From contig CAZPMS010000006.1 in the NCBI GenBank assembly GCA_964588165.1, positions 3,425-67,424 of the forward strand: a stretch of DNA of 64,000 nt. Reading direction: 5' to 3'. Below are positions 1 to 64,000 of this stretch, one piece after another. Below the pieces are notes generated by a model, which saw only the letters and a list, made by a program, of their open reading frames with translations, was not told the DNA's origin and searched no databases. The DNA is from an uncultured Gammaproteobacteria bacterium (GTDB lineage: Bacteria; Patescibacteriota; Patescibacteriia; UBA1558; UBA10009). Numbering within the stretch: the stretch's first letter is position 1; each line of letters begins with the position of its first letter. The position numbers and the translations under genes were made by a program.

Positions 1-643
1 CCCTTAAATAACCTTCCGAAAGCCTGGCGATATTTTCTAAAACTTTGCTTTCTACTTTAATTTTTTCCTTCTTGGCAATATATTCCAAGTGGGTGGCGAT
101 ATCGCCTATTGGCACCTTTCTGAAATCAAACCGCTGGCACCTGGAAATAATGGTTTCGGGAATTTTATGAATTTCGGTGGTGGCTAAAATAAATAAAGCA
201 TGAGCCGGTGGCTCTTCTAAAGTTTTTAACAAGGCATTAAAGGCCTCGGTAGTTAGCATGTGGACTTCATCTATAATAAAAACTTTATATTTGCCTTTTA
301 CTGGAGTATATTTTGTCTGCTCCCTTAGTTCTCTAATTTCGTTAATGCCTCTATTGGAAGCAGCATCAATTTCCACTAAATCTAAAAAGTTGCCCTCTCT
401 TACTTCCTTGCAACTATCACACTCACAGCAAGGTTCATTGCCTTTCCTGTTAGTACAGTTTAAAGTCTTAGCCAAAATTCTGGCAATAGTTGTTTTACCA
501 ATGCCCCTAGGGCCGGAAAATAAAAAAGCATGAGCCAGCTTGCCAGACTCAATTTCGTTTTGCAGGGTAACCTTAATGTGGTTTTGGGCGATAACTTCAG
601 CAAACTTACCCGGCCTGTATTTTCTATATAAAGTGGTAGACAT
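1..643 (-). CDS. dnaX: DNA polymerase III subunit gamma/tau, N-terminal ~214 codons (rest lies beyond window start)
   Basis: Absent from the ORF track because it is open at the window edge. Minus strand from ATG at 643 reads MSTTLYRKYRPGKFAEVIAQNH..FSGPRGIGKTT..IIDEVHMLT..LKTLEEPP..SRCQRFDF (clamp-loader AAA+ boxes). Track ORFs 258-533 and 540-749 are its antisense shadows. Confidence 0.9.
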   Translation of the reverse strand, partial: MSTTLYRKYRPGKFAEVIAQNHIKVTLQNEIESGKLAHAFLFSGPRGIGKTTIARILAKTLNCTNRKGNEPCCECDSCKEVREGNFLDLVEIDAASNRGINEIRELREQTKYTPVKGKYKVFIIDEVHMLTTEAFNALLKTLEEPPAHALFILATTEIHKIPETIISRCQRFDFRKVPIGDIATHLEYIAKKEKIKVESKVLENIARLSEGYLR

Positions 644-720
644 AAGCTATAAAATTTTAACAGAACGGATGATAAAAATCAACCTACAAAATTTACCTAT
701 TTCCATATTAAATTTAGCAG

Positions 721-761
721 AAAATAAAAAACCCCGCACGTTTTGTTAATATTACGTGCGG
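721..761 (-). terminator. Rho-independent terminator after islet ORF 1
   Basis: Stem CCGCACGT (734-741) / ACGTGCGG (754-761). The A-run 721-731 on plus gives a U-run after the hairpin on minus. Confidence 0.6.
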
Positions 762-785
762 AGTCAAAGCTCTAGAAGCTGGACG

Positions 786-1316
786 TTACACTACAAAAGC
801 CGCGGGGTCGCCGTGGCTGAAGTCATAACCAAGCCAGTGTCCAAGCCAGCCCCACCTGTCGTCGTCCCAGTAGAGGAAACGAACGCTTAGGTCGCCATTT
901 GGGTAGCGATATATGGTACCCCAGAAGAAGATACGTTTACTTTTCCATTCCTCAGGAATAAGGTACGGATAAGCAAGTAGGTAGTCAAGGACATTGGCGT
1001 TGAAAACGGGCTTACCTTTCAGCTCCTTGTAAAGCTCATTGCCTTCAATTGCACTATCACCTTCTTGCTTCTTGGAAAGATAGAAAGAAACCCCGTTGGG
1101 ATCCCATTCCAGCTGTCCGCCATTGGTATGCTCTTCGACTTTCCAGTCTTTGGGCGCGAAAGGTTTGGCATCGCAATCAATAATACTGGTACCTCTTAGT
1201 AAAATCTGCAAGCCGGCCTTGGTAATTCTTCCGCTCTCAATTTGAGCGAAAAACTCTTTTAGCTGAGCGGGCGTTGGAGCTTTTGGACCCCAGTCAGCAG
1301 CATGTGATCTATGCAT
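786..1316 (-). CDS. hypothetical protein, Trp-rich (GC-rich islet ORF 1)
   Basis: 176-177 aa ORF. ATG at 1316 lies 6 nt after AGGAGG (the track start is GTG at 1319). G+C is clearly higher than the flanks. Own promoter and terminator. No family recognised. Confidence 0.6.
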   Translation of the reverse strand: MHRSHAADWGPKAPTPAQLKEFFAQIESGRITKAGLQILLRGTSIIDCDAKPFAPKDWKVEEHTNGGQLEWDPNGVSFYLSKKQEGDSAIEGNELYKELKGKPVFNANVLDYLLAYPYLIPEEWKSKRIFFWGTIYRYPNGDLSVRFLYWDDDRWGWLGHWLGYDFSHGDPAAFVV

Positions 1317-1458
1317 CACACACCTCCTATTTTAAACACTTTGCTAGAGGACTACCCCTTGTAGTCATAGCCAGAAATTACCATCCTTCGACAAAATATA
1401 GGATAACAAGTAACTTTTGGCTATAACTACTAGATTAAATGAACTTAAAGAATATATT

Positions 1459-1487
1459 ATACTAGCATATTTTACTTATTTTGTCAA
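1459..1487 (-). promoter_or_regulatory. sigma70-type promoter of islet ORF 1
   Basis: Minus strand TTGACA (1487-1482), N17, TAGTAT (1464-1459). This leaves a ~140-nt leader with a long-range stem GTTATAGCCA/TGGCTATGAC before AGGAGG. Confidence 0.6.
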
Positions 1488-1610
1488 GTTTTTATACCGT
1501 CTCTATTAATCATACTTATTATGGTCATGCTATGACTTTAGCTTTCACCTAACCAAACCCAAAGCCAATAAAAATCAACTAGTGGAATTAAAAAAAGCTT
1601 TTCCTCAATT

Positions 1611-1693
1611 GTCATTTCGAGCTCCGTCGAGAAATCCCGTTATAAACAGTACGTTTTAATAACACGGGATCCCTCCGCTCCGGTCGGGATGAT
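1611..1693. mobile_element. 83-bp MITE, GTCAT-TIR family, copy 1
   Basis: Left arm GTCATTTCGAGCTCCGTCGAGAAATCCCGTTA. Right arm reverse-complements to ATCATCCCGACCGGAGCGGAGGGATCCCGTGTTA. Centre contains AGTACGT. Same length and layout as 57437-57519. Confidence 0.75.
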
Positions 1694-1705
1694 AAAAATC
1701 AAATC

Positions 1706-1736
1706 AAAAAACGGGGAATAAAATCCCCGCTTTTTT
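1706..1736. terminator. bidirectional hairpin terminator
   Basis: CGGGGA-ATAAAA-TCCCCG (1712-1729) flanked by an A-run and a T-run. Sits just downstream of the stop of 1750-2283 (minus). Confidence 0.7.
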
Positions 1737-1749
1737 AAATATCTTATAT

Positions 1750-2283
1750 CTATTTTTTATTGATAACGTTCTCTATGGCTGCCCATTGGCTATCGGCTCC
1801 TTTGGGCACCAAAATTACCACTTCATCGCCCTCGCCACCTTTAAAATAAGTAACCGAGGCCAAAATAACTTTAAAGGCTTTCTTTTCTGCTAAGGCACTA
1901 TATTCACCGGTGGCTTCATCCCTAATAAGCTTGCCTACTAAACGTTCTCTTTCTACCGGGCCGATTTGCTTGTAAATAAAATTACCGGCTTCATCTATAG
2001 TTAATTTTAAAATATCTCCCTCAACCAATTTTGATTTAGAAATATAGTTGGCAGGAACTGAATATTGCTTGCCATCCGGGCCGATCATTTTTTCACCATC
2101 AAACACGCCTTCTATTATTCTTTCATCGCCCTTTTTAGTTTCCTCGCCTACTACAGAAGCTTTTTTGGTAAAGTCAGTTTTATCTGTCGGGCCAATGCTG
2201 CCCCCTTCTAAAATAACTTTACATTTTTGCACTTGGATTTCAATATTATCCAAAATTTGTTTTAGTTCATTTACGTTTTTCAT
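1750..2283 (-). CDS. conserved hypothetical protein
   Basis: 177 aa AT-rich native-style ORF. No motif I can name. Confidence 0.55.
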   Translation of the reverse strand: MKNVNELKQILDNIEIQVQKCKVILEGGSIGPTDKTDFTKKASVVGEETKKGDERIIEGVFDGEKMIGPDGKQYSVPANYISKSKLVEGDILKLTIDEAGNFIYKQIGPVERERLVGKLIRDEATGEYSALAEKKAFKVILASVTYFKGGEGDEVVILVPKGADSQWAAIENVINKK

Positions 2284-2403
2284 ATTTATTTTTATTTAAT
2301 TTTATTTTGTTTTATATCTATTTTTGATAGTATTTTAAATATATCAGTAACAATAAAGCTGTCAATTAATATCTTGTTAATAAATTGTGAAAAAATAACA
2401 CCA

Positions 2404-2497
2404 ATAACACACGATGCTCACGAATGGCTCACAGATAGCGCGAGGATATATGTGCGCTATTAGTGTAATATCAGTGAGCAACAGTATTATTAGTGAT
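2404..2497 (+). repeat. noncoding element F, copy 1 (homologous to 47986-48077)
   Basis: Shares the exact 15-mer GTGCGCTATTAGTGT (2452-2466 vs 48031-48045), AGCAACAGTrTTATTAGT (2477-2494 vs 48057-48074) and ATAACAC..GATGCTC in the same order and orientation. Confidence 0.6.
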
Positions 2498-2504
2498 TAT
2501 TCTG

Positions 2505-5075
2505 TTACTTATTAGCAGTGTCCTGCGAAAGCTTCATCCTTTCCAAAATCTCCTGTTCTACAATATTCCTGTCTCGGCCGTACTTTAAGCGCGAAGCTTC
2601 TTTAACTTTAAAAACGATTGATTTATCACCAGGCTTTGGCGGATAAGTTTTAATGTTAAAAGCCGGCACGTTCTGGTTATCTATTAATAATTTTAGATAG
2701 GCGTTAAACTTAGGAATATTTATTAAATCATATTCATTAAAAACAGGGTTAAACTGTTTAGCCACTAGTTCGGCATCATCCGGGCCTATCCTAAAGGAAG
2801 CCATTGTACCTACATTGCCAAAAACAGAATCCCTGATAGAAGTATCGTTGCCTTTTACCAGCTGGCCCACATATTGGTGCGCCACAGTTAAACTTAATTT
2901 ATATTTTCTGGCTTCTGATAAAATTATAGAAATGCTTTCGGTAATGAAATTTTGGAACTCATCTATATATAAATAATAATCGTGCCGCTTTTCTTCTGGC
3001 AATTCTACTCTGGAGAGGGCGGATATTAGAATCTTGCCAACAACTACCATGCCCAATAAATTTGCGGACATATCACCAATGGTCCCTTTGGCCAGTTTAA
3101 TTAGCAAAATCTTTTTCTTGTCCATTACTTCTCTAAAATTAAAAGAACTTTTTTGCTGGGCAATAATCGGCCTTAATAAATCGCTGGAGACAAATGGAGT
3201 TAATTTACTGGTGATATAAGGAACCATATTAGCCAATGATGCTTCGCCGCCGGCTTTTTCTGCCTCTTTCTCCCAAAAATCCCTTACCACCGGATTTACA
3301 CATTTAGAAAGCTTGTATCTCCTAAAATTAGGGTCGGCTAAAACCTTGGGTACTTCCAATAAAGTTGAGCCGGACACAGGATCTTCCATCATTAGCAGCA
3401 TGGCATTACGCATATACTGTTCAAACATTGGGCCACCGGTGGCTTTAAGGTCGTAGAGCTTATCAAAAATATTTATCATTTCGTTTATCACGAAAGTTTT
3501 TTGTTCCGGCGTGCTAAACTCCAGCATATTAAGCCCGATAGGCCTCTTGGTATCAGCTGGATCAAACAAAATTACATCGTCTACTCTGCCTTCGGGGATA
3601 TGCTCCATTACTGTTTCTATTAAATCTCCGTGGGGATCTATAACGCAAACGCCTTGGTTATTTTTAATGTCTTGGATTATCATGTTGGACATAAAAACAG
3701 ATTTACCGGTACCGGACTTGCCAATTATATACATATGCCTTAAGCGGTCCGAACTTTTAATTCTTATTGGCGCTTTTATTCCCCGATATAAATTCTCTCC
3801 CAAAATAAGGCCCTCTTTGGGTAAATTAAGAGGCGGCGTGGCCTTCCTGGCTTCTAACCAATTTATATTAGGTGTTTCTGAAGAAGGCAAAGGCAAGTGC
3901 CATAGGCTGGCCATTTCTTCAGCATTTAAAATTAAACTTTTTTTTGGAATAAAACTTCTATGGATAAAATTGGAGATCAATTTGGGAACTTTAATAAATT
4001 TTGCTTTTTTAAATCCATTGCCATATTCATAAATATTAAACTGAGAAAAAGCATTAATAATATTTTCTAAATAAGCCTCGGCCTTTTGCCTGTTTGGAGC
4101 AGAAACCACTACCCTTATGTTTGCTTCCATGCCTGCCTTGCTGGTTTTTTCTTCAATACCTTTTACCACCTCTGCTTCCATGGGAGAAAGCATTCTTCTT
4201 TCATCTGCTTCTTCTATATTTTTAGAAGCATCCTTTTTAGTTTTAAAAAAGCTTAAAGTGCCAACCACAGCGTTGGTTAGCTTATCAAAAATATTGCCTA
4301 AGCCTGCTTTCCTTAAAGCTACACTTAATTTTTTACCCTGTTGCATTTCTCTTGCTACAATTACTCCTTTGCGATGCCAGCTTTTATAAGCAGACCTAGC
4401 CACCAGCTGAATGGCTGCTCCTGATTCTTCACCTATTTTTGAAAAAGCATTGGTTAAAGCATTTAACGGATCGCTATCAGACTTTTTGTAAGTTTTAATT
4501 GGAAAAATAAAATCTCTGCCAAACTTTAAATAACTGCCAACCACCACGCCCTGGGCAGAAAAAATATTATAGTCTTCTAACTCCTCTATCTGTGCAAAAG
4601 GGTAAGAAGCATGGATTTGCTGTTCTAGGGTATCTTTTAAATAATCAGGAATGGCTACATAAAAATTAATCTTGCCATTTTGGGTTACGATTTCTACAGA
4701 AAAATGGTCTGATCTGCCAAAGATCCAGCTCTTTGTCCCTCTCTGGGCTTTAAGGCCGCCTAAAACAGAAAAAATGTTTTCCGCTACACCTATTTGTTCT
4801 TGGATTGTTTGGGGGGAATCATCGGCACCTTCTTTTTTTAAATTTTCTTTAGGCACGGTAATGAGCAAAATTTTCATTTTTAAAGCAGAAGGAACCTTAT
4901 TGCTTTTGGCTAAAAAACTTCTAACAATTAAAAAGGCGGTTATTAAAACCACCAACAAGATAAATATTAAAATAAAAGCTAAAAACCAAGTATTTTCCAA
5001 AAGGGCATTAGCCTGGGCAGTAAAAGGCGAATTTGACTCTATAACTATTTGCAAGGCAAACAAAGTTAAATACAT
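2505..5075 (-). CDS. VirD4/TraG-family (type IV coupling protein-like) P-loop NTPase with N-terminal membrane anchor
   Basis: 856 aa. N-terminal TM segments, Walker A IGKSGTGKS, Walker B-like YYLYIDEFQNF, then AHQYVGQL. Assignment by motif only. Confidence 0.65.
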   Translation of the reverse strand: MYLTLFALQIVIESNSPFTAQANALLENTWFLAFILIFILLVVLITAFLIVRSFLAKSNKVPSALKMKILLITVPKENLKKEGADDSPQTIQEQIGVAENIFSVLGGLKAQRGTKSWIFGRSDHFSVEIVTQNGKINFYVAIPDYLKDTLEQQIHASYPFAQIEELEDYNIFSAQGVVVGSYLKFGRDFIFPIKTYKKSDSDPLNALTNAFSKIGEESGAAIQLVARSAYKSWHRKGVIVAREMQQGKKLSVALRKAGLGNIFDKLTNAVVGTLSFFKTKKDASKNIEEADERRMLSPMEAEVVKGIEEKTSKAGMEANIRVVVSAPNRQKAEAYLENIINAFSQFNIYEYGNGFKKAKFIKVPKLISNFIHRSFIPKKSLILNAEEMASLWHLPLPSSETPNINWLEARKATPPLNLPKEGLILGENLYRGIKAPIRIKSSDRLRHMYIIGKSGTGKSVFMSNMIIQDIKNNQGVCVIDPHGDLIETVMEHIPEGRVDDVILFDPADTKRPIGLNMLEFSTPEQKTFVINEMINIFDKLYDLKATGGPMFEQYMRNAMLLMMEDPVSGSTLLEVPKVLADPNFRRYKLSKCVNPVVRDFWEKEAEKAGGEASLANMVPYITSKLTPFVSSDLLRPIIAQQKSSFNFREVMDKKKILLIKLAKGTIGDMSANLLGMVVVGKILISALSRVELPEEKRHDYYLYIDEFQNFITESISIILSEARKYKLSLTVAHQYVGQLVKGNDTSIRDSVFGNVGTMASFRIGPDDAELVAKQFNPVFNEYDLINIPKFNAYLKLLIDNQNVPAFNIKTYPPKPGDKSIVFKVKEASRLKYGRDRNIVEQEILERMKLSQDTANK

Positions 5076-5083
5076 ATATAATT

Positions 5084-5611
5084 TTACTTTCTATTTTTTA
5101 AACCTAATATCCTATCAGCTTTTATTTTAGCTTCTTGTTCTAAAAAAAACCTGTTTACTCCAGGAATAATTTTAAGCCAGTTTATAATTAGTTCAAATAT
5201 TTTTTGTGTTTTAATTTTGGCAGCGCCTAAGAGTTGTGAAATTTTTGTAGCTGTTTCTTCGCCGGCCTTTCTAAATTCCTTCTGTTTTTCGGGCGGCATT
5301 TTGCTATAAACTTCAGCAAGGCCAGTTTCTAAAACACTCTCTATTTGCTTAAAATAGACTCCTTTAGCAACTACTGGCTGTGTTTTTATTGGTTTTGCCG
5401 GAACTGAGATTGGCGGTTCCTCTTTTTTGCCTTTTTTAAATTCCTGGTCAGCCGGCAAAGCCTCTGTTTTAACCTCCTGTTTTTGTTCAGGAACTAAATC
5501 TGGAATTTCTAAAATCTCGGGCTGTTTTTTTATAGCCTCTTTTTTAGGCAACTCTGAAGCAACTTCCAGCCCTGCCAGCGGATCTTCTATTTTATCTTGA
5601 TTTTTATCCAT
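5084..5611 (-). CDS. hypothetical protein (Lys/Glu/Pro-rich N-terminus)
   Basis: 175 aa ORF, 8 nt upstream of the ATPase gene on the same strand. No recognisable domain. Confidence 0.5.
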   Translation of the reverse strand: MDKNQDKIEDPLAGLEVASELPKKEAIKKQPEILEIPDLVPEQKQEVKTEALPADQEFKKGKKEEPPISVPAKPIKTQPVVAKGVYFKQIESVLETGLAEVYSKMPPEKQKEFRKAGEETATKISQLLGAAKIKTQKIFELIINWLKIIPGVNRFFLEQEAKIKADRILGLKNRK

Positions 5612-5655
5612 CTTAGCTTTTATTATACAATATTATTGGTTAATCTTCAATAAAA

Positions 5656-5664
5656 TGATATAAT
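5656..5664 (+). promoter_or_regulatory. extended -10 (TGaTATAAT) candidate for corA
   Basis: TGATATAAT lies 44 nt upstream of the corA ATG. No clear -35. Confidence 0.45.
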
Positions 5665-5707
5665 TTAAATGTAAAATACTACACACTACCAACTACAAAC
5701 TAATACC

Positions 5708-6640
5708 ATGCCAAAATCAAAAAACATCAAAGAGATTAAAACCAATAAAATGAAATGGATTTACTTAACCAATAACTCAAAAAGGGAAATTGATTATTTA
5801 AGGAACCATTTTTCTTTCCACCCATTAGATCTAGAAGATTGCCTTTCTCCGGCTCAACGGCCAAAGCTGGATGAATACCAAAACTATATTTTTATGATAA
5901 TGTCTTTCCCCTATTTTAACCGTTCTACCAGAGAAATACTGGCATCGGAAGTGGATTTTTTTATTGGCCCAAATTATTTAGTAACCGTTTCTGACGGCAA
6001 GCTGGCACCTTTAGCCAATTTTTTTGAACAATGCCAAATTAATGATTCTTACCGAGAAAAGTTTTTAGTTGATAGCCCGGCTTTTTTACTTTCAGAAATC
6101 TTAAATAAGCTTCAGCTTTACCTCCACCCAATGCTGGACCATATTCATGTTGATATCGAAAATGTCCAAAAAGTTATATTTGCCGGCTATGAAAAAAAGA
6201 TGGTTAAAGAAATTTTAATGGTTAAACGAAATATTATCAGCTTTAGAAAAATTATGCAGGCCCATAAAAACGTTATCCGCAAGCTCATTTCTAAAAAAGA
6301 AAAATTCTTTATTCCCAACACGGCTAATGTTTATCTTTCCAATAATCTGGAACAATCTAAAGATGTTTGGGATAATCTAGAAAGCCTTAAAGAAAATGTA
6401 GAAGCTTTGCATACAACCAACGAATCTTTAATTTCATTCAGGTTAAACGACATCATGAAAATTTTAACCATGATTTCTGTGATACTCCTGCCGATTAACT
6501 TAATTGCTTCCATTTTTGGCATGAACACGCCAATTATGCCTTTTATAAATAATCCAAACGGCTTTTATATTATTTTAGGCCTAATGTGCTGTTTGATAGT
6601 GTCTTTCTTCTTTTTCTTTAAAAAGAAAACTTGGCTATAA
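5708..6640 (+). CDS. corA: magnesium/cobalt transporter CorA
   Basis: 310 aa with two C-terminal TM helices and the signature FGMN (ASIFGMNTPIMPF). Confidence 0.85.
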   Translation: MPKSKNIKEIKTNKMKWIYLTNNSKREIDYLRNHFSFHPLDLEDCLSPAQRPKLDEYQNYIFMIMSFPYFNRSTREILASEVDFFIGPNYLVTVSDGKLAPLANFFEQCQINDSYREKFLVDSPAFLLSEILNKLQLYLHPMLDHIHVDIENVQKVIFAGYEKKMVKEILMVKRNIISFRKIMQAHKNVIRKLISKKEKFFIPNTANVYLSNNLEQSKDVWDNLESLKENVEALHTTNESLISFRLNDIMKILTMISVILLPINLIASIFGMNTPIMPFINNPNGFYIILGLMCCLIVSFFFFFKKKTWL

Positions 6641-6695
6641 ACTAGGTGGTAGTTAGTAGTTAGTAGATTCTTGATTAATTAAATATTGTTATATT

Positions 6696-6733
6696 AAAAA
6701 AGCCGTCCCGGATAAAACCGAAGGGCGGTTTTT
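6696..6733. terminator. bidirectional terminator between convergent corA and 6757-7173
   Basis: GCCGTCCC...GGGCGG stem (6702-6728) with an A-run before and a T-run after. Confidence 0.6.
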
Positions 6734-6756
6734 AATTTTAATCTACTCACTACAAC

Positions 6757-7173
6757 CTACTCACTAAATACAACTATCTCCTCATTAGTTTCTTCCAACA
6801 TATACCTTAAAGTATATACTTGGCCGTCGGACCAATAATAATAAGAAATATTTTCTGAAGCTGATGGATCTTGAGGAACTTCACCTAAAGCATTAACTAA
6901 AGCTTCATAACCATTGCTGGCTTCATCATTTTGGAAAGGAAAATTGTTATTTTGGCTATTATACTCTGTTAACTTGTTTTGAACAGCTTGAATATCTTCT
7001 TTTCTCTTAATATCTCTTTGTTTTACCAATTCTTTTTCATGATCTATGCCAGCCATAACTCCAGTACTAACCAAACCGATAATAGCTAAAGCTAACGGAA
7101 TAACTAAGATAACAGCACCTTTTTTATCTCGCCATGAGTAAATTTGAGAAGCGGATTTATTAGTTAAATTCAT
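6757..7173 (-). CDS. hypothetical membrane-anchored protein, pilin/pseudopilin-like C-terminal region
   Basis: 138 aa with an N-terminal hydrophobic helix. The RDIKRKEDIQAVQNKLTEYNSQNNNFP stretch resembles type IV pilin-like globular-domain openings. No G/FTLIE cleavage motif. Confidence 0.4.
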   Translation of the reverse strand: MNLTNKSASQIYSWRDKKGAVILVIPLALAIIGLVSTGVMAGIDHEKELVKQRDIKRKEDIQAVQNKLTEYNSQNNNFPFQNDEASNGYEALVNALGEVPQDPSASENISYYYWSDGQVYTLRYMLEETNEEIVVFSE

Positions 7174-7273
7174 ATTTTATTAGCTATATTTATATAGGTA
7201 ACTGAGGCATTATACTCTTTCTAAGAAAATCGTCAAGTTATCCTTGAAGTTAATTAAAATACATCCACGAGCT

Positions 7274-7312
7274 ATCTGCGGGTAATCTGGCGGGTAATCT
7301 GTGTTATCTGCG
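7274..7312 (+). repeat. phased heptamer array A (ATCTGCG, ATCTGGC, ATCTGTG, ATCTGCG)
   Basis: Heptamers start at 7274, 7285, 7297 and 7306 (spacing 11, 12, 9). The array ends 7 nt before TTGACA at 7319. Confidence 0.75.
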
Positions 7313-7318
7313 ACAGCA

Positions 7319-7347
7319 TTGACAAACCTGCTATTTTATGATAAGCT
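7319..7347 (+). promoter_or_regulatory. sigma70-type promoter of islet ORF 2
   Basis: TTGACA (7319-7324), N17, TAAGCT preceded by TG (extended -10-like). The leader contains CAACAAAAC-ATAGAGAGG before the ATG at 7397. Confidence 0.55.
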
Positions 7348-7396
7348 GATTTATTAAATTCTTTAACAACACCAACAAAACATAGAGAGGTCTACC

Positions 7397-8260
7397 ATGA
7401 GAAGAAGGTGGATAAAAATTGACGGTACTGATACCGTTATCCGCGGTAAAACGGTAACTTTGAATTTAGAGTTACCGAGTGAATTCCAAAACGTTCACAG
7501 TCGTGATTTGGTGATAAACTGTGATGAAGGAAATGTACTGATTTGTGAAAGGGATGGTATTCACATCGCACCGACCATTGAAGTTTTTCCTGATACTCCT
7601 GATGTTCTTACTTTGGAAGTTAAGGGTAAGCTCATTCATCAACCAACAACAAGGACTGATTCTGCAAAGGAAACCGGCAGAGGAGATCCTTACAAAGTTG
7701 GCGAGCCACAGGTGGAACCGATTTTCGCCGATCCTGATCCGGAAGCTGAAGAAGAAGCAGAACTGGAACAGATTGGTGAAAGAATTACTATCACCCAAGA
7801 AATGCCGGTATACGAAACCACTGAAATCCATCACTTTGAGGCTGAAGAAAATTATTCTGCACGCTTTACTTTCAGGGTGATTGATTCTCGGCCGCTGATC
7901 AAACGTAACGAACTCACTGAGCTTCGGTTTGAGCTACCTGATGGTTTCGGCAAAATCAATGAACATCATCTACCAAAGATTTTGGGAAAGGGCGCCTACG
8001 TTACCGAGTGGCAACAGATAGGCCAAGCCTTAACTGTTTCGGTGAAGACCAAAAAGTCTTCACCCGAGGAAATTACTCTGCGGGTTCGCGGCATGTGTGA
8101 AGGCGAACATACTGAGGAATTCTTCAAAATTGATGTAGAGCCGGAAACTGAAAAGGTTAAGAGAAAAACTCTTATAGCCTTGGCAATACTTCTGCTGATA
8201 GCTGCCAGCTTTGTTTCGGGCATATACATTTCTACTCTTTTCCCTCTGTTATTTCAGTAG
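7397..8260 (+). CDS. hypothetical tail-anchored protein with two beta-rich repeats and an acidic linker (GC-rich islet ORF 2)
   Basis: 287 aa. Internal repeat (..LTLEVKGK.. / ..ITLRVRGM..), DPDPEAEEEAELEQ linker and a single C-terminal TM helix. High G+C. SD GAGAGG. Confidence 0.6.
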   Translation: MRRRWIKIDGTDTVIRGKTVTLNLELPSEFQNVHSRDLVINCDEGNVLICERDGIHIAPTIEVFPDTPDVLTLEVKGKLIHQPTTRTDSAKETGRGDPYKVGEPQVEPIFADPDPEAEEEAELEQIGERITITQEMPVYETTEIHHFEAEENYSARFTFRVIDSRPLIKRNELTELRFELPDGFGKINEHHLPKILGKGAYVTEWQQIGQALTVSVKTKKSSPEEITLRVRGMCEGEHTEEFFKIDVEPETEKVKRKTLIALAILLLIAASFVSGIYISTLFPLLFQ

Positions 8261-8277
8261 ACCAAGTTAATTTCATT

Positions 8278-8311
8278 CCGTCGGTTAACACTAATAACCG
8301 GCGGTTTTTTA
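8278..8311 (+). terminator. Rho-independent terminator of islet ORF 2
   Basis: CCGTCGGTTA / TAACCGGCGG stem followed by TTTTTT. Confidence 0.7.
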
Positions 8312-8359
8312 TTTAAAAAAACTTAAAAATAAAAAATAGTAGATAGATATCCGCGGACT

Positions 8360-8409
8360 ATCAGTGATTAATCAGTGATCGTTCCGCGAATATCAGTGAA
8401 TTATCTATG
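8360..8409 (+). repeat. phased heptamer array B (ATCAGTG x3, ATCTATG)
   Basis: Heptamers start at 8360, 8371, 8392 and 8403 (spacing 11, 21, 11). The array ends 7 nt before TTGACA at 8416. Confidence 0.7.
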
Positions 8410-8415
8410 AAAAAC

Positions 8416-8444
8416 TTGACAAAATCAATAAATTATGCTAAATT
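8416..8444 (+). promoter_or_regulatory. sigma70-type promoter of islet ORF 3
   Basis: TTGACA (8416-8421), N17, TAAATT (8439-8444). The leader has the palindrome AATGTTgttgAACATT (8456-8471), ACATAGACAAAAC, and SD AAAGGAG. Confidence 0.65.
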
Positions 8445-8515
8445 ACAATGTTAAAAATGTTGTTGAACATTGACAAAAAAACGCTAAACATAGACAAAAC
8501 AAAGGAGTACTGAAA

Positions 8516-10882
8516 ATGGCTACCACCGCAAAAGAAGTAGCTGGCGCAGCCACTGCTACCTCAGCTGCCGCAGCCAGAGAACAATTCCGTTTGGAACTGT
8601 GGCAAGTTTTCCGCGACATTCTTATCGGCAAAGACAAGTGGGTTGATGAAGTTGCCAGAACCCATTACGAAAACCAATTCAAGGAACAGTTTTCGGAGAA
8701 ATACGACCTACTTCTGAAAATGCTTCATCCCGACAACCTAAGTACTACCGACCAGCATTGCCTGGATATGGTGGCCTTGGAACATGCCAAGTTGGCCGAT
8801 AAATCTTTGCACGAAAAGGATACGGCTAAGCTCATACCAGGGATGTTTAAAATCTTCTGCGACAAGTTGGAAGAAGTTATTGACTTGGCTACCGAAGGTG
8901 ATGAGTTTGACGTCATCAAAGCGCACACACTGCTCCGGGACAAACGCTGGATCGGTCAGGGCTTCTGGGCTCAAAGGCTAAAGGAAAACATGGGTGAAAT
9001 TCTCAAGCTGGGTTGGATTTCTGAAGGCCTGAGAAGATTTATCCAATCTCCTATCGTTCATGACTTCATGGAAGGAGCTGAACAGCCTTCCATCGATTTC
9101 TTTGAATGGGCCCAGCAGCATTACAACCTCGCAGCCAAAATACGCAGCGGAGCACCCAGTAATCGCCGTTACAGCAACAACCCCTTCAAAAACTTTTTTG
9201 TAGGGCTGCAGTTGATGATTGGTGTTGCTTGGAACTATCTGATGGTAGGCTTGGGCAAGGTGAACAAGTTAAGGCAACAGAATTGGCACAGGATTGGCAA
9301 AAGGACCTTCTGGACAACCATAATTGTTCTGGGTGTGGTCATTGCTTTCCTGATACTGCTGGGATTAGGAATCCACAACAGCTACTTCAAAAGTACCAAC
9401 TACCTTTGGCTTATTGCGACTGCTGGAATTCTACTGTTCATCATCTTTGCTACACTCAAGATTATTGAGGCTGCACTGGGATTGGCCATCTTCACGGTAC
9501 GCTTGGCTTTTGCTGTTATAGCTAGGCCGTCCCTCTGGACCGTTGAACAAGGCGGTAAGTTTATCTGGCAAGTTGGTACTTGGCCAATTGAATTTGGCTT
9601 TGACGCTATAACCGACACCTTTAAGGGGCTATTAATGTTCTTAGGGGTTGATATTGAGGACATTGAACGGTTAAGCGACAGAAAATTCGAACTGACTGAA
9701 GCTCAGAAATCTGCTTGGGGAGATTTAAGTAAACGAACAGAAGACTTGATGAAAGGCGCCCGCCAAACCAGTATTTTCATCACTGTCGGCTTCAAGTATT
9801 TTGCGGCGCTGATAACTTCCACTTCTTTCCTGATCTTGGCCAAATGGCAGTTTTCTGGCGTAGACTCCAGTGCGGTTTTGAACAATCCGGTTTTTGCTCT
9901 GCTGATTCTTTTCCTGCTGGGCTCGCTTTTCACCCATTTTGGAATCCGTGAATATCAGGCAAGAATTGCTAAAGCTACCGGCTTAGATGACAAAAAGCGC
10001 TCCTGGCGAACAGTTAACCGGATTGCTTTTGCTTGCCTTGTTCTGCTGATTCTGGCTGAATGGCGATTTGAAACCGTCACTAACGTCTGGTACTACAATG
10101 CCAGGCAATCAGCAGCCATAACCGAACACGCAAACCAAGAAAGGAGGCTTAAAACTGCGATTTGGGAAAAAAATCGCAGTGCAACAATTCATCGTGGAGC
10201 AACTGTATTTTTGGCAGAAACCGATACAGAAAACGATGATGAGTCTTACATCGTCATAACCGACTCAACTTTCAGCCGGCCAAATCCGAATGTGGTTTAT
10301 GTGGTAAAACCTGCCCTTGAGCAAAACGGCCAGGTATTTACTATCTACAACCCCATTGACCAAAATGGCATCAGGCAAGCAAGCCTGCAATACGCTGTTT
10401 TGGCTCAATATCTGGATCAGGTTACTCCAAACGAGGCAGCCCGCTTGCTGGCTACCAAAACTGAGGCAAAGCCATCATTAATGCCTAGCTCCATTACTTA
10501 CAATCCGAGCAAAGGCATGGCAGTGCTTGGGTATGTTAACACCGATGATGTTCTTTATCTGGATCCTGTCCAACTGTCACTACTTAGCTGTCCTGAAGAA
10601 AGCGATATTGGACTGAAAGGTACCCATGGTACACCGCGTAGCCGCCATGAAGATTGGCCTGAAGAATTCGTTGATCAGCGCATGCGGCTTGGCGCCCTGT
10701 TGGTGAAATTACCAGCTTATGGTTGGCAACCTTTGTACCAAGCCGAGTCATTCAACATCCGTGGCAGCGGAACAGCCATGGTCTGCGTTAATACGCGGCG
10801 TGGGCTTTTTGGCCTTAACGAAGGAGGAATGGTAGATATTGCTATCAGGCTGGAAACCTATGCCGAAATGGCACAACGTTAA
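8516..10882 (+). CDS. hypothetical polytopic membrane protein, 788 aa (GC-rich islet ORF 3)
   Basis: Long uninterrupted ORF at roughly 45-60% G+C in sampled stretches. Soluble N-terminal ~270 aa, ~8 hydrophobic helices, soluble C-terminal ~250 aa. No family recognised. Confidence 0.65.
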   Translation: MATTAKEVAGAATATSAAAAREQFRLELWQVFRDILIGKDKWVDEVARTHYENQFKEQFSEKYDLLLKMLHPDNLSTTDQHCLDMVALEHAKLADKSLHEKDTAKLIPGMFKIFCDKLEEVIDLATEGDEFDVIKAHTLLRDKRWIGQGFWAQRLKENMGEILKLGWISEGLRRFIQSPIVHDFMEGAEQPSIDFFEWAQQHYNLAAKIRSGAPSNRRYSNNPFKNFFVGLQLMIGVAWNYLMVGLGKVNKLRQQNWHRIGKRTFWTTIIVLGVVIAFLILLGLGIHNSYFKSTNYLWLIATAGILLFIIFATLKIIEAALGLAIFTVRLAFAVIARPSLWTVEQGGKFIWQVGTWPIEFGFDAITDTFKGLLMFLGVDIEDIERLSDRKFELTEAQKSAWGDLSKRTEDLMKGARQTSIFITVGFKYFAALITSTSFLILAKWQFSGVDSSAVLNNPVFALLILFLLGSLFTHFGIREYQARIAKATGLDDKKRSWRTVNRIAFACLVLLILAEWRFETVTNVWYYNARQSAAITEHANQERRLKTAIWEKNRSATIHRGATVFLAETDTENDDESYIVITDSTFSRPNPNVVYVVKPALEQNGQVFTIYNPIDQNGIRQASLQYAVLAQYLDQVTPNEAARLLATKTEAKPSLMPSSITYNPSKGMAVLGYVNTDDVLYLDPVQLSLLSCPEESDIGLKGTHGTPRSRHEDWPEEFVDQRMRLGALLVKLPAYGWQPLYQAESFNIRGSGTAMVCVNTRRGLFGLNEGGMVDIAIRLETYAEMAQR

Positions 10883-10892
10883 CAACAAACAA

Positions 10893-10932
10893 CCCCTTAT
10901 CATTTTTTCAAAATGATAAGGGGTTTTCTTTT
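10893..10932 (+). terminator. strong Rho-independent terminator of islet ORF 3
   Basis: 14-bp perfect stem CCCCTTATCATTTT / AAAATGATAAGGGG followed by TTTTCTTTT. Confidence 0.85.
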
Positions 10933-10978
10933 AAATAAATTTATTCTACAAACTACCAACTACAACCTACTCACTATA

Positions 10979-12097
10979 TTATAATCCTTCTTTTTCTAAA
11001 TCTTCCAATAACTTCTTTTGCTTCCGGCTTAAATTATCAGGCACTTCTACCTTTACTTCTACAATTAAGTCTCCCCTGCCTCGGCCTCTTAATTTATGGG
11101 AGCCTTTATTTTTAATATTAAATTGGCGTCCAGTTGGCGTACCAGCCGGAATTTTTAAACTTACTTTGCCGTCTAAGGTTTCTATCTGGACTTTATCGCC
11201 CAAACTGGCTTGAGAAAATTTAATGGTTTTAGTTGTATGCAAATTATCGCCTTCTCTGTTAAATATTTTATGGGGCAAAACCCTAACTGTTATATATAAA
11301 TCTCCGGCTGTGGAACCTTTTAAGCCAGCTTCGCCTTTACTGGTTAGCCTTACAGTTTCCCCGGTAGAAATTCCGGCCGGAATACCAACTTTAACCCTTT
11401 CTTTGCCTCTTACTATACCATTACCGTGGCACTTAGCACATTCTTTTTCCGGTTTTTTACCTTCACCCATGCAGGCTTCGCAAACAGCTGCTGTCCTAAA
11501 AGTGCCAAAAAAAGTATTTTGAGTTTTATTTACCTGCCCGGAACCGCCACAGGTTTTGCATCCGCTGATTTTAGTGCCTGGCTCTGCCCCATTTCCCTTG
11601 CATTTTTCACACAAAATATTTTTAGAAATATCCAAAGTTTTTTCTATACCAAAAATTGCTTCCTCTAAAGTAATATTTATGCCAGCTTCAATGTCTCTGC
11701 CTTTATAATTCCTTCTGGTTGCTTGTTGGCGTTGGCCACCGCCAAAAAAATCGCCAAAGATATCGCCCAAATCATCAATATTAATATTATAACTACCTTG
11801 TCTAAAACCACCTCCACCTGCTCCACCTTGCCTAAAGGCATCAGACCAGTTAAAACCGGCATCATAAGCTGCCTGGCCGCCCATGCCCTCAAAACTGGTT
11901 CCAAACTGATCATACTGCTTTCTTTTTTTATCATTGCCAAGAACCTGATAAGCTTCGTTTACTTCTTTAAACTTATCAGCATTGCCGTTGCCTTTATCCG
12001 GATGATGCTCATGTGCCTTTTTCCTAAAGGCTTTTTTTACTTCATCGGCAGTGGCGCTTTTCTCTACGCCCAATGTTTTATAGTAATCTTTTCCCAT
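10979..12097 (-). CDS. dnaJ: molecular chaperone DnaJ
   Basis: J-domain with HPD (HEHHPDKG), a G/F-rich region and four CxxCxGxG zinc-finger repeats. Confidence 0.95.
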   Translation of the reverse strand: MGKDYYKTLGVEKSATADEVKKAFRKKAHEHHPDKGNGNADKFKEVNEAYQVLGNDKKRKQYDQFGTSFEGMGGQAAYDAGFNWSDAFRQGGAGGGGFRQGSYNINIDDLGDIFGDFFGGGQRQQATRRNYKGRDIEAGINITLEEAIFGIEKTLDISKNILCEKCKGNGAEPGTKISGCKTCGGSGQVNKTQNTFFGTFRTAAVCEACMGEGKKPEKECAKCHGNGIVRGKERVKVGIPAGISTGETVRLTSKGEAGLKGSTAGDLYITVRVLPHKIFNREGDNLHTTKTIKFSQASLGDKVQIETLDGKVSLKIPAGTPTGRQFNIKNKGSHKLRGRGRGDLIVEVKVEVPDNLSRKQKKLLEDLEKEGL

Positions 12098-12110
12098 TAT
12101 AATATGTTAA

Positions 12111-12134
12111 GCCGACGGTTTTTAAACCGCCGGC
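12111..12134 (-). other. intergenic GC stem-loop between dnaK and dnaJ
   Basis: GCCGGCGGTTT / AAACCGTCGGC on the minus strand. No U-run, so more likely a processing or attenuating hairpin than a terminator. Confidence 0.45.
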
Positions 12135-12149
12135 CTGAACGTTTATTTA

Positions 12150-14084
12150 TTATTTATCTTCCTTGTCATCCGAAGAGGATGATTCCTTTACTTCTTCAAC
12201 TTCTGCTTCCACAGGTTCGTCTTTCTTTTCTTCTGATTGGTTTTCTTGACCTTCCTGACCTTCAGTTGGCTGTGCCTGCTCTTGCTGTTGTTTATACATG
12301 CTTTCACCAATTTTCTGGACAGTCTGGTTCATATCTTCCAAAGCCTTGTTAATAACTTCAGCATCTTCGCCATCTTTAACCTTTTTTAAGGCATCCATTT
12401 TTTCGGTTACTTCGGTTTTTACATCTTCCGGAACCTTATCAGCTGATTCCTTAAGTAGTTTTTCTGTTTGGAAGATTACTGAATCGGCATTGTTTTTAGC
12501 ATCAATTAAATCCTTTTTCTTTTTATCATCATCAGCATGAAGTTCAGCATCCTTTTTCATCTTTTCTACTTCATCTTTAGAAAGTCCGGATGAAGCGGTA
12601 ATGGTAATTGACTGTTCTTTACCTGTGGCTTTATCTTGCGCCTTAACGCTTAAAATGCCGTTGGCATCTATATCAAAGGTAACTTCCACTTGAGGAACGC
12701 CCCTTGGTGCCGGCGGAATTCCGGAAAGGATAAATCTGCCTAAAGTTTTATTATCTTGGGCCATTTCTCTTTCGCCCTGTAAAACATTAATTTCTACTGA
12801 TGACTGGTTATCGGCCGCAGTAGAAAAAATTTGTGTTTTAGAAGTTGGGATGGTGGTATTCTTTTCTATTAACGGAGTCCTTACGCCACCTAAGGTTTCT
12901 AAGCCTAGAGTTAAAGGAGTTACATCCAATAACAGCACATCTTTAACATCGCCTTGCAAAACACCAGCCTGGACTGCAGCTCCAAGTGCTACTACCTCGT
13001 CTGGATTAACTGAAATATTTGGCTTTTTGCCAAAATATTCCTCTACCTTCTTTAATACTAAAGGCATTCTGGTCATGCCGCCAACTAAAATTATTTCGTC
13101 TATATCTTCTTTTTTAAAGCCGGAATCTTTTATTGCTAATTCAACCGCTTTAAACGATTGTTCAACTAACTCTGTAGTTAACTCATCAAGTTTAGCTCTG
13201 GTTAATTTCATTACCAAATGTTTTGGCCCTGCCTGATCGGTTGTTATAAACGGCTGATTAATTTCAGTTTCAGTGGAAGTAGAAAGTTCTACCTTGGCTT
13301 TTTCTGCGGCTTCTTTAACTCTTTGCATGGCCATGGCGTCACCGGTTAAATCTATACCCTGGTCTTTTTTGAATTCAGCAATAATCCAGTTAATAACCTT
13401 CTGGTCAAAGTCATCACCACCTAAATGAGTATCGCCATTGGTGGATTTAACTTCTACAGTATCTTCAGAAACATCTAAAATAGAAATATCAAAAGTTCCG
13501 CCGCCAAGGTCATAAACTGCCAGCTGCTGATTTTTCTTTTTATCAAAACCATAAGCCAAAGCAGCGGCTGTTGGTTCATTAACAATACGCTTTACTTTAA
13601 AACCGGCAATTTCTCCTGCATCCTTTGTGGCTTGACGCTGTGAATCGCTAAAATAAGCCGGTACGGTAATAATGGCTTCTTCAATTTTTTCACCCAGTTT
13701 CTCTTCAGCATCAGCTTTTAGCTTCTGCAAAATCATGGCCGAAATTTCTTGGGGCGTATATTCCTTATCTCCCATTTTAACTTTAACGCCAGCACCTGAT
13801 TTGACGATTTTATAAGGCATGGTTTTAATGTCGTCTTGGACTTCTTTATCTTCAAACTTTCGTCCAATTAAACGTTTTATGGAAAACAAAGTACTTTCCG
13901 GATTGGTGACGGCTTGCCTTTTAGCCAGTTGGCCGGCTAACCTTTCGTTGGTTTTGGAAACAGCCACCATAGATGGGGTGGTTCTGTTGCCTTCTTTGTT
14001 TTCTAATATTTTTGGCTGTCCGCCTTCCATAACAGCCATGGCTGAATTTGTTGTTCCTAGATCAATACCTAATATTTTTGGCAT
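12150..14084 (-). CDS. dnaK: molecular chaperone DnaK (Hsp70)
   Basis: 644 aa. [17 protein letters not shown] and the full Hsp70 architecture, with an acidic C-terminal tail. Confidence 0.97.
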
Positions 14085-14181
14085 ATTTTTATTATTAATT
14101 ATTAATAATTGATGATTAATGACTTATGATCATACTTATAATTAATTGATCATAAATCATAGTCCATAAATTAATTTCAAT

Positions 14182-14229
14182 ATCTGCGAATAATCTGCGC
14201 GTCATCTGTGACCAATCTGCGTATCTCTT
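14182..14229 (+). repeat. phased heptamer array C (ATCTGCG, ATCTGCG, ATCTGTG, ATCTGCG, degenerate ATCTCTT)
   Basis: Heptamers start at 14182, 14193, 14204 and 14215 (exact 11-bp spacing), then 14223. Lies between the divergent dnaK start (14084) and TTGACA at 14238. Confidence 0.8.
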
Positions 14230-14237
14230 ATTAACTA

Positions 14238-14266
14238 TTGACAAATCCTGTAACTGTTGTTAAATT
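14238..14266 (+). promoter_or_regulatory. sigma70-type promoter of islet ORF 4
   Basis: TTGACA (14238-14243), N17, TAAATT (14261-14266). The leader has the palindrome TTGAAatgTTCAA (14270-14282), CAACAAAAC, and SD AAGGAG. Confidence 0.7.
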
Positions 14267-14306
14267 AACTTGAAATGTTCAACAAAACTTAACAAGGAGA
14301 TATCTG

Positions 14307-14762
14307 ATGGACCAGCATGTATTTACTTTGAAAGGACGCTTCTGGTGCCTTGGAGGCCTTAGCGTTCATAGGGCTTTATTAAGGCCAGCTGACTACCTGC
14401 AAGATCCTAGGCCGACTCTGGGCGAAATGACCAAGGCATTCTTTAACCTGATGCATCTGAAACTTGGCAGGCTCGAACTTCCTATCCAAAAGGGTGGCCA
14501 TGGAGAAATCTGGATTTTTTATCCTAATGGATCTGGATTTAAAATTGAATTCAGGGAAGGGAAATTATGCCTCATCCGTTTTGGCAAATTCAGTGATGAT
14601 AGTCTGGATGTAAAATATCATGAAAATATTCTCGCCAAAATACCAATAGGCTCCCTGCCTCCAGAAGCAATAAAACAAGATTTTGTGCTTGACAATGGAA
14701 TGATACTGAATCACGATTCAATATCTCAACTAGGAACTGTCTTTACTGGCCTAGCCGCCTAA
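14307..14762 (+). CDS. hypothetical protein (GC-rich islet ORF 4)
   Basis: 151 aa. Higher G+C than the flanks, with SD AAGGAG 7 nt upstream. No family recognised. Confidence 0.55.
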   Translation: MDQHVFTLKGRFWCLGGLSVHRALLRPADYLQDPRPTLGEMTKAFFNLMHLKLGRLELPIQKGGHGEIWIFYPNGSGFKIEFREGKLCLIRFGKFSDDSLDVKYHENILAKIPIGSLPPEAIKQDFVLDNGMILNHDSISQLGTVFTGLAA

Positions 14763-14778
14763 AGTACATTTTCATCCC

Positions 14779-14810
14779 AATGAAGAGTTTAACCGCTCTT
14801 CATTTTTTTT
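14779..14810 (+). terminator. Rho-independent terminator of islet ORF 4
   Basis: AATGAAGAG / CTCTTCATT stem followed by TTTTTTT. Confidence 0.75.
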
Positions 14811-14812
14811 CC

Positions 14813-15148
14813 TTAAAATCCTTTCAATTTTTCTATAAAAGAACTATCTTTATTAATTAACTGATGAATCTCTAAAACATTATCAGAAATAATTTCTGGC
14901 TCCAATGTATAATCCATAACTTCTATTGCTGAAAGATCTGTTAAAATTGCATTGCCGATTAAACCGTGCGGCATGGTCATAACCCTTACAATAATACTGG
15001 AAGAACAGTGGCCACAGGTTAAATATGCCAAAAAGCCTTGTTCGTTTTCATCCAATATTTCAATCTTGCCTTCGGTATAATCATGGTTGCAAACCGGGCA
15101 TTTTTGAACCAATTTCAAACTAAATTGTCCTTTTTGACTGTTATTCAT
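14813..15148 (-). CDS. hypothetical zinc-ribbon protein
   Basis: 111 aa with CPVCNH...CGHC cysteine pairs. Native AT-rich style. Sits in the heat-shock cluster. Confidence 0.5.
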   Translation of the reverse strand: MNNSQKGQFSLKLVQKCPVCNHDYTEGKIEILDENEQGFLAYLTCGHCSSSIIVRVMTMPHGLIGNAILTDLSAIEVMDYTLEPEIISDNVLEIHQLINKDSSFIEKLKGF

Positions 15149-15152
15149 TTAT

Positions 15153-15584
15153 TTATTTCTTATTTTTCTTTTTAATTTCCACTTTAACGCTTTTTGGTTT
15201 TAATTTCTCTTGTTTTGGAATACTTATCTTTAAAATACCGTCTTCATATTCTGCCTTGGCCTTATCACCGCTAACTGAAACAGGCAAAGCCACGCTCCTA
15301 TGGAATGAACCGGTTCTGACTTCTTTTCTATAATAACTTTTATCATCAATTTCAGTCTTTTTTTCAATTTTACCATCCATGGTCAAAATATCATTTTCTA
15401 CCGTGATATTTACATCCTCTGGCTTAACTCCTACAAGTGGCGCTTCTACTATTAAATTTTTTTCATCTTGATAAATATCCAAAGATGGTGCAAAACCACT
15501 CTGTCTGTTACCAGGAAAATTGGTTATAAATTTGTCCATTTCATCAAATGGTTCAAAGAATGGACTCCATCTTATTAATGTCAT
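15153..15584 (-). CDS. small heat-shock protein, Hsp20/alpha-crystallin family
   Basis: 143 aa. Alpha-crystallin domain pattern (DIYQDEKNLIVEAPLVGVKPEDVNITVEND..LPV..A.YEDGILKISIPK). Confidence 0.9.
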   Translation of the reverse strand: MTLIRWSPFFEPFDEMDKFITNFPGNRQSGFAPSLDIYQDEKNLIVEAPLVGVKPEDVNITVENDILTMDGKIEKKTEIDDKSYYRKEVRTGSFHRSVALPVSVSGDKAKAEYEDGILKISIPKQEKLKPKSVKVEIKKKNKK

Positions 15585-15602
15585 AGGATTATTAACTATT
15601 AA

Positions 15603-16106
15603 TTATTTTTTTGAAACGATAACTTGGGCTGGCTGTAAAACACTATCCTTTATTTTGTAGCCAGACTTTATCTCTTTAATTATGATATTATCAGTTTGAT
15701 CTGACTCTTCCTGGCCAACTGCCTCATGAAATTCGGGATTAAATTCTTCTCCCACTGTTTTTATCTCTTCAATAGCAAACCTTTTTAAAAATTGATCAAA
15801 TTCAGCTCTAATATGTCCAAGACCCTCTAACCATTCTTGGTCTGACTTTTCTTTAGGTTGATGGTTTAAGGCTAATTTAAAATGGTCATAAATTGTTAAA
15901 ACTTCCAATATAATTCCGGCGGTAGAATATTCAACCAGATCTTTTACTTTTTTATCTGATTCTTTTTTTAGATTTTCATAATCTGCCTGAGCTCTTTTCC
16001 AGCCATTTAAATATTCTTCACATTTAGACTGAAGCTCCTCAACTTTATCCTGATCCTTGTTTATGGATCCTTGTTTATGAATTTTATTTTTTTTTGTCTT
16101 TTCCAT
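15603..16106 (-). CDS. grpE: nucleotide exchange factor GrpE
   Basis: 167 aa. Coiled-coil N-terminus, RAQADYENLKK and a C-terminal beta domain typical of GrpE. Confidence 0.9.
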   Translation of the reverse strand: MEKTKKNKIHKQGSINKDQDKVEELQSKCEEYLNGWKRAQADYENLKKESDKKVKDLVEYSTAGIILEVLTIYDHFKLALNHQPKEKSDQEWLEGLGHIRAEFDQFLKRFAIEEIKTVGEEFNPEFHEAVGQEESDQTDNIIIKEIKSGYKIKDSVLQPAQVIVSKK

Positions 16107-16114
16107 TTTACCAA

Positions 16115-16804
16115 TTACTTATTACTAGTCACTAAATTAATTAAACCTAAATTTTTCTCATAATCCATTCTTATGGGCCCCAGGATTCCTAAAAGGCCAG
16201 TTTGCTTATTTAATTGCCATCTGCCTATAACACTGCTGCAATCTTGCCCAAAAGGATTTTCGGAACCTATCAATACTTGGGTTTGGCTAATGTCTTCAAA
16301 AATATCGGAAACTACTTGTTCTAAATGGTCAATTATTAAACTAATATTATAAACCATCTCTGTTTGTTTAAATTCCGGCTGCGAAAATAAGTTAGAAATG
16401 CCGGTATAATATATATTACTGTCTGAGAAAGCCACAATCACGGCATTATTGGAAAACTCAGCCATTTTTTTAGCAATTGACTTTATTGACTGTTCAACTG
16501 ACTCTTTTTTAAAAATATTAATTATTTTTTGAATTTCTTTTTGCTCGGTTGAATTTATTTTGCCATCCTTAATATGATTTTCTAAAAAATACTTGTAGCC
16601 TTTTTCGGTAGGAATTCTGCCGGCCGAAGTATGTGGCTGGATAATATAACCCTCTTTTTCTAAATCAGCCATTTCGTTCCTAATGGTAGCTGAAGAAACT
16701 CCCAGTTTGGATTTATCTTCCAATAATTTTGAACCTACCGGGCTGGCTTGTTTAATATACTGTTTAATTATTTGGCTAAGTAAAGCCTTTTTTCTCTCTT
16801 CCAT
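16115..16804 (-). CDS. hrcA: heat-inducible transcription repressor HrcA (short form)
   Basis: N-terminal wHTH PVGSKLL...SSATIRNEMADLEKEGYIIQPHTSAGRIPT. A CIRCE operator lies immediately upstream. Confidence 0.8.
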   Translation of the reverse strand: MEERKKALLSQIIKQYIKQASPVGSKLLEDKSKLGVSSATIRNEMADLEKEGYIIQPHTSAGRIPTEKGYKYFLENHIKDGKINSTEQKEIQKIINIFKKESVEQSIKSIAKKMAEFSNNAVIVAFSDSNIYYTGISNLFSQPEFKQTEMVYNISLIIDHLEQVVSDIFEDISQTQVLIGSENPFGQDCSSVIGRWQLNKQTGLLGILGPIRMDYEKNLGLINLVTSNK

Positions 16805-16819
16805 AGACTTGAGAATTAA

Positions 16820-16846
16820 CTAGCACTCAAGCCATATGAGTGCTAA
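16820..16846 (-). promoter_or_regulatory. CIRCE operator (HrcA binding site)
   Basis: Minus strand TTAGCACTC-N9-GAGTGCTAG. Matches the consensus TTAGCACTC-N9-GAGTGCTAA at 17/18 positions. Confidence 0.9.
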
Positions 16847-16849
16847 ATT

Positions 16850-16877
16850 AGTATAACATTTTAAAAAAGAGTGTCAA
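16850..16877 (-). promoter_or_regulatory. sigma70-type promoter of hrcA-grpE
   Basis: Minus strand TTGACA (16877-16872), N16, TATACT (16855-16850), directly abutting CIRCE. The -35 is embedded in the palindrome AGAGTGTTGACACTCT. Confidence 0.7.
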
Positions 16878-16903
16878 CACTCTGTTCAAATAATCATAAA
16901 AGA

Positions 16904-18151
16904 TTACTCGTTCCTTAAAGCAGTAATAGGATCCATTTTAGCCGCCTTTCTGGCTGGCACAAGGCCGAAAATTAAACCAATGGCGATAGAAACACTGGCC
17001 GCTATTAAAAGTGATTCCGGTTTAATTATAAACTCCCAATCCATACCCTGGCTTTTGGCACCGATTGATGTTATAAAAGATATTAAAATTCCTAAAATAA
17101 TTCCCAAGACTCCCCCGCTAAAGGTTAACACTACCGACTCCCATAAAAATTGCGATAGGATGCTTTTATAACTCGCGCCAACGGCTTTTCTTAGGCCTAT
17201 TTCATAAGTTCTTTCCGAAACAGAAACAAACATAATATTCATAATGCCCACTCCGCCAACAATTAAGCTGATGGCTACAATAGACATTAATAATAAAGTT
17301 ATACCGGCAAAAATAGCATCCCAAATTTCCATCATTTCTTCCATGGTAATTACGCCAAAATCATCTTTATTAGGATCGGTTATGCCATGCCTATCTCGCA
17401 TTAATAAAGTTATCTCCTCTGAAGTGGCTTTGCTTAATTCTTGATCTATCAAATTTCCCATAATAAACATAACGTGGTCTATGCCCATTACCAATTTTTG
17501 CAAAGTCCTCAATGGAATCAAAATCATATCATCCATATCCATATACATTATGGCGCCCCTTTCTTCCATTACTCCGATAACTTTGTAATTATTCTTGCCT
17601 ATTTTAATAGTTTCACCAACTGCATCACTTTCACCAAAATAGTCCTCTTTTATTTTTTTACCGATCACAGCCACCTTAGCTAAACTTTTATCCTCTTGGT
17701 CTGTAAAAAATCTACCTTCAGCTATTTCTGAAGTGTCTATATCTAAATATGAAGACGTAACTCCCCAAATCTGCTTCATATCCGATTCATCGTATTTTGT
17801 TACCATAGCCTGCCCGATTATGGCCGAATAGACATCAGAAATATTTGGGTGCTTTTTTACTGCATCAGCATCAGACTCTTTTAAAGTGGTTATACTTACG
17901 CCCATAACCATACTGGTGGCGTTTTCTGATGAAGCATGCGAGGTGCTGGGAGTTTTAACTTCTATTTCAATAAAATCAGATCCCCAGGCTTCTATTTGTG
18001 AAAGCATTAATCCCTTTAGGCTTTCACCAGCCGAAAATACAAGTATCACAGAAGTTATACCTATAACGATTCCTAATATAGTTAAAAAACTTCTTAACTT
18101 ATTTACGGTTAAGGCATTATAGGCGATCTTGATTGAACTTAAAAATCTCAT
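16904..18151 (-). CDS. ABC transporter permease, MacB/FtsX family
   Basis: 415 aa. N-terminal TM, large periplasmic domain, and three C-terminal TM helices with the FtsX-type motif ERTYEIGLRKAVGA. Confidence 0.85.
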   Translation of the reverse strand: MRFLSSIKIAYNALTVNKLRSFLTILGIVIGITSVILVFSAGESLKGLMLSQIEAWGSDFIEIEVKTPSTSHASSENATSMVMGVSITTLKESDADAVKKHPNISDVYSAIIGQAMVTKYDESDMKQIWGVTSSYLDIDTSEIAEGRFFTDQEDKSLAKVAVIGKKIKEDYFGESDAVGETIKIGKNNYKVIGVMEERGAIMYMDMDDMILIPLRTLQKLVMGIDHVMFIMGNLIDQELSKATSEEITLLMRDRHGITDPNKDDFGVITMEEMMEIWDAIFAGITLLLMSIVAISLIVGGVGIMNIMFVSVSERTYEIGLRKAVGASYKSILSQFLWESVVLTFSGGVLGIILGILISFITSIGAKSQGMDWEFIIKPESLLIAASVSIAIGLIFGLVPARKAAKMDPITALRNE

Positions 18152-18261
18152 TTTTCAAAAATTCTAAGCGCTAAATCTTAAATACTAAACATTTAATTAA
18201 TTAGAATTTTGAACATTTGAATTTGTTTAGAATTTAGAATTTAGAAATTATGATTTAACAA

Positions 18262-19497
18262 TTATTCATGTCTCAAGGCTTCTATAGGATCTAATTTTGC
18301 CGCCTTTTTAGCAGGGAAATAACCGAATATTAAACCAATAGCGCAAGAAACAACAAAACCTACAATAACTGACGAAGGAGTTACAACATAATTCCAACTA
18401 TATCCTAAATAATTAGCCACCATGGCTACAGCTCCAGAAAATATAGAGCCAAATAAAATTCCTGTTATTCCGCCAAGGATTGTAATAATAATAGCCTCTA
18501 TTAAAAACTGGCTTAATAAATTTTGTTTTGTGGCTCCAACAGCTTTTCTTAAGCCTATTTCTTTGGTTCTTTCTGTGACTGAAACATACATTATATTCAT
18601 AATGCCTATCCCGCCAACTAATAACGATATGGCAGCAATAGCTGCTAAGAAAAATTTAAGCGCATCGGTTATCATAGTTAACATTTCCAAAGCTTCTGCC
18701 TGATTCCTGACTTCAAAATCATCCTCTTTAGGATTTTTAATGCTATGCCTGTCTCTTATTACCTGATTAATTGCTTCGGTGGCAATTTCCATATTTTGGC
18801 TGTTATCTATTTTAGCCCTGATTAAACTAACATGGTTTATGCCCAATAAAAGCTTTTGGGCCGTTTTAAGCGGAATAAAAACATGTTCGTCTACACTTTC
18901 AAAAGCTACAGTTCCTCTTTCCTTCATTACTCCAATTACTTCAAAACTTTCCCGCTTAATTTTTATTTTATGCCCTATGGGGTCTTCGTCCTCAAATAAT
19001 TCTTTAGCTGCTTGGAAACCCAAAACCGCCACCCTAGAAATTCCCTTTTCTTCTTGCTCAGAAAAAAAATGGCCGTTTATAACAGCCGTATCTTCTATAT
19101 CTAAATAGCTTGCAGTGGTGCCTACAAAAGTTGTATCTAATTTCTGATTCTGCCAAGAAAGAGTTTCTATTCCCCTAACAAATGAGGTGGCCGCTAAAAC
19201 TTCCGGTACTTGCCTGGCTATAGCCAAGCCATCTTCATATTTTAAAGTTGTAACTGTTATGCCAAAAGCAGCAGCCGGCGGCCCATCATCAGAGGCATTG
19301 CCCGGCATAACGCTTAATAAATTAGAGCCTACTTTTTCTATTTGAGATAATATTAAACTCTGGGCTCCGGCCCCAACAGACATAATAATAATTACCGCCG
19401 AAATGCCAATAATAATCCCTAACATAGTTAGGGCACTTCTGGTTTTATTCGTTTTTAAACCAATAAAAGAAATATTGATTATGCCTCTTAAATTCAT
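18262..19497 (-). CDS. ABC transporter permease, MacB/FtsX family (paralog)
   Basis: 411 aa with the same architecture; ERTKEIGLRKAVGA. Confidence 0.85.
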   Translation of the reverse strand: MNLRGIINISFIGLKTNKTRSALTMLGIIIGISAVIIIMSVGAGAQSLILSQIEKVGSNLLSVMPGNASDDGPPAAAFGITVTTLKYEDGLAIARQVPEVLAATSFVRGIETLSWQNQKLDTTFVGTTASYLDIEDTAVINGHFFSEQEEKGISRVAVLGFQAAKELFEDEDPIGHKIKIKRESFEVIGVMKERGTVAFESVDEHVFIPLKTAQKLLLGINHVSLIRAKIDNSQNMEIATEAINQVIRDRHSIKNPKEDDFEVRNQAEALEMLTMITDALKFFLAAIAAISLLVGGIGIMNIMYVSVTERTKEIGLRKAVGATKQNLLSQFLIEAIIITILGGITGILFGSIFSGAVAMVANYLGYSWNYVVTPSSVIVGFVVSCAIGLIFGYFPAKKAAKLDPIEALRHE

Positions 19498-19501
19498 AAT
19501 T

Positions 19502-20221
19502 CTATTTAACTAATTTTCCGTTGGAAGTTGACCTCCTACTGGTAACTTTAGAATCGCTGACAGCTCTGCCGTCTCTTAGTTTAATAATTCTTTCGGCATG
19601 GTTAGCTGTATCTTGCTCATGAGTAACCAAAATAATAGTTTTGCCGCTGGCATTTAACTTTTCTAAAATTTCCATTACCTGGTCACCTGATTTTGAATCT
19701 AAATTACCGGTAGGTTCATCCGCAAAAATAATATCCGGATCATTAACTAAAGCTCTGGCAATGGCCACTCTTTGTTTTTCTCCACCCGAAAGTTGGTTAG
19801 AAAAATGTTCTAACCTATGTTCCAAGCTAACAGCCTTTAAAGCTTTTTTGGCCTTTTCATCACTTACACCTTGGCTACTATAAACTAAAGGCAGTTTTAC
19901 ATTTTCTAAAACCGTAGTTTTAGGCAGTAAAAAAAATGACTGAAATACAAAGCCAACTTCTTTATTTCTAATTTCAGCCAATTTATCTTCATCAAAATCT
20001 TTTGTTTCTTTATCTTTATATAAAAAATTGCCCGAAGAAAGCCGGTCTAAAAAACCAAAAATATGCATTAAAGTGGATTTGCCAGAACCAGAAGGCCCCA
20101 TTATAGCCACAAACTCTCCCATACTAATTTCCAAATCTATGCCATGCAAAACTTTGGTGACCACTTCATCAGTTATAAATTCTTTCTTTAAATCTGTAAC
20201 TTTTATCAATGACTTGCCCAT
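19502..20221 (-). CDS. ABC transporter ATP-binding protein (MacB/LolD-like)
   Basis: Walker A GPSGSGKST, signature LSGGEKQRVAIARAL, Walker B IIFADEPT. Confidence 0.92.
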   Translation of the reverse strand: MGKSLIKVTDLKKEFITDEVVTKVLHGIDLEISMGEFVAIMGPSGSGKSTLMHIFGFLDRLSSGNFLYKDKETKDFDEDKLAEIRNKEVGFVFQSFFLLPKTTVLENVKLPLVYSSQGVSDEKAKKALKAVSLEHRLEHFSNQLSGGEKQRVAIARALVNDPDIIFADEPTGNLDSKSGDQVMEILEKLNASGKTIILVTHEQDTANHAERIIKLRDGRAVSDSKVTSRRSTSNGKLVK

Positions 20222-20227
20222 AAAATT

Positions 20228-21889
20228 CTATTTACTGCTCTTTATATAGGTAACAACTTCATCTCCCTTATTAAGTCCATTAATTATTTCAATTAAACCG
20301 TCGTCTCCTCTTAAGCCTGTGGCAACATCTTTCTCTATCATCTGGCCGTTTTCCATTGTTCTAACAAAACGCCTGCCATAAGCTTCTATTACTGCTCTGG
20401 CCGGAATATAAATAGCATCTTCACGCTCAGCTGTAGTAACTGATAAATTAGCTGTCATACCCGACTTAACCTCGTCACTAATCTCGTCAAAAATTACTTT
20501 TACCTTATAATATACAACATCGTTAATAATGGTTTCGGCCGGATCAACTAAAGTTATATGTCCAACGAATATTTTTTCTTCGCCAAAAGCATCCAAGGTT
20601 ATTTCTGCCGCGTCGCCTGCCTTTACCTTAGCAATATCTGATTCCGGCACATCAACTTCAATTTCAAAATTACTTTCACCGATTATGGTTAAAACAGGCT
20701 CATTAGAACTTATATATTCACCTATTTCATAATTTATCTTGGTTACAATGCCTTCTAAGGGGCTTTTAATAGTATAATCGACTAAATCAGCAACTGCCTT
20801 TTGCAAACTTGCCTGAGCTTGCCTTAATTTAGCTTCATACAAATCCACATTATAATCTGTTGGGCCGGCCTGTTTTAATTCCAGTTCCGCCTGGGCAACA
20901 GCTAAAGCAGCTTCGGCTTTTTGAATTTCCGCCTGGGCAATTTCTACATTATTATCATATTCCAAAACTCCTGTTTGTAGATCGGATTTAATGCTTTGAA
21001 CGGAAGAGATGTTAGCTGAAACACTGGTTTGGTCAGCTGCTATATTAGTTTTAAATGTATCAATATTTGCCTGGGTTAAACTGCCACTTGGTAAAATATT
21101 AGAAAGTAAATCAAAAGTATCAAAAAGAGCTATACTTGCTTTGGTTAATACTTCATCAGTTTCTGTTAACAAAAATACCAGTTCATCAACTGTGCTATCC
21201 ATTGAATAATTATCAATTATATCTTCTAAAATATTCAGTTCGGCTATTCCGCTGTTATAACTGGCTTTGGCTTTTGTATGAGTTACTGGATGATTGCTAA
21301 ATTGGATAGTATAGGAATTATCATTAATAAAATCATCTATATCTTCTAAAGATTCCTTTGCCACAAAGATTGACTCATTAGCCTCATTAACAGCCTGCTC
21401 TTTTAAGGAAATTATATTCTGGTCTCTTTCACTTATGGCATGGCTTAAGGTGTCCTGTTTAGCGGCTAAATCTGCTTGAGCCTGGCTTACTTTAGCACTA
21501 GCTACAGCTATCTCTTCTGCTGTAGAACCGGCTATAATAGTTGCTAAATCAGCTTCGGCTTGGCTAACCCCGGCCTGGGCATTAGCTACCTGGCTGGCAG
21601 CCTGGCCAGATTGCAGTTCGGCCAGTATTTGACCTTTTTTAACCTTATCTCCTACTTTTAAATAAAGCTTGGCTAAATTACCGCTATTGGTAAAATTAAG
21701 GTTTGTTTCGGTAGCAGATTCAACTTTGCCAGTGGCTGAAACAGTTTGCACTAATAAGCCTTTTTCAGCAAAAGAAGTAACTATTTCTTCTGTATCTGTT
21801 TTGTTTAAATTACTATATATAATGCCTCCTGCAACTATCACAATTATAAAAATTATCCAAAAAACCTTGCTCTTAAATATTTTTTTCAT
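20228..21889 (-). CDS. periplasmic adaptor (HlyD/MacA-type membrane fusion protein)
   Basis: 553 aa. N-terminal TM, biotinyl-lipoyl-like segments flanking long Ala/Gln-rich coiled coils. Adjacent to the ABC genes. Confidence 0.75.
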   Translation of the reverse strand: MKKIFKSKVFWIIFIIVIVAGGIIYSNLNKTDTEEIVTSFAEKGLLVQTVSATGKVESATETNLNFTNSGNLAKLYLKVGDKVKKGQILAELQSGQAASQVANAQAGVSQAEADLATIIAGSTAEEIAVASAKVSQAQADLAAKQDTLSHAISERDQNIISLKEQAVNEANESIFVAKESLEDIDDFINDNSYTIQFSNHPVTHTKAKASYNSGIAELNILEDIIDNYSMDSTVDELVFLLTETDEVLTKASIALFDTFDLLSNILPSGSLTQANIDTFKTNIAADQTSVSANISSVQSIKSDLQTGVLEYDNNVEIAQAEIQKAEAALAVAQAELELKQAGPTDYNVDLYEAKLRQAQASLQKAVADLVDYTIKSPLEGIVTKINYEIGEYISSNEPVLTIIGESNFEIEVDVPESDIAKVKAGDAAEITLDAFGEEKIFVGHITLVDPAETIINDVVYYKVKVIFDEISDEVKSGMTANLSVTTAEREDAIYIPARAVIEAYGRRFVRTMENGQMIEKDVATGLRGDDGLIEIINGLNKGDEVVTYIKSSK

Positions 21890-21924
21890 ATGTTTATTAT
21901 TTTATTATTTACGTTTTAAAAATC

Positions 21925-23049
21925 CTATAGAGTCCAAATGGTATAAATAATGCCTCCAACAAAAATAAGGGAAAGTAAAAAAACTATAAGAGGACTTTTA
22001 GAAAGTTGATACTCTGGTTGGCGCTCTTTTTTATCAGCAACTTTTAAATACATTAAACCAATTAAAATACCTTCTATGCCGCCTCCAATGGCTCCAACAG
22101 TTCCCATCACCTTAACAAAATTATTTAACCCTAGTAAAAAAACAATGAGCGGTATACTAATTGTTAAAAACCAAGCAAGATTCCTATTAAAGTTAAAATC
22201 AAACCGATAGGTATTTTTTAGAGCAAGGCCCAGAGTTAAAAAACTGGTAGCCATAGTAAAAAAAGCAAACAGATTGGCAAAAATTAACATAGGCCTGCCC
22301 ATAACATCGCCCAAACCAATGGTGGCCACTTCTGTTATCCTACTGCCAGCCACGCCCACCACAATAATTGTAAAAACCAAATAAACAATAAAGGGAATAC
22401 TGGTACCTATGATTATGCTTTTTTTCACCAAATTCTCACGACCTTTTAAAACCCGCCTTAGTTGTGGTACAGCTGAAGCACCGCCAATAGAAAAAAAGAT
22501 GACTCCGTAAGGTATTAATAGTTTAGACGCATCAAAAACTGCTAAGTTAGCCCAATTTAAATCTTTAATTCCCCAAAAGGAAATAACCACAACAATAAAA
22601 AGAATGGCTATAGTTAATAAAAATTCAGTTTCCTTAATTATAACTAATCCTAAATAAACCAATAGCGAAGCAAAAGCGAAAAAAATTAAACTGTAAATAA
22701 AAGGATTGCCGCCCGTTAAAGCTGCCAAAACTTTTCCTTCGCCAATTAGATAAGCAAGCATTGCTCCGTAAAAACCAAAAACCACAGAGCCAAACATTAA
22801 ATATTTCCCTATCTTGCCTAAATATTTTTCAGCGTAACCTGTAAGTTGGTGGTGCCTCTCGGTGCTTAAAACAATCTCGCCAAGATGTAAGTTAATCAAA
22901 AGTACAGCTAAAAATATTACCAACATTAAAATTCCCCCGGTAATAAAGCCAGACTGGTAAATTACATAAGGAATTCCTAAAACGCCGGCGCCGATAATAG
23001 TGCCGACCAGAATTGAAATAGCTTCAAAAAATGGTAGTTTCTTTTTCAT
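21925..23049 (-). CDS. amino acid permease (aromatic/hydroxy amino acid permease-like)
   Basis: 374 aa, ~11 TM helices, N-terminal FEAISILVGTIIGAGVLGIPY motif. Confidence 0.65.
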   Translation of the reverse strand: MKKKLPFFEAISILVGTIIGAGVLGIPYVIYQSGFITGGILMLVIFLAVLLINLHLGEIVLSTERHHQLTGYAEKYLGKIGKYLMFGSVVFGFYGAMLAYLIGEGKVLAALTGGNPFIYSLIFFAFASLLVYLGLVIIKETEFLLTIAILFIVVVISFWGIKDLNWANLAVFDASKLLIPYGVIFFSIGGASAVPQLRRVLKGRENLVKKSIIIGTSIPFIVYLVFTIIVVGVAGSRITEVATIGLGDVMGRPMLIFANLFAFFTMATSFLTLGLALKNTYRFDFNFNRNLAWFLTISIPLIVFLLGLNNFVKVMGTVGAIGGGIEGILIGLMYLKVADKKERQPEYQLSKSPLIVFLLSLIFVGGIIYTIWTL

Positions 23050-24156
23050 TTACTGTTGCTCCTTTGGTAAATTACCATTTATCTTAGGAAAGATGTCTCC
23101 ATTTATATCACCTTGTTTTTCTTCTGTGGTGATAACTTCTTTTTGATAAATCTGGCCTGCTTCTAATATTGGTATGATTGTCATTTTTAGATTAACGGAA
23201 CTACCCAGTTCCTCCGAAAGCTGGTTGGTTAAACTATCCATCTGTTTGGGGGTTAAATTATTTTTTGCCCTAACCACAATTTCAATAAATAAAACATCAT
23301 CTCTACCGGATAACTTAATATCAGAAATTTCACTTTGGCTGACTCTTAAGTTTATTACCCCTCTGACTATTTTAATTTGTTGGTTGTTTTTTAAAGTATC
23401 GCTGGTGATTATAATAAGCGGAATAATTATTATTATTAAAAATACTACGGACCAAACTACATTATTGCGCCTTCTTTCTAAACTTTCCTCTCCTGAAAGC
23501 GGCTTAAATTTAGCCAATACAAAAAACAAGGCTGCCGAAAGGATCATGGCGATCAAATTAGAAACAAAAAGTAGAAGCGAACCGGCCGCCTGGCCAAGAT
23601 TTTTTTCTGCTAAAGAGAGGCCTACAACGCATAGGGGCGGCACAACGGCAGAAGCAATAACCACACCGGCGATAAAACTGCCCAAACCGGGATAAGAAAT
23701 AACAAAAGCGGCTACAAAACCGGCAGCCAAAGCAATAAACAATTCTAAAATAGTAGGTTGGGTCCTAGAAATAACTTCCATGCCAAATTCATTAAAAGGC
23801 AAAATTAATCCCATTAAATAGGCTACTAAAAGTATGGAAGCTGTAGCCTTAAATAAAGTGAATAGCGACTGCTCGAATAATCTTAAGCTGCCTCTTATCA
23901 TACTAAGGGCCATAGCCAAAATTGGCCAAACCAAAGGTGCCATTAACATGCCGCCGATAATCACAGCGCTGCTATTTAAAATCAGCCCCAAGGTGATTAT
24001 TATTCCGGCAAAAATAGTTAAAGTAAAAAAATCCAAATCTCCTTTGGCACTTTCTTTTATCTGTTCTAATACTTTCACGTGCCTTTCATCAGAAAGCCGG
24101 AAAACATTAAAAATTTTTCTAAAATTTAATTGCATCTTACTTATATAATAACACAA
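23050..24156 (-). CDS. hydrophobic membrane protein, DUF389-like
   Basis: 368 aa, multi-TM core with a soluble C-terminal domain. Family call is from overall pattern only. An internal Met (MQLNF) is an alternative start. Confidence 0.45.
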   Translation of the reverse strand: MCYYISKMQLNFRKIFNVFRLSDERHVKVLEQIKESAKGDLDFFTLTIFAGIIITLGLILNSSAVIIGGMLMAPLVWPILAMALSMIRGSLRLFEQSLFTLFKATASILLVAYLMGLILPFNEFGMEVISRTQPTILELFIALAAGFVAAFVISYPGLGSFIAGVVIASAVVPPLCVVGLSLAEKNLGQAAGSLLLFVSNLIAMILSAALFFVLAKFKPLSGEESLERRRNNVVWSVVFLIIIIIPLIIITSDTLKNNQQIKIVRGVINLRVSQSEISDIKLSGRDDVLFIEIVVRAKNNLTPKQMDSLTNQLSEELGSSVNLKMTIIPILEAGQIYQKEVITTEEKQGDINGDIFPKINGNLPKEQQ

Positions 24157-24169
24157 TTTATAAGATTAT

Positions 24170-25168
24170 CTAATCTAACCAAATATTGGCCGCAGCCTGC
24201 CAAATATCCACATCTCCTTGCTGTTTAAGCCAATACCACCACTCAACTCCCCATAAATAGATAGGGCTTAAGCCTGTCCTTTTGGAGTAACTTAAATTCT
24301 TACTAAAAATAATAGGATCCATAGAATGTTTTTGTTCTTCCAAGGAAGTTAAAAGTATCTGCCTAGAAACCCAGGGTTCCATTTGCATCTCTGAAATGAA
24401 TATTGAATCTACATCAGTTACAGCCCTTGCTAGTAAGCTTTTTAAATAATAATGAGCAGGAGGCAAGGGATAATAAAAATAACCAAACCATTTATTCCAA
24501 GTTATTCTATAAATACTGGAGCCTACCATATCACCCAAAGAGGAGCCCCTAAGCCAAGTGGAAAGTTCTCCGCTCTCGGTAATTACCACCGGGCGATCAT
24601 CAAGTGATTTAACTAAAGCCACCTCATTTTTATAAAAATCCTTATCCAGCCTAGGACATTCACCAAAAACAGCCAAGTAAGGTTCGTTCTCTACCTGCCA
24701 GGCAATAATAGATTTATAATCTTTAAAATGATTAACTGTTTTTTTAAGCAAGTTTAAAATATGTTCTTGGCGTTCTTCTTCATTGGAGCCAAAAATCCAG
24801 GTTGGCCAATGGCATTCCGGCCACCTGGGAACCCTATTGCCGATAGTTAACAATATTTCGCCTCCCCTTTTTTCCACCTCTTTGATTTGCCATTCCAAAT
24901 TAGAAAAATCATACTTCCCTTTAGCTGATTCAATTTTATCCCAATAAGCAATTAACCTAAATTTTTTAACGCCTAGATCATCCAAGATACTGGTAAATGT
25001 TTTTTGCCAATCAAGCTCTAATTCTTCAGCATACTTTTGGCTAAAAGTAACACCATATTCTATTACCTTGCCTTTACTAAAATCAGCTAAGTAAAGCCAG
25101 ACTATTGAAAATATAATTGCCAAAATAATAAATAAGGAAAAAACTTTTTTATAATAATTTTTAATCAT
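24170..25168 (-). CDS. putative glycoside hydrolase, TIM-barrel clan GH-A-like
   Basis: 332 aa, N-terminal anchor, WQVENEP (NEP acid/base motif) and the FRLIAYWDKIE pattern. Confidence 0.5.
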   Translation of the reverse strand: MIKNYYKKVFSLFIILAIIFSIVWLYLADFSKGKVIEYGVTFSQKYAEELELDWQKTFTSILDDLGVKKFRLIAYWDKIESAKGKYDFSNLEWQIKEVEKRGGEILLTIGNRVPRWPECHWPTWIFGSNEEERQEHILNLLKKTVNHFKDYKSIIAWQVENEPYLAVFGECPRLDKDFYKNEVALVKSLDDRPVVITESGELSTWLRGSSLGDMVGSSIYRITWNKWFGYFYYPLPPAHYYLKSLLARAVTDVDSIFISEMQMEPWVSRQILLTSLEEQKHSMDPIIFSKNLSYSKRTGLSPIYLWGVEWWYWLKQQGDVDIWQAAANIWLD

Positions 25169-25192
25169 AAATTTTAGCTACTAGATACAACC

Positions 25193-25222
25193 CCAGCCAA
25201 AGGCTGGTGAGCCTACGGCTCA
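25193..25222 (-). repeat. GC-rich twin-hairpin element, copy outside a tRNA
   Basis: Plus strand CCAGCCAAAGGCTGG + TGAGCCTACGGCTCA. The first hairpin is identical to that at 34325-34339. ATCTAG occurs on both sides. Confidence 0.7.
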
Positions 25223-25228
25223 TACTCG

Positions 25229-26137
25229 CTAGATTAGAATTAATACGATTCCTACAAACAAAACAGAGCTCCAAAGCAATTTTTGGAAAATAAATTTCTT
25301 TTTAATACTTTCTTTTAATACTTTGGGATAAAATTTTGACATCAAGTAAACCAAAAAGATTATAAAGAAAAACTGTATTCCATTTAAAGCCGATACTAAA
25401 ATTACATTGCCTAATTTAATAGCAACCTGCTGCAGAATTACTCCCAAGCTTCCAGCCAACTGGCCCAATAAAAAAGGCGCCCAAGGCTGCTTCTTTTTTT
25501 TAAACAGCTTTTTTTTCTTTCTTATTAAAACTTTAGACCATTTATTAAATAATGCCACAAACAAAACAGCGGCCATCACTGTAAACCATCTCATCCAAAC
25601 AAAAGCAGTAATAAAGGAGAGGTTATCATAGGCGATTTTACCAAAAACGTTAGAAGCACCCAACATTAAACTGGATACTATTACAAAAAGCCAGGTTTTT
25701 TTGTCCAGGTGGGTTTTTTTAAGCCCTACCTGTGAAAGCAAATAACTTCCGGCTACAATTAGCAGGGCACCAGCAACTCTTTTAACAGAAACAAGCTCTA
25801 TTTCTAAAAACCAAGAAAGAGCAAAAACTACAATTGGTATGAAACTTACTACAATAGGGTTGGATTTAGAAACTTCTGACCTGGCTATTGCTAAAAACAG
25901 ATAATAAAGTCCAAAAAATAATGAGCAGCCACCCGCCAATAGCACAGCTAACCAGCCGACGGGAAGATAAAAACCTTTTTCAAAAAAAATAAAAAAACTG
26001 CTGAGAACTCCTCCCAGCAATGATATGTAAAAAGCGAAAGAAACCGGCACTATCTTAGTTTTAGAAAGTAAATATTTATCAACCACAGCAGCTACCGCCA
26101 GAAGAAAAAAAGCAATTATGGATAAAATAAACCACAT
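25229..26137 (-). CDS. EamA/DMT-family transporter
   Basis: 302 aa, ~10 TM helices in two similar halves. Confidence 0.65.
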   Translation of the reverse strand: MWFILSIIAFFLLAVAAVVDKYLLSKTKIVPVSFAFYISLLGGVLSSFFIFFEKGFYLPVGWLAVLLAGGCSLFFGLYYLFLAIARSEVSKSNPIVVSFIPIVVFALSWFLEIELVSVKRVAGALLIVAGSYLLSQVGLKKTHLDKKTWLFVIVSSLMLGASNVFGKIAYDNLSFITAFVWMRWFTVMAAVLFVALFNKWSKVLIRKKKKLFKKKKQPWAPFLLGQLAGSLGVILQQVAIKLGNVILVSALNGIQFFFIIFLVYLMSKFYPKVLKESIKKKFIFQKLLWSSVLFVGIVLILI

Positions 26138-26139
26138 AT

Positions 26140-27492
26140 TTAATACTGTGAAATAGTTTCTAGTTTTTTAGCTTTGCCAATTTGCTTAGCCAATATTTTT
26201 TCTATATTATAGGTTCCCATTTTAGGGGCTTCTAAAAATCCTTGCGCGGCAGCCTCAGCCAGCCAGCCACTCCTAATGGCATCATCCAGCCATTCACTTG
26301 CATACCTTGGATCTTCTTGTTTTATGCCGGCGCCCAAATTAATCAGCCATCTTTGGTTAAATTCCTCTTGGGAGCCGATCGGCGGGGCAATTATAATTGG
26401 CAAACCAAGAGCGCAGTAAAAAGAAAGTTCCGAAGGCTTTGTCCATAAAATATCGGTTTTGGAAAGCAGGCTATTAAACTTTTTAAAATATTCTTCTTTT
26501 TCTCTTTCATAAAGGATGTTCACCCATTTGCCTAATTCATTAGATAATCCATTTTTTTTGATTGCCTGTTTAAAAAATTTATTTACCAAAGGGTGGATAC
26601 CGGCTATAAGATTCATTTTTAACTCATGATTTTTAATTTTACCAGCCAGCCGTTTAATTATTTCGGCTCCCAGTTCCCTTTGTGCCCCAGCTCCGCCAAC
26701 TGCAAAAGTTATAGTTAAAGGATGATTGCATTTTTTAGGAAAATTCTTTACCTTAAGTGTTTTTAATAAAGTATCTCGGTATTTATTGAGATAGTTTTTA
26801 TTGGGATCCAAATTTAATAATCGATGTTTTAGATCATCTCTAACCTTTTTAAAACTTGGCGCGCCAAGGTTAGCATCCGGCAAAGGAAAGCCGGTTAAAA
26901 AAATCCTTGATTTATCTACGCCATAAAGCTGCAGCCTATCGTAAACCCTAACATTTGGCACAAAATATTTTATCTTGCTCTTACTGGGCTCTGCCGAAAC
27001 CCAGGCCCGGCTGATATCTGCATCGCAGATTATGCAAAAAATGTCTCCAGGGTATTTGTGGACCTCCGCCATAATAGCTGTAGCAAAAAAAGAAGTTACA
27101 TATGGCAAATCAGATCTTTGGGAAACTTTTTCAATTAAATGCTTGCCCCATTTCTTATCTTTAATTACTCGAGTAGCCGAAAGTGTCTGGATTGAAGGCT
27201 TGGAAAGATCTCGCCTAGGATAAAAATTAGGAATTTCCTGAATTTTATTCATAATGCTAAAAAGTAGGTCCCCAAAAAAAGGTACTTTTTTAAAACGCGA
27301 GACAAATTCATAAAACTTTCTCTGGTTTAGCCAGATTTTCCTATCATATCTGGGAATGCCATTATAACTATTGGCATTAATAGTCCCCTGGTAAGCTTTT
27401 TTTCTTAACGGATGAGTAGCCCTTTGATGGCCATAGCCCATATCCACTGTAACCAGCCAATATTTTAATTTTTTTTTCTTTTTTAGAGGCAT
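26140..27492 (-). CDS. putative glycosyltransferase (MGDG-synthase/GT28-like), uncertain
   Basis: 450 aa. N-terminal DMGYGHQRA and later VGGAGAQ glycine motif resemble GT-B lipid glycosyltransferases. Weak call. Confidence 0.35.
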   Translation of the reverse strand: MPLKKKKKLKYWLVTVDMGYGHQRATHPLRKKAYQGTINANSYNGIPRYDRKIWLNQRKFYEFVSRFKKVPFFGDLLFSIMNKIQEIPNFYPRRDLSKPSIQTLSATRVIKDKKWGKHLIEKVSQRSDLPYVTSFFATAIMAEVHKYPGDIFCIICDADISRAWVSAEPSKSKIKYFVPNVRVYDRLQLYGVDKSRIFLTGFPLPDANLGAPSFKKVRDDLKHRLLNLDPNKNYLNKYRDTLLKTLKVKNFPKKCNHPLTITFAVGGAGAQRELGAEIIKRLAGKIKNHELKMNLIAGIHPLVNKFFKQAIKKNGLSNELGKWVNILYEREKEEYFKKFNSLLSKTDILWTKPSELSFYCALGLPIIIAPPIGSQEEFNQRWLINLGAGIKQEDPRYASEWLDDAIRSGWLAEAAAQGFLEAPKMGTYNIEKILAKQIGKAKKLETISQY

Positions 27493-27563
27493 TTTTTAAA
27501 CAAAAATTATGAGAATATTTCTTCCCTTTGTTATCTTTAATTATAACATTTTTTTGCTATTCT

Positions 27564-28952
27564 TTAAAATAATTTATCCCACAAAGTTATGAAGGAAAAT
27601 AAGCCAAAAAATAGAAAGGCTATTAGAAGTATTATCTTACGATATAATTTTGGATGAAAAACTTTAGGCAGAGTTTTAAAATTCATGATATTTACTAAAG
27701 CAATGTGGATAAACATGGCGAAGGCATTAATAACTGCTCCCAAAACAATTAGCATTTTGGGTTCATAAATATTAAAAAGAAAAAGAATAATGCCAAAAGC
27801 AATTTGTGACCATAAAAAAAGATAATAGATCTTGGAAAGATTTATTTTTACCTGTTGAGTATGGTCTGATCTTTCTAAAGCGAAATTTTCAGCCATTACT
27901 CTAGAGGTTGAATCCATTATTCCTAATTGTGTTTGAAAAAGCATAACCGAAACCATTAGCAAAAATAAAACACCAACTATTGGAACTAAACTTTTACCGA
28001 TAGCTAAACCTTCATTTATAACAAAGTTAATTCCAGTAGCATTAGATTCCAGGCCAAAAGTGGTGGTATATGAGAGAATCATTAATAAACACATGGCCAC
28101 AAAACCAACTAGCCAAAATACTAACAGATGTTCGGTATTAATCCTTTTCCACCAAATTTTAAACCGGCTGATGTTTTCTTCATTCAATTCAAATTTTTCT
28201 CCGGTAAGTTTTATCTGATTTTCTTTCTTGCTCTTAAACAGGCCTGATATTTTTTGTGAATACTTGCCCATGCCATAGCCTTTTTCCTTAATATAAATTG
28301 ACTGGGTAAGGTTTAAATTGCCTCCGGCTCCAGAATAAGCAAAGGCGCCAAAAAATGTGCCGATAGCTATGCCCAAGGGCAAAAATTGATAACCCTGCCC
28401 TATGCCTATAATCCCCCGCCCCAGTTCTACCCAATCAGCATTTTTGCTAAGCATTACCGCTAAGACTAAAATAAAAGGCACGCCAATAAAGATTATAGTT
28501 TTGGTAACCCTTTCCATAACTCCATAAACTGTTTTTCCCAAACTTAGAATTAAGCCTACTACTATTAAAAGTAAGATGGCAATCCATTTAAAATTTTCTA
28601 TGCCAATAACAAAAGCAAAAACCTTGGCCGATGCCGCTACAATTCCTGGCAGGCCAAAACCAACAAAGGTTGAAAAAATAAACCAATAAGGCGCCAGTTT
28701 AAATATTTTATTTAATCCAACAAAAACGCTTTCTCCTTTTATTAAGGCGTAGCGCTCAATTTCCATATTAATAAAAAACTGGAAAGTAATTCCCAACAGC
28801 GCTCCCCAAACAAGCCCTAAGCCGTAATTTGAAGCCAAGTAAGGCCATAATATAACCTCTCCCGAGCCCAAACCAAGGGCTAAAATAATAAAGCTCGGTC
28901 CTATGAGCTTTCTTAATCTGACTGGTTTAGGAAATTCTTTTGTTTGCTTCAT
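27564..28952 (-). CDS. Nramp-like membrane transporter (distant)
   Basis: Multi-TM protein. I moved the start to MKQTKEF (28952), 14 nt after the upstream stop; the track start 29045 would overlap the AMMECR1 gene by 80 nt. Confidence 0.45.
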   Translation of the reverse strand: MKQTKEFPKPVRLRKLIGPSFIILALGLGSGEVILWPYLASNYGLGLVWGALLGITFQFFINMEIERYALIKGESVFVGLNKIFKLAPYWFIFSTFVGFGLPGIVAASAKVFAFVIGIENFKWIAILLLIVVGLILSLGKTVYGVMERVTKTIIFIGVPFILVLAVMLSKNADWVELGRGIIGIGQGYQFLPLGIAIGTFFGAFAYSGAGGNLNLTQSIYIKEKGYGMGKYSQKISGLFKSKKENQIKLTGEKFELNEENISRFKIWWKRINTEHLLVFWLVGFVAMCLLMILSYTTTFGLESNATGINFVINEGLAIGKSLVPIVGVLFLLMVSVMLFQTQLGIMDSTSRVMAENFALERSDHTQQVKINLSKIYYLFLWSQIAFGIILFLFNIYEPKMLIVLGAVINAFAMFIHIALVNIMNFKTLPKVFHPKLYRKIILLIAFLFFGLFSFITLWDKLF

Positions 28953-28965
28953 CGCTATTATTATA

Positions 28966-29526
28966 TCACTTTTTATGACTTTCCCTAAAGACTTCCGCTT
29001 GATAAGTATAAATTTTAATTTTATCCGACTGCCAGCAATCAGCATACCAGCCTCCTTTTAAACACAGGCTGGACAAAAATTCATCTGTTGAGGAAAATCC
29101 ATGCCAAACCTGGGGTAAATAGGTTGACCCCTTGTTTCCTTGTTTTAATATTACTCCATCAATACCCGGCCTAAGCTTACTGACATCTTTAAGCCCTTGC
29201 GGAGCAGATAAAATTGATATTTCAACAATAATATTACCAAGCTCATTTAAAGACAATGGCAAAAACCTATCATCATAAAATCCGGCAGCCACGGCATTTT
29301 CTATAACACCCTGATAAAGTGGCTTAATAGGTTCGATATAACCAACACAGCCCCTTAGCTTGCCTTCTTTTTCTAAAGTGACAAAAACGCCCCTTTTTTC
29401 TTTAAGAGGCTCTGTAACTTCTGATTCATTAACTGACAGTTGTTGGCCGGTTTTAAAATAATACTCAATGGACTTACGGGCCAGTTTAAAAAGTAAAGTT
29501 ATGTTATTTTTATCAATCAATTCCAT
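28966..29526 (-). CDS. AMMECR1 domain protein
   Basis: 186 aa. GVFVTLEKEGKLRGCVGYIEP core motif. Confidence 0.8.
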   Translation of the reverse strand: MELIDKNNITLLFKLARKSIEYYFKTGQQLSVNESEVTEPLKEKRGVFVTLEKEGKLRGCVGYIEPIKPLYQGVIENAVAAGFYDDRFLPLSLNELGNIIVEISILSAPQGLKDVSKLRPGIDGVILKQGNKGSTYLPQVWHGFSSTDEFLSSLCLKGGWYADCWQSDKIKIYTYQAEVFRESHKK

Positions 29527-29581
29527 AATTTAATTATATCAAAAAAAGACGCAAAGTCCTTAATTTGAAATTTATTTATAA

Positions 29582-30061
29582 TTATACTTTTAATTTTTCT
29601 TTCACTTTATTTACAACATCTTCTAATTTCCAGTCGCTTTTAATTAAATAATCATAGGCGCCACTTTCTAACATTTCAGCAATCTTTTCCCTATCATTTA
29701 AAACTGTTAATACTATTACCTGGACTTTACTACCCCATGTATCTTTTCTTAATTCCTTTAACATCTTTACTCCGTTCATCTTCGGCATAATAATATCTAA
29801 CAAGATAATATCAGGATGCTCTTTAAATGCAATTTCTAACCCTTCCTGGCCGTTTTTTGCCTGAAAAACCCCGAAGCCGTCAATCTTTGGCATAACCAGA
29901 TCTAAAAAAAGCAAATCAAACTTTTCACTTTTTAACAAATTTAATATTTCTTCACCATTATAAGCAACTTTTACATCAAAACCGGCACTTTTTAGTTTTA
30001 ATTCCAAAGCTTTAGCCATGGGCTTTTCATCTTCTCCTATTAAAATTTTCTTATTTGGCAT
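29582..30061 (-). CDS. response-regulator receiver (REC) protein with an internal ~33-aa duplication
   Basis: ILIGEDE..., then two successive phosphoacceptor blocks: AYNGEEILNLLKSEKFDLLFLDLVMPKIDG and AKNGQEGLEIAFKEHPDIILLDIIMPKMNG. No output domain. Confidence 0.8.
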   Translation of the reverse strand: MPNKKILIGEDEKPMAKALELKLKSAGFDVKVAYNGEEILNLLKSEKFDLLFLDLVMPKIDGFGVFQAKNGQEGLEIAFKEHPDIILLDIIMPKMNGVKMLKELRKDTWGSKVQVIVLTVLNDREKIAEMLESGAYDYLIKSDWKLEDVVNKVKEKLKV

Positions 30062-30129
30062 AAAAAATAAAATTATTGTTGATATTATACCATTTTATAT
30101 AATTTTTGTAACTAAAATAACTATTTCAG

Positions 30130-31371
30130 CTATTCTTCAAAAATAAAATCCGGATAATAATTTCTGGCGTTCCACAATAGCCAGCCAGCCGTACTAGTGG
30201 CTGCTTCTGTTACATTAATCTGACTTTTGATTTTCTGATAGTCATATGTTGCACCTAAACTGAAAGCTTGGAGCCAAGGCCTTAATTTGCCTCTTTTTTC
30301 TTCTAAGGCAGGTGAACTTATATTTAAGCCATAGCTGACTACTTGGCCTGGATAAGCAGCCGGATTATCAAAACCCAAATAATTTGGCGGATAATGCGAA
30401 GGATAAACCATTGGGCAAATAAAATCAAAACTTTCTGCTGCATCAACTAGAACCTGTCCTATGCCTAAATCATAGCCCGTTTCCACGTTGTCCAAAACTA
30501 GACCGAACAAATCAACGGATATTTTAGTTTTATCCGAAAGTTGGCTGGAGGCATAAATAAAAAAATCTTTTAAGGCATCTGATCTGGTTTTGCCTTCTGG
30601 TAAATTATAGCTTAAGTTCCCAATAGGGCCATCGCTGGGATAGCGGATATAATCAAAATTAATTTCATCAAAGCCTAATTCAATTGCCTCCTTACTGATA
30701 GATAAGTTATAATCCCAAACTTCTTGCTTTTGCGGGTCGGACCAAGGCCTGCCTGCATAATTATGCCAAGTGTTGCCATTATAAGTTTTTAAAGCTAAAT
30801 CAGGATTGCTACCAACCAGCTTAGGATCCTGGAAAATAACCTGCCGGGCAATAACGTAAATTCCTGCTTGATGAAAATCATCTAAAACTTTTTCTACATC
30901 AGGCATATGTAAAGTAACTGCTCCAAACTGTTTAACTTCTTCTATATCTGTATTATATAAAACCCGTCCATAAGCATCTTTAATATCAATAACTACTGAA
31001 TTAATATAGCCAGCTGACATTTTTTCAATCAACTGGCTGCGAAAGTCGTCACGGCTGGCTGAATATGCTGTTAAATATATTCCTCTAACATATTCGGGAA
31101 GCTCAACATGATTTTGTTCTTCTTCTATTGGTTTAATAGTTTCTAAAATATTCTGTATTGGAAACTGGCTGAAATTAATAATTTGTTCAAATTTTAACAA
31201 TTGACTTTGTTGTAAAATAAAAAAGCCACTGGCAATTACTGCCACAGCAAAAATTGAATAATAAATTATGGTTTTATGTTTGTTTTCCACCTCTTTATCA
31301 TATCTTATTTTTGCTGGTTTGAAAACTAAAAAACCAGCCGACAAGGCGGGTGAACTTTTTAAAAAATACAA
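30130..31371 (-). CDS. putative glycoside hydrolase-like TIM barrel (DUF4015-like)
   Basis: 413 aa, N-terminal anchor, VRGIYLTAYSA...VVIDIKD pattern. Confidence 0.45.
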   Translation of the reverse strand: MYFLKSSPALSAGFLVFKPAKIRYDKEVENKHKTIIYYSIFAVAVIASGFFILQQSQLLKFEQIINFSQFPIQNILETIKPIEEEQNHVELPEYVRGIYLTAYSASRDDFRSQLIEKMSAGYINSVVIDIKDAYGRVLYNTDIEEVKQFGAVTLHMPDVEKVLDDFHQAGIYVIARQVIFQDPKLVGSNPDLALKTYNGNTWHNYAGRPWSDPQKQEVWDYNLSISKEAIELGFDEINFDYIRYPSDGPIGNLSYNLPEGKTRSDALKDFFIYASSQLSDKTKISVDLFGLVLDNVETGYDLGIGQVLVDAAESFDFICPMVYPSHYPPNYLGFDNPAAYPGQVVSYGLNISSPALEEKRGKLRPWLQAFSLGATYDYQKIKSQINVTEAATSTAGWLLWNARNYYPDFIFEE

Positions 31372-31374
31372 ACC

Positions 31375-31995
31375 TTATCCTTTAAAATCGTTTTTATATA
31401 TAAAATCTACAATATTTCGTATTTGACTCATGTACGGTAGATACATATCATGTAAAATGACTTTCTTTAATTGCCATTTTTCTATGTTTATATCCCGTTC
31501 AGATTTGTCACGATATTTAGCTTTCAACAATGCAATATTTTCAGGTGTATCAACCAAAATATTAAGATTGGATTGATTCTTAAAAATTATAGATGATAAT
31601 AACCCCTCAAAAAGAACTAATTTACATTTAGAAGCATCAATGTAAATTTCTTTATCTAACTCTCCGTTACTAATATTGTAACAATTTTTTTCTACAAATT
31701 TCTGTTTTTGTTTAATTTTTTCTAACACCTCCTGTGCCTTTTCTTTATTATACCAATCCATCAAAACACCTTTATCTTGCTCAAATTTATCTTTCCACTG
31801 TGTTCGAGGGATCTTGAAAAATAAATCCATCGTAAGTAAAATGGATTCTTTAAGGGAATATTTAATAATCTGATCTGCAAGATAACTTTTACCACTTCCT
31901 ACAATACCCTCAATAACTATAATAACTGGAAAATTTGTTTGCTCCTGTAAACTAATTATTTTTTGCTTAATTTTTTTAAATGTTACTGAGTCCAT
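31375..31995 (-). CDS. P-loop nucleoside/nucleotide kinase-like protein
   Basis: 206 aa. Walker A GIVGSGKS. Confidence 0.5.
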   Translation of the reverse strand: MDSVTFKKIKQKIISLQEQTNFPVIIVIEGIVGSGKSYLADQIIKYSLKESILLTMDLFFKIPRTQWKDKFEQDKGVLMDWYNKEKAQEVLEKIKQKQKFVEKNCYNISNGELDKEIYIDASKCKLVLFEGLLSSIIFKNQSNLNILVDTPENIALLKAKYRDKSERDINIEKWQLKKVILHDMYLPYMSQIRNIVDFIYKNDFKG

Positions 31996-32034
31996 AAAAT
32001 TCCCTTTTCAGTAATTAATATCTTATCATGCAAA

Positions 32035-32132
32035 TGGCAGGGATTTGCCCCGCTTTTCGTGAAAGGCGGGATAAAAACCCAGACCAACGGTTTTGGACCC
32101 AGCCCTTCGCGAAGGGCTGGGTGGAGACCCTC
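32035..32132 (-). pseudogene. ghost of tRNA-Trp 3' half carrying two GC hairpin insertions
   Basis: Minus strand GAGGGTCTCCA[CCCAGCCCTTCGCGAAGGGCTGGG]TCCAAAACCGTTGGTCTGGGTT[..CCCGCCTTTCACGAAAAGCGGGG]CAAATCCCTGCCA aligns to the tRNA-Trp anticodon stem through CCA. The 3' acceptor strand is mostly deleted. Confidence 0.75.
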
Positions 32133-32148
32133 AAAAATCATATTATTT

Positions 32149-32223
32149 TGGCAGGAGCGCTAGGATTTGAACCCAGACCAACGGTTTTGGAGACCGTCAT
32201 GCTACCATTGACACCACGCTCCC
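32149..32223 (-). tRNA. tRNA-Trp (anticodon CCA)
   Basis: 75 nt cloverleaf GGGAGCG..ACGGT-CTCCAAA-ACCGT..CTGGG-TTCAAAT-CCTAG-CGCTCCT-G-CCA. CCA is encoded. Confidence 0.9.
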
Positions 32224-32258
32224 ATCAAAAAAATATGATTATCTTAAATTTAATCTCT

Positions 32259-32483
32259 TTAAAAGACCATGATAAGCGATCCATATTGTTTTAGTTTTCT
32301 TTCCCTCACTTTGGCATCTATTTCTTTCTGATACGCTTCATAATAAAACAATTTGGGATTTTTCATCCGTTTAGTAGTATACACTTTTCCACTTTTATGT
32401 TCAGACAATCGTCTATTTAGGTTATTAGTATACCCTATGTATATTTTCCCATGATCATCAAGTTGTAAATAAACATAATACAT
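32259..32483 (-). CDS. small GIY-YIG nuclease-family protein (COG2827-like)
   Basis: 74 aa. YVYLQ..GKIYIGYTNNLNRRLSEH..YYE. Ends 36 nt upstream of tRNA-Trp on the same strand. Confidence 0.8.
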   Translation of the reverse strand: MYYVYLQLDDHGKIYIGYTNNLNRRLSEHKSGKVYTTKRMKNPKLFYYEAYQKEIDAKVRERKLKQYGSLIMVF

Positions 32484-32552
32484 AATCGCTTTTCTTAATT
32501 CTTAAAAATAGATATCAAAAAACACTACTTACCGATTACTGTTTACTAATAA

Positions 32553-32963
32553 CTAATTTCTCAGATACTGTTCAAGATTTAAATCATCAATAAGTTCTGG
32601 AAATTTCTTTAGCAAATAAACATGGCGATCTGTTCTTTCACCGGTAGCCTCATTAAACAGTGGGTTGCTGCCGGTATATACTGTATCTTTACTGTTACCG
32701 TATTTATTCAGGTTTTTTTCTTCCAGCCATTGGTCTATTTTTTCTTTGCCTTGTGAAGTGAGTTGAGCCACGAAATCATCAGCCCATCCTTCACCCTGTT
32801 CTTCCCACCAGTTTTGAGCTTCATCCAAACCTTGGTTGATTAGTAAAGGAGTTTTTTCTTCAACTTTAGTTTGCCAAGAAGCCAGCCAGGCAGAAATATC
32901 TTCATGCCAGATAAGGCCGACTAAAGCACCCATTATTATTATGAATAAAAGCGTCTTTATCAT
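32553..32963 (-). CDS. hypothetical secreted/anchored protein
   Basis: 136 aa, N-terminal hydrophobic helix, Trp/Glu-rich. Confidence 0.5.
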   Translation of the reverse strand: MIKTLLFIIIMGALVGLIWHEDISAWLASWQTKVEEKTPLLINQGLDEAQNWWEEQGEGWADDFVAQLTSQGKEKIDQWLEEKNLNKYGNSKDTVYTGSNPLFNEATGERTDRHVYLLKKFPELIDDLNLEQYLRN

Positions 32964-32981
32964 ACTTTTGATAAATTTAGC

Positions 32982-33137
32982 TTATTTAGTTTCTTTGTGG
33001 AGGGTATGTTTTTTACAATGTTTACAGAATTTCTTAAGTTCCAATCTTTCCTTTAAAGTTTTTTTGTTCTTTCTGGAATATTGGTTGACTCTTTTGCACT
33101 CTGTACATTCTAACTTTATCAAGTTATCTTGCGACAT
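32982..33137 (-). CDS. rpmG: 50S ribosomal protein L33
   Basis: Not in the ORF track (51 aa): [51 protein letters not shown]. Has the CxxC...CxxC zinc ribbon and the LHKETK end typical of L33. Confidence 0.9.
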
Positions 33138-33211
33138 AGTATTTTTAGTTAAATTACAAATTATTTAATGGCCGCGCCATGAAGTTTATGAGCGCAGCGA
33201 ATAATACTTCA

Positions 33212-33286
33212 TGGAGCCGAGAAGAGGAATCGAACCCCCAACCTACAGTTTACAAAACTGTTGCTCTACCATTGAGCTATCTCGGC
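33212..33286 (-). tRNA. tRNA-Thr (anticodon UGU)
   Basis: 75 nt GCCGAGA-TA-GCTC-AATGGTA-GAGC-A-ACAGT-TTTGTAA-ACTGT-AGGTT-GGGGG-TTCGATT-CCTCT-TCTCGGC-T-CCA. Confidence 0.9.
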
Positions 33287-33308
33287 GTGTATCTATTTTT
33301 AAAATGTT

Positions 33309-33415
33309 CCTACAGTTTATGCCGCCTTTAGGAGGTGGCAAAACTGTTGCTCCCTGCCCCGTTTACTCCAAACAAATGTGAGGAGTTATGCGGGGTACCA
33401 TTGAGCTACAACGGC
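33309..33415 (-). pseudogene. ghost tRNA-Thr(UGU), 5' two-thirds, different acceptor (GCCGTTG), two hairpin insertions
   Basis: GCCGTTGTAGCTCAATGGT[43-44 nt hairpin 33353-33396]GAGCAACAGTTTT[GCCACCTCCTAAAGGCGGC 33321-33339]ATAAACTGTAGG. T-arm and 3' acceptor are missing. Confidence 0.8.
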
Positions 33416-33553
33416 TCGTTAGACTCACGATGCCTCTCAACTTCGTTCGAGACACTCGACTTCTTCTTAATATATCTCATTATATATCTCATTAATAAAT
33501 TATGGTCGTAGGCCACGAGCGTAGTATCGAACAAAGTGAGATACGAAGTCGAG

Positions 33554-33638
33554 TGGTGGGCCGGGCAGGATTCGAACCTGCGAAGGCAGAGCCAACAGAT
33601 TTACAGTCTGTCCCGTTTGACCGCTTCGGTACCGACCC
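33554..33638 (-). tRNA. tRNA-Tyr (anticodon GUA), class II with long variable arm
   Basis: 85 nt GGGTCGG..ACAGA-CTGTAAA-TCTGT-TGGCTCTGCCTTC-GCAGG-TTCGAAT-CCTGC-CCGGCCC-A-CCA. Confidence 0.9.
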
Positions 33639-33882
33639 ACAAATTTTTAACTAGCTCCTTAAAGGCTCTTCCTCCTTTATAAGATTTTATCAGAAGCTCT
33701 CTTTTATATGCATCTTGTTTAGAAAAATATCTTTCCGAATAAACCAACTTCCAAGGGACACCTGATTTTGTTGATTTTACAAAACCTTTATTATGTCTAG
33801 CTAAACGATTAAATAAATTCTTACAATGACCTGTATAGTATCTATCTAAAGATTTACTATGCAATATATAAACTATAAACAT
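33601..33882 (-). CDS. small GIY-YIG nuclease-family protein whose 3' end is encoded by tRNA-Tyr
   Basis: IVYILHS..RYYTGHCKNLFNRLARH. ATG at 33882 (the track uses GTG at 33885). The last 38 nt are tRNA-Tyr positions 1-38, and the stop TAA is the GUAAA of the anticodon loop. Confidence 0.8.
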   Translation of the reverse strand: MFIVYILHSKSLDRYYTGHCKNLFNRLARHNKGFVKSTKSGVPWKLVYSERYFSKQDAYKRELLIKSYKGGRAFKELVKNLWVGTEAVKRDRL

Positions 33883-33896
33883 CACTTTTCATTTAA

Positions 33897-33995
33897 GATT
33901 TATGCCCGCCTATGGCGGCACCCCGCCGTAGGCGGTGGCAGTCTGTCCCGTTTATCCCGCCAAAGGCGGCGATTTGACCGCTTCGGTACCGACCC
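33897..33995 (-). pseudogene. ghost tRNA-Tyr 5' half (positions 1-41) with hairpin insertions in the D-loop and anticodon loop
   Basis: GGGTCGGTACCGAAGCGGTCAAA[TCGCCGCCTTTGGCGGGAT, TTT duplicated]AAACGGGACAGACTG[36-nt double hairpin 33903-33938]TAAATCT, then diverges into the GIY-YIG gene. Confidence 0.8.
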
Positions 33996-34086
33996 GATGG
34001 AGCCGTTGTGCGGACTCGAACCACAAACCCCTTCCTTACCCCCGCAAGATTTCGTTTCACTCAATCTGCGGGGCAAGCATGGAAGT

Positions 34087-34202
<116 letters not shown>

Positions 34203-34318
34203 AAGTGCTCCCTGCCCCGCTTACTCCGAACAAAAGTAGGAGTTATGCGGGGTACCAACTGAGCTACAACGGCAATAATGTTTTTTTAAAAAAACATATT
34301 CTTATGGCATAACTTCTT

Positions 34319-34371
34319 TCTACCCCAGCCAAAGGCTGGTCCGCCTCTGACGGAAACTGAGCTATGTCGGC
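34319..34371 (-). pseudogene. third tRNA-Thr-like 5' fragment (acceptor GCCGACA) with a twin hairpin in the D-loop
   Basis: GCCGACATAGCTCAGTT[TCCGTCAGAGGCGGA][CCAGCCTTTGGCTGG]GGTAGA, then decays. The perfect palindrome ATGTTTTTTTAAAAAAACAT (34279-34298) lies downstream. Confidence 0.65.
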
Positions 34372-34394
34372 ACGTTAGGCATTACTTTATTTAA

Positions 34395-35279
34395 CTATAA
34401 CTTCTCAATCACTTCCTTAAATTCTGATAATTTTTGATTTTCAGGATTAACTTCCTTTAACTGGCTAAAAGCCTTTAAAGCAGCACCTTTATCTCGGACT
34501 ATTATACTGACTTCTATCAAAAAGTCAAGAACTTTGGGGTTATTAGGCTCAATACTGGCAGCACGGCTAATTATTTCAAAGGCCTGTTCCGGCTCATCTA
34601 AATTTAAATATACTTCGGAAAGGTCCAAATAGCTGGAAATATCGGTTGAATCTAATTCTAAAGATCTCTGTAACTCCTGCTGGGCCTTTTTTAAATCACC
34701 TTTATCTGAAGCAATTTCACCCAAGCTCCGATAAACAGAAGAATCCTGATCGTTTAAATTTAATAGGAATTCAAAGGTTTCTTTAGCGTGTTCGTAATCT
34801 TTCTGTTCTAAATAAAGTTTGCCTAAGCCTTTATAGGCAATAGTGTTTTTATTATCAACCTGCAGGATTTCAATATACTTTTTTTCCGCTTCAGCATATT
34901 TGCCAAGTTTAGCTAAAGTTTCTGCTTCAGTTAAAAGCTGGTTAGTAAACTGCTGTTTATCAACTTTATCTTTAAAGCTTGATTTGAGCGTCTTGTGCCT
35001 GTATTTTTCCTCCAACTCTATCAAGCGCTGATACCAATTTTTAGATTTACTTATAATTAGTCTGCCCAAGGGTTTTAAAAATAATAATGATTTATCCAGA
35101 GTTCCTTTAAATCTTCTATCTAACCTTTCTTCTAAAATTTTTCTTTTTACCTGAAGCTGCTTTACCATGGGGGTTGCCTTAGAATTTACAGCTACTGCCT
35201 TGGGTACCTTCTTTAAAAAAATGTAAGCAATAACTCCCAAGCTAACTATAATGATTACTATTAAAACGTAAAAAAACAT
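34395..35279 (-). CDS. TPR-repeat protein with N-terminal membrane anchor
   Basis: 294 aa. Repeated AxxxYxxAL/GxYxxA TPR-like units (e.g. LGKYAEAEKKYIEILQVDNKN). Confidence 0.7.
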   Translation of the reverse strand: MFFYVLIVIIIVSLGVIAYIFLKKVPKAVAVNSKATPMVKQLQVKRKILEERLDRRFKGTLDKSLLFLKPLGRLIISKSKNWYQRLIELEEKYRHKTLKSSFKDKVDKQQFTNQLLTEAETLAKLGKYAEAEKKYIEILQVDNKNTIAYKGLGKLYLEQKDYEHAKETFEFLLNLNDQDSSVYRSLGEIASDKGDLKKAQQELQRSLELDSTDISSYLDLSEVYLNLDEPEQAFEIISRAASIEPNNPKVLDFLIEVSIIVRDKGAALKAFSQLKEVNPENQKLSEFKEVIEKL

Positions 35280-35284
35280 ATTTC

Positions 35285-36139
35285 TTAAATATTAAATAAA
35301 TTGGCTTTTTTTTCAACTACTTGGCTTACTGCTTCTATAGAAGGTTTTATAACTTCACGGGGGTCAACTAAATTCCCTTCCATTTTTATAGTTTGTTTTA
35401 AACTATTGGTAAAGGCAATTCTTAAATCGGTATCCACATTAATTACCCTAACGCCGCCGCCGATTGCCTTTTTAACTTGTTTATCTTCTACGCCAGAACC
35501 GCCATGCAGAACAATGGGAATATCAATTTCCTTAGTTATTTTTTTTAATCTGGCAAAATCAATATTTTCTTCTCCTACAAAATTACCATGCATGCTGCCA
35601 ATAGAAACAGCTACAGTATTAACCCCTGTTCTTTCTATAAATTCCTTAATCTGTTCTGGATTTGTCATTAACTTTTTTAAATCTTCTCCTTGCTGCATCT
35701 TTATAAGCCCTTCTTTGCCGTAAATGTTGCCCAATTCTCCTTGAACCCAAACTCCTTTTTCTTTAGCTATTTCCACTGCTTCTTTGGTTAGCTTTATATT
35801 TTCTTCAAAAGAATACTCTGAAGCGTCCATGTGGACAGAAGAAAAACCCAGTTCAACACAAGCCCTTAGAACTTCCAAATTTTTACCGTGATCTAAATGA
35901 ATGGCTATAGGCACATCTCCACTTTCTTTTTCTATGGTCTTCTTAATTAAACAGTACAAAGCCTCTAAACCGGCATACTTTATGGATTTTTCAGTAACTT
36001 GAATAATAGCGGGTAAATTTGACTTCTTTATTCCACTGACAATACCTTGGGTAACTTCTAAATTAAAAGTATTAAAAGCGCCTGCTGCTGTTTGGTTTTT
36101 TACTTTTTCTTCAACTATTTCTTTAATATGAGTTAACAT
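35285..36139 (-). CDS. fba: class II fructose-bisphosphate aldolase
   Basis: 284 aa with the HLDHG, SVHMDAS and VLHGGSG motifs. Confidence 0.9.
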   Translation of the reverse strand: MLTHIKEIVEEKVKNQTAAGAFNTFNLEVTQGIVSGIKKSNLPAIIQVTEKSIKYAGLEALYCLIKKTIEKESGDVPIAIHLDHGKNLEVLRACVELGFSSVHMDASEYSFEENIKLTKEAVEIAKEKGVWVQGELGNIYGKEGLIKMQQGEDLKKLMTNPEQIKEFIERTGVNTVAVSIGSMHGNFVGEENIDFARLKKITKEIDIPIVLHGGSGVEDKQVKKAIGGGVRVINVDTDLRIAFTNSLKQTIKMEGNLVDPREVIKPSIEAVSQVVEKKANLFNI

Positions 36140-36170
36140 AATATGATGATTGAAAACTGTTGATTGATGA

Positions 36171-36186
36171 TTGATGAATAATGATT
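36171..36186 (-). repeat. 16-nt upstream motif AATCATTATTCATCAA (copy 1, before fba)
   Basis: Exact 16-mer (plus strand ttgatgaataatgatt), also at 42099-42114 and 47831-47846. Each lies 10-32 nt upstream of a minus-strand start codon. Confidence 0.6.
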
Positions 36187-36223
36187 AAAAACTAATCAAT
36201 CATTAATTTTTAATTATTAGTTA

Positions 36224-36988
36224 TTAGCTCTGTTTAACTAATTCAATAAATGTATCCGGCTTTAATGAAGCTCCACCAACTAAAATACCGTCCACCGTTG
36301 GCTGAGAAGTAAAACTGTTAACATTTTCCGGGTTAACACTGCCGCCATAAGTGATGCTGGTTTTCTTATCGGCAATCTCTAAAGATAATTTATCCAATAA
36401 AACCTGCCGTATTACCCTGTTAGTATGTTCTGCTTCTTCTGCCTGAACAGCCTGGCCAGAACCAATTACCCAAACAGGTTCGTAAGCAATTACCAAATAA
36501 TCATCCGATAAAATTTTAACATCTGCCAATGCCTTATTAATCTGCTCCATAATCACAAAATCTTTTCTGCCTTCTTTCCTTTGTTCAAAAGTTTCACCCA
36601 CGCAGATAATGGGAATTAAATTATTTTTAAGGGCAGACAAAACCTTTTTATTAACCATTTCATCTGTTTCTTTTAAATACTGCCTCCTTTCGGAATGGCC
36701 AACAATAACATATTTACAACCCAGCTCCTTTAAAACTTTAGGTGAAACTTCGCCGGTAAAAGCGCCTTCATCGTCCCAAAAGCAATTTTGGGCGCCTAAA
36801 GATACTTTATTTGAATTTTTTACAACCTCGCCAATGGAAGCGATTGAATCAAAAGTTGGACACAGTATAACTTCCACTTTTCCTTCTGACCATTCATTTT
36901 CTTTTTCTACAATTTCTTCTGCCAGCTTAAGGCTTTCGGAAGGTTTAAGATTCATTTTCCAATTAGCAATTATAATTGTTTTTTTCAT
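36224..36988 (-). CDS. tpiA: triosephosphate isomerase
   Basis: 254 aa. IIANWKMN, VGHSERR, AYEPVWVIGSG. Confidence 0.95.
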   Translation of the reverse strand: MKKTIIIANWKMNLKPSESLKLAEEIVEKENEWSEGKVEVILCPTFDSIASIGEVVKNSNKVSLGAQNCFWDDEGAFTGEVSPKVLKELGCKYVIVGHSERRQYLKETDEMVNKKVLSALKNNLIPIICVGETFEQRKEGRKDFVIMEQINKALADVKILSDDYLVIAYEPVWVIGSGQAVQAEEAEHTNRVIRQVLLDKLSLEIADKKTSITYGGSVNPENVNSFTSQPTVDGILVGGASLKPDTFIELVKQS

Positions 36989-37007
36989 AATATTAAAATT
37001 TAAATTT

Positions 37008-37472
37008 TTAGAAAAAACTAAATATTCCCAAAGTTGCCAAAACCACCAAAACTGCGGAAAGGATAAGGCCGGTTATAATCAATAATAAAGCTCTATTTTT
37101 TGGAATGTCAAACAAATATGCGATTATAGCACCGGTCCAAAAGCCGGATCCTGGCAAAGGCACGGCCACAAATAAAATTAACGCCCACTGGCCATACTTC
37201 GTATATTTCTTTACCGCCCTATCTCTGGTTTTTTCAAAAATCCAGTTAAAAAATCTTTCTAAAAAACCAATATGCTTAGATAATAACTTAACCGCCGGAT
37301 CAATAAACTTAAGCAACAAATAACTGCCGATAAAACTGCCCAAAAGCGACCAAAGAACAGCTTGAAAAACAGACATTTTATAAACAACTATAGCCACAGG
37401 AATAGAAGCCCTAATTTCCCCTATAGGCAAAGCTGAAAGTAAAATTGTTAGTATTTCTGGTGGTAAATTCAT
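37008..37472 (-). CDS. small multidrug-export-like membrane protein (COG2426-like)
   Basis: 154 aa, 4 TM helices, N-terminal LPIGEIRASIPVA motif. Confidence 0.55.
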   Translation of the reverse strand: MNLPPEILTILLSALPIGEIRASIPVAIVVYKMSVFQAVLWSLLGSFIGSYLLLKFIDPAVKLLSKHIGFLERFFNWIFEKTRDRAVKKYTKYGQWALILFVAVPLPGSGFWTGAIIAYLFDIPKNRALLLIITGLILSAVLVVLATLGIFSFF

Positions 37473-37558
37473 CTTTAAAATAGCTTAAATTGCTAAATAT
37501 GTAAACATTTTAGGAGGTAAGGATGTTAGAAGGTTAGTTAAACCGACATCTTAGCATT

Positions 37559-38485
37559 CTAACTTTCTGACATACTAGTTTCTGGCCAATAATAGTTATC
37601 AAACGACCATTGTGATAAGGCTTTCACCTCTTGGAAACGGCTATCTTCTGTTTCGCTGCCTAAAACAACCACTAAAACCTCATGGCCATTATTATCAATA
37701 TTGCTTACTAAGCAGTAACCGGCTTCATCCAAAAAACCTGTTTTTCCGGAAACCACATTAAGGTAACTATTTAATAACCGGTCGGTATTTTTTAAGGTGT
37801 AGTTTCTGGGGGCATTTATGATGCTAAACTTATATTCTTTCTGTTTAGTGGCTGCCGCAATATCCGGTTGGCTTAAAGCCGTTTGGGCAAGTTTGATTAT
37901 ATCAAAGGCAGTAGAAACATTAGCGGGATCCAACCCAGTTGGTTCAAAAAAAATTGAATCAGACATGCCCAATTCTTGAGCCTTCTGGTTCATGGCTTCT
38001 ACAAACCCTTCTTCTGTAAGGCCAGTGGACCTTGCCAAAGCCATAGTTGAATTATTGGATGAAGCAACCAGCGAAGCATTAAACAAATCCTTTACATACA
38101 TTTTTTCTCCATTATAAACTCTTACTCGGCCACCTTCTCTGGAATCTGATTCTTGAATTGTAACTTCCGTTTGCCAGCCGGGATTATTATCCAAAAAAAC
38201 CAAAGCTGTCATTAATTTAGTAATACTGGCAATTGGACGGGCTTCTTCCGGGTTCTTCTGCCACAAAATAGAGTTGGTTCTTTTATCCACTACCATAGCC
38301 GAGGCAGCAGATATTTTTATACCCAAGGAACTACTATTTAATCTGTAAGGAGCATCTTTTTTATAAACAGCGCTGATTAAATTAATATTGCCTTCAACAT
38401 TGCTATCAATCGTTTGGGTAACAATGGCCGGTAAGGTAACCAGGCTATATAAACCTATTAAATTAGCTAAGATAGATAGTAACAT
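37559..38485 (-). CDS. D-alanyl-D-alanine carboxypeptidase (S11, PBP5/6-like)
   Basis: SITKLMT (SxxK), SSNN (SxN) and KTGF (KTG) motifs in the right order. Confidence 0.8.
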   Translation of the reverse strand: MLLSILANLIGLYSLVTLPAIVTQTIDSNVEGNINLISAVYKKDAPYRLNSSSLGIKISAASAMVVDKRTNSILWQKNPEEARPIASITKLMTALVFLDNNPGWQTEVTIQESDSREGGRVRVYNGEKMYVKDLFNASLVASSNNSTMALARSTGLTEEGFVEAMNQKAQELGMSDSIFFEPTGLDPANVSTAFDIIKLAQTALSQPDIAAATKQKEYKFSIINAPRNYTLKNTDRLLNSYLNVVSGKTGFLDEAGYCLVSNIDNNGHEVLVVVLGSETEDSRFQEVKALSQWSFDNYYWPETSMSES

Positions 38486-38855
38486 TAAAAGGTCCTTTAA
38501 TTAAATAAAAAATACTTTTAAAATCAGTAAAGATTAAAGAGAGCCATAACAGAATAATTCCAATTATTGATAAGTTTATAATCATAAAAATAAACATCCA
38601 AACAGCTGCCACATAATTGGTTTTTAACAAAGTCTTGGCAATTGGACGTGCCGTTAATATAATCAACACAACAACTAAAATTATATAAAAAAACTTTAAA
38701 GCAATCTGCAAATTATTCATCCCTATATTGTTAAGCAGACGTGATAGGACAAATAAAACAATCCAGCCAATAATAGCTACTACATAAACTTTAACGCTTT
38801 CAGCTAAAGAAATCTGCCATAGTCTTTTTAATTTATTTTGATACTTTTTACTCAT
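38463..38855 (-). CDS. hypothetical membrane protein
   Basis: 130 aa, 3-4 hydrophobic helices. Overlaps the next gene by 23 nt. Confidence 0.45.
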   Translation of the reverse strand: MSKKYQNKLKRLWQISLAESVKVYVVAIIGWIVLFVLSRLLNNIGMNNLQIALKFFYIILVVVLIILTARPIAKTLLKTNYVAAVWMFIFMIINLSIIGIILLWLSLIFTDFKSIFYLIKGPFNVTIYLS

Positions 38856-38976
38856 ATGATTTTTCGTCAGCGGTTAGCGAAAAGTCTGCGAAAGTTCGTG
38901 CGATATGTGATGTTAGCGAATTACGCATACCGCGCTGACACAACTGACCAATCGCAAACCGCGAACAATAATTTAT

Positions 38977-39579
38977 TTATTGATCACTACTTACCTCCAC
39001 CTTAACAACCTTATCTTCTTTTGCTTCTTGCTGGCTGACTTTACTATCCAGCAATTTATGTAAATTCTCATCACTATTTAGTTTTTCAAAATCGGGCAAA
39101 TCTACCACTGAATTTATGCCTAAGTGTTTAAGGAAGTCCATAGTGACTGAATAAACGGTTACGCCTTTTTGCTTGCTGTATTCCGCTTCTACCAAACCTC
39201 TAATCATTAAGTTCCTTAAGATTAGGCTGCAGTTAACGCCCCTTATCTGTTCCATTTCGGCTTTGGATACCGGCTGACGGTAAGCAACTATAGTCAAAGT
39301 TTCCAATGAAGGTTCTGTTAGTTCACCGGTTATATCATCTTTTAAATAAGTTTTAACCAAATCGGCATTGGCTGGATTAGAAGCCAGCTGGACTGAATTA
39401 TTATTTTTAATCAGCCTGATTCCCCCGCCATTTTGGTTGTATTCCTGATTTAACTGGACTAAAACTTCTTCTATCTTTTTTGGTTTAACTTTTAATATTT
39501 CTGCCAGTTTTTTTACGGAAATTGGTTTTGAAGTTACCAGTAATATACTTTCCAGTTGTGACTTTAATTGGTCTGACAT
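38977..39579 (-). CDS. scpB: segregation and condensation protein B
   Basis: LESILLVTSKPISVKKLAEIL..., two wHTH-like halves. Downstream of scpA. Confidence 0.85.
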   Translation of the reverse strand: MSDQLKSQLESILLVTSKPISVKKLAEILKVKPKKIEEVLVQLNQEYNQNGGGIRLIKNNNSVQLASNPANADLVKTYLKDDITGELTEPSLETLTIVAYRQPVSKAEMEQIRGVNCSLILRNLMIRGLVEAEYSKQKGVTVYSVTMDFLKHLGINSVVDLPDFEKLNSDENLHKLLDSKVSQQEAKEDKVVKVEVSSDQ

Positions 39580-39600
39580 TTTAATTATTGATTATTTATT

Positions 39601-40314
39601 TTAATTATCATCTTGATGGCCATTTTTTTGAACAGTAATATCAGTAAATAAACCGCTCTGATCTACACTGATGGTTCGCTGTTTAACCAACTCCAGCATA
39701 GCTAAAAATGAAACTATCACTTCTGTTTTATCACCATTATTTAAAATATTCTTAAAGTTAAAAGAAAACTTTTCCATAATCATATTTTTTATATGTTTGA
39801 TCTTCTCGCCGATGGAAATAGTTTTTTTAATAACATCTTTAGGCAAATTTACAATTGGCTCTAATCTTTTTACAATTCTTTCAAATATTAATCCTAAATC
39901 CTTGGACCTTAGCTTTTCCGGTGGACTAAACCTAGGTGTAAATACCCTAATTGGCTTAGCTCTAGTAAACATAAAGCTCTCTTGCTTAAGCATCTGTTTT
40001 ATTTTTTTTGAAGCATCAAAATATTCTTTATAAATTTTTAGCTGGCGTTCCAAGGAACCCTCGTCTTCATCTTCAAAATCCAAACTTGGCATTAAAACTT
40101 TTGACTTTAATAGTAGAAGTTTTGAGGCAACAACTAAAAAGTCTGCCACCTCGCCCGGATTCATTTCTTCTGCTTCATTTACATAAGTAATAAACTGGTC
40201 AGCTACTTTAGCCAAAGAAACTTCCGTAATATCCATTTCCTGGTCTTCTATCAATTTCAATAAAAGGTCCAGAGGACCCTCAAATTGTTCCAGTTGTATT
40301 TTATATGTTGACAT
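39601..40314 (-). CDS. scpA: segregation and condensation protein A
   Basis: MSTYKIQLEQFEGPLDLLLKLIEDQEMDITEVSLAKVADQF. I prefer the ATG at 40314 over the track's TTG at 40329. Confidence 0.85.
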   Translation of the reverse strand: MSTYKIQLEQFEGPLDLLLKLIEDQEMDITEVSLAKVADQFITYVNEAEEMNPGEVADFLVVASKLLLLKSKVLMPSLDFEDEDEGSLERQLKIYKEYFDASKKIKQMLKQESFMFTRAKPIRVFTPRFSPPEKLRSKDLGLIFERIVKRLEPIVNLPKDVIKKTISIGEKIKHIKNMIMEKFSFNFKNILNNGDKTEVIVSFLAMLELVKQRTISVDQSGLFTDITVQKNGHQDDN

Positions 40315-40484
40315 ATCGCAAAAACGCAAAAAATTGAAAACGCAAAATTTTTCTACTATATTTTTGCGTCAAAAGTTGTTTACAACTCTTTTAATCTCCA
40401 ATGTTGGTTTGGAAAAATTTAATAATAATCCTAATTTCAATCCAGTTGTTTTTAAATATGATAATAACTGCGCTTTATGTACAG

Positions 40485-41048
40485 TTATCTTTTCTTTTTC
40501 ACTTTAGTATTTTTTCTCTTTGGCTTTTTTGTGGTTCTGCGTTTTTGCGCTTTTGCGGTCTTCGCGCCTTTGCGTTTAATCTTCTTTATTTCTGAAAATA
40601 GATGGACTATTGGCTCTTCCAACTTTTTATAATCATTAACTGTCATTTTGATGCTTTCCACCAATGAACCTCCGGAAAAAATTACTTTCTTTACTTTGTC
40701 AAAACCCTTATCTAGAATAACTTCAACTTTATGGATAGAACCAAATCCGGTTAATGAACCGGGCTTAATTTTAAAAGCTTTAATAAGTTCCGCTTCTTTT
40801 GGAATAACCACTTTTTTGGCCTTAAGGGCTTTTTTTAATTTAGATAAATTTACGTTCTTGTCTGAAGCCAAAATTAACAAATAATAGTTCTTATCAGCTT
40901 TAACAACTAATGACTTGGCGATTTCATCTAATTTGACTTTAAGAGTTGCCGCAGCATCAAAGGCAGTATAAACTTTTTTATGCGGTACAATTTCGTATTT
41001 TACTTTTTTATCATCTAAATGTTTTAGCACTTTCTTTGAAGTTGACAT
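40485..41048 (-). CDS. YbaK/aminoacyl-tRNA deacylase-domain protein with a Lys/Arg-rich C-terminal tail
   Basis: The YbaK-like core covers ~150 aa. The last ~35 aa (KKIKRKGAKTAKAQKRRTTKKPKRKNTKVKKKR) are encoded by a reiterated CGCAAAA-type word tract. Confidence 0.7.
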   Translation of the reverse strand: MSTSKKVLKHLDDKKVKYEIVPHKKVYTAFDAAATLKVKLDEIAKSLVVKADKNYYLLILASDKNVNLSKLKKALKAKKVVIPKEAELIKAFKIKPGSLTGFGSIHKVEVILDKGFDKVKKVIFSGGSLVESIKMTVNDYKKLEEPIVHLFSEIKKIKRKGAKTAKAQKRRTTKKPKRKNTKVKKKR

Positions 41049-41064
41049 ATATTTTAATTTAATT

Positions 41065-41123
41065 ATCTGCGGAATATCTGCGTGTCATCTGCGCCTGCCC
41101 GCCTATTGCGGGGTCAATCTGCG
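41065..41123 (+). repeat. phased heptamer array D (ATCTGCG x4) interrupted by a GC hairpin
   Basis: ATCTGCG at 41065, 41076, 41087 and 41117 (spacing 11, 11, 30). The CCCGC-CTATT-GCGGG hairpin lies between them. The array is 17-75 nt upstream of the minus-strand start at 41048. Confidence 0.75.
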
Positions 41124-41429
41124 TTATCTTTTTCCCTTTTTAAATTGAAAACTTTTTTGTTCGCCTAATAACTTTTTAGCAATTAAACGACCTTTAGGTG
41201 TTAGGCTTACTTCTTTAATAAACCACTTATGCTGAGTTCTTTGGCCATAACCGACCATTAAACCCTTATCAATTAATCTATCTATGCTTTTTGAAATTAT
41301 TTTAACCTGTTCTAATTTTGATGGAGTTTTTTTGCCGTTGTAATATTTATGGTAACGGCTGCGTAAAATCTTATTCCTTTGCCCAAAACTTTCTTTAAGT
41401 ATAAATTTTTGTAGGGCTGAAAGCTTCAT
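41124..41429 (-). CDS. hypothetical small basic protein (possible wHTH)
   Basis: 101 aa, Lys/Arg-rich. ATGA overlap with the upstream HD gene. Confidence 0.45.
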   Translation of the reverse strand: MKLSALQKFILKESFGQRNKILRSRYHKYYNGKKTPSKLEQVKIISKSIDRLIDKGLMVGYGQRTQHKWFIKEVSLTPKGRLIAKKLLGEQKSFQFKKGKR

Positions 41430-42088
41430 GCTAATTTAAATTTATTTATTTCTAAGCTGAATTTATAACCTAAATATTCTGCCGAATGCCGACAATAAAC
41501 CATCCTGGCGGTAAATATTTCAAAATAATTCATTGGCTGGGTAAACTTGGTATCAATTGTTAAATCAAGAGTGATGGTTTTTTTGCCATTATTTATTTTA
41601 AGTTGGTTGTCCTTAACAGCATAATTAACTCGGTCATGGATATCCGCTTTTATTTTATCCATCTTTTTAGTTAAAACCCGGCTACGATGAACATCGGACT
41701 TATCGGCAATTATGGCAGCTGCAGAAACTTTACTCATTATATTTATATCTTCTTTATCATGGGCCACAATGGCTTCCATAATGTCAGAAACCTGTTTAAC
41801 ATCTTTGTTATTGCCAAAAACCTGATGGAATAAAAGCCCAGCCCAATAATGATGGTAAGTCCTGCCTAAAAAATTACCCATATCATGGCAATAGCCGGCT
41901 ATCTTGGAATTTTCCGTATCAACTTTGCTAAACTTTAAATTCCTGGCAATTTTTCCTGCCCTATCGGCCACAATGCCCACGTGCCTAAAACCATGGTCAG
42001 TATAACCAATATCTTTTAAATATCCAGCTGACTGTTTTATAAACTGCTGGATTTGCGGATTAGCTTTTACTTGTTCAAAGGTTATCAT
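41426..42088 (-). CDS. HD-domain phosphohydrolase
   Basis: 220 aa. H..HD pattern (FRHVGIV...GYCHDMGN). Confidence 0.75.
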   Translation of the reverse strand: MITFEQVKANPQIQQFIKQSAGYLKDIGYTDHGFRHVGIVADRAGKIARNLKFSKVDTENSKIAGYCHDMGNFLGRTYHHYWAGLLFHQVFGNNKDVKQVSDIMEAIVAHDKEDINIMSKVSAAAIIADKSDVHRSRVLTKKMDKIKADIHDRVNYAVKDNQLKINNGKKTITLDLTIDTKFTQPMNYFEIFTARMVYCRHSAEYLGYKFSLEINKFKLA

Positions 42089-42098
42089 GATTTAATAA

Positions 42099-42114
42099 TT
42101 GATGAATAATGATT
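42099..42114 (-). repeat. 16-nt upstream motif AATCATTATTCATCAA (copy 2, before the HD gene)
   Basis: Exact copy, 11 nt upstream of the ATG at 42088. Confidence 0.6.
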
Positions 42115-42123
42115 CATGACTGA

Positions 42124-43506
42124 TTATTTAATCTTTATCCCTAATTCTTTAAGTTGGTCTTTATCCACTTCCGATGGTGAATCCATCAATGGATCTCTAT
42201 TATCAGAAGTTTTTGGAAAAGCCATTACTTCTCTTATGCTGGTTTCGCCCGCTAAAATTGCGATTAATCTATCTAGGCCAAAAGCAATACCTCCATGAGG
42301 CGGAACACCATATTTGAAAGCCTCTAAAAGATGTCCAAACTTATCTTTAATTTCCTTATCTTTATGGCCTAAAACTTCAAAAATTTTATAAAGAATTTTA
42401 GGATCAGAAGTTCTAATAGAGCCGCCGGCAATTTCTTGGCCGTTTAAGGCTAAATCATATTGTAGGGCCCTAACATCTTTTAAGTCACCTTTTTCTACTT
42501 TATCTAAATCTTCGGAATTAATAGCGGTAAAAGGATGATGAGCTGCACCCCAACGCTTATCGCCTTCTTTATATTCAAACATCGGAAAATCAGTTACCCA
42601 AACAAAGGCTAATTCATTATCATCTTCTTTGTTTTTTCTAACATCTGGCTTGTCAGACTTATACTTTTCTATAGCTTCTTTATGTGTCATTCTAGAAATA
42701 CTCATTTTGGCTTCTGGCTTAACTTTGGCAACAACTGACTTTATCAATTTTTCTATCAAAGAAATAATTTCTTTTTGATTTACAAAGCTCATTTCCATAT
42801 CCAGTTGAGTAAATTCCGCTTGCCTATCGCCTCTTTGGTCTTCATCTCTAAAACATCTAACTATTTGAAAATATTTTTCCATCCCGGCAATCATTAACAT
42901 CTGTTTGTACTGTTGTGGGCTTTGAGGCAAAGCATAAAAATTTCCTTTAAAATTTCTTGAAGGAACTAAAAAATCTCTTGCGCCTTCGGGTGTAGACTTA
43001 GAAAGAAATGGGGTTTCTATTTCTAAAAAATCTTCTTTATAAAAGAATTCTCTAATAGTTTTAATAACTTCGTGCCTTAATTTAATATTTTTCTGCATTC
43101 TTTCATGCTTTAAGTCTAAATATCTGTATTTAAGCCTAAGTTCTTCGTTAGCTTGCCTATCTTCATTATCAATCTCAAATGGCGGAGTTACTGCTTCTGA
43201 TAAGATTTTGACTTGCTTAGCCAATACCTCAACTGTACCGGTTGGTATATCTTTATTAACCTGCTTATCACCTCTTTTATTGACGGTGCCGTTTATTTCT
43301 AAAACATATTCAGGTTTTATGTTCTTGATAATTTCGGCTGAATCTTTATCCAGTTCTGATGGCACCAGGACAACCTGAACAATGGCAGATTTATCTCTAA
43401 GGTCTACAAACATTATCTTGCCCATTTTCCGGACGCTATGCGCCCAGCCGGCCAGCAAAACTTCTTTATTAATTTGTTTAGTTGTTTCTATATTATTTAT
43501 TTTCAT
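42124..43506 (-). CDS. aspS: aspartate--tRNA ligase (compact form without the large insertion domain)
   Basis: 460 aa. OB-fold N-terminus, class II motif 2 FRDEDQRGDRQAEFTQLDMEMSF, motif 3 GGIAFGLDRL. Confidence 0.92.
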   Translation of the reverse strand: MKINNIETTKQINKEVLLAGWAHSVRKMGKIMFVDLRDKSAIVQVVLVPSELDKDSAEIIKNIKPEYVLEINGTVNKRGDKQVNKDIPTGTVEVLAKQVKILSEAVTPPFEIDNEDRQANEELRLKYRYLDLKHERMQKNIKLRHEVIKTIREFFYKEDFLEIETPFLSKSTPEGARDFLVPSRNFKGNFYALPQSPQQYKQMLMIAGMEKYFQIVRCFRDEDQRGDRQAEFTQLDMEMSFVNQKEIISLIEKLIKSVVAKVKPEAKMSISRMTHKEAIEKYKSDKPDVRKNKEDDNELAFVWVTDFPMFEYKEGDKRWGAAHHPFTAINSEDLDKVEKGDLKDVRALQYDLALNGQEIAGGSIRTSDPKILYKIFEVLGHKDKEIKDKFGHLLEAFKYGVPPHGGIAFGLDRLIAILAGETSIREVMAFPKTSDNRDPLMDSPSEVDKDQLKELGIKIK

Positions 43507-43519
43507 ATTTTACCTCTAC

Positions 43520-43600
43520 GTCATTCCGAGCGAGGCTAAACCCTCGCCTTAACGTTTAAATTATTAAAAAATTGTTTAACGAAGAATTCAGCTTATCATT
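43520..43600. mobile_element. degenerate GTCAT-TIR MITE (copy 3)
   Basis: The left arm GTCATTCCGAGCGAGGCTAAACCCTCGCCTTAACG is clear. The right arm TAACGAAGAATTCAGCTTATCATT is only weakly related. Total length is ~81 bp, like the 83-bp copies. Confidence 0.4.
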
Positions 43601-43632
43601 CTAGTTTTTATATTTTTAGTTTTCATAAATTA

Positions 43633-43875
43633 TTACTCAACTGATTGACGTTCAATATCTTCCTCATGACTGGTAACAGTATCGCCCCAATCTCCATCTG
43701 TTTGATCAAGAGTTGGCTTGGTTCCGGTAGCCCTGTCTTTTTTAGGGGGTTGTTGAGTATCTTCCAAAAAAGCAGCGGCAACCTCCGGATCATTTGGTAC
43801 ACCAGATTGATCTAATAAATCTTTAGCCTCTGGTGGTATCTCCCCTCCGTTTTCAAATGATTTTCCGTCAAACAT
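43633..43875 (-). CDS. hypothetical acidic Pro/Asp/Glu-rich protein
   Basis: 80 aa. Intermediate G+C and no SD. Bracketed by GTCAT-type arms at 43520 and 43924 in the same orientation. Confidence 0.4.
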   Translation of the reverse strand: MFDGKSFENGGEIPPEAKDLLDQSGVPNDPEVAAAFLEDTQQPPKKDRATGTKPTLDQTDGDWGDTVTSHEEDIERQSVE

Positions 43876-43923
43876 ATTTTTATTGGTTAATTAATTATTA
43901 TTTTTTTTGTATTCTACTACTAC

Positions 43924-44299
43924 GCCATTCCGAGCTTGTCGAGGAATCCCGTTATTCCGGAAAGACGATTTTTAAATTCTTATTAACTCGCTTTATTAAA
44001 TCCAATTTTTTAAAACGACTCCATTTTTTTAACTGTTTTTCTCTATCAATCGCTTCAATAATACTTTCATAACTTTCAAAATAAACTAATTCATCAACAT
44101 TATATTTTTTAGTAAATCCTTTTAATTTTAATTGATGTTCATCTAATCTTCTAGCTAAATCATTGGTAACTCCTATATAAATCACTGTTCTCCTATGATT
44201 CATTAAAAAATAGACGTAAAATTCTTTTTGTAACACATTTTAAACTTTCCTACCCTGATACATTTATTAACGGGATCTCTCCACCTTGGTCGAGATGAC
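43924..44299 (-). mobile_element. GTCAT-TIR element carrying a GIY-YIG gene (putative autonomous partner of the 83-bp MITEs)
   Basis: Plus-strand left arm GCCATTCCGAGCTTGTCGAGGAATCCCGTTA (43924-43954). The right arm 44268-44299 reverse-complements to GTCATCTCGACCAAGGTGGAGAGATCCCGTTA. The ORF stop TAA lies inside the left arm. Confidence 0.7.
43952..44236 (-). CDS. small GIY-YIG nuclease-family protein (COG2827-like)
   Basis: 94 aa. FYVYFLMN..VIYIGVTNDLARRLDEH..FTKKYNV..LVYFE. Confidence 0.85.
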   Translation of the reverse strand: MLQKEFYVYFLMNHRRTVIYIGVTNDLARRLDEHQLKLKGFTKKYNVDELVYFESYESIIEAIDREKQLKKWSRFKKLDLIKRVNKNLKIVFPE

Positions 44300-44309
44300 G
44301 TCTGAGAAA

Positions 44310-45599
44310 CTACGGTTTTAATCTGGTAATCATTCTAGGAAATGGAATTGTTTCCCTAACATGTTTAGTACCGCAGATCCAGCCAACCAGCCTTTCTAAG
44401 CCAACGCCGAATCCGGAATGAGGCACACTACCGTATTTTCTTAAATCCAAATACCATTGGAAATCTTTTATAGGCAATTTGTGTTCTTTAACTCTTTTGA
44501 GTAAAGTGTCATAATCATCCTCACGTTGACTGCCGCCGATAATTTCACCAAAACCTTCTGGGGCTATCATATCATCACAAAGTGCCAACTTGCCGGACTT
44601 ATCGCGCTTCATATAAAAAGCTTTAATGGCTGCCGGCCACTTATCTACAAACACCGGCACATCTGAATCTTTGGTTAATAAAGTCTCATCATCGCCGCCT
44701 AAATCCTCGTTATCTTTAATATCTGATCCAAGTTTTTGAAGTTTTTTTACAGCCTCTTTGTGTGTCATTCTTACAAATGGAGCTTTGATTTTTTTAAGCT
44801 TAGCAGTATCCCGTTCTAAAATCTCTAATTCCTTTTTATTTTCTGAAAGTACCTTTTTAACAATATATGAGACTAACTCTTCCTGGATCTTCATATTTTC
44901 TTCATGTTCAACAAAGGCTGCTTCTGCGTCCATCATCCAAAATTCTGTAAGATGCCTGCGGGTTTTGGATTTCTCGGCTCTAAACACTGGGCCAAAGTCA
45001 AAAACCTTGCCTAACGAAAATATGGCCGCTTCTATATATAACTGTCCTGATTGCGAAAGGTAAGCTTTGCCTAGGTCAAAATAATCCAGTTCAAATAAAG
45101 TTGTGGTGCCCTCACAGGCGTTGGGAGTTAAAATCGGCGAATCAATCTTAATATAGCCCTGGTTATTTAAAAATTCGTAAATTGAGTTTATGATGGTGTT
45201 CCTAACTTTTTGGATGGCCCACTGTTTGTTTGAACGTAGCCATAAATGACGATTATCCAATAAAAAATCCGGTCCATGCTCTTTTTTGGAAATCGGATAT
45301 TCTTCAGCCACCTGGACTAATTCAATATCGCTGACTTGGAGTTCATATTCTTCCTTTTTTGGATGTTTACTTATTTTTCCAGATAATATAGCTGACGATT
45401 CTTGAGTGATTTTCTCAACTTCCTTCCATACCTTGCCAGATACTTCCTTTTTATTAACAATGGCCTGAATAAAACCAGAACCGTCTCTAACCTGTAAAAA
45501 ATAAAGGCTTCCGGAAGATCGGAAGTTATAAATCCAGCCCTGAATTTTTGCTTCTTTACCCTCAAATTCAGAAGCTTTCGTAATTGTAATTTTTTCCAT
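44310..45599 (-). CDS. asnS: asparagine--tRNA ligase
   Basis: 429 aa. OB-fold N-terminus, FRAEKSKTRRHLTEFWMMDAE (motif 2), GFGVGLERL (motif 3). Confidence 0.92.
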   Translation of the reverse strand: MEKITITKASEFEGKEAKIQGWIYNFRSSGSLYFLQVRDGSGFIQAIVNKKEVSGKVWKEVEKITQESSAILSGKISKHPKKEEYELQVSDIELVQVAEEYPISKKEHGPDFLLDNRHLWLRSNKQWAIQKVRNTIINSIYEFLNNQGYIKIDSPILTPNACEGTTTLFELDYFDLGKAYLSQSGQLYIEAAIFSLGKVFDFGPVFRAEKSKTRRHLTEFWMMDAEAAFVEHEENMKIQEELVSYIVKKVLSENKKELEILERDTAKLKKIKAPFVRMTHKEAVKKLQKLGSDIKDNEDLGGDDETLLTKDSDVPVFVDKWPAAIKAFYMKRDKSGKLALCDDMIAPEGFGEIIGGSQREDDYDTLLKRVKEHKLPIKDFQWYLDLRKYGSVPHSGFGVGLERLVGWICGTKHVRETIPFPRMITRLKP

Positions 45600-45652
45600 A
45601 AGTTGTAGATATTATACTATTTTTTGACTATTTTGTGAAGTTAATGATTGTA

Positions 45653-45681
45653 TTGACTAAACTAAGTTAACGTGTAAAAAT
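45653..45681 (+). promoter_or_regulatory. candidate promoter of islet ORF 5
   Basis: TTGACT (45653-45658) with TGtAAAAAT about 15-17 nt downstream. A second TTGACT lies at 45624. Weaker than the other islet promoters. Confidence 0.4.
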
Positions 45682-45736
45682 ATCCCTATTGTACATTACA
45701 AAACATACATCGTTTAACTAGCTGGAGATTAGAACC

Positions 45737-46354
45737 ATGAAGAAAGTTTTTGGAGTCTTAGCCGTTCTTTTATGCTTTCTGCTGTTGGTAGCTACCTTTG
45801 CCTTCCCATTCTGGAACGATAATCGGTTGGCCGTCAAAGAGCGCAGCGAAGCCATTGTAGCTGCTCAGGAATTCACCGTTGAAGGCCAATTGCTGGCTAC
45901 CGTTCACTATTCACTGGAAGGTATTGAAACCAAGGGAGAATTTAACCAGACTTTCATTGAACTGGTAAACCAACAAATTCCCTCCTACAACGACGCCGGC
46001 CAACGGCTGATAACCTATTGCTATATAGCCGGCCAAGAATCGTCTTCACAGCAAGAAATCTTATTGGCCAAACAGAACCTTAAGCCTTGCCAGAATTCGA
46101 TTATGATATTTTTGGCAAATTCCGAAGGGAAAACAAATTGCTACTTGATTATTGATAATTATTGGTCGAGCAACATGCCTGCAATTATGGGAATGTTTAT
46201 GAAGCCGAATACTGGACCGCTAACAGAGACTTTTACAGCTTTGATGATTGGCGCAACAATAAAAATTCCTTCAACTGTTTTATTGACCGGTGGCTGGATT
46301 CCCAATAACCTGGTGTATTTCTCCGATGAACAAATCCCTTATTTAACCAGTTAA
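45737..46354 (+). CDS. hypothetical secreted/anchored protein (GC-rich islet ORF 5)
   Basis: 205 aa. N-terminal signal/anchor MKKVFGVLAVLLCFLLLVATFAF. SD GGAG. Higher G+C than the flanks. Confidence 0.55.
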   Translation: MKKVFGVLAVLLCFLLLVATFAFPFWNDNRLAVKERSEAIVAAQEFTVEGQLLATVHYSLEGIETKGEFNQTFIELVNQQIPSYNDAGQRLITYCYIAGQESSSQQEILLAKQNLKPCQNSIMIFLANSEGKTNCYLIIDNYWSSNMPAIMGMFMKPNTGPLTETFTALMIGATIKIPSTVLLTGGWIPNNLVYFSDEQIPYLTS

Positions 46355-46372
46355 TTATTTGACCACCTCTAT

Positions 46373-46410
46373 CCGCCAAGCTACTTATGCCTGGCGGTTT
46401 TTATTTTTTT
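46373..46410 (+). terminator. Rho-independent terminator of islet ORF 5
   Basis: CCGCCAAG...CCTGGCGG stem followed by TTTTTATTTTTTT. Confidence 0.7.
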
Positions 46411-46558
46411 ATAAAACTTTTAATTTCTTCTGAAGTTAATTCCCGCCAATTTCCAGGCGGTAAATCTTCCATTTTAATGCTACCAACTCTGATTCTTTTC
46501 AAACTGACCACTTCATAGCCTATATTTTCTACCATCCGCCTTATTTGCCTATTCCAGC
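46401..46558 (-). pseudogene. orphan 3'-terminal fragment of the rluB-type pseudouridine synthase gene
   Basis: An open frame without a start: GWNRQIRRMVENIGYEVVSLKRIRVGSIKMEDLPPGNWRELTSEEIKSFIKK*. A ~103-bp block (46456-46558) is near-identical to 47193-47295 inside the live gene. Confidence 0.85.
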
Positions 46559-46562
46559 CCTA

Positions 46563-46591
46563 TTGACAATATTTTTAATATATGATATTAT
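46563..46591 (+). promoter_or_regulatory. sigma70-type promoter of islet ORF 6
   Basis: TTGACA (46563-46568), N17, TATTAT (46586-46591). Starts 5 nt after the end of the duplicated rluB block. Confidence 0.65.
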
Positions 46592-46619
46592 TTATTATTC
46601 GATCTTTCTTTATTGACCA

Positions 46620-46640
46620 TTTAGTACTAATAGTACTAAA
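46620..46640. promoter_or_regulatory. 21-bp near-perfect palindrome in the islet-6 leader (operator-like)
   Basis: TTTAGTACTAATAGTACTAAA (two TAGTACTA palindromes) between the -10 and the SD. Confidence 0.45.
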
Positions 46641-46682
46641 CTTCAAAAGAGTGAAAAGTGCCAAACCACAGTGAGGGAAATT

Positions 46683-47096
46683 ATGAGGTATCCGAACTCT
46701 TTTCTGAAGAATGGTCCGCTTTATGTGGTCATTCTAGCTGCTCTCGTTTTCGTAACGGGGTTTGTTCAGTACAACAGCGACAGCCATCACTTCAGCATTC
46801 AGCACGAAACTTTCGTCGCAGGCGACAACCAGGCCTCATTGATCGGCTACACAGTTGCTGATCTGGAAAATTATGGGCAACGTTACCTTGAAGCCAAGTA
46901 TCCTGGGACATCCCAACTGCCACGCTTCGTAAACGTGGCATTAGGAATGATACCTGTACTACTTCTTCCACCAAACATTTTTTGGTCGCCAGCAATCATT
47001 CTTACATTTATGCTATGCGGAATCTGCGGAATATTGCTTACCGGAATAATTTCTAACCGCAATATGAATTGCCTCAAACCAACTTTATCACAATAA
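46683..47096 (+). CDS. hypothetical membrane protein (GC-rich islet ORF 6)
   Basis: 137 aa from the ATG at 46683, with SD GAGGGA (the track starts at GTG 46671). About 3 TM helices. Higher G+C. Confidence 0.5.
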   Translation: MRYPNSFLKNGPLYVVILAALVFVTGFVQYNSDSHHFSIQHETFVAGDNQASLIGYTVADLENYGQRYLEAKYPGTSQLPRFVNVALGMIPVLLLPPNIFWSPAIILTFMLCGICGILLTGIISNRNMNCLKPTLSQ

Positions 47097-47125
47097 ACAA
47101 TGAGAGGTACAAATTTTCTAAACGA

Positions 47126-47821
47126 TCATCCTCTGAAAGCCTCGGCAAATGCTGAGGCTTTTTCTTTTTCTGTAAGATTACGCCACTTACCGGGCGGTAA
47201 ATCTTCCATTTTAATGCTACCAACTCTGATTCTTTTCAAACTAAGCACCTCATAGCCTATATTTTCTACCATCCGCCTTATTTGCCTATTCCAGCCTTGG
47301 TGGACTACAATTCGTAATTTATTATCCGAAACTCTTAAAATCTTATCGGCCTTGGCAATTCCCTCCCTCAACTTGATGCCCTGTCTCAATTTTTTAATTG
47401 ACTGTTCATTAATTACTTGTTCAGTTTCTACTAAATATTCTTTTTCATGTTTGAACTTGGGATGCATTATTTTATTGGCAAAGTCGCCGTCATTAGTAAG
47501 GATAATCAAACCGGATGATTCTACATCTAACCTGCCAACCGGATAAATTCTTTCTTTAATATCAATCTTTTCTATAATATTATCTCTTTTTGTCTCATCA
47601 GTTGTGCAAATAACACCAACCGGTTTATGGTAAGCAATGTAAATTGATGACTGATGATTAATGATTAATTTTTTTCCGACCTTAACTTCATCAGTCTCAT
47701 CAACCTGGCTACCAAGTTCGGCTATCTCATCATTAATAAAAACCTTGTTTTGTTTTATTAGTTCATCAGCTTGCCTGCGTGAACAGTGTCCGCTTTCGGC
47801 TAAATATTTGTTTATTCTCAT
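47126..47821 (-). CDS. rluB: 23S/16S rRNA pseudouridine synthase, RsuA/RluB family
   Basis: S4 domain MRINKYLAESGHCSRRQADELI, catalytic VGRLDVESSGLIILTNDG. The C-terminal ~10 aa derive from islet sequence. Confidence 0.88.
   Translation of the reverse strand: MRINKYLAESGHCSRRQADELIKQNKVFINDEIAELGSQVDETDEVKVGKKLIINHQSSIYIAYHKPVGVICTTDETKRDNIIEKIDIKERIYPVGRLDVESSGLIILTNDGDFANKIMHPKFKHEKEYLVETEQVINEQSIKKLRQGIKLREGIAKADKILRVSDNKLRIVVHQGWNRQIRRMVENIGYEVLSLKRIRVGSIKMEDLPPGKWRNLTEKEKASAFAEAFRG
47139..47170 (+). terminator. terminator of islet ORF 6, embedded in the rluB 3' coding end
   Basis: GCCTCGGCA-AAT-GCTGAGGC followed by TTTTTCTTTTTC. Its reverse complement encodes the last residues (ASAFAEAFRG) of the live rluB gene. 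Confidence 0.7.
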
Positions 47822-47830
47822 ATTTAATGA

Positions 47831-47846
47831 TTGATGAATAATGATT
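47831..47846 (-). repeat. 16-nt upstream motif AATCATTATTCATCAA (copy 3, before rluB)
   Basis: Exact copy, 10 nt upstream of the ATG at 47821. Confidence 0.6.
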
Positions 47847-47854
47847 AATGAATT

Positions 47855-47936
47855 ATCTGTGAGTAATCCCTACCTTCCGGCAGGCAGGCGTGGGTCATCT
47901 GGTGGGTAATCAGTAAATATCTGTGACTTATCCGTG
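47855..47936 (+). repeat. phased heptamer array E (ATCTGTG, ATCTGGT, ATCAGTA, ATCTGTG, ATCCGTG) with a GC hairpin insert
   Basis: Heptamers start at 47855, 47897, 47909, 47919 and 47930. The hairpin CCTACCTTCCGGCAGGCAGG lies at ~47868-47887. The array abuts TTGACC at 47937. Confidence 0.65.
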
Positions 47937-47965
47937 TTGACCCTATTTTAACAGATTTAACTATA
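47937..47965 (+). promoter_or_regulatory. candidate promoter facing element F copy 2
   Basis: TTGACC (47937-47942), N17-19, ACTATA/TATATA. No plus-strand ORF follows. Confidence 0.4.
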
Positions 47966-47985
47966 TAAAACTAATTTTTTCACAT

Positions 47986-48077
47986 ATAACACGAATGCTC
48001 GCTATTCTTTTACAGATTACACACTAATCCGTGCGCTATTAGTGTTTTATCCGTAAGCAACAGTGTTATTAGTTATT
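47986..48077 (+). repeat. noncoding element F, copy 2 (possible sRNA or cis element)
   Basis: Homologous to 2404-2497 (see that feature). Lies between candidate promoter E and the islet-7 terminator. Confidence 0.55.
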
Positions 48078-48087
48078 TACGCATAAA

Positions 48088-48122
48088 TGAAAAAGCCACC
48101 CATTATAGAGATATGAGCGGCT
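48088..48122 (-). terminator. Rho-independent terminator of islet ORF 7
   Basis: Minus strand AGCCGC...GUGGCU stem followed by UUUUUC. Confidence 0.6.
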
Positions 48123-48150
48123 TATTATGTTCTTCTTTTGAGTTGACGTT

Positions 48151-48645
48151 TTACTTTTTCAGCTTCTTGCCGAAGCCTTCATTGTCAAGAAATGTGAGCG
48201 CTTCAATCCAGAGAATGGCCTTAGCCATTTCTTGTGCGACACACTTCACGTTTCGACCACCAGGACCGTAAGTGAATTTACTGACACCCAGCGGGTATTG
48301 AGTACTGAAAGAGGCAATAATACCCTCAGTCATTTTCTGTTTTCCGCTGGTCTCGATAATTTGAGTTACGATTGGCCACTTAAAGTCATCACGGGTATGG
48401 TTGGATACCACTGCCCCGACTACCATCCCAAGGTTCCAGTTGACATCGCGTAGATGATCAAGCCCTTTGCCCTCAGCAAGCCACTCGTTGACCACCGTTT
48501 TTACTATTGGCCAGCTCCATTGCCAGCAACCAACTCCCACCAGAAGCAAATCACGATTGTCATGTACTCGAATGCCAGCCTTAGAAAACTTTATAAAGTT
48601 TTCTTTTAAAGCCCTTTCCTCTCGATTCTTCTCTTTGAAAGTCAT
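48151..48645 (-). CDS. hypothetical protein (GC-rich islet ORF 7)
   Basis: 164 aa, preceded by AGGAGGAG 3 nt upstream... of the ATG. Higher G+C. No family recognised. Confidence 0.55.
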   Translation of the reverse strand: MTFKEKNREERALKENFIKFSKAGIRVHDNRDLLLVGVGCWQWSWPIVKTVVNEWLAEGKGLDHLRDVNWNLGMVVGAVVSNHTRDDFKWPIVTQIIETSGKQKMTEGIIASFSTQYPLGVSKFTYGPGGRNVKCVAQEMAKAILWIEALTFLDNEGFGKKLKK

Positions 48646-48703
48646 CTTCTCCTCCTAACAATAAGGGGATTATGCTGCGCCACCATTAGCACAGTCTGTT
48701 TAT

Positions 48704-48732
48704 AATGTAACATATTTTTATATTTATGTCAA
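48704..48732 (-). promoter_or_regulatory. sigma70-type promoter of islet ORF 7
   Basis: Minus strand TTGACA (48732-48727), N17, TACATT (48709-48704). Confidence 0.65.
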
Positions 48733-48747
48733 GTTTTACTGGATATC

Positions 48748-48776
48748 AAAAAACTCAATAAAATTGAGCCTTTTTT
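48748..48776. terminator. bidirectional hairpin terminator downstream of tRNA-Asn
   Basis: CTCAAT-AAA-ATTGAG flanked by A6 and T6 runs. Confidence 0.6.
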
Positions 48777-48777
48777 A

Positions 48778-48954
48778 TGGCTGCCGGGGCTGGATTTTCA
48801 CCCCGCCGTATTGGCTGTGGAGACAGGACTCGAACCTGTAACATTCGCATTAACAGTGCGACGTTCTACCATTGAACTACTCCACAACTAATGTAGATAG
48901 ACGAAAATACTGCCCGCCAAAGGCGGGTCCGCCCTTGGCGGAAACTACCCGGCA
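48778..48954 (-). pseudogene. outer (disrupted) tRNA-Asn-like gene enclosing the intact tRNA-Asn
   Basis: The 5' piece is TGCCGGG-TA-GTT[twin hairpin 48913-48942]CAGTA (48954->48908). The 3' piece is ...CCCGGCA-G-CCA (48809->48778). The acceptor halves TGCCGGG/CCCGGCA are perfectly complementary. The anticodon arm is missing. Confidence 0.7.
48812..48886 (-). tRNA. tRNA-Asn (anticodon GUU)
   Basis: 75 nt TGTGGAG-TA-GTTC-AATGGTA-GAAC-G-TCGCA-CTGTTAA-TGCGA-ATGTT-ACAGG-TTCGAGT-CCTGT-CTCCACA-G-CCA. A U1-A72 pair also occurs in E. coli tRNA-Asn. Confidence 0.9.
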
Positions 48955-48977
48955 AACTTGTTCGCCGAAGAGGCGAA

Positions 48978-49003
48978 ATAAAAAACCCGCCGAACTTGGC
49001 GGG
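48978..49003 (-). terminator. Rho-independent terminator downstream of the GerMN lipoprotein gene
   Basis: Minus strand CCCGCCAAGTTCGGCGGG followed by TTTTTTAT. Confidence 0.7.
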
Positions 49004-49156
49004 ATTATTACTTTTTACTAAATAACAACTCACCAAGTTCTAAACCGGTTATTATTGTTTAAATTGTTGTCTTTTCTTAACATATTAATAATTTATCAGA
49101 TTTAATCTATTTGTCAACTCTTCCTAGTTACTAATTACCAGTTACTAATTACCAAC

Positions 49157-50077
49157 TTATGGCTGCAAAGCAGACTGGCTATCCCCTTCTACCTGGATTT
49201 CCACCTCTTTAATTTCTAAATCAGTAACTTCATTTAAAGACATTAAAGTTTTGGCTATCTGGCTCCTGCGCATTTCCATTAAACAACTGCCTCCGCCTTC
49301 ATTTAAATCAGCATTAAAATTAACAATGGCCTTATTATCTTCATAACCAAATGACCTGATCCTGGTATTAATTGGGATAGCAGTTAATAAATTTTCCTGT
49401 TCCAGATCTTCCGGAACCGAAAGCTGAATTAACAACTTTATAATTTCCGGGATTAAACCTAAATCTTCACTAGGCCTTCTAATTGTGGCCGTTTTTACGG
49501 CTGTAGCCTCACAGTTAAAATTTTCTAAACTGGCACTATCAAAATAAAGTTTAACTGTAATATTTTGGCCTTTTTTAGTTGAATCAAACTTAGCAAACGA
49601 GAAGTCGCTTATAAACTTGGCAAATTCAGCTGAGCCCGGTTTGCTATTAGTAACTAAAATTATAAATTCTCCGGTTTCAATTATTGCACCTTCAAACCTG
49701 TTATTATCATTTGTAGTACCAAATAAACTTGTGGCCAAACTGGCAAAAACTTCTGTTTGGCTTTGGCTTTCTATATTATAATCTTTTAAGACTTCGTCTG
49801 CCGTTGTTTGATAAAAAATCTCTACCTTGGTAGTTTCTTCTAGATTTGAAAAACTGACTTTATCGTTAAAACCCTCTAAATTTCCAGTGGAAGTTTCTTC
49901 AACTAAATTATTATTCAAATACCTGGCAGTAAAAGAAAACTTTTCAAAAAGCTCACTTCGATAAATCTCGTAGCTAATTTCAGTCTCTTTTAACTGATCA
50001 TCTTCTTGTTTATTTAAAAAACAACCACTTATTATCAGTGGCACTATTAATAATAGCAATAAATAATATTTCTTCAT
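49157..50077 (-). CDS. lipoprotein with C-terminal GerMN-like domain
   Basis: Signal plus lipobox (LIISGC). The C-terminus GGGSCLMEMRRSQIAKTLMSLNEV..VEIQVEGDSQSALQP resembles GerMN domains. Confidence 0.6.
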   Translation of the reverse strand: MKKYYLLLLLIVPLIISGCFLNKQEDDQLKETEISYEIYRSELFEKFSFTARYLNNNLVEETSTGNLEGFNDKVSFSNLEETTKVEIFYQTTADEVLKDYNIESQSQTEVFASLATSLFGTTNDNNRFEGAIIETGEFIILVTNSKPGSAEFAKFISDFSFAKFDSTKKGQNITVKLYFDSASLENFNCEATAVKTATIRRPSEDLGLIPEIIKLLIQLSVPEDLEQENLLTAIPINTRIRSFGYEDNKAIVNFNADLNEGGGSCLMEMRRSQIAKTLMSLNEVTDLEIKEVEIQVEGDSQSALQP

Positions 50078-50079
50078 AT

Positions 50080-51591
50080 TTAGTGTTTAAAAGCTCTAAT
50101 TTTTGTAAAGACCATAGCCATTTTAAGTTCATCTGCTGCGGCAATTACTTCTTCATCTTTTATTGATCCTCCAGGCTGTACAATAGATTTTATCTCATTT
50201 TGGGCTAACTTGTCAATACTATCTCTAAATGGAAAAAATGCATCAGAAGCTACTGCACAGCCCTTAATATTTTCAGCTGCTTTTTTAATAGCCATATCCA
50301 CAGCGTCTACCCTGGACATTTGTCCGGCACCTATTCCTACTGTGGCTCCTCCTTTTACCAAAACAATAGCGTTGGACTTTACATGCTTAACAACTTTCCA
50401 GGCAAATAATAAATCTTTTAATTGATTTTCTGACGGTTTTTCTTTAGTAACGATTTTTAAATCTTTTTGACTAAGTTGATGGTTGTTATAATCCTGCTCT
50501 AAAATCCCACCAACCACTTTTTTATAATCTTTTTGATTCTTGATTATGGATAATGGGTTATTGATTTTCAAAATCCTAATATTCTTCTTTTGCTTTAAAA
50601 TATTGAGTGCCTCAGCTTCATAATCCGATGCTATAACAATTTCTGCAAAAACTTTGTTGATTTCTTCAGCAATCTCTTTGGTGCATTCTCTATTTAAAAT
50701 TATAATTCCGCCAAAAGCTGAAAGAGAATCAGCAGCATAAGCTTTTTTAAAAGCTTGGGTGATGTTATCAGCTACCGCACAACCGCAAGGGTTAGTATGT
50801 TTAATTACTGCGGCTGCCGGTTCATCAAACTCTCTGATTAGATTTAAAGCACCATCAGCATCTAAAATATTGTTATACGAAAGTTCTTTTCCATGAAGTA
50901 CCTCCGCATTAATAATGCCTTGCCCCTTGTTACCTGCCCCTTGTTCCTCAAAAAGAGCAGCTTTTTGATGTGGATTTTCACCATACCTTAAATTATATAG
51001 TTTTTTAAAGTTAAGTGACAAATTCTTTCCTCCTGAAAAATAATCGGCAATCATAGCATCATAATCAGCCGTATGACAAAATGCTTTATAAGCCAATTCC
51101 TTTCTTAAATCTTTCAGTCTTTCAATCTTTTTATCTTCAACTTCAGACAAAGCTTCCAAAATCATATTATAGTCCTCAACATCACTGACAACTGTAACGT
51201 CTTGATAATTTTTAGCTGCCGCTCTTAATAAAGTAACACCGCCAATATCAATATTTTCTATGCCTGGCTCTTTGTCAAATTGATATAAATTACAGACTAC
51301 TAAATCAATAATAGGTATCTTATTGTCTTCGGCCTGATTAAGATGATCTTCTTTTGATCTATCAGCCAGAATCCCGCCAAATATCTTGGGATGTAAAGTT
51401 TTAACCCGGCCATCCATAATTTCCGGAAAGCCGGTAATTTCTTCCACCTTTTTTAGATTTTTGATGCCTTCCCCCTTTAATAATTTATACGTACCGCCGG
51501 TAGAAATTATTTCATAATCCAAAGAAACCAAACTCTTGGCAAATTCAGCTAAACCTTCTTTATTGCAAACGCTGATTAAAGCTTTTTTCAT
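50080..51591 (-). CDS. purH: bifunctional AICAR transformylase / IMP cyclohydrolase
   Basis: 503 aa. MGS-like N-terminus (ALISVCNKEGL..), GRVKTLHP, and a C-terminal AICARFT domain ending FKH. Confidence 0.95.
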   Translation of the reverse strand: MKKALISVCNKEGLAEFAKSLVSLDYEIISTGGTYKLLKGEGIKNLKKVEEITGFPEIMDGRVKTLHPKIFGGILADRSKEDHLNQAEDNKIPIIDLVVCNLYQFDKEPGIENIDIGGVTLLRAAAKNYQDVTVVSDVEDYNMILEALSEVEDKKIERLKDLRKELAYKAFCHTADYDAMIADYFSGGKNLSLNFKKLYNLRYGENPHQKAALFEEQGAGNKGQGIINAEVLHGKELSYNNILDADGALNLIREFDEPAAAVIKHTNPCGCAVADNITQAFKKAYAADSLSAFGGIIILNRECTKEIAEEINKVFAEIVIASDYEAEALNILKQKKNIRILKINNPLSIIKNQKDYKKVVGGILEQDYNNHQLSQKDLKIVTKEKPSENQLKDLLFAWKVVKHVKSNAIVLVKGGATVGIGAGQMSRVDAVDMAIKKAAENIKGCAVASDAFFPFRDSIDKLAQNEIKSIVQPGGSIKDEEVIAAADELKMAMVFTKIRAFKH

Positions 51592-51593
51592 AT

Positions 51594-51622
51594 TTGACTG
51601 ATTTACTTATTTTTGATAATTT
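51594..51622 (+). promoter_or_regulatory. candidate promoter of the 30-codon mini-ORF
   Basis: TTGACT (51594-51599, overlapping the purH start region), N17, TAATTT. Confidence 0.45.
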
Positions 51623-51654
51623 TTAATTATACTGTTCTTTACTAGGAGTTTAAG

Positions 51655-51747
51655 ATGAGCGATGAAAAACCAGATACCGAACAAGATGAGCCCACCCCAG
51701 CAGAATTAAGTGGAATGGGACTAGCACATGATTTGTGCGGCAAATAA
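51655..51747 (+). CDS. 30-aa acidic peptide ORF (GC-rich mini-islet 8), coding status uncertain
   Basis: MSDEKPDTEQDEPTPAELSGMGLAHDLCGK. AGGAG lies 6 nt upstream and a hairpin terminator follows. The G+C is far above the surrounding spacer. Not in the ORF track. Confidence 0.3.
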   Translation: MSDEKPDTEQDEPTPAELSGMGLAHDLCGK

Positions 51748-51759
51748 CATCTACCCAGG

Positions 51760-51788
51760 ACCGCCTCTTTACTAAGTTGCGGTTTTTA
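51760..51788 (+). terminator. terminator after the mini-ORF
   Basis: ACCGC...GCGGT stem followed by TTTTTAT. Overlaps the purN stop codon. Confidence 0.5.
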
Positions 51789-52370
51789 TTTCGCCTCTTC
51801 AGCGAACATTTTAATGCCTTCTAAAATAACTTGCTGTTCTAATTTTTGAACCTTATTTCTTAATGACTCTACGGTTTCATTTTCAACAATTTTAACTTTT
51901 TTTTGAATAATGGTTGGGCCCCCGTCCAAATCTTCATTTACAAAATGCAAAGTGCAACCGCTTTCTTTTTCTTTATTAAATAAAACTTCTTTATGAACAT
52001 CCAAATCCATACCCGGATATTTAGGCAACAGCGAAGGATGAATGTTCATTATTCTATTTTTATACGGATTGATAATAACTGATGTCATTATCCGCATATA
52101 ACCAATTAGTACTATCAAATCAATTTTATGCTCCTGGCAAACCTTTAAGCATTCTGCATCAAATTTTTCTCTGTTTTTATTTTTTTGATTAATGTAGATG
52201 GTATTAATACCGGCTTTACGGGCACGTTCCAAAGCATAACAATCTTTTTTATTGGATAAAACAAACTTTAAATCAGCAAACTCAAGATTACCAGATTCCT
52301 TAGCGTCAATTATAGCTTGTAAATCTGTTCCTTTGGTTGAAGCAAATACTGCTAAATTGATTTTATTCAT
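51786..52370 (-). CDS. purN: phosphoribosylglycinamide formyltransferase
   Basis: 194 aa. LAVFASTKGTDLQAII, MNIHPSLLPKYPG, and the ESGCTLHFVNEDLDGGP pattern. Confidence 0.92.
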   Translation of the reverse strand: MNKINLAVFASTKGTDLQAIIDAKESGNLEFADLKFVLSNKKDCYALERARKAGINTIYINQKNKNREKFDAECLKVCQEHKIDLIVLIGYMRIMTSVIINPYKNRIMNIHPSLLPKYPGMDLDVHKEVLFNKEKESGCTLHFVNEDLDGGPTIIQKKVKIVENETVESLRNKVQKLEQQVILEGIKMFAEEAK

Positions 52371-52381
52371 AATTTTATCGA

Positions 52382-52557
52382 CGAGGATAAATTCCTCGCC
52401 TGCGGAATATTATATTTATTAGCGAGGCTAAACCCTCGCCTGAACGATCTACTATCCCCAAAGTTGAGCAGAGGGTTTAGCCTCTGCATAAAATCCGTAG
52501 ACTATAAATGTAATAAATTACTTAACAAAATACCGTAACAGAGGAATTTATCCTCTG
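52382..52557. repeat. four-hairpin composite repeat filling the purD-purN spacer
   Basis: H1 CGAGGATAAATTCCTCG (52382), H2 GCGAGGCTAAACCCTCGC (52422), H3 GCAGAGGGTTTAGCCTCTGC (52468), H4 CAGAGGAATTTATCCTCTG (52539). H3 resembles rc(H2) and H4 resembles rc(H1). H2 plus its flank equals the arm at 43527-43554. Confidence 0.65.
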
Positions 52558-52562
52558 CAAAT

Positions 52563-53933
52563 TTAAGACTTTAATTCTTCCATCATCTTAATTCTTTTTT
52601 CTATCAATTCCTTAGTTCCAATATCCGGCCTATAGAAAACCGGACCGGTTATCTTTTTTATTTCTGCTTCTACCATTTTTTCTGCTTCATATAAATCTTC
52701 ATGAATACCCACTAATGCCACGGCCCTGGAACCGGCTAGATACAGGCCGTCTTCTCTTTGATCGACTGAGGCATAAAAAACTTTAACTTTAGACTGGTCT
52801 ACTTTAGAAACATCAATCTTTTTATCTTTGGTAGGATTTTCCGGATAACCTTCTGGCACTACATATTTACAGACTGTAGATTTTTTTTGAAGCTCTGGCT
52901 TTAATTGATCTAAATTACCGTTAATAATGGCTGAACATATTTCTAAAAAATCTGCTGATTTGTTGGCGGGAAAAGTTTTAGGCGGGAAAAGTGGCAACAC
53001 ATTCATGGCCTCTGGATCGCCTAACCTGGCATTATACTCAATCAGTTTGACTCCATTCTTAGTTAGCATAAAACCGCCATACAAAAATCCCTTATAGCTT
53101 TTACCAAACTTCTTTTTTAAAGCAACAGCCGTAGCTTCATTTACCCGACGGGCTTCTTTAATATCTTCTTCATCTAAAAATGGTAAAGAAAAATCTGCCA
53201 TAGAATAAGAACCCATGCCACCGGTATTAGGTCCTTTATCATCTACTAGAGCTCTTTTATTATCTTGAACCGCTGGCAGATGTAATAAATGTTCGCCATC
53301 ACAAAAACTCATCAAACTAAATTCCTGGCCAACCAATTTTTCTTCTATAACAACCTTATGACCTGATTCAAAATGTTTTTTTATAATCTCCAGGCCTTCG
53401 TTCATATTTTTAAAATGGTCGCCAGCCACAGTTACTCCTTTACCGCCAGCTAAACCGTCTTGTTTAATTACAAAATTTTCTTCCAAATGTTGAATCCAGT
53501 CTTCTACCCCTTCCATATCTTCACCCAGTCCTTCGCGAAGAGCTGGGTCAAAAACCATAAACTCGGGACTGCCATTTATTTTATAATCCTTAAATAATTC
53601 ACGAGTGAAGGCTTTACTGGTTTCTATCTGGGCTAAATCCTTGTCCGGGCCTACTGATGGAATGCCAACTTGGGATAAAACATCTACTACTCCTTGGCCT
53701 AAAGGAGCTTCTGGACCGATAAGGCAAAAATCAATAGATTTTTCGGTGGCATAACTAACTATAGAAGTATTATTTTTAAGCTCGCCAACTTTATAATCAG
53801 TTGCCAGCTCTTTAGTGCCTGGATTTGTGGATGAGGCAAATACATAAAGCTCTATTTCTTCTTTAGAAGATTTTAAAACAGAAGCCATGGCATGCTCTCT
53901 GGCACCAGAGCCAACTAACAAAACTTTTTTCAT
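52563..53933 (-). CDS. purD: phosphoribosylamine--glycine ligase
   Basis: 456 aa, ATP-grasp. VLLVGSGAREHA, GLAGGKGV, NARLGDPE. Confidence 0.93.
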   Translation of the reverse strand: MKKVLLVGSGAREHAMASVLKSSKEEIELYVFASSTNPGTKELATDYKVGELKNNTSIVSYATEKSIDFCLIGPEAPLGQGVVDVLSQVGIPSVGPDKDLAQIETSKAFTRELFKDYKINGSPEFMVFDPALREGLGEDMEGVEDWIQHLEENFVIKQDGLAGGKGVTVAGDHFKNMNEGLEIIKKHFESGHKVVIEEKLVGQEFSLMSFCDGEHLLHLPAVQDNKRALVDDKGPNTGGMGSYSMADFSLPFLDEEDIKEARRVNEATAVALKKKFGKSYKGFLYGGFMLTKNGVKLIEYNARLGDPEAMNVLPLFPPKTFPANKSADFLEICSAIINGNLDQLKPELQKKSTVCKYVVPEGYPENPTKDKKIDVSKVDQSKVKVFYASVDQREDGLYLAGSRAVALVGIHEDLYEAEKMVEAEIKKITGPVFYRPDIGTKELIEKRIKMMEELKS

Positions 53934-55420
53934 AATAATGAAGATTTACCGTGGTTATTATTAATATTTGATCTTTCTTGCTTTCTTCGTTTTTCTATTT
54001 CAACTAAAACTTCTTCGTTTATCTCTTCGGTTGGATATTTGCCATCAAAATAAGCGCAGTGCGGCCGGCTGAATTTTAGTTTTCCTTTCCTGGTTACTGC
54101 CTCTATTAAATCATCTAAATCTTGATAAATTAAAACATCTGCTCCAATACTTTGCTGTATTTCTTCTACACTGCGGTCGTAGGCAATATATTCTTCTCTG
54201 GTAGGCAAATCTATGCCATAAATATCCGGCCATCTAAGAGGCGGGCTGGCTGAGCCAAAATAAACTTTTTTAGCTCCATTCTCCCTCATTAACTTAACTA
54301 TATGCCTGGATACATTACCTCTAACAATACTATCATCTACTACCAATACGTTTTTATTTTTGATTTCTTGCTTAATGGCTGATAATTTATATTTGTTGGC
54401 TTTTTGCCTGGCTTCTTGGCCCGGCATTATAAATGTCCTGCCAATAAAAGGATTTTTGTAAATACCCTCTGTATATCTAACTCCTAATTCATTAGCGCAA
54501 GATAGGGCTGCTGTAGTAGCACTTTGCGGTGCCGGAATTACCACATCAATATCTAAACCGGGATGTTCTCTTTTAATTTTTTTAGCTAAGTTTTGGCCCA
54601 TTCTTAATCTGGATCTATATATGCTAACTCCGTTTAAGAATGAATCTACTCTGGCAAAATAAACATATTCAAAAATACAAGGCTTAAATTCTTTCTCTGT
54701 AACTCTTTTAGTTTTAACTTCTCCGTTTAAATCAATAAAAACAACCTCTCCTGGTTCTATGTCCCTATAAAAATCGTAGCCTAAAATTTGCAACATGGTA
54801 TTTTCGGAAGCAAAAATATGTTCAGTTTTAAAACTGGTTTTCCTCTGGCCCCAAATTAGCGGCCTGATTCCATGAGGATCTCTAAAAACAACCATTCCCT
54901 TATCGGCAATCATAGAAACTACAGAGTAAGCCCCTTTTACTCTTTTATGAACACTGCTCACTGCCTGGCAAACTGAATCAAAAAAATCACGATGGCAAAA
55001 CCGCGAAAGTTCATAAGCAAAAACATTTAAAATTACCTCCATATCACTGCTGGAATTTGTATGCCTTAGATCATTTTTAAACAACTCTTCCTTAAGCTGC
55101 CAATAGTTATAAACATTGCCATTATAGGCCATAGAAATTCCATAGGGAGAATTAACGTAAAATGGCTGGACTTCTTCTTTAGTAATAGCACCTACTGTAG
55201 GATACCTAACCTGTCCAATACCCATATTGCCTTTGAGATCAAAAATATCTTCTTGAGAGAAAACCTCTCTTACCAAGCCTAGCCCCCTTTTTTGATGAAA
55301 ACACTTATTATAGGTGGAAATGCCAGCACAATCCTGGCCCCGATGCTGCAAGGCCAATAAACTTTCATATAATTCTGTAGAAACTTGACCATTGCCAATT
55401 ATTCCGGCTATTCCGCACAT
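53930..55420 (-). CDS. purF: amidophosphoribosyltransferase
   Basis: The start is moved to MCGIAGIIG (55420), the Ntn-hydrolase Cys1 signature. The PRTase motif VLVVDDSIVRGN is present. Confidence 0.93.
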   Translation of the reverse strand: MCGIAGIIGNGQVSTELYESLLALQHRGQDCAGISTYNKCFHQKRGLGLVREVFSQEDIFDLKGNMGIGQVRYPTVGAITKEEVQPFYVNSPYGISMAYNGNVYNYWQLKEELFKNDLRHTNSSSDMEVILNVFAYELSRFCHRDFFDSVCQAVSSVHKRVKGAYSVVSMIADKGMVVFRDPHGIRPLIWGQRKTSFKTEHIFASENTMLQILGYDFYRDIEPGEVVFIDLNGEVKTKRVTEKEFKPCIFEYVYFARVDSFLNGVSIYRSRLRMGQNLAKKIKREHPGLDIDVVIPAPQSATTAALSCANELGVRYTEGIYKNPFIGRTFIMPGQEARQKANKYKLSAIKQEIKNKNVLVVDDSIVRGNVSRHIVKLMRENGAKKVYFGSASPPLRWPDIYGIDLPTREEYIAYDRSVEEIQQSIGADVLIYQDLDDLIEAVTRKGKLKFSRPHCAYFDGKYPTEEINEEVLVEIEKRRKQERSNINNNHGKSSLL

Positions 55421-55483
55421 AAATTTTATAATTAATGAACCATGATCAATAATCAATTATTATCATGGTTTATGGTTTATAGA

Positions 55484-56839
55484 TTATTTAATATACTTAT
55501 CTACCAGCTTACTGGCTAAACCGATATAATTTTCCGGGGTAAGCTTTAGCAGCTGATCCTTTGCCTGTTTGCTTATCTTTAAACTTCTAATGAATTTATG
55601 AAGCTCAATTTTATTTATAGTTTTTCCTCTGGTTAATTTTTTTAAAGCCTCATACGGTTTAGGATAGCCTTCTTTTCTTAAAACCACCTGGATTGGTTCG
55701 GCTAAAAGCTGCCATTGGTCTGATAATTCCTCTGCTACTTTTTGTTTATTTACTTCTAAACGTGATAAGCCTTTTAAAGTTGATTTTAAGGCCAATAAAC
55801 TATAGCCAATGGCCACGCCTTGGTTTCTCAATACTGTACTATCAGAAAGATCACGTTGCATCCTGGAAACTGCTAATTTTTCTGCTAAATGATTTAGAAT
55901 TGAGTTGGACAGCCCAAGATTACCTTCACTATTTTCAAAGTAAATTGGATTTACCTTATGGGGCATGGTTGATGAACCGACTTCTCCCTTAACTTTTTTC
56001 TGTTTGAATATGCCACGACTGATATAAAGCCAGATATCTTGATCTAAATCTTTGATAATATTATTAACTCTTATTAAATGATGGTAAGCTTCAGCTGATC
56101 CGTCATGAGGCTCTATTTGAGTTGTTAAAGGATTAAATTCAAGGCCGAATGATTCAATAAAATTTTTGCTAAAGCCAAGCCAGTCTACTTTTGGATAAGC
56201 AACCAAATGGGCACTCCAATTACCAACTGCTCCGGAAAATTTTCCTTTTAACGGCAACTGATTAATTTGATCATTGATTCTCTTATAAAAAACTGCTAAC
56301 TCCTTGCCAATGGTAGTTGGGCTGGCTGGCTGGCCATGGGTTAAAGCCAGTAGTGGAGTCCTGCGATGCTTGACTGCTGTTGACCTTAGTTCTTTCAATA
56401 ATTTATTTAAAGATTTTTTATAAGTAGCTAAGCCATCTTTTAACATTAAGGTGTAAGCCAGATTATTTATATCTTCTGAAGTTAAGCCGAAATGAATAAA
56501 TTCCTGATAGTCTTCCAATCTTTTAATCTTCTTAATCTTCTCCTTCAAATAATATTCAACCGACTTAACATCATGATTAGTTGTTTTTTCTATCTTCTTA
56601 ACTTTCTCAGCCTCCTTTATATCAAACTTTTCATAAATAGTTCTAAGTAGCACTCTTTCTTCGTCTGTGAATTCCCGCACTTCCGGAATTTTTGATTCGT
56701 TGGATAAGGCGATTAAATATTCCACTTCAACCTTAAGCCTGTACTTCATTAAAGCACTTTCAGAAAAAATTGAGTTTAGTTCTTTAACCTCATTATAATA
56801 ACGACCATCCAATGGAGAGATTGATGTTAAATTTGACAT
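55484..56839 (-). CDS. purB: adenylosuccinate lyase
   Basis: 451 aa. ISPLDGRY, the fumarate-lyase signature GSSTMPHKVNP. Confidence 0.93.
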   Translation of the reverse strand: MSNLTSISPLDGRYYNEVKELNSIFSESALMKYRLKVEVEYLIALSNESKIPEVREFTDEERVLLRTIYEKFDIKEAEKVKKIEKTTNHDVKSVEYYLKEKIKKIKRLEDYQEFIHFGLTSEDINNLAYTLMLKDGLATYKKSLNKLLKELRSTAVKHRRTPLLALTHGQPASPTTIGKELAVFYKRINDQINQLPLKGKFSGAVGNWSAHLVAYPKVDWLGFSKNFIESFGLEFNPLTTQIEPHDGSAEAYHHLIRVNNIIKDLDQDIWLYISRGIFKQKKVKGEVGSSTMPHKVNPIYFENSEGNLGLSNSILNHLAEKLAVSRMQRDLSDSTVLRNQGVAIGYSLLALKSTLKGLSRLEVNKQKVAEELSDQWQLLAEPIQVVLRKEGYPKPYEALKKLTRGKTINKIELHKFIRSLKISKQAKDQLLKLTPENYIGLASKLVDKYIK

Positions 56840-56946
56840 AAATGATTAAATTACCAATTAACAATTTCCAATAACCAATAAAATTCCAATTCTAAATTTA
56901 ATAATTTTTAATTTATTGGATATTGGTTATTGTAAATTAGATATTA

Positions 56947-57393
56947 TTAAAAGCTTTCTTTTATTTCCTTGATCTTATTTTTAACTTTATTTTGGATTGA
57001 CTCATCGGCCAAACCAAATATCCTAGCACAGGCAGCAGCCACATTTTTAGGATCCAAAACTGTAAGTACCGGCGTATCAGAAGGCATTTGCAAAGTTGAA
57101 TTAATGTTTACCATCATGTCTGATTTATCTTTAAAAGGCGGACAGGCAATAACCGGATGGACGGAATTGGCAGCCACTACTCCGGAAAGGCCGTTTGACC
57201 TACCGGCAATAGTTACGTAGACCAAATCTTTTTCCTTATTATTATTTTTTACAATTTCAAAAACCTTTTCCGGCACTTTATGGGCCGAAGCTATAATGGT
57301 TTCTGATTCTAAATCCCATTTCTTTAATTCCGATGATATTTTGTCAGCCCAATCTTTATCGGACGGACTGCCCATTATTAGAATGACTTTCAT
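56947..57393 (-). CDS. purE: AIR carboxylase/N5-CAIR mutase catalytic subunit
   Basis: 148 aa. IMGSPSD...ASAHK..P...AGRSNGL pattern. Confidence 0.85.
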   Translation of the reverse strand: MKVILIMGSPSDKDWADKISSELKKWDLESETIIASAHKVPEKVFEIVKNNNKEKDLVYVTIAGRSNGLSGVVAANSVHPVIACPPFKDKSDMMVNINSTLQMPSDTPVLTVLDPKNVAAACARIFGLADESIQNKVKNKIKEIKESF

Positions 57394-57436
57394 AAATTTA
57401 TGAATAAAAAATGTTATGGAAAACTTTACTTCTATC

Positions 57437-57519
57437 TGTCATCCTGAGCTTGCCGAAGGATCCCGTTACTTTTAGTACGTGCTATATAATACGGGATTCC
57501 TCAATGTAACTCAGAATGA
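57437..57519. mobile_element. 83-bp MITE, GTCAT-TIR family, copy 2
   Basis: Left arm GTCATCCTGAGCTTGCCGAAGGATCCCGTTA. The right arm reverse-complements to GTCATTCTGAGTTACATTGAGGAATCCCGTA. Centre contains AGTACGT. The outer flanks AAACTTTACTT / AAGTAAAGTTT are also inverted. Confidence 0.8.
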
Positions 57520-57544
57520 CAAAAAGTAAAGTTTTACCTGATTA

Positions 57545-58546
57545 TTATACAAGATAACCGCTTTTTTTCAAATTTTCTTCTATTCTATCCTTAATACTAC
57601 CCTCTTTGGCCTTAAACTGTTGGCCAGTTATCATTTCATACAGTTTTATATATCTGGATGAAAGTTCCACGACAAGCTCTTTAGGGGCTTCTGGCAGTTT
57701 TTCGTCATTATACGGATCACAGTGATCTTTAAACCACAATCTTAAAAATTCCTTATCAATATTATCAGGTTCTTTGCCATCTGATATTCTTTGTTGATAA
57801 GACTCTGCCAGCCAATACCTGGATGAATCCGGCGTATGGATTTCATCTATAAGCATAATATTACCTTCTTCATCCTTTCCGAATTCATATTTGGTATCAA
57901 CTAAAATTAAGCTGTTTTTGCTGGCTACTTCTTGGCCGAATTTAAAAAGTTCCATAGCTTTTTGGGAAATATAATCCCACTCTTGGGCAGTAGCAAAATG
58001 TTCCAACAAAATATCATTTTTGGAAATATTCCTGTCATGTTTTTCAAATTTAGTGCTGGGCGTAATTATTGGTTCCGTAAACTTTTGATTCTTCATCATA
58101 CCTTCTGGAAGTTTATTGCCGCAGAATTCCCTAACGCCTTTTTGATAATTAGTCCAAACTGCTGTATCAGTAGAACCAGTCATGTATCCCCTAACAATTA
58201 CTTCAAACGGAAACACTTTACATTTTTTACCAACTACTACGTTAGGATCAGGAATATCTAAAACAAAGTTGGGAATAATATTTTTAGTTTGCTTAAACCA
58301 CCAGGCGCTTGTTTGGTTTAGAACTTGGCCTTTAAACGGAATTGAGGCTAGCACTCTATCAAAAGCTGACTGCCTATCAGTTGTAATTAAAATTATTTTA
58401 TCTTCTGCTTGTCCTGAACCAGCTTTAGCTTGGTGCTGGATAAAATAGGTATCCCTTACTTTACCTGTCTTTTTTTCACCAAGGCCTTTAAAGTCAATCT
58501 CGGTTAAAACGTTATGAATGTTTTTTTCAATAATTTTTTTATCCAT
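57545..58546 (-). CDS. purC: SAICAR synthetase (long form)
   Basis: 333 aa. GKVRDTY..., ILITTDRQSAFD, LILVDTKYEFG. Confidence 0.9.
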   Translation of the reverse strand: MDKKIIEKNIHNVLTEIDFKGLGEKKTGKVRDTYFIQHQAKAGSGQAEDKIILITTDRQSAFDRVLASIPFKGQVLNQTSAWWFKQTKNIIPNFVLDIPDPNVVVGKKCKVFPFEVIVRGYMTGSTDTAVWTNYQKGVREFCGNKLPEGMMKNQKFTEPIITPSTKFEKHDRNISKNDILLEHFATAQEWDYISQKAMELFKFGQEVASKNSLILVDTKYEFGKDEEGNIMLIDEIHTPDSSRYWLAESYQQRISDGKEPDNIDKEFLRLWFKDHCDPYNDEKLPEAPKELVVELSSRYIKLYEMITGQQFKAKEGSIKDRIEENLKKSGYLV

Positions 58547-58559
58547 ATTATTATTTTAA

Positions 58560-59123
58560 TTATTTTCTAGCTTGTTTAAGGGCTCCTGCATACCATTCCA
58601 GTTCATCTAAAAAATTAACTACCCGCTTATTATATTTTTCATCCAAGGCTTTGCCATTTTCATCAAAAGCATCATTAATCCCGGAAACCATAAAGGAAGT
58701 TGGAATACTAGATGCGCCAAGTTCACCCATTACCGCCCTCAAAGGATTTAAAACTCTAACCCCAGCAAACGGACCTGCAGAATAAGTTACAATTCCACTG
58801 GGCTTGTAATGATATTCAGCTTGAAAATGGTCTAAAATATTTTTTAAAACCGGCGGCACACCATGATTGTATTCACCGGAAACCAATACAAAACCATCGG
58901 CCTGCTCTAAAACCTGATGGACTTTTTCTATGGGCTCTGGAGCTTTGCCAGCATCATATTCCTTATACATTTTATCTAGCATAGGCAAATTAAATTCCAG
59001 TTGATCAACTAGTGTAACTTCGTGTCCGCGCTCTTTTAACTGGTTGGTAATAAATTTTGCCAGTTTAGTGCCCTGGCGTTCGGTCCTTACGGAACCGTAA
59101 ATTACTGCAATATTTAAAGACAT
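58560..59123 (-). CDS. NADPH-dependent FMN reductase family protein
   Basis: 187 aa. IAVIYGSVRTERQGTKLAKF and SGEYNHGVPPVLKN patterns. Confidence 0.7.
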   Translation of the reverse strand: MSLNIAVIYGSVRTERQGTKLAKFITNQLKERGHEVTLVDQLEFNLPMLDKMYKEYDAGKAPEPIEKVHQVLEQADGFVLVSGEYNHGVPPVLKNILDHFQAEYHYKPSGIVTYSAGPFAGVRVLNPLRAVMGELGASSIPTSFMVSGINDAFDENGKALDEKYNKRVVNFLDELEWYAGALKQARK

Positions 59124-59134
59124 AATTTTATTGG

Positions 59135-59533
59135 TTAATTTTTTTTTTCACTGAGAACTTCTTCTATAGTTCTCTTTTTTATAATTAAAGGATGATAATA
59201 AAAAACTGATTGATTATTAAATTCACCTACAAGATATATTTTCAACTTCTTATCTTTAGCCTGAAGCGCTAAAGCCATTCCCAGTTCCACATACTTTCCC
59301 CTGCCTTCAGCAGGATCGGTAAATAAAATAAATACATCTGCTTCCAATAATCCATCTAAATCCCTCACTGCTCTAAAGCTGGCTTCTTCTGATTTGGCTT
59401 CCCTTTCTTTAGTAGAAATCGGCACGTCATTGAACCACTCAACAACGATTTCATGTCCTGATTTTTTAACCAGATCTGCTGCCTTAACAACTTCTTCTTT
59501 GCTTTCTAAAGTTCCGGCCAAATAAACTTTCAT
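59135..59533 (-). CDS. nucleoside 2-deoxyribosyltransferase-like protein
   Basis: 132 aa. MKVYLAG... Rossmann-like start and an acidic motif after beta-4. Weak call. Confidence 0.45.
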   Translation of the reverse strand: MKVYLAGTLESKEEVVKAADLVKKSGHEIVVEWFNDVPISTKEREAKSEEASFRAVRDLDGLLEADVFILFTDPAEGRGKYVELGMALALQAKDKKLKIYLVGEFNNQSVFYYHPLIIKKRTIEEVLSEKKN

Positions 59534-59535
59534 AA

Positions 59536-60771
59536 TTAATAATTTTCAATTGATTGAGAAAAAGGATTTGCTAAAATATTTGATTCTAAAATTTTCTGCC
59601 AGTCATCTGCTGAACATTCAACTTCCCACAAAACTCCATTTTTTATTGAACTGATCTCGGACATATTTAATCTATTATTTAATGTATCAAGTTTTGCCTG
59701 CCCCGTAAAATCGTCTTTGTATCTAGTGAGTAGTTTGTAGGTGGTAGTGAGTAGTTTTGATTTGTCATTAATATAAGGAATCTCCTTATTGGTATTTAAC
59801 AGTTCGTTTGATTTTATTAATTGGTCCACAAACTGTTCTGACTGATCAATAGATTGAATTTCCCAATGAGTATAACGTTTAACTTTGACGCCACTAAAAC
59901 CAAGGTTATTTAAAGCAGTTTGAAGGGTTTCTGCTTCATTGTCGGTAATTATAAGTTCAACCAACATTTCCATAGCCTCTTCCGGTTTTTTATATTCCCC
60001 ATTTTGAATTTGATTATTAAAATTTTGTATCTTGTCTGTTTCTTGCTTCTTGTTTCTTGCTTCTTGTTTATCTAAATAAGCTTTCATTGATTCAAATATA
60101 ATCTGTCCATCATCCGTTCTTTCCGGATGAGGCATTAAAGCTAAAACATTACCAGCCGGATTGCTAACTCCGGCTAAATTATAAACAGCACCATTGGGAT
60201 TAATAGGAAATTGATCTTTTACTTCCCCATTTTTGTCACAATACCTAAAAACTGTCTGGCCATTTTCTTTTAATTGATTTAAGACATCCTCATTAATAAC
60301 AAACCTGCCTTCACCATGGGCAATGGGTAATCCAAAATGATGGCCTTGTTTATAATTATTAAAAGCTGATCTTCCTGACTGAACATCATTTTTAATTCTA
60401 ACCCAAATATTTAAATAACCATGGTTATTCCAAGCCAAGGATGATCCTAAATGGTGGTTTTCTAATCCAGGAATCAATCCAGATTCAACCAAAATCTGAG
60501 CGCCATTACATATACCAATAACCGGCTTGCCTTTGGCTGACTCTTGTTTAACAATATCCATCAAAGGATCCCGGCCGGCAATAGCGCCTGACCTTACTCT
60601 ATCTTCGTAACTAAAACCACCGGCAATAAAATAACCGTCAAATTCCTTTAATTTATTATAATCATCGTTCCATCTAAAAAATTCCGCGTCCATACCGGCT
60701 TTTTTTATAGCCCGAGCTGACTCGTACTCACAATTAGTGCCGGGAAATTGAATAATAGCTATTTTATGCAT
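59536..60771 (-). CDS. purQ: FGAM synthase glutaminase subunit PurQ fused to two PurS-like repeats
   Basis: The N-terminal ~230 aa are a class I GATase (IAIIQFPGTNCE, GICNGAQIL, MPHPER). The C-terminal ~150 aa contain two PurS-like units ending LLNTNKEIPY and ILANPFSQSIENY. The linkers are encoded by reiterated word tracts. Confidence 0.85.
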   Translation of the reverse strand: MHKIAIIQFPGTNCEYESARAIKKAGMDAEFFRWNDDYNKLKEFDGYFIAGGFSYEDRVRSGAIAGRDPLMDIVKQESAKGKPVIGICNGAQILVESGLIPGLENHHLGSSLAWNNHGYLNIWVRIKNDVQSGRSAFNNYKQGHHFGLPIAHGEGRFVINEDVLNQLKENGQTVFRYCDKNGEVKDQFPINPNGAVYNLAGVSNPAGNVLALMPHPERTDDGQIIFESMKAYLDKQEARNKKQETDKIQNFNNQIQNGEYKKPEEAMEMLVELIITDNEAETLQTALNNLGFSGVKVKRYTHWEIQSIDQSEQFVDQLIKSNELLNTNKEIPYINDKSKLLTTTYKLLTRYKDDFTGQAKLDTLNNRLNMSEISSIKNGVLWEVECSADDWQKILESNILANPFSQSIENY

Positions 60772-60773
60772 AA

Positions 60774-61607
60774 TTAATTTGTATCAATATTATTTTGTAG
60801 TTCTTCATTGGAAATAAATTTTGGCCAATTCGGAAGTTGTTGATTACTGTATCTGATAACCTCTGCTTGTGGGGTTTTCTTTTTCCTAATTTCTTCTCTA
60901 TCTTTTATTTCATCTAAAATACCGAATAACATTCTAAAGCTTCCATTATGCCCGGAAACTAAAATTTTTATTGGTCGGTTATTTTGTTCTTGAAACTTTT
61001 GGGCTAATTTATATACATCATTTAAAAACCAAATAAGTTTCCCCAGCACCATTGAATAATTTTCACCGCCTGGAAAAAATCTGCCATAAGAGAATCCCTT
61101 AGCTTTTTCTTCGGCTGCCAATGAATCTTTTTTCTGGCCACCATATTCACCGTAACACCTCTCATTTATTCTTTGATCGATAACAAACCTTTCTTCAGGA
61201 ATTTCTATACCAGCTGACTTTAAAGTTTCTCTGACAGTAACATCAGTTCTGCTCAAACCAGATCTAACTACCAAATCAAATTCTTCTCCTTCTAAATTTT
61301 TACCCATAGCCTGAGCCTGTTCATAACCTTTCTCGGTTAATTCAGCATCAACTGTTCCGGTAAATTTTTTTGCCTCATTATGGGTTGTTTGGGTATGCCT
61401 GATAAATGAAAAATCTATTGCTGTTTTACCAATCTCTTCTTTTAACTTTAAATATTGCTGATATAAATATTCTATTTTGGGTAAAATTTCTCTTAAAATA
61501 TCCGGAGTGGGAATATCTTCTAAATTTTTAGACAAGGTTGAAGCACTTTCCCATAGTTCTCTAATAGAAATTCTCTCTTGCTCAAATTGTGGACCCTCTT
61601 CGTTCAT
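60774..61607 (-). CDS. histidine phosphatase (phosphoglycerate mutase-like) family protein
   Basis: 277 aa. FIRHTQTTHN (RHG-type motif) and a later SGHNGSF (H of the catalytic pair). Confidence 0.65.
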   Translation of the reverse strand: MNEEGPQFEQERISIRELWESASTLSKNLEDIPTPDILREILPKIEYLYQQYLKLKEEIGKTAIDFSFIRHTQTTHNEAKKFTGTVDAELTEKGYEQAQAMGKNLEGEEFDLVVRSGLSRTDVTVRETLKSAGIEIPEERFVIDQRINERCYGEYGGQKKDSLAAEEKAKGFSYGRFFPGGENYSMVLGKLIWFLNDVYKLAQKFQEQNNRPIKILVSGHNGSFRMLFGILDEIKDREEIRKKKTPQAEVIRYSNQQLPNWPKFISNEELQNNIDTN

Positions 61608-61629
61608 GTTTAAATTAATTTATTGCTGA

Positions 61630-61766
61630 CAGATTTTAAATCTTTTTTATATGATGCGGACAGATTTTAAATCTGCCCCTTTCTTACCGCTAACCACTTT
61701 ACCTATTTCGAAAACTTTCTCACCTGATTTTTCCAATTCTGAACGAACAGATTTTAAATCTGCCCC
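61630..61766. repeat. three copies of the 15-bp palindrome CAGATTT-T-AAATCTG at the purM 3' end
   Basis: Copies at 61630-61643 (14/15), 61661-61675 and 61748-61762. The last two are embedded in the 20-mer ACAGATTTTAAATCTGCCCC, 87 bp apart. Confidence 0.75.
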
Positions 61767-62684
61767 GACGATTAATACCATGCCAATGCCCATATTAAAA
61801 ACTCTATACATTTCTTCTTCTGCCACTTCTCCAACTTTTTGGATTAATTTAAAAATTGGCAGTATGTCCCAGGAATGTTTTTTTATCTCAACAGATAAAC
61901 GTTTTGGCAAAACTCTGGGAATATTATCTATAAATCCACCGCCAGTTATATGAGCAATACCGTTTATTTTTTCAACTAAAGGCAAAACTGACTTTACATA
62001 AGATTTATGTGGCATAGCCAACTCTTTGCCTAAACTAAAATTCAGTTCATCAAAATGGCTATCGGCCGTGTAATTATTTGCTTCAAAAAATATCTTTCTA
62101 ATTAAAGATGCGCCGTTAGTATGCATGCCGGATGATGCTAATCCCAGTAAAACATCACCTTCTTTAATTTTTTCACCGGTGATTATTTTATCTTTTTCTA
62201 CAATACCCGTAATACAGCCGGCTACATCATGTTCGCCTTTAACGTAGACTCCCGGCATTTCTGCAGTTTCTCCGCCAATTAAACTGACTCCGTTTTCCAT
62301 GCAGGCTTTGGCCATGCCTGTAACTATTTCTTCTATTTCTTTAGGATCAAGCTTATCGGCAGCTATGTAGTCTAAAAATGTTAAAGGTTTAGCTCCTTGG
62401 CACAAAATGTCATCACAGCAATGGTTAACAATATCCTCACCAACAGTTTCTAGGTTACCAACCATTTTGGCAACTTTAAGCTTAGTGCCTACGCCGTCTA
62501 TGCTTTGGACTAAAATTGGTTGGTTATAATCTTTTAATTGGCTGGCATCATACATGGCTCCAAAGGAACCTAAACCGGTAACCACATTGGCATCAAAAGT
62601 GGCCTTTACTTTATCTTTTATTTTATTTACTGCTTCATTACCGGCATCTATGTTAACACCAGAAGATTTATAACTAATTGACAT
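61647..62684 (-). CDS. purM: AIR synthetase (phosphoribosylformylglycinamidine cyclo-ligase)
   Basis: 345 aa. YKSSGVNIDAGN, DGVGTKL, GGETAEMPG. The C-terminal GADLKSVRII repeats an internal GADLKSVR. Confidence 0.93.
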   Translation of the reverse strand: MSISYKSSGVNIDAGNEAVNKIKDKVKATFDANVVTGLGSFGAMYDASQLKDYNQPILVQSIDGVGTKLKVAKMVGNLETVGEDIVNHCCDDILCQGAKPLTFLDYIAADKLDPKEIEEIVTGMAKACMENGVSLIGGETAEMPGVYVKGEHDVAGCITGIVEKDKIITGEKIKEGDVLLGLASSGMHTNGASLIRKIFFEANNYTADSHFDELNFSLGKELAMPHKSYVKSVLPLVEKINGIAHITGGGFIDNIPRVLPKRLSVEIKKHSWDILPIFKLIQKVGEVAEEEMYRVFNMGIGMVLIVGADLKSVRSELEKSGEKVFEIGKVVSGKKGADLKSVRII

Positions 62685-62746
62685 ATTTTTTACTTATTAA
62701 AAATATTTTAACACCGGCTTGTCCGCCGAAGCCTTGGCGTAGGTGG

Positions 62747-62787
62747 GCATCAATATTAACGCCTGATGATTTATAATCTATTGACAT
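62747..62787 (-). pseudogene. duplicated purM 5' end (first ~14 codons)
   Basis: Minus strand ATGTCAATAGATTATAAATCATCAGGCGTTAATATTGATGC (MSIDYKSSGVNIDA) versus the real MSISYKSSGVNIDA at 62684-62644. A GC hairpin (~62714-62735) lies between the copies. Confidence 0.75.
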
Positions 62788-62808
62788 ATTTTATTTATTA
62801 TATAATAT
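62781..62808 (+). promoter_or_regulatory. sigma70-type promoter of islet ORF 9
   Basis: TTGACA (62781-62786, the reverse complement of the duplicated purM ATGTCAA), N16, TAATAT. Confidence 0.55.
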
Positions 62809-62847
62809 ATATTAATTCGTACCTTTAAACCAACGAGGATTAAAAAA

Positions 62848-63345
62848 ATGCGTTTACGCAGCAGTGTTTTTCTAGCTTTATTACTGTTTTTGCTGTTTGG
62901 TTGTGGATTTATGTTTGAAGAACCGGAACAACCGACCTTTGAAGAAACCCTGAATCTAGTCCAACAATATACCTTTGAAGGGACGGTAGAAAAAACAGAA
63001 ATGCCCATATTTGATACCATTATCATATCTGCAAAGTCTGGAGGAAGAATATACACAATAGGGGTAATGAATCCCAACTGGATCTACTATAACCAAATGG
63101 ATCCTATTGCCCAGTTTGAAAACCCCTTTGATTATGAAAATGTTCATAATCTAAAAAATCAGTTAACAACTGGCTCCCGAATCCGTATTGCTATTAATCA
63201 AGCTCTACCAATTGAATGCAGTGTCCCTTTCAGACTAGTTTACGCAAATAATGATAGTATTCCTTATATCGACTATTTCCTCGAAGGTTTTACTATTCCA
63301 GCATATTTTTCTCCAACTGGTATTACTGAAATACCAATTCCTTGA
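62848..63345 (+). CDS. hypothetical lipoprotein (islet ORF 9)
   Basis: 165 aa. Signal peptide with lipobox LLFGC. SD GAGG. Sits between purM and purL on the opposite strand. Confidence 0.55.
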   Translation: MRLRSSVFLALLLFLLFGCGFMFEEPEQPTFEETLNLVQQYTFEGTVEKTEMPIFDTIIISAKSGGRIYTIGVMNPNWIYYNQMDPIAQFENPFDYENVHNLKNQLTTGSRIRIAINQALPIECSVPFRLVYANNDSIPYIDYFLEGFTIPAYFSPTGITEIPIP

Positions 63346-63361
63346 ATAACTCATTTTCCAA

Positions 63362-63389
63362 ACAGATAGCTTAGGCTGTCTGTTTTTCT
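63362..63389 (+). terminator. terminator of islet ORF 9
   Basis: ACAGATAGC / GCTGTCTGT stem followed by TTTTTC. Confidence 0.6.
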
Positions 63390-63400
63390 TATTTAAAAAA

Positions 63401-64000
63401 CTAATTATTCATTTTATCCCTTAAACCGTTCAACCATTTATCTGCCATTTCTTGAACTGATAAATTGATAATTTCTTGTACCGACGCAATGTCATCCTGA
63501 GCGGAGCCAAAGGATTGCGTCGCTACCTTTAGCGACTGACCACCAGTCTTACCTATTTCAATAGCTTCAATATTATATTTCTCACAAATCTTCTGTACCG
63601 ACGCAACATCCTTAGTTTCTAAAACAAAGCCGCCTGTTTCGGAAAATAATTTCCCTGACGGATAAATTCCGTCAGCTGCGGTTTGGGTGAATTCTATTTC
63701 GCAGCCAATTTTATTTTTCCCATTCCCGCCAAAACACATTTCAGCAAGAGCAACTGCCAATCCACCGTCTGATATATCATGGCAAGCCAACAGTAATTCA
63801 TTATCAATCATATCTGTTACTGCATATATTTGATTTTCTGCCTCTTTAAAATCAGGCTTTGGCACATTGGCACCTAACTCGTTATGGATTTGATAGTAGA
63901 CCGAACCGCCCAGTTCATCTTTACGTTGGCCAATTAATAAAATTGACGAACCGGTTTTTTTAAATTCCATAGTAATGGCCTTATTATAATCCTGAATTCT
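63401..64000 (-). CDS. purL: FGAM synthase II (PurL), C-terminal part; gene continues beyond window end
   Basis: ..LLACHDISDGGLAVALAEMCF.. is typical of the PurL C-terminal AIRS-C domain. The frame stays open to position 64000, and the track start at 63970 is only an internal Met. Confidence 0.88.
   Translation of the reverse strand, partial: RIQDYNKAITMEFKKTGSSILLIGQRKDELGGSVYYQIHNELGANVPKPDFKEAENQIYAVTDMIDNELLLACHDISDGGLAVALAEMCFGGNGKNKIGCEIEFTQTAADGIYPSGKLFSETGGFVLETKDVASVQKICEKYNIEAIEIGKTGGQSLKVATQSFGSAQDDIASVQEIINLSVQEMADKWLNGLRDKMNN
63482..63522 (-). repeat. GTCAT-type hairpin element inserted in frame within purL
   Basis: Plus strand CGACGCAAT-GTCATCCTGAGCGGAGCCAAAGG-ATTGCGTCG, translated as ..ATQSFGSAQDDIAS... 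The 12-mer GTACCGACGCAA is repeated at 63478 and 63595. Confidence 0.6.

Follow-up and report, generated by a model that had tools for sequence, protein, structure and literature searches.

How does a gene for a predicted nuclease come to be fused to a tRNA gene, with its stop codon inside the anticodon loop, while the tRNA itself stays intact? Such a locus occurs in a stretch of 64,000 nt (hereafter the window) on contig CAZPMS010000006.1 of assembly GCA_964588165.1, from an uncultured bacterium with a GTDB lineage in the Patescibacteriota. An earlier reading of this DNA (the original prediction) held that a unit made of the nuclease gene plus a new tRNA 5′ half had inserted into the resident tRNA-Tyr gene and restored it. 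Based on a comparison with homologous loci we put forward a broader reading, to which we assign a probability of roughly one half, namely that the locus belongs to an undescribed and widespread family of selfish cassettes of the homing type, found in the tRNA transcription units of Patescibacteria, with at least one example outside the phylum.

Structure of the tRNA-Tyr locus

On the minus strand the locus reads, in order, a displaced and interrupted copy of tRNA-Tyr (here called a ghost), a 13-nt spacer, the GIY-YIG ORF and the intact tRNA-Tyr gene (Table 1). The ORF runs into the tRNA, sharing its 3′-terminal 38 nt (33638-33601) with tRNA-Tyr positions 1-38 and taking its TAA stop (33603-33601) from the anticodon loop CTGTAAA. 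These features had all been described in the original prediction and were confirmed from the ORF list and the sequence, as was the spacer, which occupies 33895-33883 before the ATG. The displaced 5′ part is likewise real, but by pairwise alignment it spans positions 1-42 rather than 1-41, in three blocks that are each 100% identical to the intact gene (33995-33976, positions 1-20; 33953-33939, positions 21-35; 33902-33896, positions 36-42). With 42 identical bases in register, the match cannot be due to chance. Since no tRNA base distinguishes the ghost from the intact 5′ half, the window offers no means of showing that the "new" half is foreign.

Table 1. Features of the tRNA cluster, by position in the window
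Feature	Position	Strand	Evidence
tRNA-Trp ghost, 3′ part from the anticodon arm on	32035..32132	minus	Sequence reading; repeats D3 (90%), D18; palindrome I6
Second GIY-YIG ORF, 74 aa	32259..32483	minus	Pfam PF01541, E=7.8e-13, 49 bits; ORF list
tRNA-Thr(TGT) ghost, approximately the first 46 positions	33309..33415	minus	Sequence reading; repeats D5, D7, D12, D15
Intact tRNA-Tyr(GTA), the working target copy; 85 nt, CCA encoded	33554..33638	minus	ARAGORN and Rfam tRNA model, 60.1 bits, E=9e-12
GIY-YIG nuclease ORF, 93 aa from ATG (33882), 94 aa from GTG (33885)	33601..33882	minus	ORF list, Pfam
Spacer, 13 nt, from ghost end to ATG	33883..33895	minus	Direct sequence reading
Ghost of tRNA-Tyr positions 1-42, 100 nt, two inserts	33896..33995	minus	Pairwise alignment; direct repeats D9, D14
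Double hairpin (hp), 36 nt, in the ghost anticodon loop	33903..33938	minus	Alignment gap; same element at many loci
Single GC hairpin, 22 nt, in the ghost D-loop; core CGCCGCC-TTT-GGCGGG	33954..33975	minus	Alignment gap and hairpin scan
Native-type tRNA-Thr(GGT) ghost, 3′ part, anticodon arm to CCA	33998..34085	minus	Sequence reading; repeat D1, 79% to intact copy
Intact tRNA-Thr(GGT), acceptor stem GCCGAGA	34104..34179	minus	ARAGORN, Rfam
Native-type tRNA-Thr(GGT) ghost, 5′ part, acceptor GCCGTTG, ~39-nt D-loop hairpin	34203..34273	minus	Sequence reading; repeats D4, D7, D12
Further Thr-like tRNA 5′ fragment (GCCGACATAGCTCAGTT...GGTAGA), two D-loop hairpins	34319..34371	minus	Sequence reading; repeats D4, D6

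Two GC-rich hairpin inserts, of 22 and 36 nt, separate the blocks of the ghost; their number agrees with the original prediction, but the second consists of two abutting hairpins and not of one. Folded as DNA, the ghost reaches −25.3 kcal/mol (z=−2.8 vs. shuffles). A scan for promoters and terminators returned counts not above those of shuffles. The fusion of ORF and tRNA implies that the two are co-transcribed, and cleavage by RNase P at the tRNA 5′ end would then strip the ORF message of its stop codon, which could hold nuclease levels low.

A catalytic domain under purifying selection

The Tyr-linked ORF matches the Pfam GIY-YIG model PF01541 (E=7.6e-12, 45.8 bits at a cutoff of 22.6), and its ATG form is the 93-aa database protein P0001, which is identical on nine contigs. 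In an alignment of 23 homologues, Y17, G19, H31, R62 and E63 are invariant, and Y6 and R27 nearly so. The closest profile matches were 1zg2 (E=1.5e-10), 1ywl (E=1.1e-8) and SLX1 (7cq2, E=3.2e-5), while no NCBIfam model matched the window protein and TIGR01453 gave no match for the Tyr-linked ORF. Proteins of the family have 72-131 aa; their core of ~79-83 aa is the catalytic domain only, and the residues past it are translated tRNA or ghost sequence. Neither the alignment nor the profile search revealed a DNA-binding domain in the protein, and the build of Seg proteins and I-TevI (a GIY-YIG domain with a C-terminal DNA-binding region, ~200-250 aa in all) is not that of the family proteins. Judged by its profile matches, the protein is a predicted GIY-YIG nuclease of the UPF0213/SLX1 type, not of the Seg or I-TevI type. 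The resemblance to SegB drawn in the original prediction therefore does not extend to the protein itself, which is a catalytic domain only and closest to UPF0213 and SLX1.

The supposition that the ORF is conserved as a coding sequence held true: within the family dN/dS is 0.04-0.31, indicative of purifying selection. A known defence system was ruled out, as PADLOC found nothing for the Tyr-linked ORF and only weak domain-level matches for a Trp-linked ORF in the same cluster. Phage origin was ruled out as well, with one weak match in IMG/VR, none in INPHARED and no PHROG match for the Tyr-linked ORF.

Recurrence of the layout at tRNA genes

Metagenomes contain at least 500 homologous ORFs. 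We assembled 91 distinct homologous ORFs from Patescibacteria and counted an ORF as tRNA-linked when its end fell within −60 to +60 nt of the start of a same-strand tRNA. By this measure 66 of the 91 ORFs end by a tRNA gene, against ~2.6% expected from random placement. The linked tRNAs are Tyr (29), Ser (23), Thr (9), Pro (2), Trp (2) and Cys (1), and k-mer detection placed a ghost of the same tRNA nearby in 52 of the 66 cases, mostly as a 5′ ghost just upstream of the ORF. The same layout was found in one Melioribacteraceae genome. Nearly every ghost inspected is adjoined by an intact copy, and no fixed partner gene was noticed at the loci inspected. The succession of ghost 5′ part, GIY-YIG ORF and intact tRNA, on which the original prediction was built, is the mark of a recurrent process, being repeated at dozens of independent loci and six isotypes. 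Cumulatively, these findings point to an undescribed family of selfish elements, present at dozens of tRNA genes of ultra-small bacteria, which would copy the tRNA target and not destroy it. A literature search, which was not exhaustive and is no proof of novelty, returned no prior description of GIY-YIG ORFs beside tRNA genes with ghosts or hairpins in bacteria, and we found no published link of the UPF0213 family to tRNA genes or mobility.

The fusion that drew attention to the locus is not the defining feature of the family. Most relatives' ORFs stop 0-22 nt ahead of the tRNA, and only certain tRNA-Tyr cassettes show an overlap of −38 that puts the stop into the anticodon loop. The tRNA-encoded tail (V)GTEAVKRDRL is common to homologues that are only 56-66% identical, and tRNA-Tyr core positions 8-48 (41 nt) are identical in the −38 cassettes of the window, L006, L007, L017 and L019, and also in five loci that carry no ORF. 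We take the reading of the ORF into tRNA-Tyr to be a side-effect of the junction in some tRNA-Tyr cassettes.

The ORF tree is poorly resolved and follows isotype in part, nearest neighbours sharing an isotype in 51 of 67 cases. ORFs change isotype, yet they always acquire a ghost of the local tRNA, and one genome can carry several paralogous copies at different tRNAs.

Patchy distribution and a fixed layout in the population

Using the neighbouring TPR gene as a landmark, we located 80 syntenic loci, 18 of which carry the ORF. Its occurrence is patchy even within one clade, where the window and L089 are filled and the closest relatives L008, L009 and L010 are empty; the clusters of L008 and L009 are also compact and ghost-free. 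Such a scatter, over a site that is conserved but empty in close relatives, is one of the patterns by which homing endonuclease genes are recognised, and it fits the mobile nuclease gene of the original prediction. Ghosts were present at 13 of the 18 ORF-positive loci vs. 14 of the 62 ORF-negative ones (p=0.0002). At L170 the ORF is present though it was missed by the gene caller.

Within the window population no empty allele was found. The original prediction had looked to population variants devoid of the segment 33639-33896, and none occurs among the nine contigs from several samples that carry the same protein or neighbouring gene; in all of them the layout is the same and the region is 99.2-100% identical.

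A conserved double hairpin in tRNA loops

The 36-nt insert of the window ghost, CCACCGCC-TAC-GGCGGGG T GCCGCC-ATA-GGCGGGCA, is placed past the G of CTG^TAAA in the anticodon loop. It is one copy of a conserved element of ~36 nt (hp) that occupies tRNA loops of many ghosts across loci, including the Melioribacteraceae locus, and is made of two stems of 7 bp each; 96% of cells are paired, and three pairs show compensatory changes. Hence the idea that the inserts arose by random decay fails for the anticodon-loop insert, a conserved double hairpin tied to the ORF family. Among D-loop hairpins the picture is mixed, some related ghosts having them and others not.

The hp always sits mid-loop, immediately 3′ of a G, in the anticodon, D or T loop and in either orientation, and its flanks belong to the local isotype (Ser, Pro, Thr, Tyr). 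Within the anticodon loop it occupies 34/35 or 35/36. Since passive linkage cannot account for local-isotype flanks in three loops and both orientations, the hp must insert actively; it has neither terminal repeats nor a target duplication of its own. At the syntenic loci it is found in 6 of 18 ORF-positive vs. 2 of 62 ORF-negative cases (p=0.0013). In L081 and L098 the stretch that follows the hp agrees neither with the 5′ stem strand of the ghost itself nor with the intact copy; judging by this mismatch, the two ghosts may be of mixed origin, which would fit a homing-type cassette.

Layout variants and the starting product

Two groups of loci depart from the layout of the window: mirror-image loci, in which an intact tRNA is followed by the ORF and a 3′ ghost (L099, L147), and loci with double ghosts (L017, L006, L019). 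Because of both groups, the starting product was probably tRNA - ORF - tRNA, and not the insertion of an ORF with a new 5′ half at position 42. The inserted unit of the original prediction thus survives in part, in that a mobile nuclease gene which spares its target by duplication fits the data, whereas a single insertion at position 42 is at odds with the mirror-image and double-ghost loci. In L152 the ghost is nearly full-length, and L020, L081 and L089 contain tandem ghost arrays. The left edge of the duplication is tRNA position +1 in 32 of 37 loci, and the 3′ edge of the ghost ranges from ~position 38 to 75 among relatives. In 4 of the 37 loci, 30 nt are duplicated upstream of both tRNA copies; the duplicated upstream stretch is visibly the ORF tail in L104, the ORFs stand in tandem in L162, and 15 nt are common in L114. 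Ghost decay after loss of the ORF is seen when L076 is compared with L007. In these two related genomes the intact Tyr variant is also swapped, and we found no single event that would turn one arrangement into the other.

The acceptor-stem differences among L006, L019 and L017 were considered as a marker of donor and resident sequence and dropped, as simple vertical divergence with the ghost as a fossil fits them; the pattern is therefore silent on mechanism. We also rejected the possibility that the inserts are spliced introns of functional or split tRNAs, since the ghosts are shortened at variable points and an intact copy stands beside nearly all of them. Nor is there a complete set of parts for a split tRNA: the Tyr ghost stops at 42 without a 3′ part and the Trp ghost is internally deleted.

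A proposed homing-type cassette and its alternatives

In the cassette that we propose, the active part would be the gene for a minimal predicted GIY-YIG nuclease of ~80 aa, UPF0213/SLX1-like, lying between two same-sense copies of its target tRNA. The intact copy would keep the cell viable, and the redundant one, shortened at the end facing the ORF, would have its loops broken by the ~36-nt hp. We hypothesize that the nuclease breaks tRNA-gene DNA and that recombinational repair duplicates the ORF-tRNA unit, which would give tRNA - ORF - tRNA. The two tRNA copies may then act as portable homology arms, a double crossover in the single tRNA gene of a naive genome rebuilding the sandwich, after which the redundant copy would decay. 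By limiting unbroken identity between ghost and intact copy to at most 23 nt, the hp would hinder excision of the cassette by recombination and would leave the ghost useless as a tRNA. Loss of the ORF would leave ghosts alone, as may have happened at tRNA-Thr(TGT) in the window. Several points count against this scheme: the intact tRNA regenerates the full target sequence, which would expose the carrier genome to self-cutting; the absence of a DNA-binding domain makes sequence-specific homing hard to account for; no empty allele turned up among the nine contigs of the population; purifying selection persists between the apparently vertical cassettes of L006 and L017; passive linkage does not explain the hp; and the ORF tree is poorly resolved and tracks isotype only in part.

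It is conceivable, albeit unlikely, that the predicted GIY-YIG nuclease and the ~36-nt double hairpin form a new DNA-structure-guided mobile system, which nicks the hairpin loops of tRNA genes 3′ of a central G, installs the hairpin and triggers target duplication, with tRNA genes as landing pad and vehicle across phyla. A little less likely still is a transposon in the full sense, in which an SLX1-like nuclease with the hp would recognise hairpin or cruciform DNA, nick the centre of 7-nt tRNA-gene loops and insert the hp there, and in which the landing of the ORF would involve staggered cuts, one at the 5′ edge of the tRNA and one within or past the anticodon arm, that turn the 5′ part into a long target-site duplication. 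The constant placement of the hp (loop centre, just 3′ of G, three loops, both orientations, local-isotype flanks), its conservation together with the ORF across two phyla and its enrichment at ORF-bearing loci all speak for such a transposon. So do the closest solved relatives, which are UPF0213 proteins and the structure-specific SLX1, the missing DNA-binding domain, the left edge at +1 in 32 of 37 loci, and the fact that isotype-switching ORFs always gain a ghost of the local tRNA. However, a ghost 3′ edge anywhere from ~38 to 75 leaves no room for a fixed second cut, recombination accounts better than cut-and-paste for the mirror-image loci and the tandem ORF-tRNA units, and the hp is devoid of terminal repeats and of its own target duplication. 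Moreover, we know of no GIY-YIG transposase.

Slightly behind in probability, and in our opinion also doubtful, comes a domesticated gene, kept by the host to adjust tRNA gene copy number or to repair or replace tRNA genes hit by hp-type insertions or tRNA-directed toxins, with the hairpin-bearing ghost as a 5′ leader that drives and tunes ORF expression from the tRNA promoter. In its favour stands the comparison of L006 with L017, whose cassettes are apparently vertical: strong purifying selection persists there to a dS of 1.77 (dN/dS 0.06), longer than one would usually expect of an endonuclease gene that is selfish and nothing else, and this hints at a role for the host. Streamlined genomes have retained ghost and hp for just as long, the sampled population is fixed for the layout, and SegB-driven amplification of tRNA-Tyr is adaptive in phage T6 (PMC13096335). 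On the other hand, the ORF is confined to 18 of the 80 syntenic genomes and the closest relatives thrive in its absence, ORF-less ghosts amount to repeated loss, no known defence family was matched, no constant partner gene was noticed at the inspected loci, and paralogous copies at different tRNAs of one genome are typical of selfish spread.

A literal version of the original prediction, a nuclease gene with a foreign tRNA-Tyr 5′ half that inserted once at position 42 while the displaced resident half gained random hairpins, we regard as improbable. It fits the layout of the window exactly, and for protein genes of fungal mitochondria such behaviour is known from endonuclease ORFs, at the 3′ end of the gene (PMC3630166). 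Furthermore, the D-arm and variable arm of the window tRNA-Tyr are unlike those of its closest relative L009, and the acceptor stem and T-arm match it. Against this stand 5′ halves of ghost and intact copy that are 100% identical, so that neither is marked as foreign, and a ghost end that wanders from ~38 to 75 among relatives. A single insertion cannot yield the mirror-image and double-ghost loci, a unit with a Tyr half could not have founded the Ser, Thr, Pro, Cys and Trp cassettes, each with a ghost of its own tRNA, and the anticodon-loop hairpin is conserved rather than random. Finally, coincidence, in which a tRNA cluster underwent everyday tandem duplication and pseudogene decay and a small ORF of no relation came to lie between the copies, is scarcely credible: tRNA clusters are prone to unequal recombination and 14 of 62 ORF-less loci have ghosts too, but a tRNA adjoins 66 of 91 ORFs vs. 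~2.6% expected, one architecture is shared by six isotypes and two phyla, ORF-bearing loci are richer in ghosts and hp, and the ORF is under purifying selection.

Relation to known systems

SegB is a phage gene product of ~220 aa with a DNA-binding part. The cassettes resemble SegB of T4/T6 in that a GIY-YIG nuclease gene stands beside tRNA genes, and differ from it in that the window protein has 79-94 aa, is a catalytic domain only, is encoded in a chromosome and has no PHROG match. In phage T6, this GIY-YIG enzyme cuts inside tRNA genes and drives the recombination-dependent tandem amplification of a unit of tRNA-Tyr and segB (PMC13096335; PMC2330249); the SegB junction is of the same kind as the ORF-tRNA fusion described here. 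A conserved double hairpin and stable ghost copies, characteristic of the window family, are not described for SegB in the sections that we consulted.

In fungal mitochondria (Allomyces atp6; Glomus atp6, atp9, cox2 and nad3), an endonuclease ORF has inserted together with a duplicated gene end that keeps the essential gene working. All that remains of the native end is a fragment close by that is not expressed; in some cases the ORF continues the reading frame of the host gene, and the atp9 case uses a GIY-YIG enzyme (PMC3630166). Both SegB and these ORFs serve as precedents for the mechanism proposed here. As there, the ORF in the window lies between a working gene end and a displaced fragment. 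The fungal cases concern organelle protein genes with a duplicated 3′ end and a restoring piece that is demonstrably foreign, whereas here a bacterial tRNA gene is involved, usually its 5′ part, and in the window, where the copies are 100% identical, such an origin is not demonstrable. With UPF0213/COG2827 and SLX1 the family shares its single-domain build and closest sequence profile.

Group I introns in tRNA genes of Patescibacteria insert at 35/36 (PMC13011429), that is, in the same phylum and the same small gene region as the hp (34/35 or 35/36), but in the cassettes the target is kept working by duplication and not by splicing. A group I intron or another known RNA at the locus was rejected, since an Rfam search at E<=1 over 31500-35000 returned only tRNAs and two chance matches; at gathering thresholds, the whole-window Rfam search returned only tRNAs. 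GC-rich double-hairpin elements, or GC clusters, of fungal mitochondria are short modules that spread in AT-rich genomes beside endonuclease ORFs. The likeness of the hp to these is one of description, with no relation in sequence to be expected, and the hp is restricted to the loops of redundant tRNA copies, a restriction not known from those elements. Where integrase-borne islands use tRNA genes as targets, it is typically the 3′ part of the tRNA that they duplicate. They share with the window locus a partial tRNA duplicate flanking the insert and a gene that stays intact; here, in contrast, there is no integrase, the insert is only 258 bp and the displaced piece is the 5′ part.

If the locus does belong to a family of homing-type cassettes, then this large family of selfish nuclease genes is at home in the tRNA genes of ultra-small bacteria and in those of at least one ordinary bacterium. 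Its members would invade an essential gene with no need of a self-splicing intron, since they duplicate the target and put the spare copy out of use. A behaviour experimentally shown only for phage SegB would thereby be extended to cellular chromosomes, and the target-restoring trick of fungal mitochondria to RNA genes. It would also account for the annotation-confusing tRNA fragments that litter clusters of streamlined genomes, provide the first concrete biological context for orphan GIY-YIG proteins of the UPF0213 type, and single out a short, conserved, loop-seeking double hairpin whose insertion chemistry is testable with simple substrates.

Further ghosts in the tRNA cluster of the window

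Ghosts also occur at three other tRNA genes of the cluster, together with a second GIY-YIG ORF (Table 1), none of which had figured in the original prediction. The second ORF is 35% identical to the Tyr-linked one, ends 35 nt upstream of tRNA-Trp (32149-32223) and clusters in the tree with another Trp-linked ORF. Directly downstream of this intact tRNA-Trp lies its ghost, which is internally deleted and bears hairpin inserts in both the anticodon loop and the T-loop. The intact tRNA-Thr(TGT) at 33212-33286 stands 22 nt downstream of its ghost, with no ORF here; the ghost carries a shortened hp remnant after TTTTG^ and a D-loop hairpin homologous to that of the tRNA-Thr(GGT) ghost.

At tRNA-Thr(GGT) the intact gene sits inside the native ghost, between inverted repeats at 34086-34112 and 34175-34201 (I1, 27 nt, 81%). 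The 5′ acceptor strand of the ghost pairs with CAACGGC of its 3′ part, in which a 37-nt hairpin occupies the anticodon loop at 34041-34077. With 6 of ~95 genes, vs. 52 with GCCGTTG, the GCCGAGA acceptor is a rare one; the intact copy of the window is of this rare type and the ghost is of the GCCGTTG type of the closest relatives, in what is a cassette without an ORF. For the longer single hairpins, a common loop motif (CACTTTNGTT) was tested and showed no enrichment in the window. A possible fifth ghost lies upstream of tRNA-Asn.

Results

Table. Features at and around the tRNA cluster of the window.
Feature	Position	Strand	Basis or remark
tRNA-Tyr(GTA), intact	33554-33638	minus	ARAGORN + Rfam
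GIY-YIG ORF (Tyr-linked)	start ATG 33882 (or GTG 33885), end 33601	minus	ORF listing; Pfam GIY-YIG match, E=7.6e-12
tRNA-Tyr ghost	33995-33896	minus	alignment to intact copy
tRNA-Thr(GGT), intact	34104-34179	minus	flanked by inverted repeats, nested in split ghost
tRNA-Thr(GGT) ghost, split	34273-34203 + 34085-33998	minus	halves complementary: GCCGTTG / CAACGGC
tRNA-Thr(TGT) 5' ghost	33415-33309	minus	upstream of intact gene; no ORF in between
Additional 5' tRNA fragment	34371-34319	minus	
Second GIY-YIG ORF	32483-32259	minus	end 35 nt upstream of tRNA-Trp
tRNA-Trp 3' ghost, decayed	32132-32035	minus	downstream of tRNA-Trp

In this low-GC Patescibacteria genome (GC ~36%), the Tyr-linked ORF is fused to the intact tRNA-Tyr as the original prediction held: its final 38 nt are tRNA positions 1-38, and the anticodon-loop TAA serves as its stop codon. 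The degraded partial tRNA copy (ghost) described upstream, with two hairpin inserts and a 13-nt spacer before the ORF, was likewise recovered, except that it extends to position 42 instead of 41, since alignment resolves it into positions 1-20, 21-35 and 36-42 with zero mismatches. The D-loop insert is a 22-nt hairpin and the anticodon-loop insert a 36-nt hairpin pair, immediately 3' of the G in CTG^TAAA. A search for alleles without this cassette among contigs of the window's own population, as had been proposed, found none, the layout being identical in every contig.

The protein comprises a catalytic domain of ~80 residues and no other part. Among solved structures it lies nearest to 1zg2 and 1ywl, both UPF0213 proteins, with SLX1, a structure-specific nuclease, coming next; NCBIfam, PHROG and PADLOC models gave no match to the Tyr-linked ORF. 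We therefore classify it, by sequence, as a GIY-YIG enzyme outside the Seg or I-TevI group. The likeness drawn earlier to T4 SegB holds for a GIY-YIG enzyme beside tRNA genes with a comparable junction, but not for membership of the Seg group, the catalytic domain standing alone here.

The window protein occurs identically on nine contigs, and five homologues of 56-66% identity (P0004, P0005, P0008, P0029, P0035) share the C-terminal tail (V)GTEAVKRDRL, which is tRNA-Tyr sequence in translation; at its N-terminus, P0004 has an extension that resembles ghost plus hairpin in translation. The contigs of these homologues share synteny with the window (TIM - aldolase - TPR protein - tRNA cluster - L33), and on all of them the ORF runs into tRNA-Tyr. 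When 80 further loci from a metagenome scan were pooled with this set, 66/91 distinct ORFs ended within 60 nt of a same-strand tRNA start, vs ~2.6% expected (Tyr 29, Ser 23, Thr 9, Pro 2, Trp 2, Cys 1), and a ghost of the same tRNA lay close by in 52 of the 66 pairs, mostly a 5' ghost directly upstream of the ORF. The 38-nt overlap with an anticodon-loop stop is confined to some tRNA-Tyr cassettes; the majority of ORFs end 0-22 nt upstream of the tRNA. The family is essentially absent among the viral collections searched. The same architecture is found at tRNA-Ser(GCT) in a 3.7-Mb Melioribacteraceae genome. There, outside Patescibacteria (locus L174, 1270-1850; GCA_027493725.1), two tRNA-Ser(GCT) ghosts precede the ORF and the intact tRNA, with the double hairpin in a D-loop, the ORF ATG within a ghost anticodon loop, and ~10 nt of 5' leader also duplicated.

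The anticodon-loop insert of the ghosts is a conserved element, CCACCGCC-nnn-GGCGGGG / T(G/C)CCGCC-nnn-GGCGG(C/G)A, folding into two adjoining 7-bp stems with free loops; pairing is present in 96% of cells, with compensatory change in three pairs. It sits at the centre of a tRNA loop directly 3' of a G, mostly in the anticodon loop (34/35 or 35/36) and at times in the D or T loop, in both orientations and always with flanks of the local isotype, and it accompanies the ORF in Melioribacteraceae as well. Evidently the element inserts independently. At loci L081 and L098 the bases 3' of it agree neither with the stem of the ghost itself nor with the intact copy, a hint of transfer together with the cassette.

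With the neighbouring TPR protein as probe, 80 syntenic loci were collected, and 18 of them carry the ORF. The window's nearest relatives (L008, L009, L010; TPR 60-54% identical) all lack it, and the tRNA clusters of L008 and L009 are compact and free of ghosts; L089 (TPR 56% identical) carries the cassette. Relative to the window, the ORF remains 58-64% identical as host TPR identity drops from 56% to 34%. Ghosts occur at 13/18 ORF-positive vs 14/62 ORF-negative loci (p=0.0002) and the double hairpin at 6/18 vs 2/62 (p=0.0013). Coding conservation, on which the first description had been made to depend, is apparent from within-family dN/dS of 0.04-0.31 and from the GIY-YIG residues, conserved in the alignment of homologues. 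Locus L076 retains ghosts and has no ORFs; set beside that of its relative L007, its arrangement resembles a state after ORF loss. These two related genomes (L007 4242-4477, L076 5262-5590) hold the same two tRNA-Tyr variants with the intact one swapped, and their ghosts share an identical hairpin-bearing middle segment and differ at the 3' ends; no single-event derivation of the L007 arrangement from that of L076, or the reverse, was found.

Across loci, the ORF-facing ghost end varies between about positions 38 and 75. L099 and L147 show the mirror layout (intact tRNA - ORF - 3' ghost), the L152 ghost is near full length with the double hairpin in all three loops, and in L017, L006 and L019 a 5' ghost precedes the ORF and a 3' ghost follows the intact gene. 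The 30 nt upstream of ghost and of intact tRNA match in 4/37 loci, the duplicated stretch being visibly the ORF tail in L104; 15 nt are common to both in L114, and L162 has the ORFs themselves in tandem. Tandem arrays of hairpin-bearing ghosts adjoining intact genes (L020 5328-5865, L081 5300-5640, L089 2097-2270; periods of ~111 and ~144 nt in L020 and L081) fit repeated segmental duplication. Considering the variable ends together with the mirror, double-ghost, near-full-length, duplicated-upstream and array loci, the sequences point to a tRNA - ORF - tRNA sandwich as the starting state, either copy of which would later have been disabled and trimmed. L061 (4900-5256) has two tandem tRNA-Thr(GGT) 5' ghosts upstream of the intact gene, each with a D-loop insert of ~100 nt, and no GIY-YIG ORF.

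Discussion

We favour reading the locus, by analogy, as a homing-type selfish cassette because of two precedents. In phage T6, SegB cuts inside tRNA genes and causes a unit of tRNA-Tyr and segB to be amplified in tandem by a recombination-dependent route (PMC13096335), and the junction of this unit is the phage counterpart of the ORF-tRNA fusion in the window; in fungal mitochondrial endonuclease ORFs, a duplicated gene end restores the target and the native end is left over (PMC3630166). For the present cassettes the sequences show anatomy, recurrence, selection and distribution, and from these and the precedents we infer cleavage, transfer and a role of the hairpin as follows: the nuclease would break tRNA genes, recombination repair would duplicate the ORF-tRNA unit, and the two tRNA copies could act as homology arms able to rebuild the sandwich at the single tRNA gene of a naive genome, while the hairpin, by interrupting homology between spare and working copy, would lock the spare. 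Against such homing stand purifying selection across cassettes of seemingly vertical descent (dS >1.5), a layout fixed in the sampled population, no obvious shield for the carrier's intact tRNA from its own nuclease, and the independent insertion of the hairpin; a domesticated role of the ORF and a structure-guided transposition mechanism therefore both stay alive as rivals to the homing-type cassette.

We rate the locus as comparable to a known kind, the free-standing homing endonuclease, here one that duplicates its target; the pairing of hairpin and nuclease has a real chance of being new in kind. In a literature search of incomplete coverage, no account was found in which small GIY-YIG ORFs lie against tRNA genes of bacteria and are accompanied by ghosts and a conserved hairpin. 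Recent work on Patescibacteria tRNA introns is silent on GIY-YIG enzymes, hairpins and tRNA pseudogenes (PMC13011429).

Other tRNA genes of the window

The three remaining tRNA genes of the cluster are also paired with hairpin-riddled partial copies, which the original prediction did not mention. The tRNA-Thr(GGT) ghost is of the type that the closest relatives keep intact, and the acceptor stem of the working copy is of a rare type. Inverted repeats of 11-14 bp, not alike in sequence across loci, prolong the acceptor stem of the intact tRNA-Thr(GGT) in the window (34086-34201), L010 (4880-5080) and L081 (5180-5320), where the whole unit, devoid of an ORF, lies within the anticodon stem of a native-type ghost; a direct repeat of 3 nt goes with it in the window (CTT) and L081 (ACT). 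The unit resembles a small cassette that carries a tRNA. A ~39-nt D-loop hairpin, distinct from the double hairpin, is homologous between the tRNA-Thr(GGT) ghost (34213-34251) and the tRNA-Thr(TGT) ghost (33357-33396), repeating 32 nt at 91% and 20 nt at 100%, and the L010 ghost D-loop holds a comparable long hairpin. Around tRNA-Trp (32136-32240), leader pairs with trailer in a 24-nt imperfect inverted repeat (83% complementary). Outside the cluster, four GC hairpins of the CCGCC/GGCGG type (48913-49003) lie upstream of tRNA-Asn (48812-48886), two of them adjoining, and before the hairpins comes a short stretch, GGGTAGTT, like the 5' end of this tRNA; this may be a fifth ghost, although the tRNA sequence in common is too short for certainty. 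Finally, a 17-nt motif with a small hairpin, CTCRTGGYCTRCGACCA, is conserved in or near the tRNA cluster of four distinct genomes (window ~33503-33525, minus strand, 3' of tRNA-Tyr; L005 1709-1725; L070 5029-5045; L076 5429-5445). In three of them (window, L005, L076) it follows a tRNA-Tyr copy, and it could be a processing or termination signal.

Follow-up and report, generated by a model that had tools for sequence, protein, structure and literature searches.

A probable Ssn nuclease and its hairpin repeats in a Patescibacteria genome

Introduction

Why does a gene for a 94-amino-acid nuclease lie between two inverted hairpins whose like recur, without a gene, elsewhere in the same DNA? The question is raised by a locus in the 64,000-nucleotide stretch analysed here (the window). 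In the initial annotation, the hairpins were taken for the arms of an 83-bp MITE family, and the GIY-YIG protein encoded between them, its function given as unknown, was proposed as the mobilising enzyme, a link thought not to have been described. Published work has overtaken both of the latter statements. Chenal et al. (2025, Nat Commun 16:2388; PMC11893778) name the Ssn family (CDD cd10448) and characterise four of its members as hairpin-specific single-stranded-DNA (ssDNA) endonucleases. These nucleases bind GTCAT...ATC hairpins (NTS/SRM) as ssDNA and cut just 5' of them, SRM (Ssn-related motif) being the name of the repeat that Ssn nucleases recognise and NTS the Neisseria hairpin repeat defined in that paper. 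Nm SsnA has 94 aa, and mutation of Y6, Y17 or E64 abolishes cleavage; cleavage and binding depend critically on the GTC that precedes the stem and the C that follows it (PMC11893778). The motif was reported near 71% of Ssn homologues and on both sides of 42%, with Rickettsia among the SRM-rich genomes, and the repeat-gene-repeat arrangement was likened to an insertion sequence, to IS200/IS605 and to RAYT with REP repeats (PMC11893778). NTS-flanked DNA transforms less well in Neisseria (N. meningitidis), where the proposed role is restricting or channelling incoming or replicating ssDNA (PMC11893778).

Because both the family and its link to a hairpin repeat are already published, the main claim of the initial annotation is not new. 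Our own literature searches, on GIY-YIG with MITE, on COG2827 and on the string GTCATTGCGAG, returned nothing relevant. What the window offers is, very probably, an Ssn/SRM system in Patescibacteria, a lineage unmentioned in PMC11893778, and comparative evidence of the kind sought in the discussion of that paper: empty versus occupied orthologous sites, both for a hairpin doublet and for a gene-plus-doublet unit.

Results

The gene and the arms that flank it are located as follows, the arm scores being those of a covariance model (R1) described below.

43952-44236, minus strand: ssn gene, predicted 94-aa single-domain GIY-YIG nuclease, GTG start
44203: alternative ATG start, giving the publicly annotated 83-aa form (P0001)
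44267-44302 (pair counted to 44299), minus strand: upstream arm (SRM), 31 bits, E 1.9e-5
43921-43955 (pair counted from 43924), plus strand: downstream arm (SRM), 37.9 bits, E 3.6e-7

Judged by its sequence, the window protein is predicted to belong to the Ssn family, whose members are single-domain GIY-YIG nucleases. Pfam PF01541 matches residues 6-77 at E 4.8e-17; no other Pfam domain was significant, two further matches falling under the curated cut-offs. For comparison with SsnA we used the gonococcal orthologue, not the meningococcal CAX49033.1. A tblastn search of a 7.3-Gb database (PLSDB) matched the N. gonorrhoeae chromosome NZ_CP119140.1 at E 1e-14. The match spans residues 8-85, or 83% of the query, and is 48.1% identical over 79 aa; pairwise blastp gives E 1e-23. 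These matches lie within the limits by which Ssn proteins are recognised by BLAST (SsnA match at E < 1e-10, at least 75% coverage), and at 94 aa the protein also has the size and domain content of the family (a single GIY-YIG domain, <150 aa, no DNA-binding domain). The gonococcal ORF itself has 94 aa, carries Y6, Y17 and E64 as in PMC11893778, and has seven canonical NTS copies around it within 1.4 kb. These three residues are matched in the window protein by Y9, Y20 and E66, and in an alignment of 34 homologues Y9, Y20, R30, H34, E66 and N85 are invariant, while the C-terminal tail of the window protein, NKNLKIVFPE, deviates from the family consensus NPxWxDL. The 83-aa form that starts at the ATG would be without the first beta-strand, including Y9.

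An AlphaFold2 model of the 94-aa protein (pLDDT 89.8) has a compact fold of three strands and three helices. The best solved folds for this model are UPF0213 BH0048 (PDB 1ZG2, E 2e-4), Slx1 (E 0.009-0.07) and the N-terminal domain of UvrC. A sequence search of the PDB returned nothing at E < 0.01; thus, no solved Ssn structure is recognisable by sequence. Searches of NCBIfam and PADLOC gave no family above cut-off for the protein, with weak generic GIY-YIG matches only.

The upstream arm starts 10 nt past the AsnRS stop codon and ends 30 nt ahead of the GTG start, with its GTCAT on the sense strand of ssn; it reads GTC-ATCTC-GA-CCAAGGTG-GA-GAGAT-CCCGTTAA. The downstream arm, inverted relative to the upstream one, reads GCC-ATTCC-GA-GCTTGTC-GA-GGAAT-CCCGTTAT, and the TAA stop codon of ssn (43952-43954) lies within its CCCGTTA tail, as the initial annotation had it. 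In all, the window holds three inverted pairs of one ~33-nt arm, two of them gene-less doublets and the third the pair around the gene. The layout common to the arms is a small hairpin, GTC-[ATYYC]-GA-loop-GA-[GRRAT]-CCCGT.

Model R1 was trained only on the four gene-less arms of the window and two arms of a relative, L007. It nevertheless finds both arms around the gene, at E 3.6e-7 and 1.9e-5, versus E 0.36 for the best match outside the family. The claim that the 94-aa gene lies between matching inverted arms, and that these align with the gene-less arms under a formal model, is borne out. The 5-bp stem within the arm is paired in 40/40 cells, with compensatory changes at 4/5 pairs; all eight arms keep the C of GTC, the T at the stem start and the C that follows the stem, and the G and T of GTC differ in single arms. 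As DNA hairpins the single arms are weak, with folding energies (-0.1 to -5.7 kcal/mol) no better than those of shuffles, and the arm hairpin is supported by covariation, not by folding energy. Matches to GTCATYYYGAGC with at most one mismatch number 7, versus 1.0 expected, and 7 was reached in 0/100 shuffles. Searched against Rfam at gathering scores, the whole window returned tRNAs only; for the cassette and doublet B, searched by E-value, only generic sub-threshold long-hairpin matches came up. A promoter or terminator role of the arms was also considered and rejected: they have no terminator-like sites, and promoter-like sites are fewer than in shuffles.

Judged from their letters, the arms follow the SRM design: GTC before the hairpin and C after it are kept, bar the G and T changes in single arms. 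The ssn gene is flanked by this cognate hairpin on both its 5' and its 3' side, as expected of an Ssn gene. The published SRM string, HGTCWYN(0-2)YYVSBRHN(0-5)WNVSBRGN(0-2)RNCYNB, written as a regular expression of our own that does match canonical NTS test sequences, matched none of the window arms and 15/388 of the hairpins at homologue loci. Because the string is a search tool derived from 29 genomes and not a definition of the family, its absence marks a divergent subclass and does not exclude the arms. Since this subclass escapes the printed string, the published 71% and 42% may be underestimates.

Away from the gene, the window contains the following elements.

1611-1693, no strand assigned: doublet A, gene-less; R1 hits at 1608-1643 (plus) and 1661-1696 (minus)
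57438-57520, no strand assigned: doublet B, gene-less, in the purC-purE spacer; R1 hits at 57435-57469 (plus) and 57488-57523 (minus)
63488-63523, plus strand: single SRM arm in the purL coding sequence (gene on the minus strand), 22.5 bits, E 0.0026
43520-43600, no strand assigned: candidate decayed doublet, between an 80-aa ORF and AspRS; 12-mer match

Both doublets are 83 bp long with an AGTACGT centre, in agreement with the initial annotation, which had placed the second one nucleotide too far left (57437-57519). Doublet A consists of two inverted arms whose tails face each other across a 24-nt AT-rich spacer; its arms score 49 and 43.8 bits under R1, in whose training set they were included, and as ssDNA the whole doublet folds at -12.8 kcal/mol. 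Doublet B, folded as ssDNA, has z = -3.8, and it is enclosed by a further inverted repeat, GGAAAACTTTACTT / AAGTAAAGTTTTACC (about 57418-57437 and 57521-57540). The doublets lie 5-56 nt past stop codons in compact operons. The 83-bp elements are REPIN-like double hairpins, that is, two SRMs with their tails facing. We also considered whether they are internal-deletion derivatives of the gene cassette and rejected this, the likeness between the spacer and the 5' leader being weak (by eye, ~12/16 positions alike, in AT-rich DNA).

The arm that had been noticed inside purL was recovered by R1. It is translated in frame, as TQSFGSAQDDI, and lies exactly at an in-frame insertion of 33 nt (11 aa) that sets the window PurL apart from the PurL orthologues of three related genomes (L171, L173 and L174). 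Two further stretches, 43520-43600 and 52422-52445, had been listed as degenerate or half copies, a listing that did not hold: neither matches R1 at E <= 10, and what they have in common is another, 23-nt hairpin, GCGAGGCTAAACCCTCGCC, whose copy at 52424 is without GTCAT. The stretch at 43520 begins with an exact GTCATTCCGAGC, its 3' stem half replaced by the other hairpin GCGAGGCTAAACCCTCGC; it may be a decayed arm or doublet of uncertain membership.

To see how general the association is, we examined 80 loci, those of the nearest homologues in genomes of many phyla, and counted strict GTCAT-stem-loop-stem-ATC hairpins in 665 kb. There were 388 such hairpins around the 80 homologues versus 10 in reversed-sequence controls. 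A hairpin lay within 150 bp of the gene at 72/80 loci: upstream on the plus strand in 53/80, downstream on the minus strand in 56/80, and both in 43/80, with a median of 29 nt separating hairpin and start codon and of 21 nt separating stop codon and hairpin. Density was ~5 per kb beside the gene versus 0.1 per kb farther than 1 kb away. Gene neighbourhoods differ at all 80 loci, and the proteins are 48-63% identical across phyla. At four loci (L046, L049, L076 and L084), the flanking hairpins have a 24-nt core identical to Neisseria NTS. The same stem is found on both sides of the gene at 31/43 loci, and protein identity is higher within a stem class (62.8%) than between classes (56.6%; 0/2000 permutations), a difference confounded with taxonomy. 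The heptamer GCGNAGC, which we take to be the classic extra-stable DNA mini-hairpin, is present in 77/388 hairpins. More than 1 kb from the gene, 19/34 adjacent hairpin pairs are in plus/minus arrangement, with a median gap of 15 nt; among the 80 homologue loci, doublets are the usual dispersed form of the hairpin. These data demonstrate that the link between the GIY-YIG miniprotein and the hairpin repeat is real and general.

Related genomes revealed sites with and without these elements. The purC-purE spacer that holds doublet B in the window is empty in L173 (41 bp) and in L174 (25 bp), and the L171 spacer carries a doublet belonging to a different stem class. At four sites L171 has a doublet and the window has none, and no hairpins were found in 21 kb of L173. 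Contigs of the same strain with an identical PurE protein have the same spacer and no polymorphism. Insertion polymorphism, which the initial annotation had proposed looking for between strains, was found between related genomes and, at this spacer, not within the strain.

The gene itself behaves similarly. Compared with the empty site of L088, L007 carries a 466-bp insertion made up of the gene, a doublet and a fresh 27-nt AsnRS 3' end, and the native gene end and terminator of L088 are kept in L007 downstream of the insertion (96% identical). In two genomes ssn comes directly after AsnRS, 10 nt and 0 nt past the stop codon, and the Ssn proteins of the window and L007, at the same AsnRS-AspRS site, are 71% identical. 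Among 80 AsnRS relatives, 0 had the gene at this site; relatives whose AsnRS is 80-85% identical to that of the window are without it there, whereas L007 (84%) has it. From one related genome to another, doublets are gained or lost whole, and so is the gene together with its doublet. Direct repeats were sought at doublets A and B and at the L171 doublets by comparison with the empty sites, and none was convincing, at a protein identity (~77%) that leaves the boundaries unfixed. Of the hallmarks of a MITE family, we found terminal inverted repeats common to the gene cassette and the doublets (model R1) and insertion polymorphism between genomes.

Discussion

We conclude that the locus is very probably an Ssn/SRM system in a Patescibacteria (Komeilibacteria-like) genome, the arms being the cognate SRM hairpins of the 94-aa Ssn protein. 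Binding and cleavage by this protein we infer from the four characterised homologues. By that analogy, the GTCAT...ATC strand would fold into a small hairpin once the DNA becomes single-stranded, the monomeric protein would bind the stem and the following C, and with Mg2+ the GTCAT strand would be hydrolysed a few nucleotides 5' of GTC. The protein would not act on the complementary strand, nor on double-stranded DNA or RNA. The cuttable strand switches between top and bottom from one end of the cassette or doublet to the other, and cleavage is therefore predicted just beyond either end of the cassette and of each doublet.

The system resembles those of PMC11893778 in its 94-aa GIY-YIG protein with catalytic Y/Y/E, its GTC/C hairpins on both sides of the gene, its dispersed copies and its distribution across phyla. 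It differs from the published SRM in its stem of only 5 bp, in the GA...GA internal loop and variable tip of its hairpins, and in their conserved CCCGTTA tail. Its dispersed copies are regular two-arm doublets, a form not described in that paper, and its host, in which copy number is low, is a CPR bacterium, from a group the paper does not mention. REPINs, inverted pairs of REP repeats described in Pseudomonas (Bertels & Rainey 2011, PMC3116915), and their RAYT enzymes (Nunvar 2010; Ton-Hoang 2012) are similar in their dispersed inverted hairpin doublets, their single-copy hairpin-flanked gene, the recognition of hairpins in ssDNA and the notion that enzyme and repeat form a domesticated or selfish pair. 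However, the HUH/Y1 transposase RAYT works through a covalent intermediate and is able to rejoin DNA, whereas Ssn is hydrolytic and has no known joining activity; in sequence and in fold the two proteins are unrelated. IS200/IS605 'peel and paste' elements likewise combine subterminal ssDNA hairpins with a small enzyme that cleaves beside the hairpin, but their ends are not inverted, their cuts are on the same strand and their enzyme is of the HUH type, whereas the window elements have inverted ends, each with a different cuttable strand. Rickettsia palindromic elements are ~100-150 bp long, and Ogata et al. are said to have reported in 2000 that they can sit in frame inside protein-coding genes. 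The purL arm is like them in lying in frame in a coding gene and unlike them in being a single 33-nt arm; we know of no demonstrated relation of these elements to SRM. Finally, UPF0213/COG2827 proteins (BH0048, PDB 1ZG2; E. coli YhbQ) and Slx1 share the GIY-YIG fold but are not known to be associated with hairpin repeats, and Slx1 needs Slx4 and carries a RING domain.

Besides the empty and occupied sites, which make the question of Ssn as mobiliser testable, two further lines of evidence are absent from PMC11893778: two hairpin classes that occupy one spacer independently, and the in-frame arm in purL. Each new pair of an Ssn protein and its hairpin is also a candidate reagent for sequence-specific cutting of ssDNA.

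That Ssn mobilises the repeats remains a hypothesis, one already published. Our data are consistent with it, because the doublets and the gene-plus-doublet unit show presence/absence polymorphism. In one form, which we regard as possible but less likely than not, the cassette would be IS-like, the nuclease would nick the 5' boundary of each strand, the doublets would be MITEs moved in trans, and host repair or replication would supply joining and copying. The terminal inverted hairpins, with predicted cut sites just beyond both ends, fit such an element, as do the doublets present or absent at orthologous sites, the stem classes that occupy the same spacer independently, the 466-bp gene-plus-doublet insertion of L007 versus an empty site, and the single arm inserted in frame in purL. 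So do the homologue loci, where neighbourhoods differ in 80/80 cases yet proteins are 48-63% identical across phyla, the same stem stands on both sides in 31/43, and protein identity follows stem class (62.8% versus 56.6%, confounded with taxonomy). Against this, GIY-YIG nucleases hydrolyse DNA and form no covalent intermediate, and for that reason we know of no strand-transfer step for them. Moreover, no target-site duplication was found at any doublet, in relatives too diverged to fix the boundaries, and the only flanking duplication, that of L007, resembles homology-facilitated recombination of a donor fragment more than transposition. The 64 kb hold one gene copy and three arm pairs, and no transposition has been observed experimentally for any Ssn system (PMC11893778).

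A bolder proposal, which we consider rather unlikely, is that Ssn genes with their flanking hairpins are autonomous mobile elements of a new mechanistic class, with REPIN-like SRM doublets, and even single arms, as non-autonomous passengers. Here a 94-aa hydrolytic GIY-YIG nuclease would nick ssDNA at the 5' boundary of each strand, and in streamlined CPR genomes the passengers would be able to colonise spacers a few nucleotides past stop codons and to enter essential genes like purL in frame. With staggered 5' nicks, each broken end would keep a full single-stranded copy, which would explain both local arrays and doublets.

Alternatively, the system may serve its host, a reading we also hold to be doubtful: Ssn would cut motif-bearing ssDNA in transformation, conjugation or replication, while the dispersed hairpins would serve as tags of self loci or as regulators or terminators acting locally and would have spread through ordinary recombination, not through the nuclease. 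A transformation phenotype is indeed published for N. meningitidis (PMC11893778), the doublets lie 5-56 nt past stop codons, where a hairpin could affect transcripts or replication, and two genomes retain the gene between AsnRS and AspRS although their Ssn proteins are only 71% identical. However, the distribution is patchy, with relatives whose AsnRS is 80-85% identical lacking the gene that L007 (84%) has, L173 is without hairpins in 21 kb, and the in-frame insertion in purL is hard to reconcile with such a role.

It is very unlikely that ssn is instead a free-standing homing endonuclease gene that targets the AsnRS 3' end, like the Seg genes of phage T4, with incidental hairpins. The position of the gene directly after AsnRS in two genomes (10 nt and 0 nt past the stop codon) and the AsnRS 3' end copy carried by the L007 insertion would suit such a gene, but the protein is without a DNA-binding domain, the 80 homologue loci have unrelated contexts and a hairpin within 150 bp in 72/80, and characterised family members do not cut double-stranded DNA (PMC11893778). 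The most improbable reading is that the arms function as RNA, be it as terminators, as attenuators or as a structured small RNA, and are unconnected with the protein: stem covariation fits RNA too and the elements are located downstream of genes, but no Rfam family reaches its gathering score, T-tracts and terminator-like sites are absent, the elements occur in both orientations relative to transcription, their oriented association with ssn is strong across phyla, 77/388 hairpins contain GCGNAGC, and SsnA does not bind RNA (PMC11893778).

The initial annotation had also asked whether GIY-YIG genes are always flanked by arms, and had named arm-less ones elsewhere in the genome as a reason to give up its proposal. 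Of the nearest homologues, 72/80 have a hairpin within 150 bp, and the window does contain a GIY-YIG gene that lacks arms.

32259-32483, minus strand: second GIY-YIG mini-ORF, without arms

Formally, therefore, this ORF counts against the proposal as it was worded. It is irrelevant to the Ssn link, because it is of a different, truncated GIY-YIG type; its motifs suggest that it may be nearer the UPF0213/COG2827/Slx1 type.

Hairpin arms and the gene they enclose

Six full copies of one arm, a hairpin repeat of about 33 nt, were present in the window, where they form three inverted pairs:

1611-1693: inverted arm pair without a gene (doublet A), full-length copies
43924-43955 with 44267-44299: inverted arm pair around the GIY-YIG gene, full-length copies
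57438-57520: inverted arm pair without a gene (doublet B), full-length copies

The dispersed copies are regular two-arm units with their tails face to face. At up to one mismatch, GTCATYYYGAGC matched the window 7 times against 1.0 expected, a count reached in 0 of 100 shuffles. The initial annotation had assigned the gene-flanking arms to the same MITE family as the doublets, and they did align under a formal model: a covariance model trained on gene-less arms alone (four from the window and two from relative L007) recovered them with scores of 37.9 (E 3.6e-7) and 31 bits (E 1.9e-5). The model also confirmed a single arm within purL (63488-63523, E 0.0026), and its following hit had an E value of 0.36. 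It recovered neither of two supposed degenerate copies, at 43520-43600 and 52422-52445, which have a different 23-nt hairpin in common. Exact GTCATTCCGAGC stands at the start of the 43520 site. The hairpins mistaken for degenerate arms belong to a separate small family, GC(G/A)AGGCTAAACCCTC(G/T)GC, with three copies (43527-43549, 52422-52447 and 52478-52497).

The arm has the layout GTC-[ATYYC]-GA-(7–9 variable nt)-GA-[GRRAT]-CCCGT(TA), with a variable part of 19 nt in one L007 arm. Six different stems occurred among eight arms compared (for example ATTTC/GAAAT, ATTCC/GGAAT, ATCCC/GGGAT, ATCCT/AGGAT, ATCTC/GAGAT and GTCTC/GAGAC). Pairing was nonetheless retained in 40 of 40 cells, with changes on both sides at four of the five pairs, and it fell to 7–65% with the partner shifted one to three columns. 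Single arms are weak as DNA hairpins (−0.1 to −5.7 kcal/mol, not better than shuffles), and whole doublets fold into long hairpins of about −13 kcal/mol. No Rfam family, terminator or promoter signal explained the arms, and it is unlikely that they act as RNA elements.

Between the gene-flanking arms lies an ORF (43952-44236, minus strand) of 94 aa from a GTG start, with a Pfam GIY-YIG match (E 4.8e-17) and a TAA stop inside the CCCGTTA tail of an arm, as first described. The public annotation starts at an internal ATG (83 aa, P0001). We prefer the GTG start because the 83-aa form would lose the first beta-strand with its conserved tyrosine. The protein has thousands of homologues, and its AlphaFold2 model (pLDDT 89.8) is a minimal GIY-YIG fold whose closest solved folds are UPF0213 BH0048, Slx1 and the UvrC N-terminal domain. 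A second GIY-YIG mini-ORF (32259-32483, minus strand; 74 aa, Pfam E 7.8e-13) is 42% identical to this protein. It has no arms nearby and lacks the C-terminal W.R..K..LI..N segment; judged by its motifs, it looks nearer to the UPF0213/YhbQ type.

Relationship to the Ssn nucleases

The initial annotation regarded the link between protein and repeat as undescribed and the protein's function as unknown; both statements are superseded by Chenal et al. (2025, Nat Commun 16:2388; PMC11893778). That study defined the Neisseria repeat NTS as CGTCATTCCCGCGMAVGCGGGAATCYRG, together with a degenerate Ssn-related motif (SRM), and described N. meningitidis NMV_0044 as SsnA, a 94-aa single-domain GIY-YIG protein (CDD cd10448). 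SRMs lay near 71% of its homologues and flanked 42% on both sides. For four Ssn proteins, hairpin binding required single-stranded DNA and the cut fell a few nucleotides upstream; the proteins were inactive on double-stranded DNA, RNA and the reverse strand. Binding depended most on the C that follows the palindrome, and cutting on the three nucleotides preceding the palindrome; cleavage was lost in the Y6A, Y17A and E64A mutants (PMC11893778). The text mentions no doublets, REPINs or MITEs. Our literature search found no follow-up paper, and no Ssn structure could be recognised in the PDB.

We made the Neisseria comparison on two N. gonorrhoeae chromosomes present in a plasmid collection. The window protein matched one of them with 48% identity over residues 8-85 (E 1e-14), in a 94-aa ORF beginning MQPAVYILASQRNGTLYIGVTSDL. 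This ORF has Y6, Y17 and E64, as in published SsnA, aligned with Y9, Y20 and E66 of the window protein, and its surroundings, out to 1.4 kb, include seven canonical NTS copies.

Hairpins beside homologues in many phyla

The 80 nearest homologue loci in a genome scan all encode proteins with 48–63% identity to that of the window. They represent Cyanobacteria, Alpha-, Beta-, Gamma- and Deltaproteobacteria, Bacteroidota, Clostridia, Planctomycetota, Omnitrophota and, among further groups, several from the CPR. A strict pattern (GTC, a perfect 5-bp stem beginning AT, a loop of 4–45 nt and C after the stem) found 388 hairpins in the 665 kb around these homologues, against 10 in reversed-sequence controls. 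A hairpin lay within 150 bp of the gene in 72 of the 80 loci, and density fell from about 5 per kb beside the gene to 0.1 per kb past 1 kb. Plus-strand hairpins stood upstream in 53 loci (median 29 nt to the start codon) and minus-strand hairpins downstream in 56 (median 21 nt from the stop codon), with both in 43. Beyond 1 kb the +/− doublet was the commonest form (19 of 34 adjacent pairs, median gap 15 nt). The association between arms and protein is strong, and the observation is sound.

Stem sequence varied with the locus, ATTGC being most frequent, followed by ATTCC, ATCCT, ATTTC and ATCTC. GA directly followed the stem in 303 of the 388 hairpins, and 77 contained GCGNAGC, which we take to be the classic extra-stable DNA mini-hairpin. 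Next to the gene, alternating hairpins form tandem arrays in many loci (for example L014, L018, L048, L061, L068 and L070), and several annotated homologues translate on into hairpins (tails such as GFPLSRE, DAESSSA and IPNQVGNDEG). Protein identity was 62.8% between loci with a common stem class and 56.6% otherwise.

In four loci (L046, L049, L076 and L084) the flanking hairpins, at 26–53 bp, have the NTS as their 24-nt core. The printed SRM search string, coded as a regular expression, matched canonical NTS; it found no window arm and just 15 of the 388 hairpins. We read the window arms as a divergent hairpin subclass, with a short stem, a GA/GA internal loop and a CCCGT tail, and the poor match suggests that the percentages published for flanked genes err on the low side. 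The locus is of the known Ssn kind, in a new lineage and with this divergent subclass of hairpin. Doublet B has a sub-threshold Rfam match (57420-57535) to the Wolbachia sRNA WsnRNA46 (19.5 bits; gathering score 65). Wolbachia is among the genera rich in SRMs (PMC11893778), and WsnRNA46 may itself derive from an SRM-type repeat.

Doublets, cassette and single arms gained or lost

The cassette (arm, ssn gene and inverted arm) lies between AsnRS and AspRS. No GIY-YIG gene occupied this spacer in any of 80 metagenomic relatives (AsnRS 60–85% identical), in many of which the two genes are 11–100 bp apart. Only L007 has a GIY-YIG gene after AsnRS, encoding a protein 71% identical to that of the window; there a complete doublet follows the gene, whereas the window gene is enclosed by arms. 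Locus L088 provides the matching empty site for L007. Its AsnRS 3′ end and terminator (4264-4318) are 96% identical in L007, against 87% for the AsnRS gene as a whole. In L007 the final 27 nt of AsnRS also occur in a second copy, the functional one, 466 bp upstream of this L088-like end. The two copies (2956-2983 and 3422-3449), on either side of ssn and doublet, differ by three synonymous changes. Gene and doublet therefore came together in a single block. The pattern points to recombination of a donor fragment, with part of AsnRS in it, into L007, and resembles such homology-facilitated recombination more than cut-and-paste transposition. Between the window cassette and AspRS is an 80-aa acidic ORF (43633-43875, minus strand), which the public contig annotates as a gene. 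Neither Pfam nor PADLOC matched it, and none of the 80 AsnRS loci contained a homologue; it may not be a real gene.

The purC-purE spacer, 151 bp in the window, holds doublet B. We compared it with three relatives at about 77% PurC identity; one is named Candidatus Komeilibacteria.

The purC-purE spacer in three relatives
L174: 25 bp, empty
L173: 41 bp, empty
L171: 166 bp, doublet of another stem class (ATTCTGG...)

In 21 kb of L171 there are four strict doublets and a degenerate fifth (7542-7638), all 5–27 nt after stop codons, and the corresponding window sites are empty. No doublets were found in L173. The relatives are too distant for target-site duplications to be defined. Doublet B is enclosed by an extra outer inverted repeat, GGAAAACTTTACTT / AAGTAAAGTTTTACC (57418-57437 and 57521-57540), which is absent from the unoccupied spacers of L173 and L174; the insertion was either of a unit of about 120 bp or into a pre-existing palindrome.

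The purL arm (ORF 63401-63970, minus strand) is an 11-aa in-frame insertion, TQSFGSAQDDI, missing in three orthologues. The identical 17-mer GCAATGTCATCCTGAGC is present in L173 purL at another position (about 7085-7110), within a variable loop and read as SFGAAQDDIA, which suggests that arms were inserted in frame repeatedly or long ago. The window purL also has a 13-nt direct repeat, TGTACCGACGCAA, at 63477 and 63594. What this locus adds is comparative evidence that discrete insertions account for the gain of hairpin units, of a gene-and-doublet block and even of single arms.

Predicted cutting and its possible roles

It is highly probable that the locus is an Ssn-SRM pair whose protein binds and cuts the arm hairpin. 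The protein would bind the hairpin on single-stranded DNA and cut the same strand 5′ of GTC. The inverted arms place the predicted cuts on opposite strands, one immediately beyond each end of the cassette and likewise of each doublet. Speculatively, nicks at each strand's 5′ boundary, followed by strand separation and fill-in, would leave a full copy on each broken end and might so generate tandem arrays and doublets without strand-transfer chemistry.

Such cutting could possibly serve transposon-like spread, as the initial annotation proposed in naming the protein a possible mobilising enzyme and as Chenal et al. also suggested. Chenal et al. likened the Ssn arrangement to IS200/IS605 and RAYT/REP/BIME and suggested domestication (PMC11893778). 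It is only slightly less probable that the cutting serves host handling of single-stranded DNA, as in Neisseria. It is unlikely that the protein is a homing endonuclease.

Other repeats

A tRNA gene (32152-32223, minus strand) is adjoined by a partial duplicate of its 3′ half (32069-32097, within 32040-32225). The perfect hairpin ACCCAGCCCTTCGCGAAGGGCTGGGT lies between them, with a second copy at 53518-53561; the arrangement looks like a scar of integration or of another small repeat family. A four-copy repeat (14396, 25193, 34325 and 48913) consists of two short GC-rich hairpins (CCAGCCAAAGGCTGG-TCCGCC...GGCGGA), and two of the four copies directly adjoin tRNA genes.
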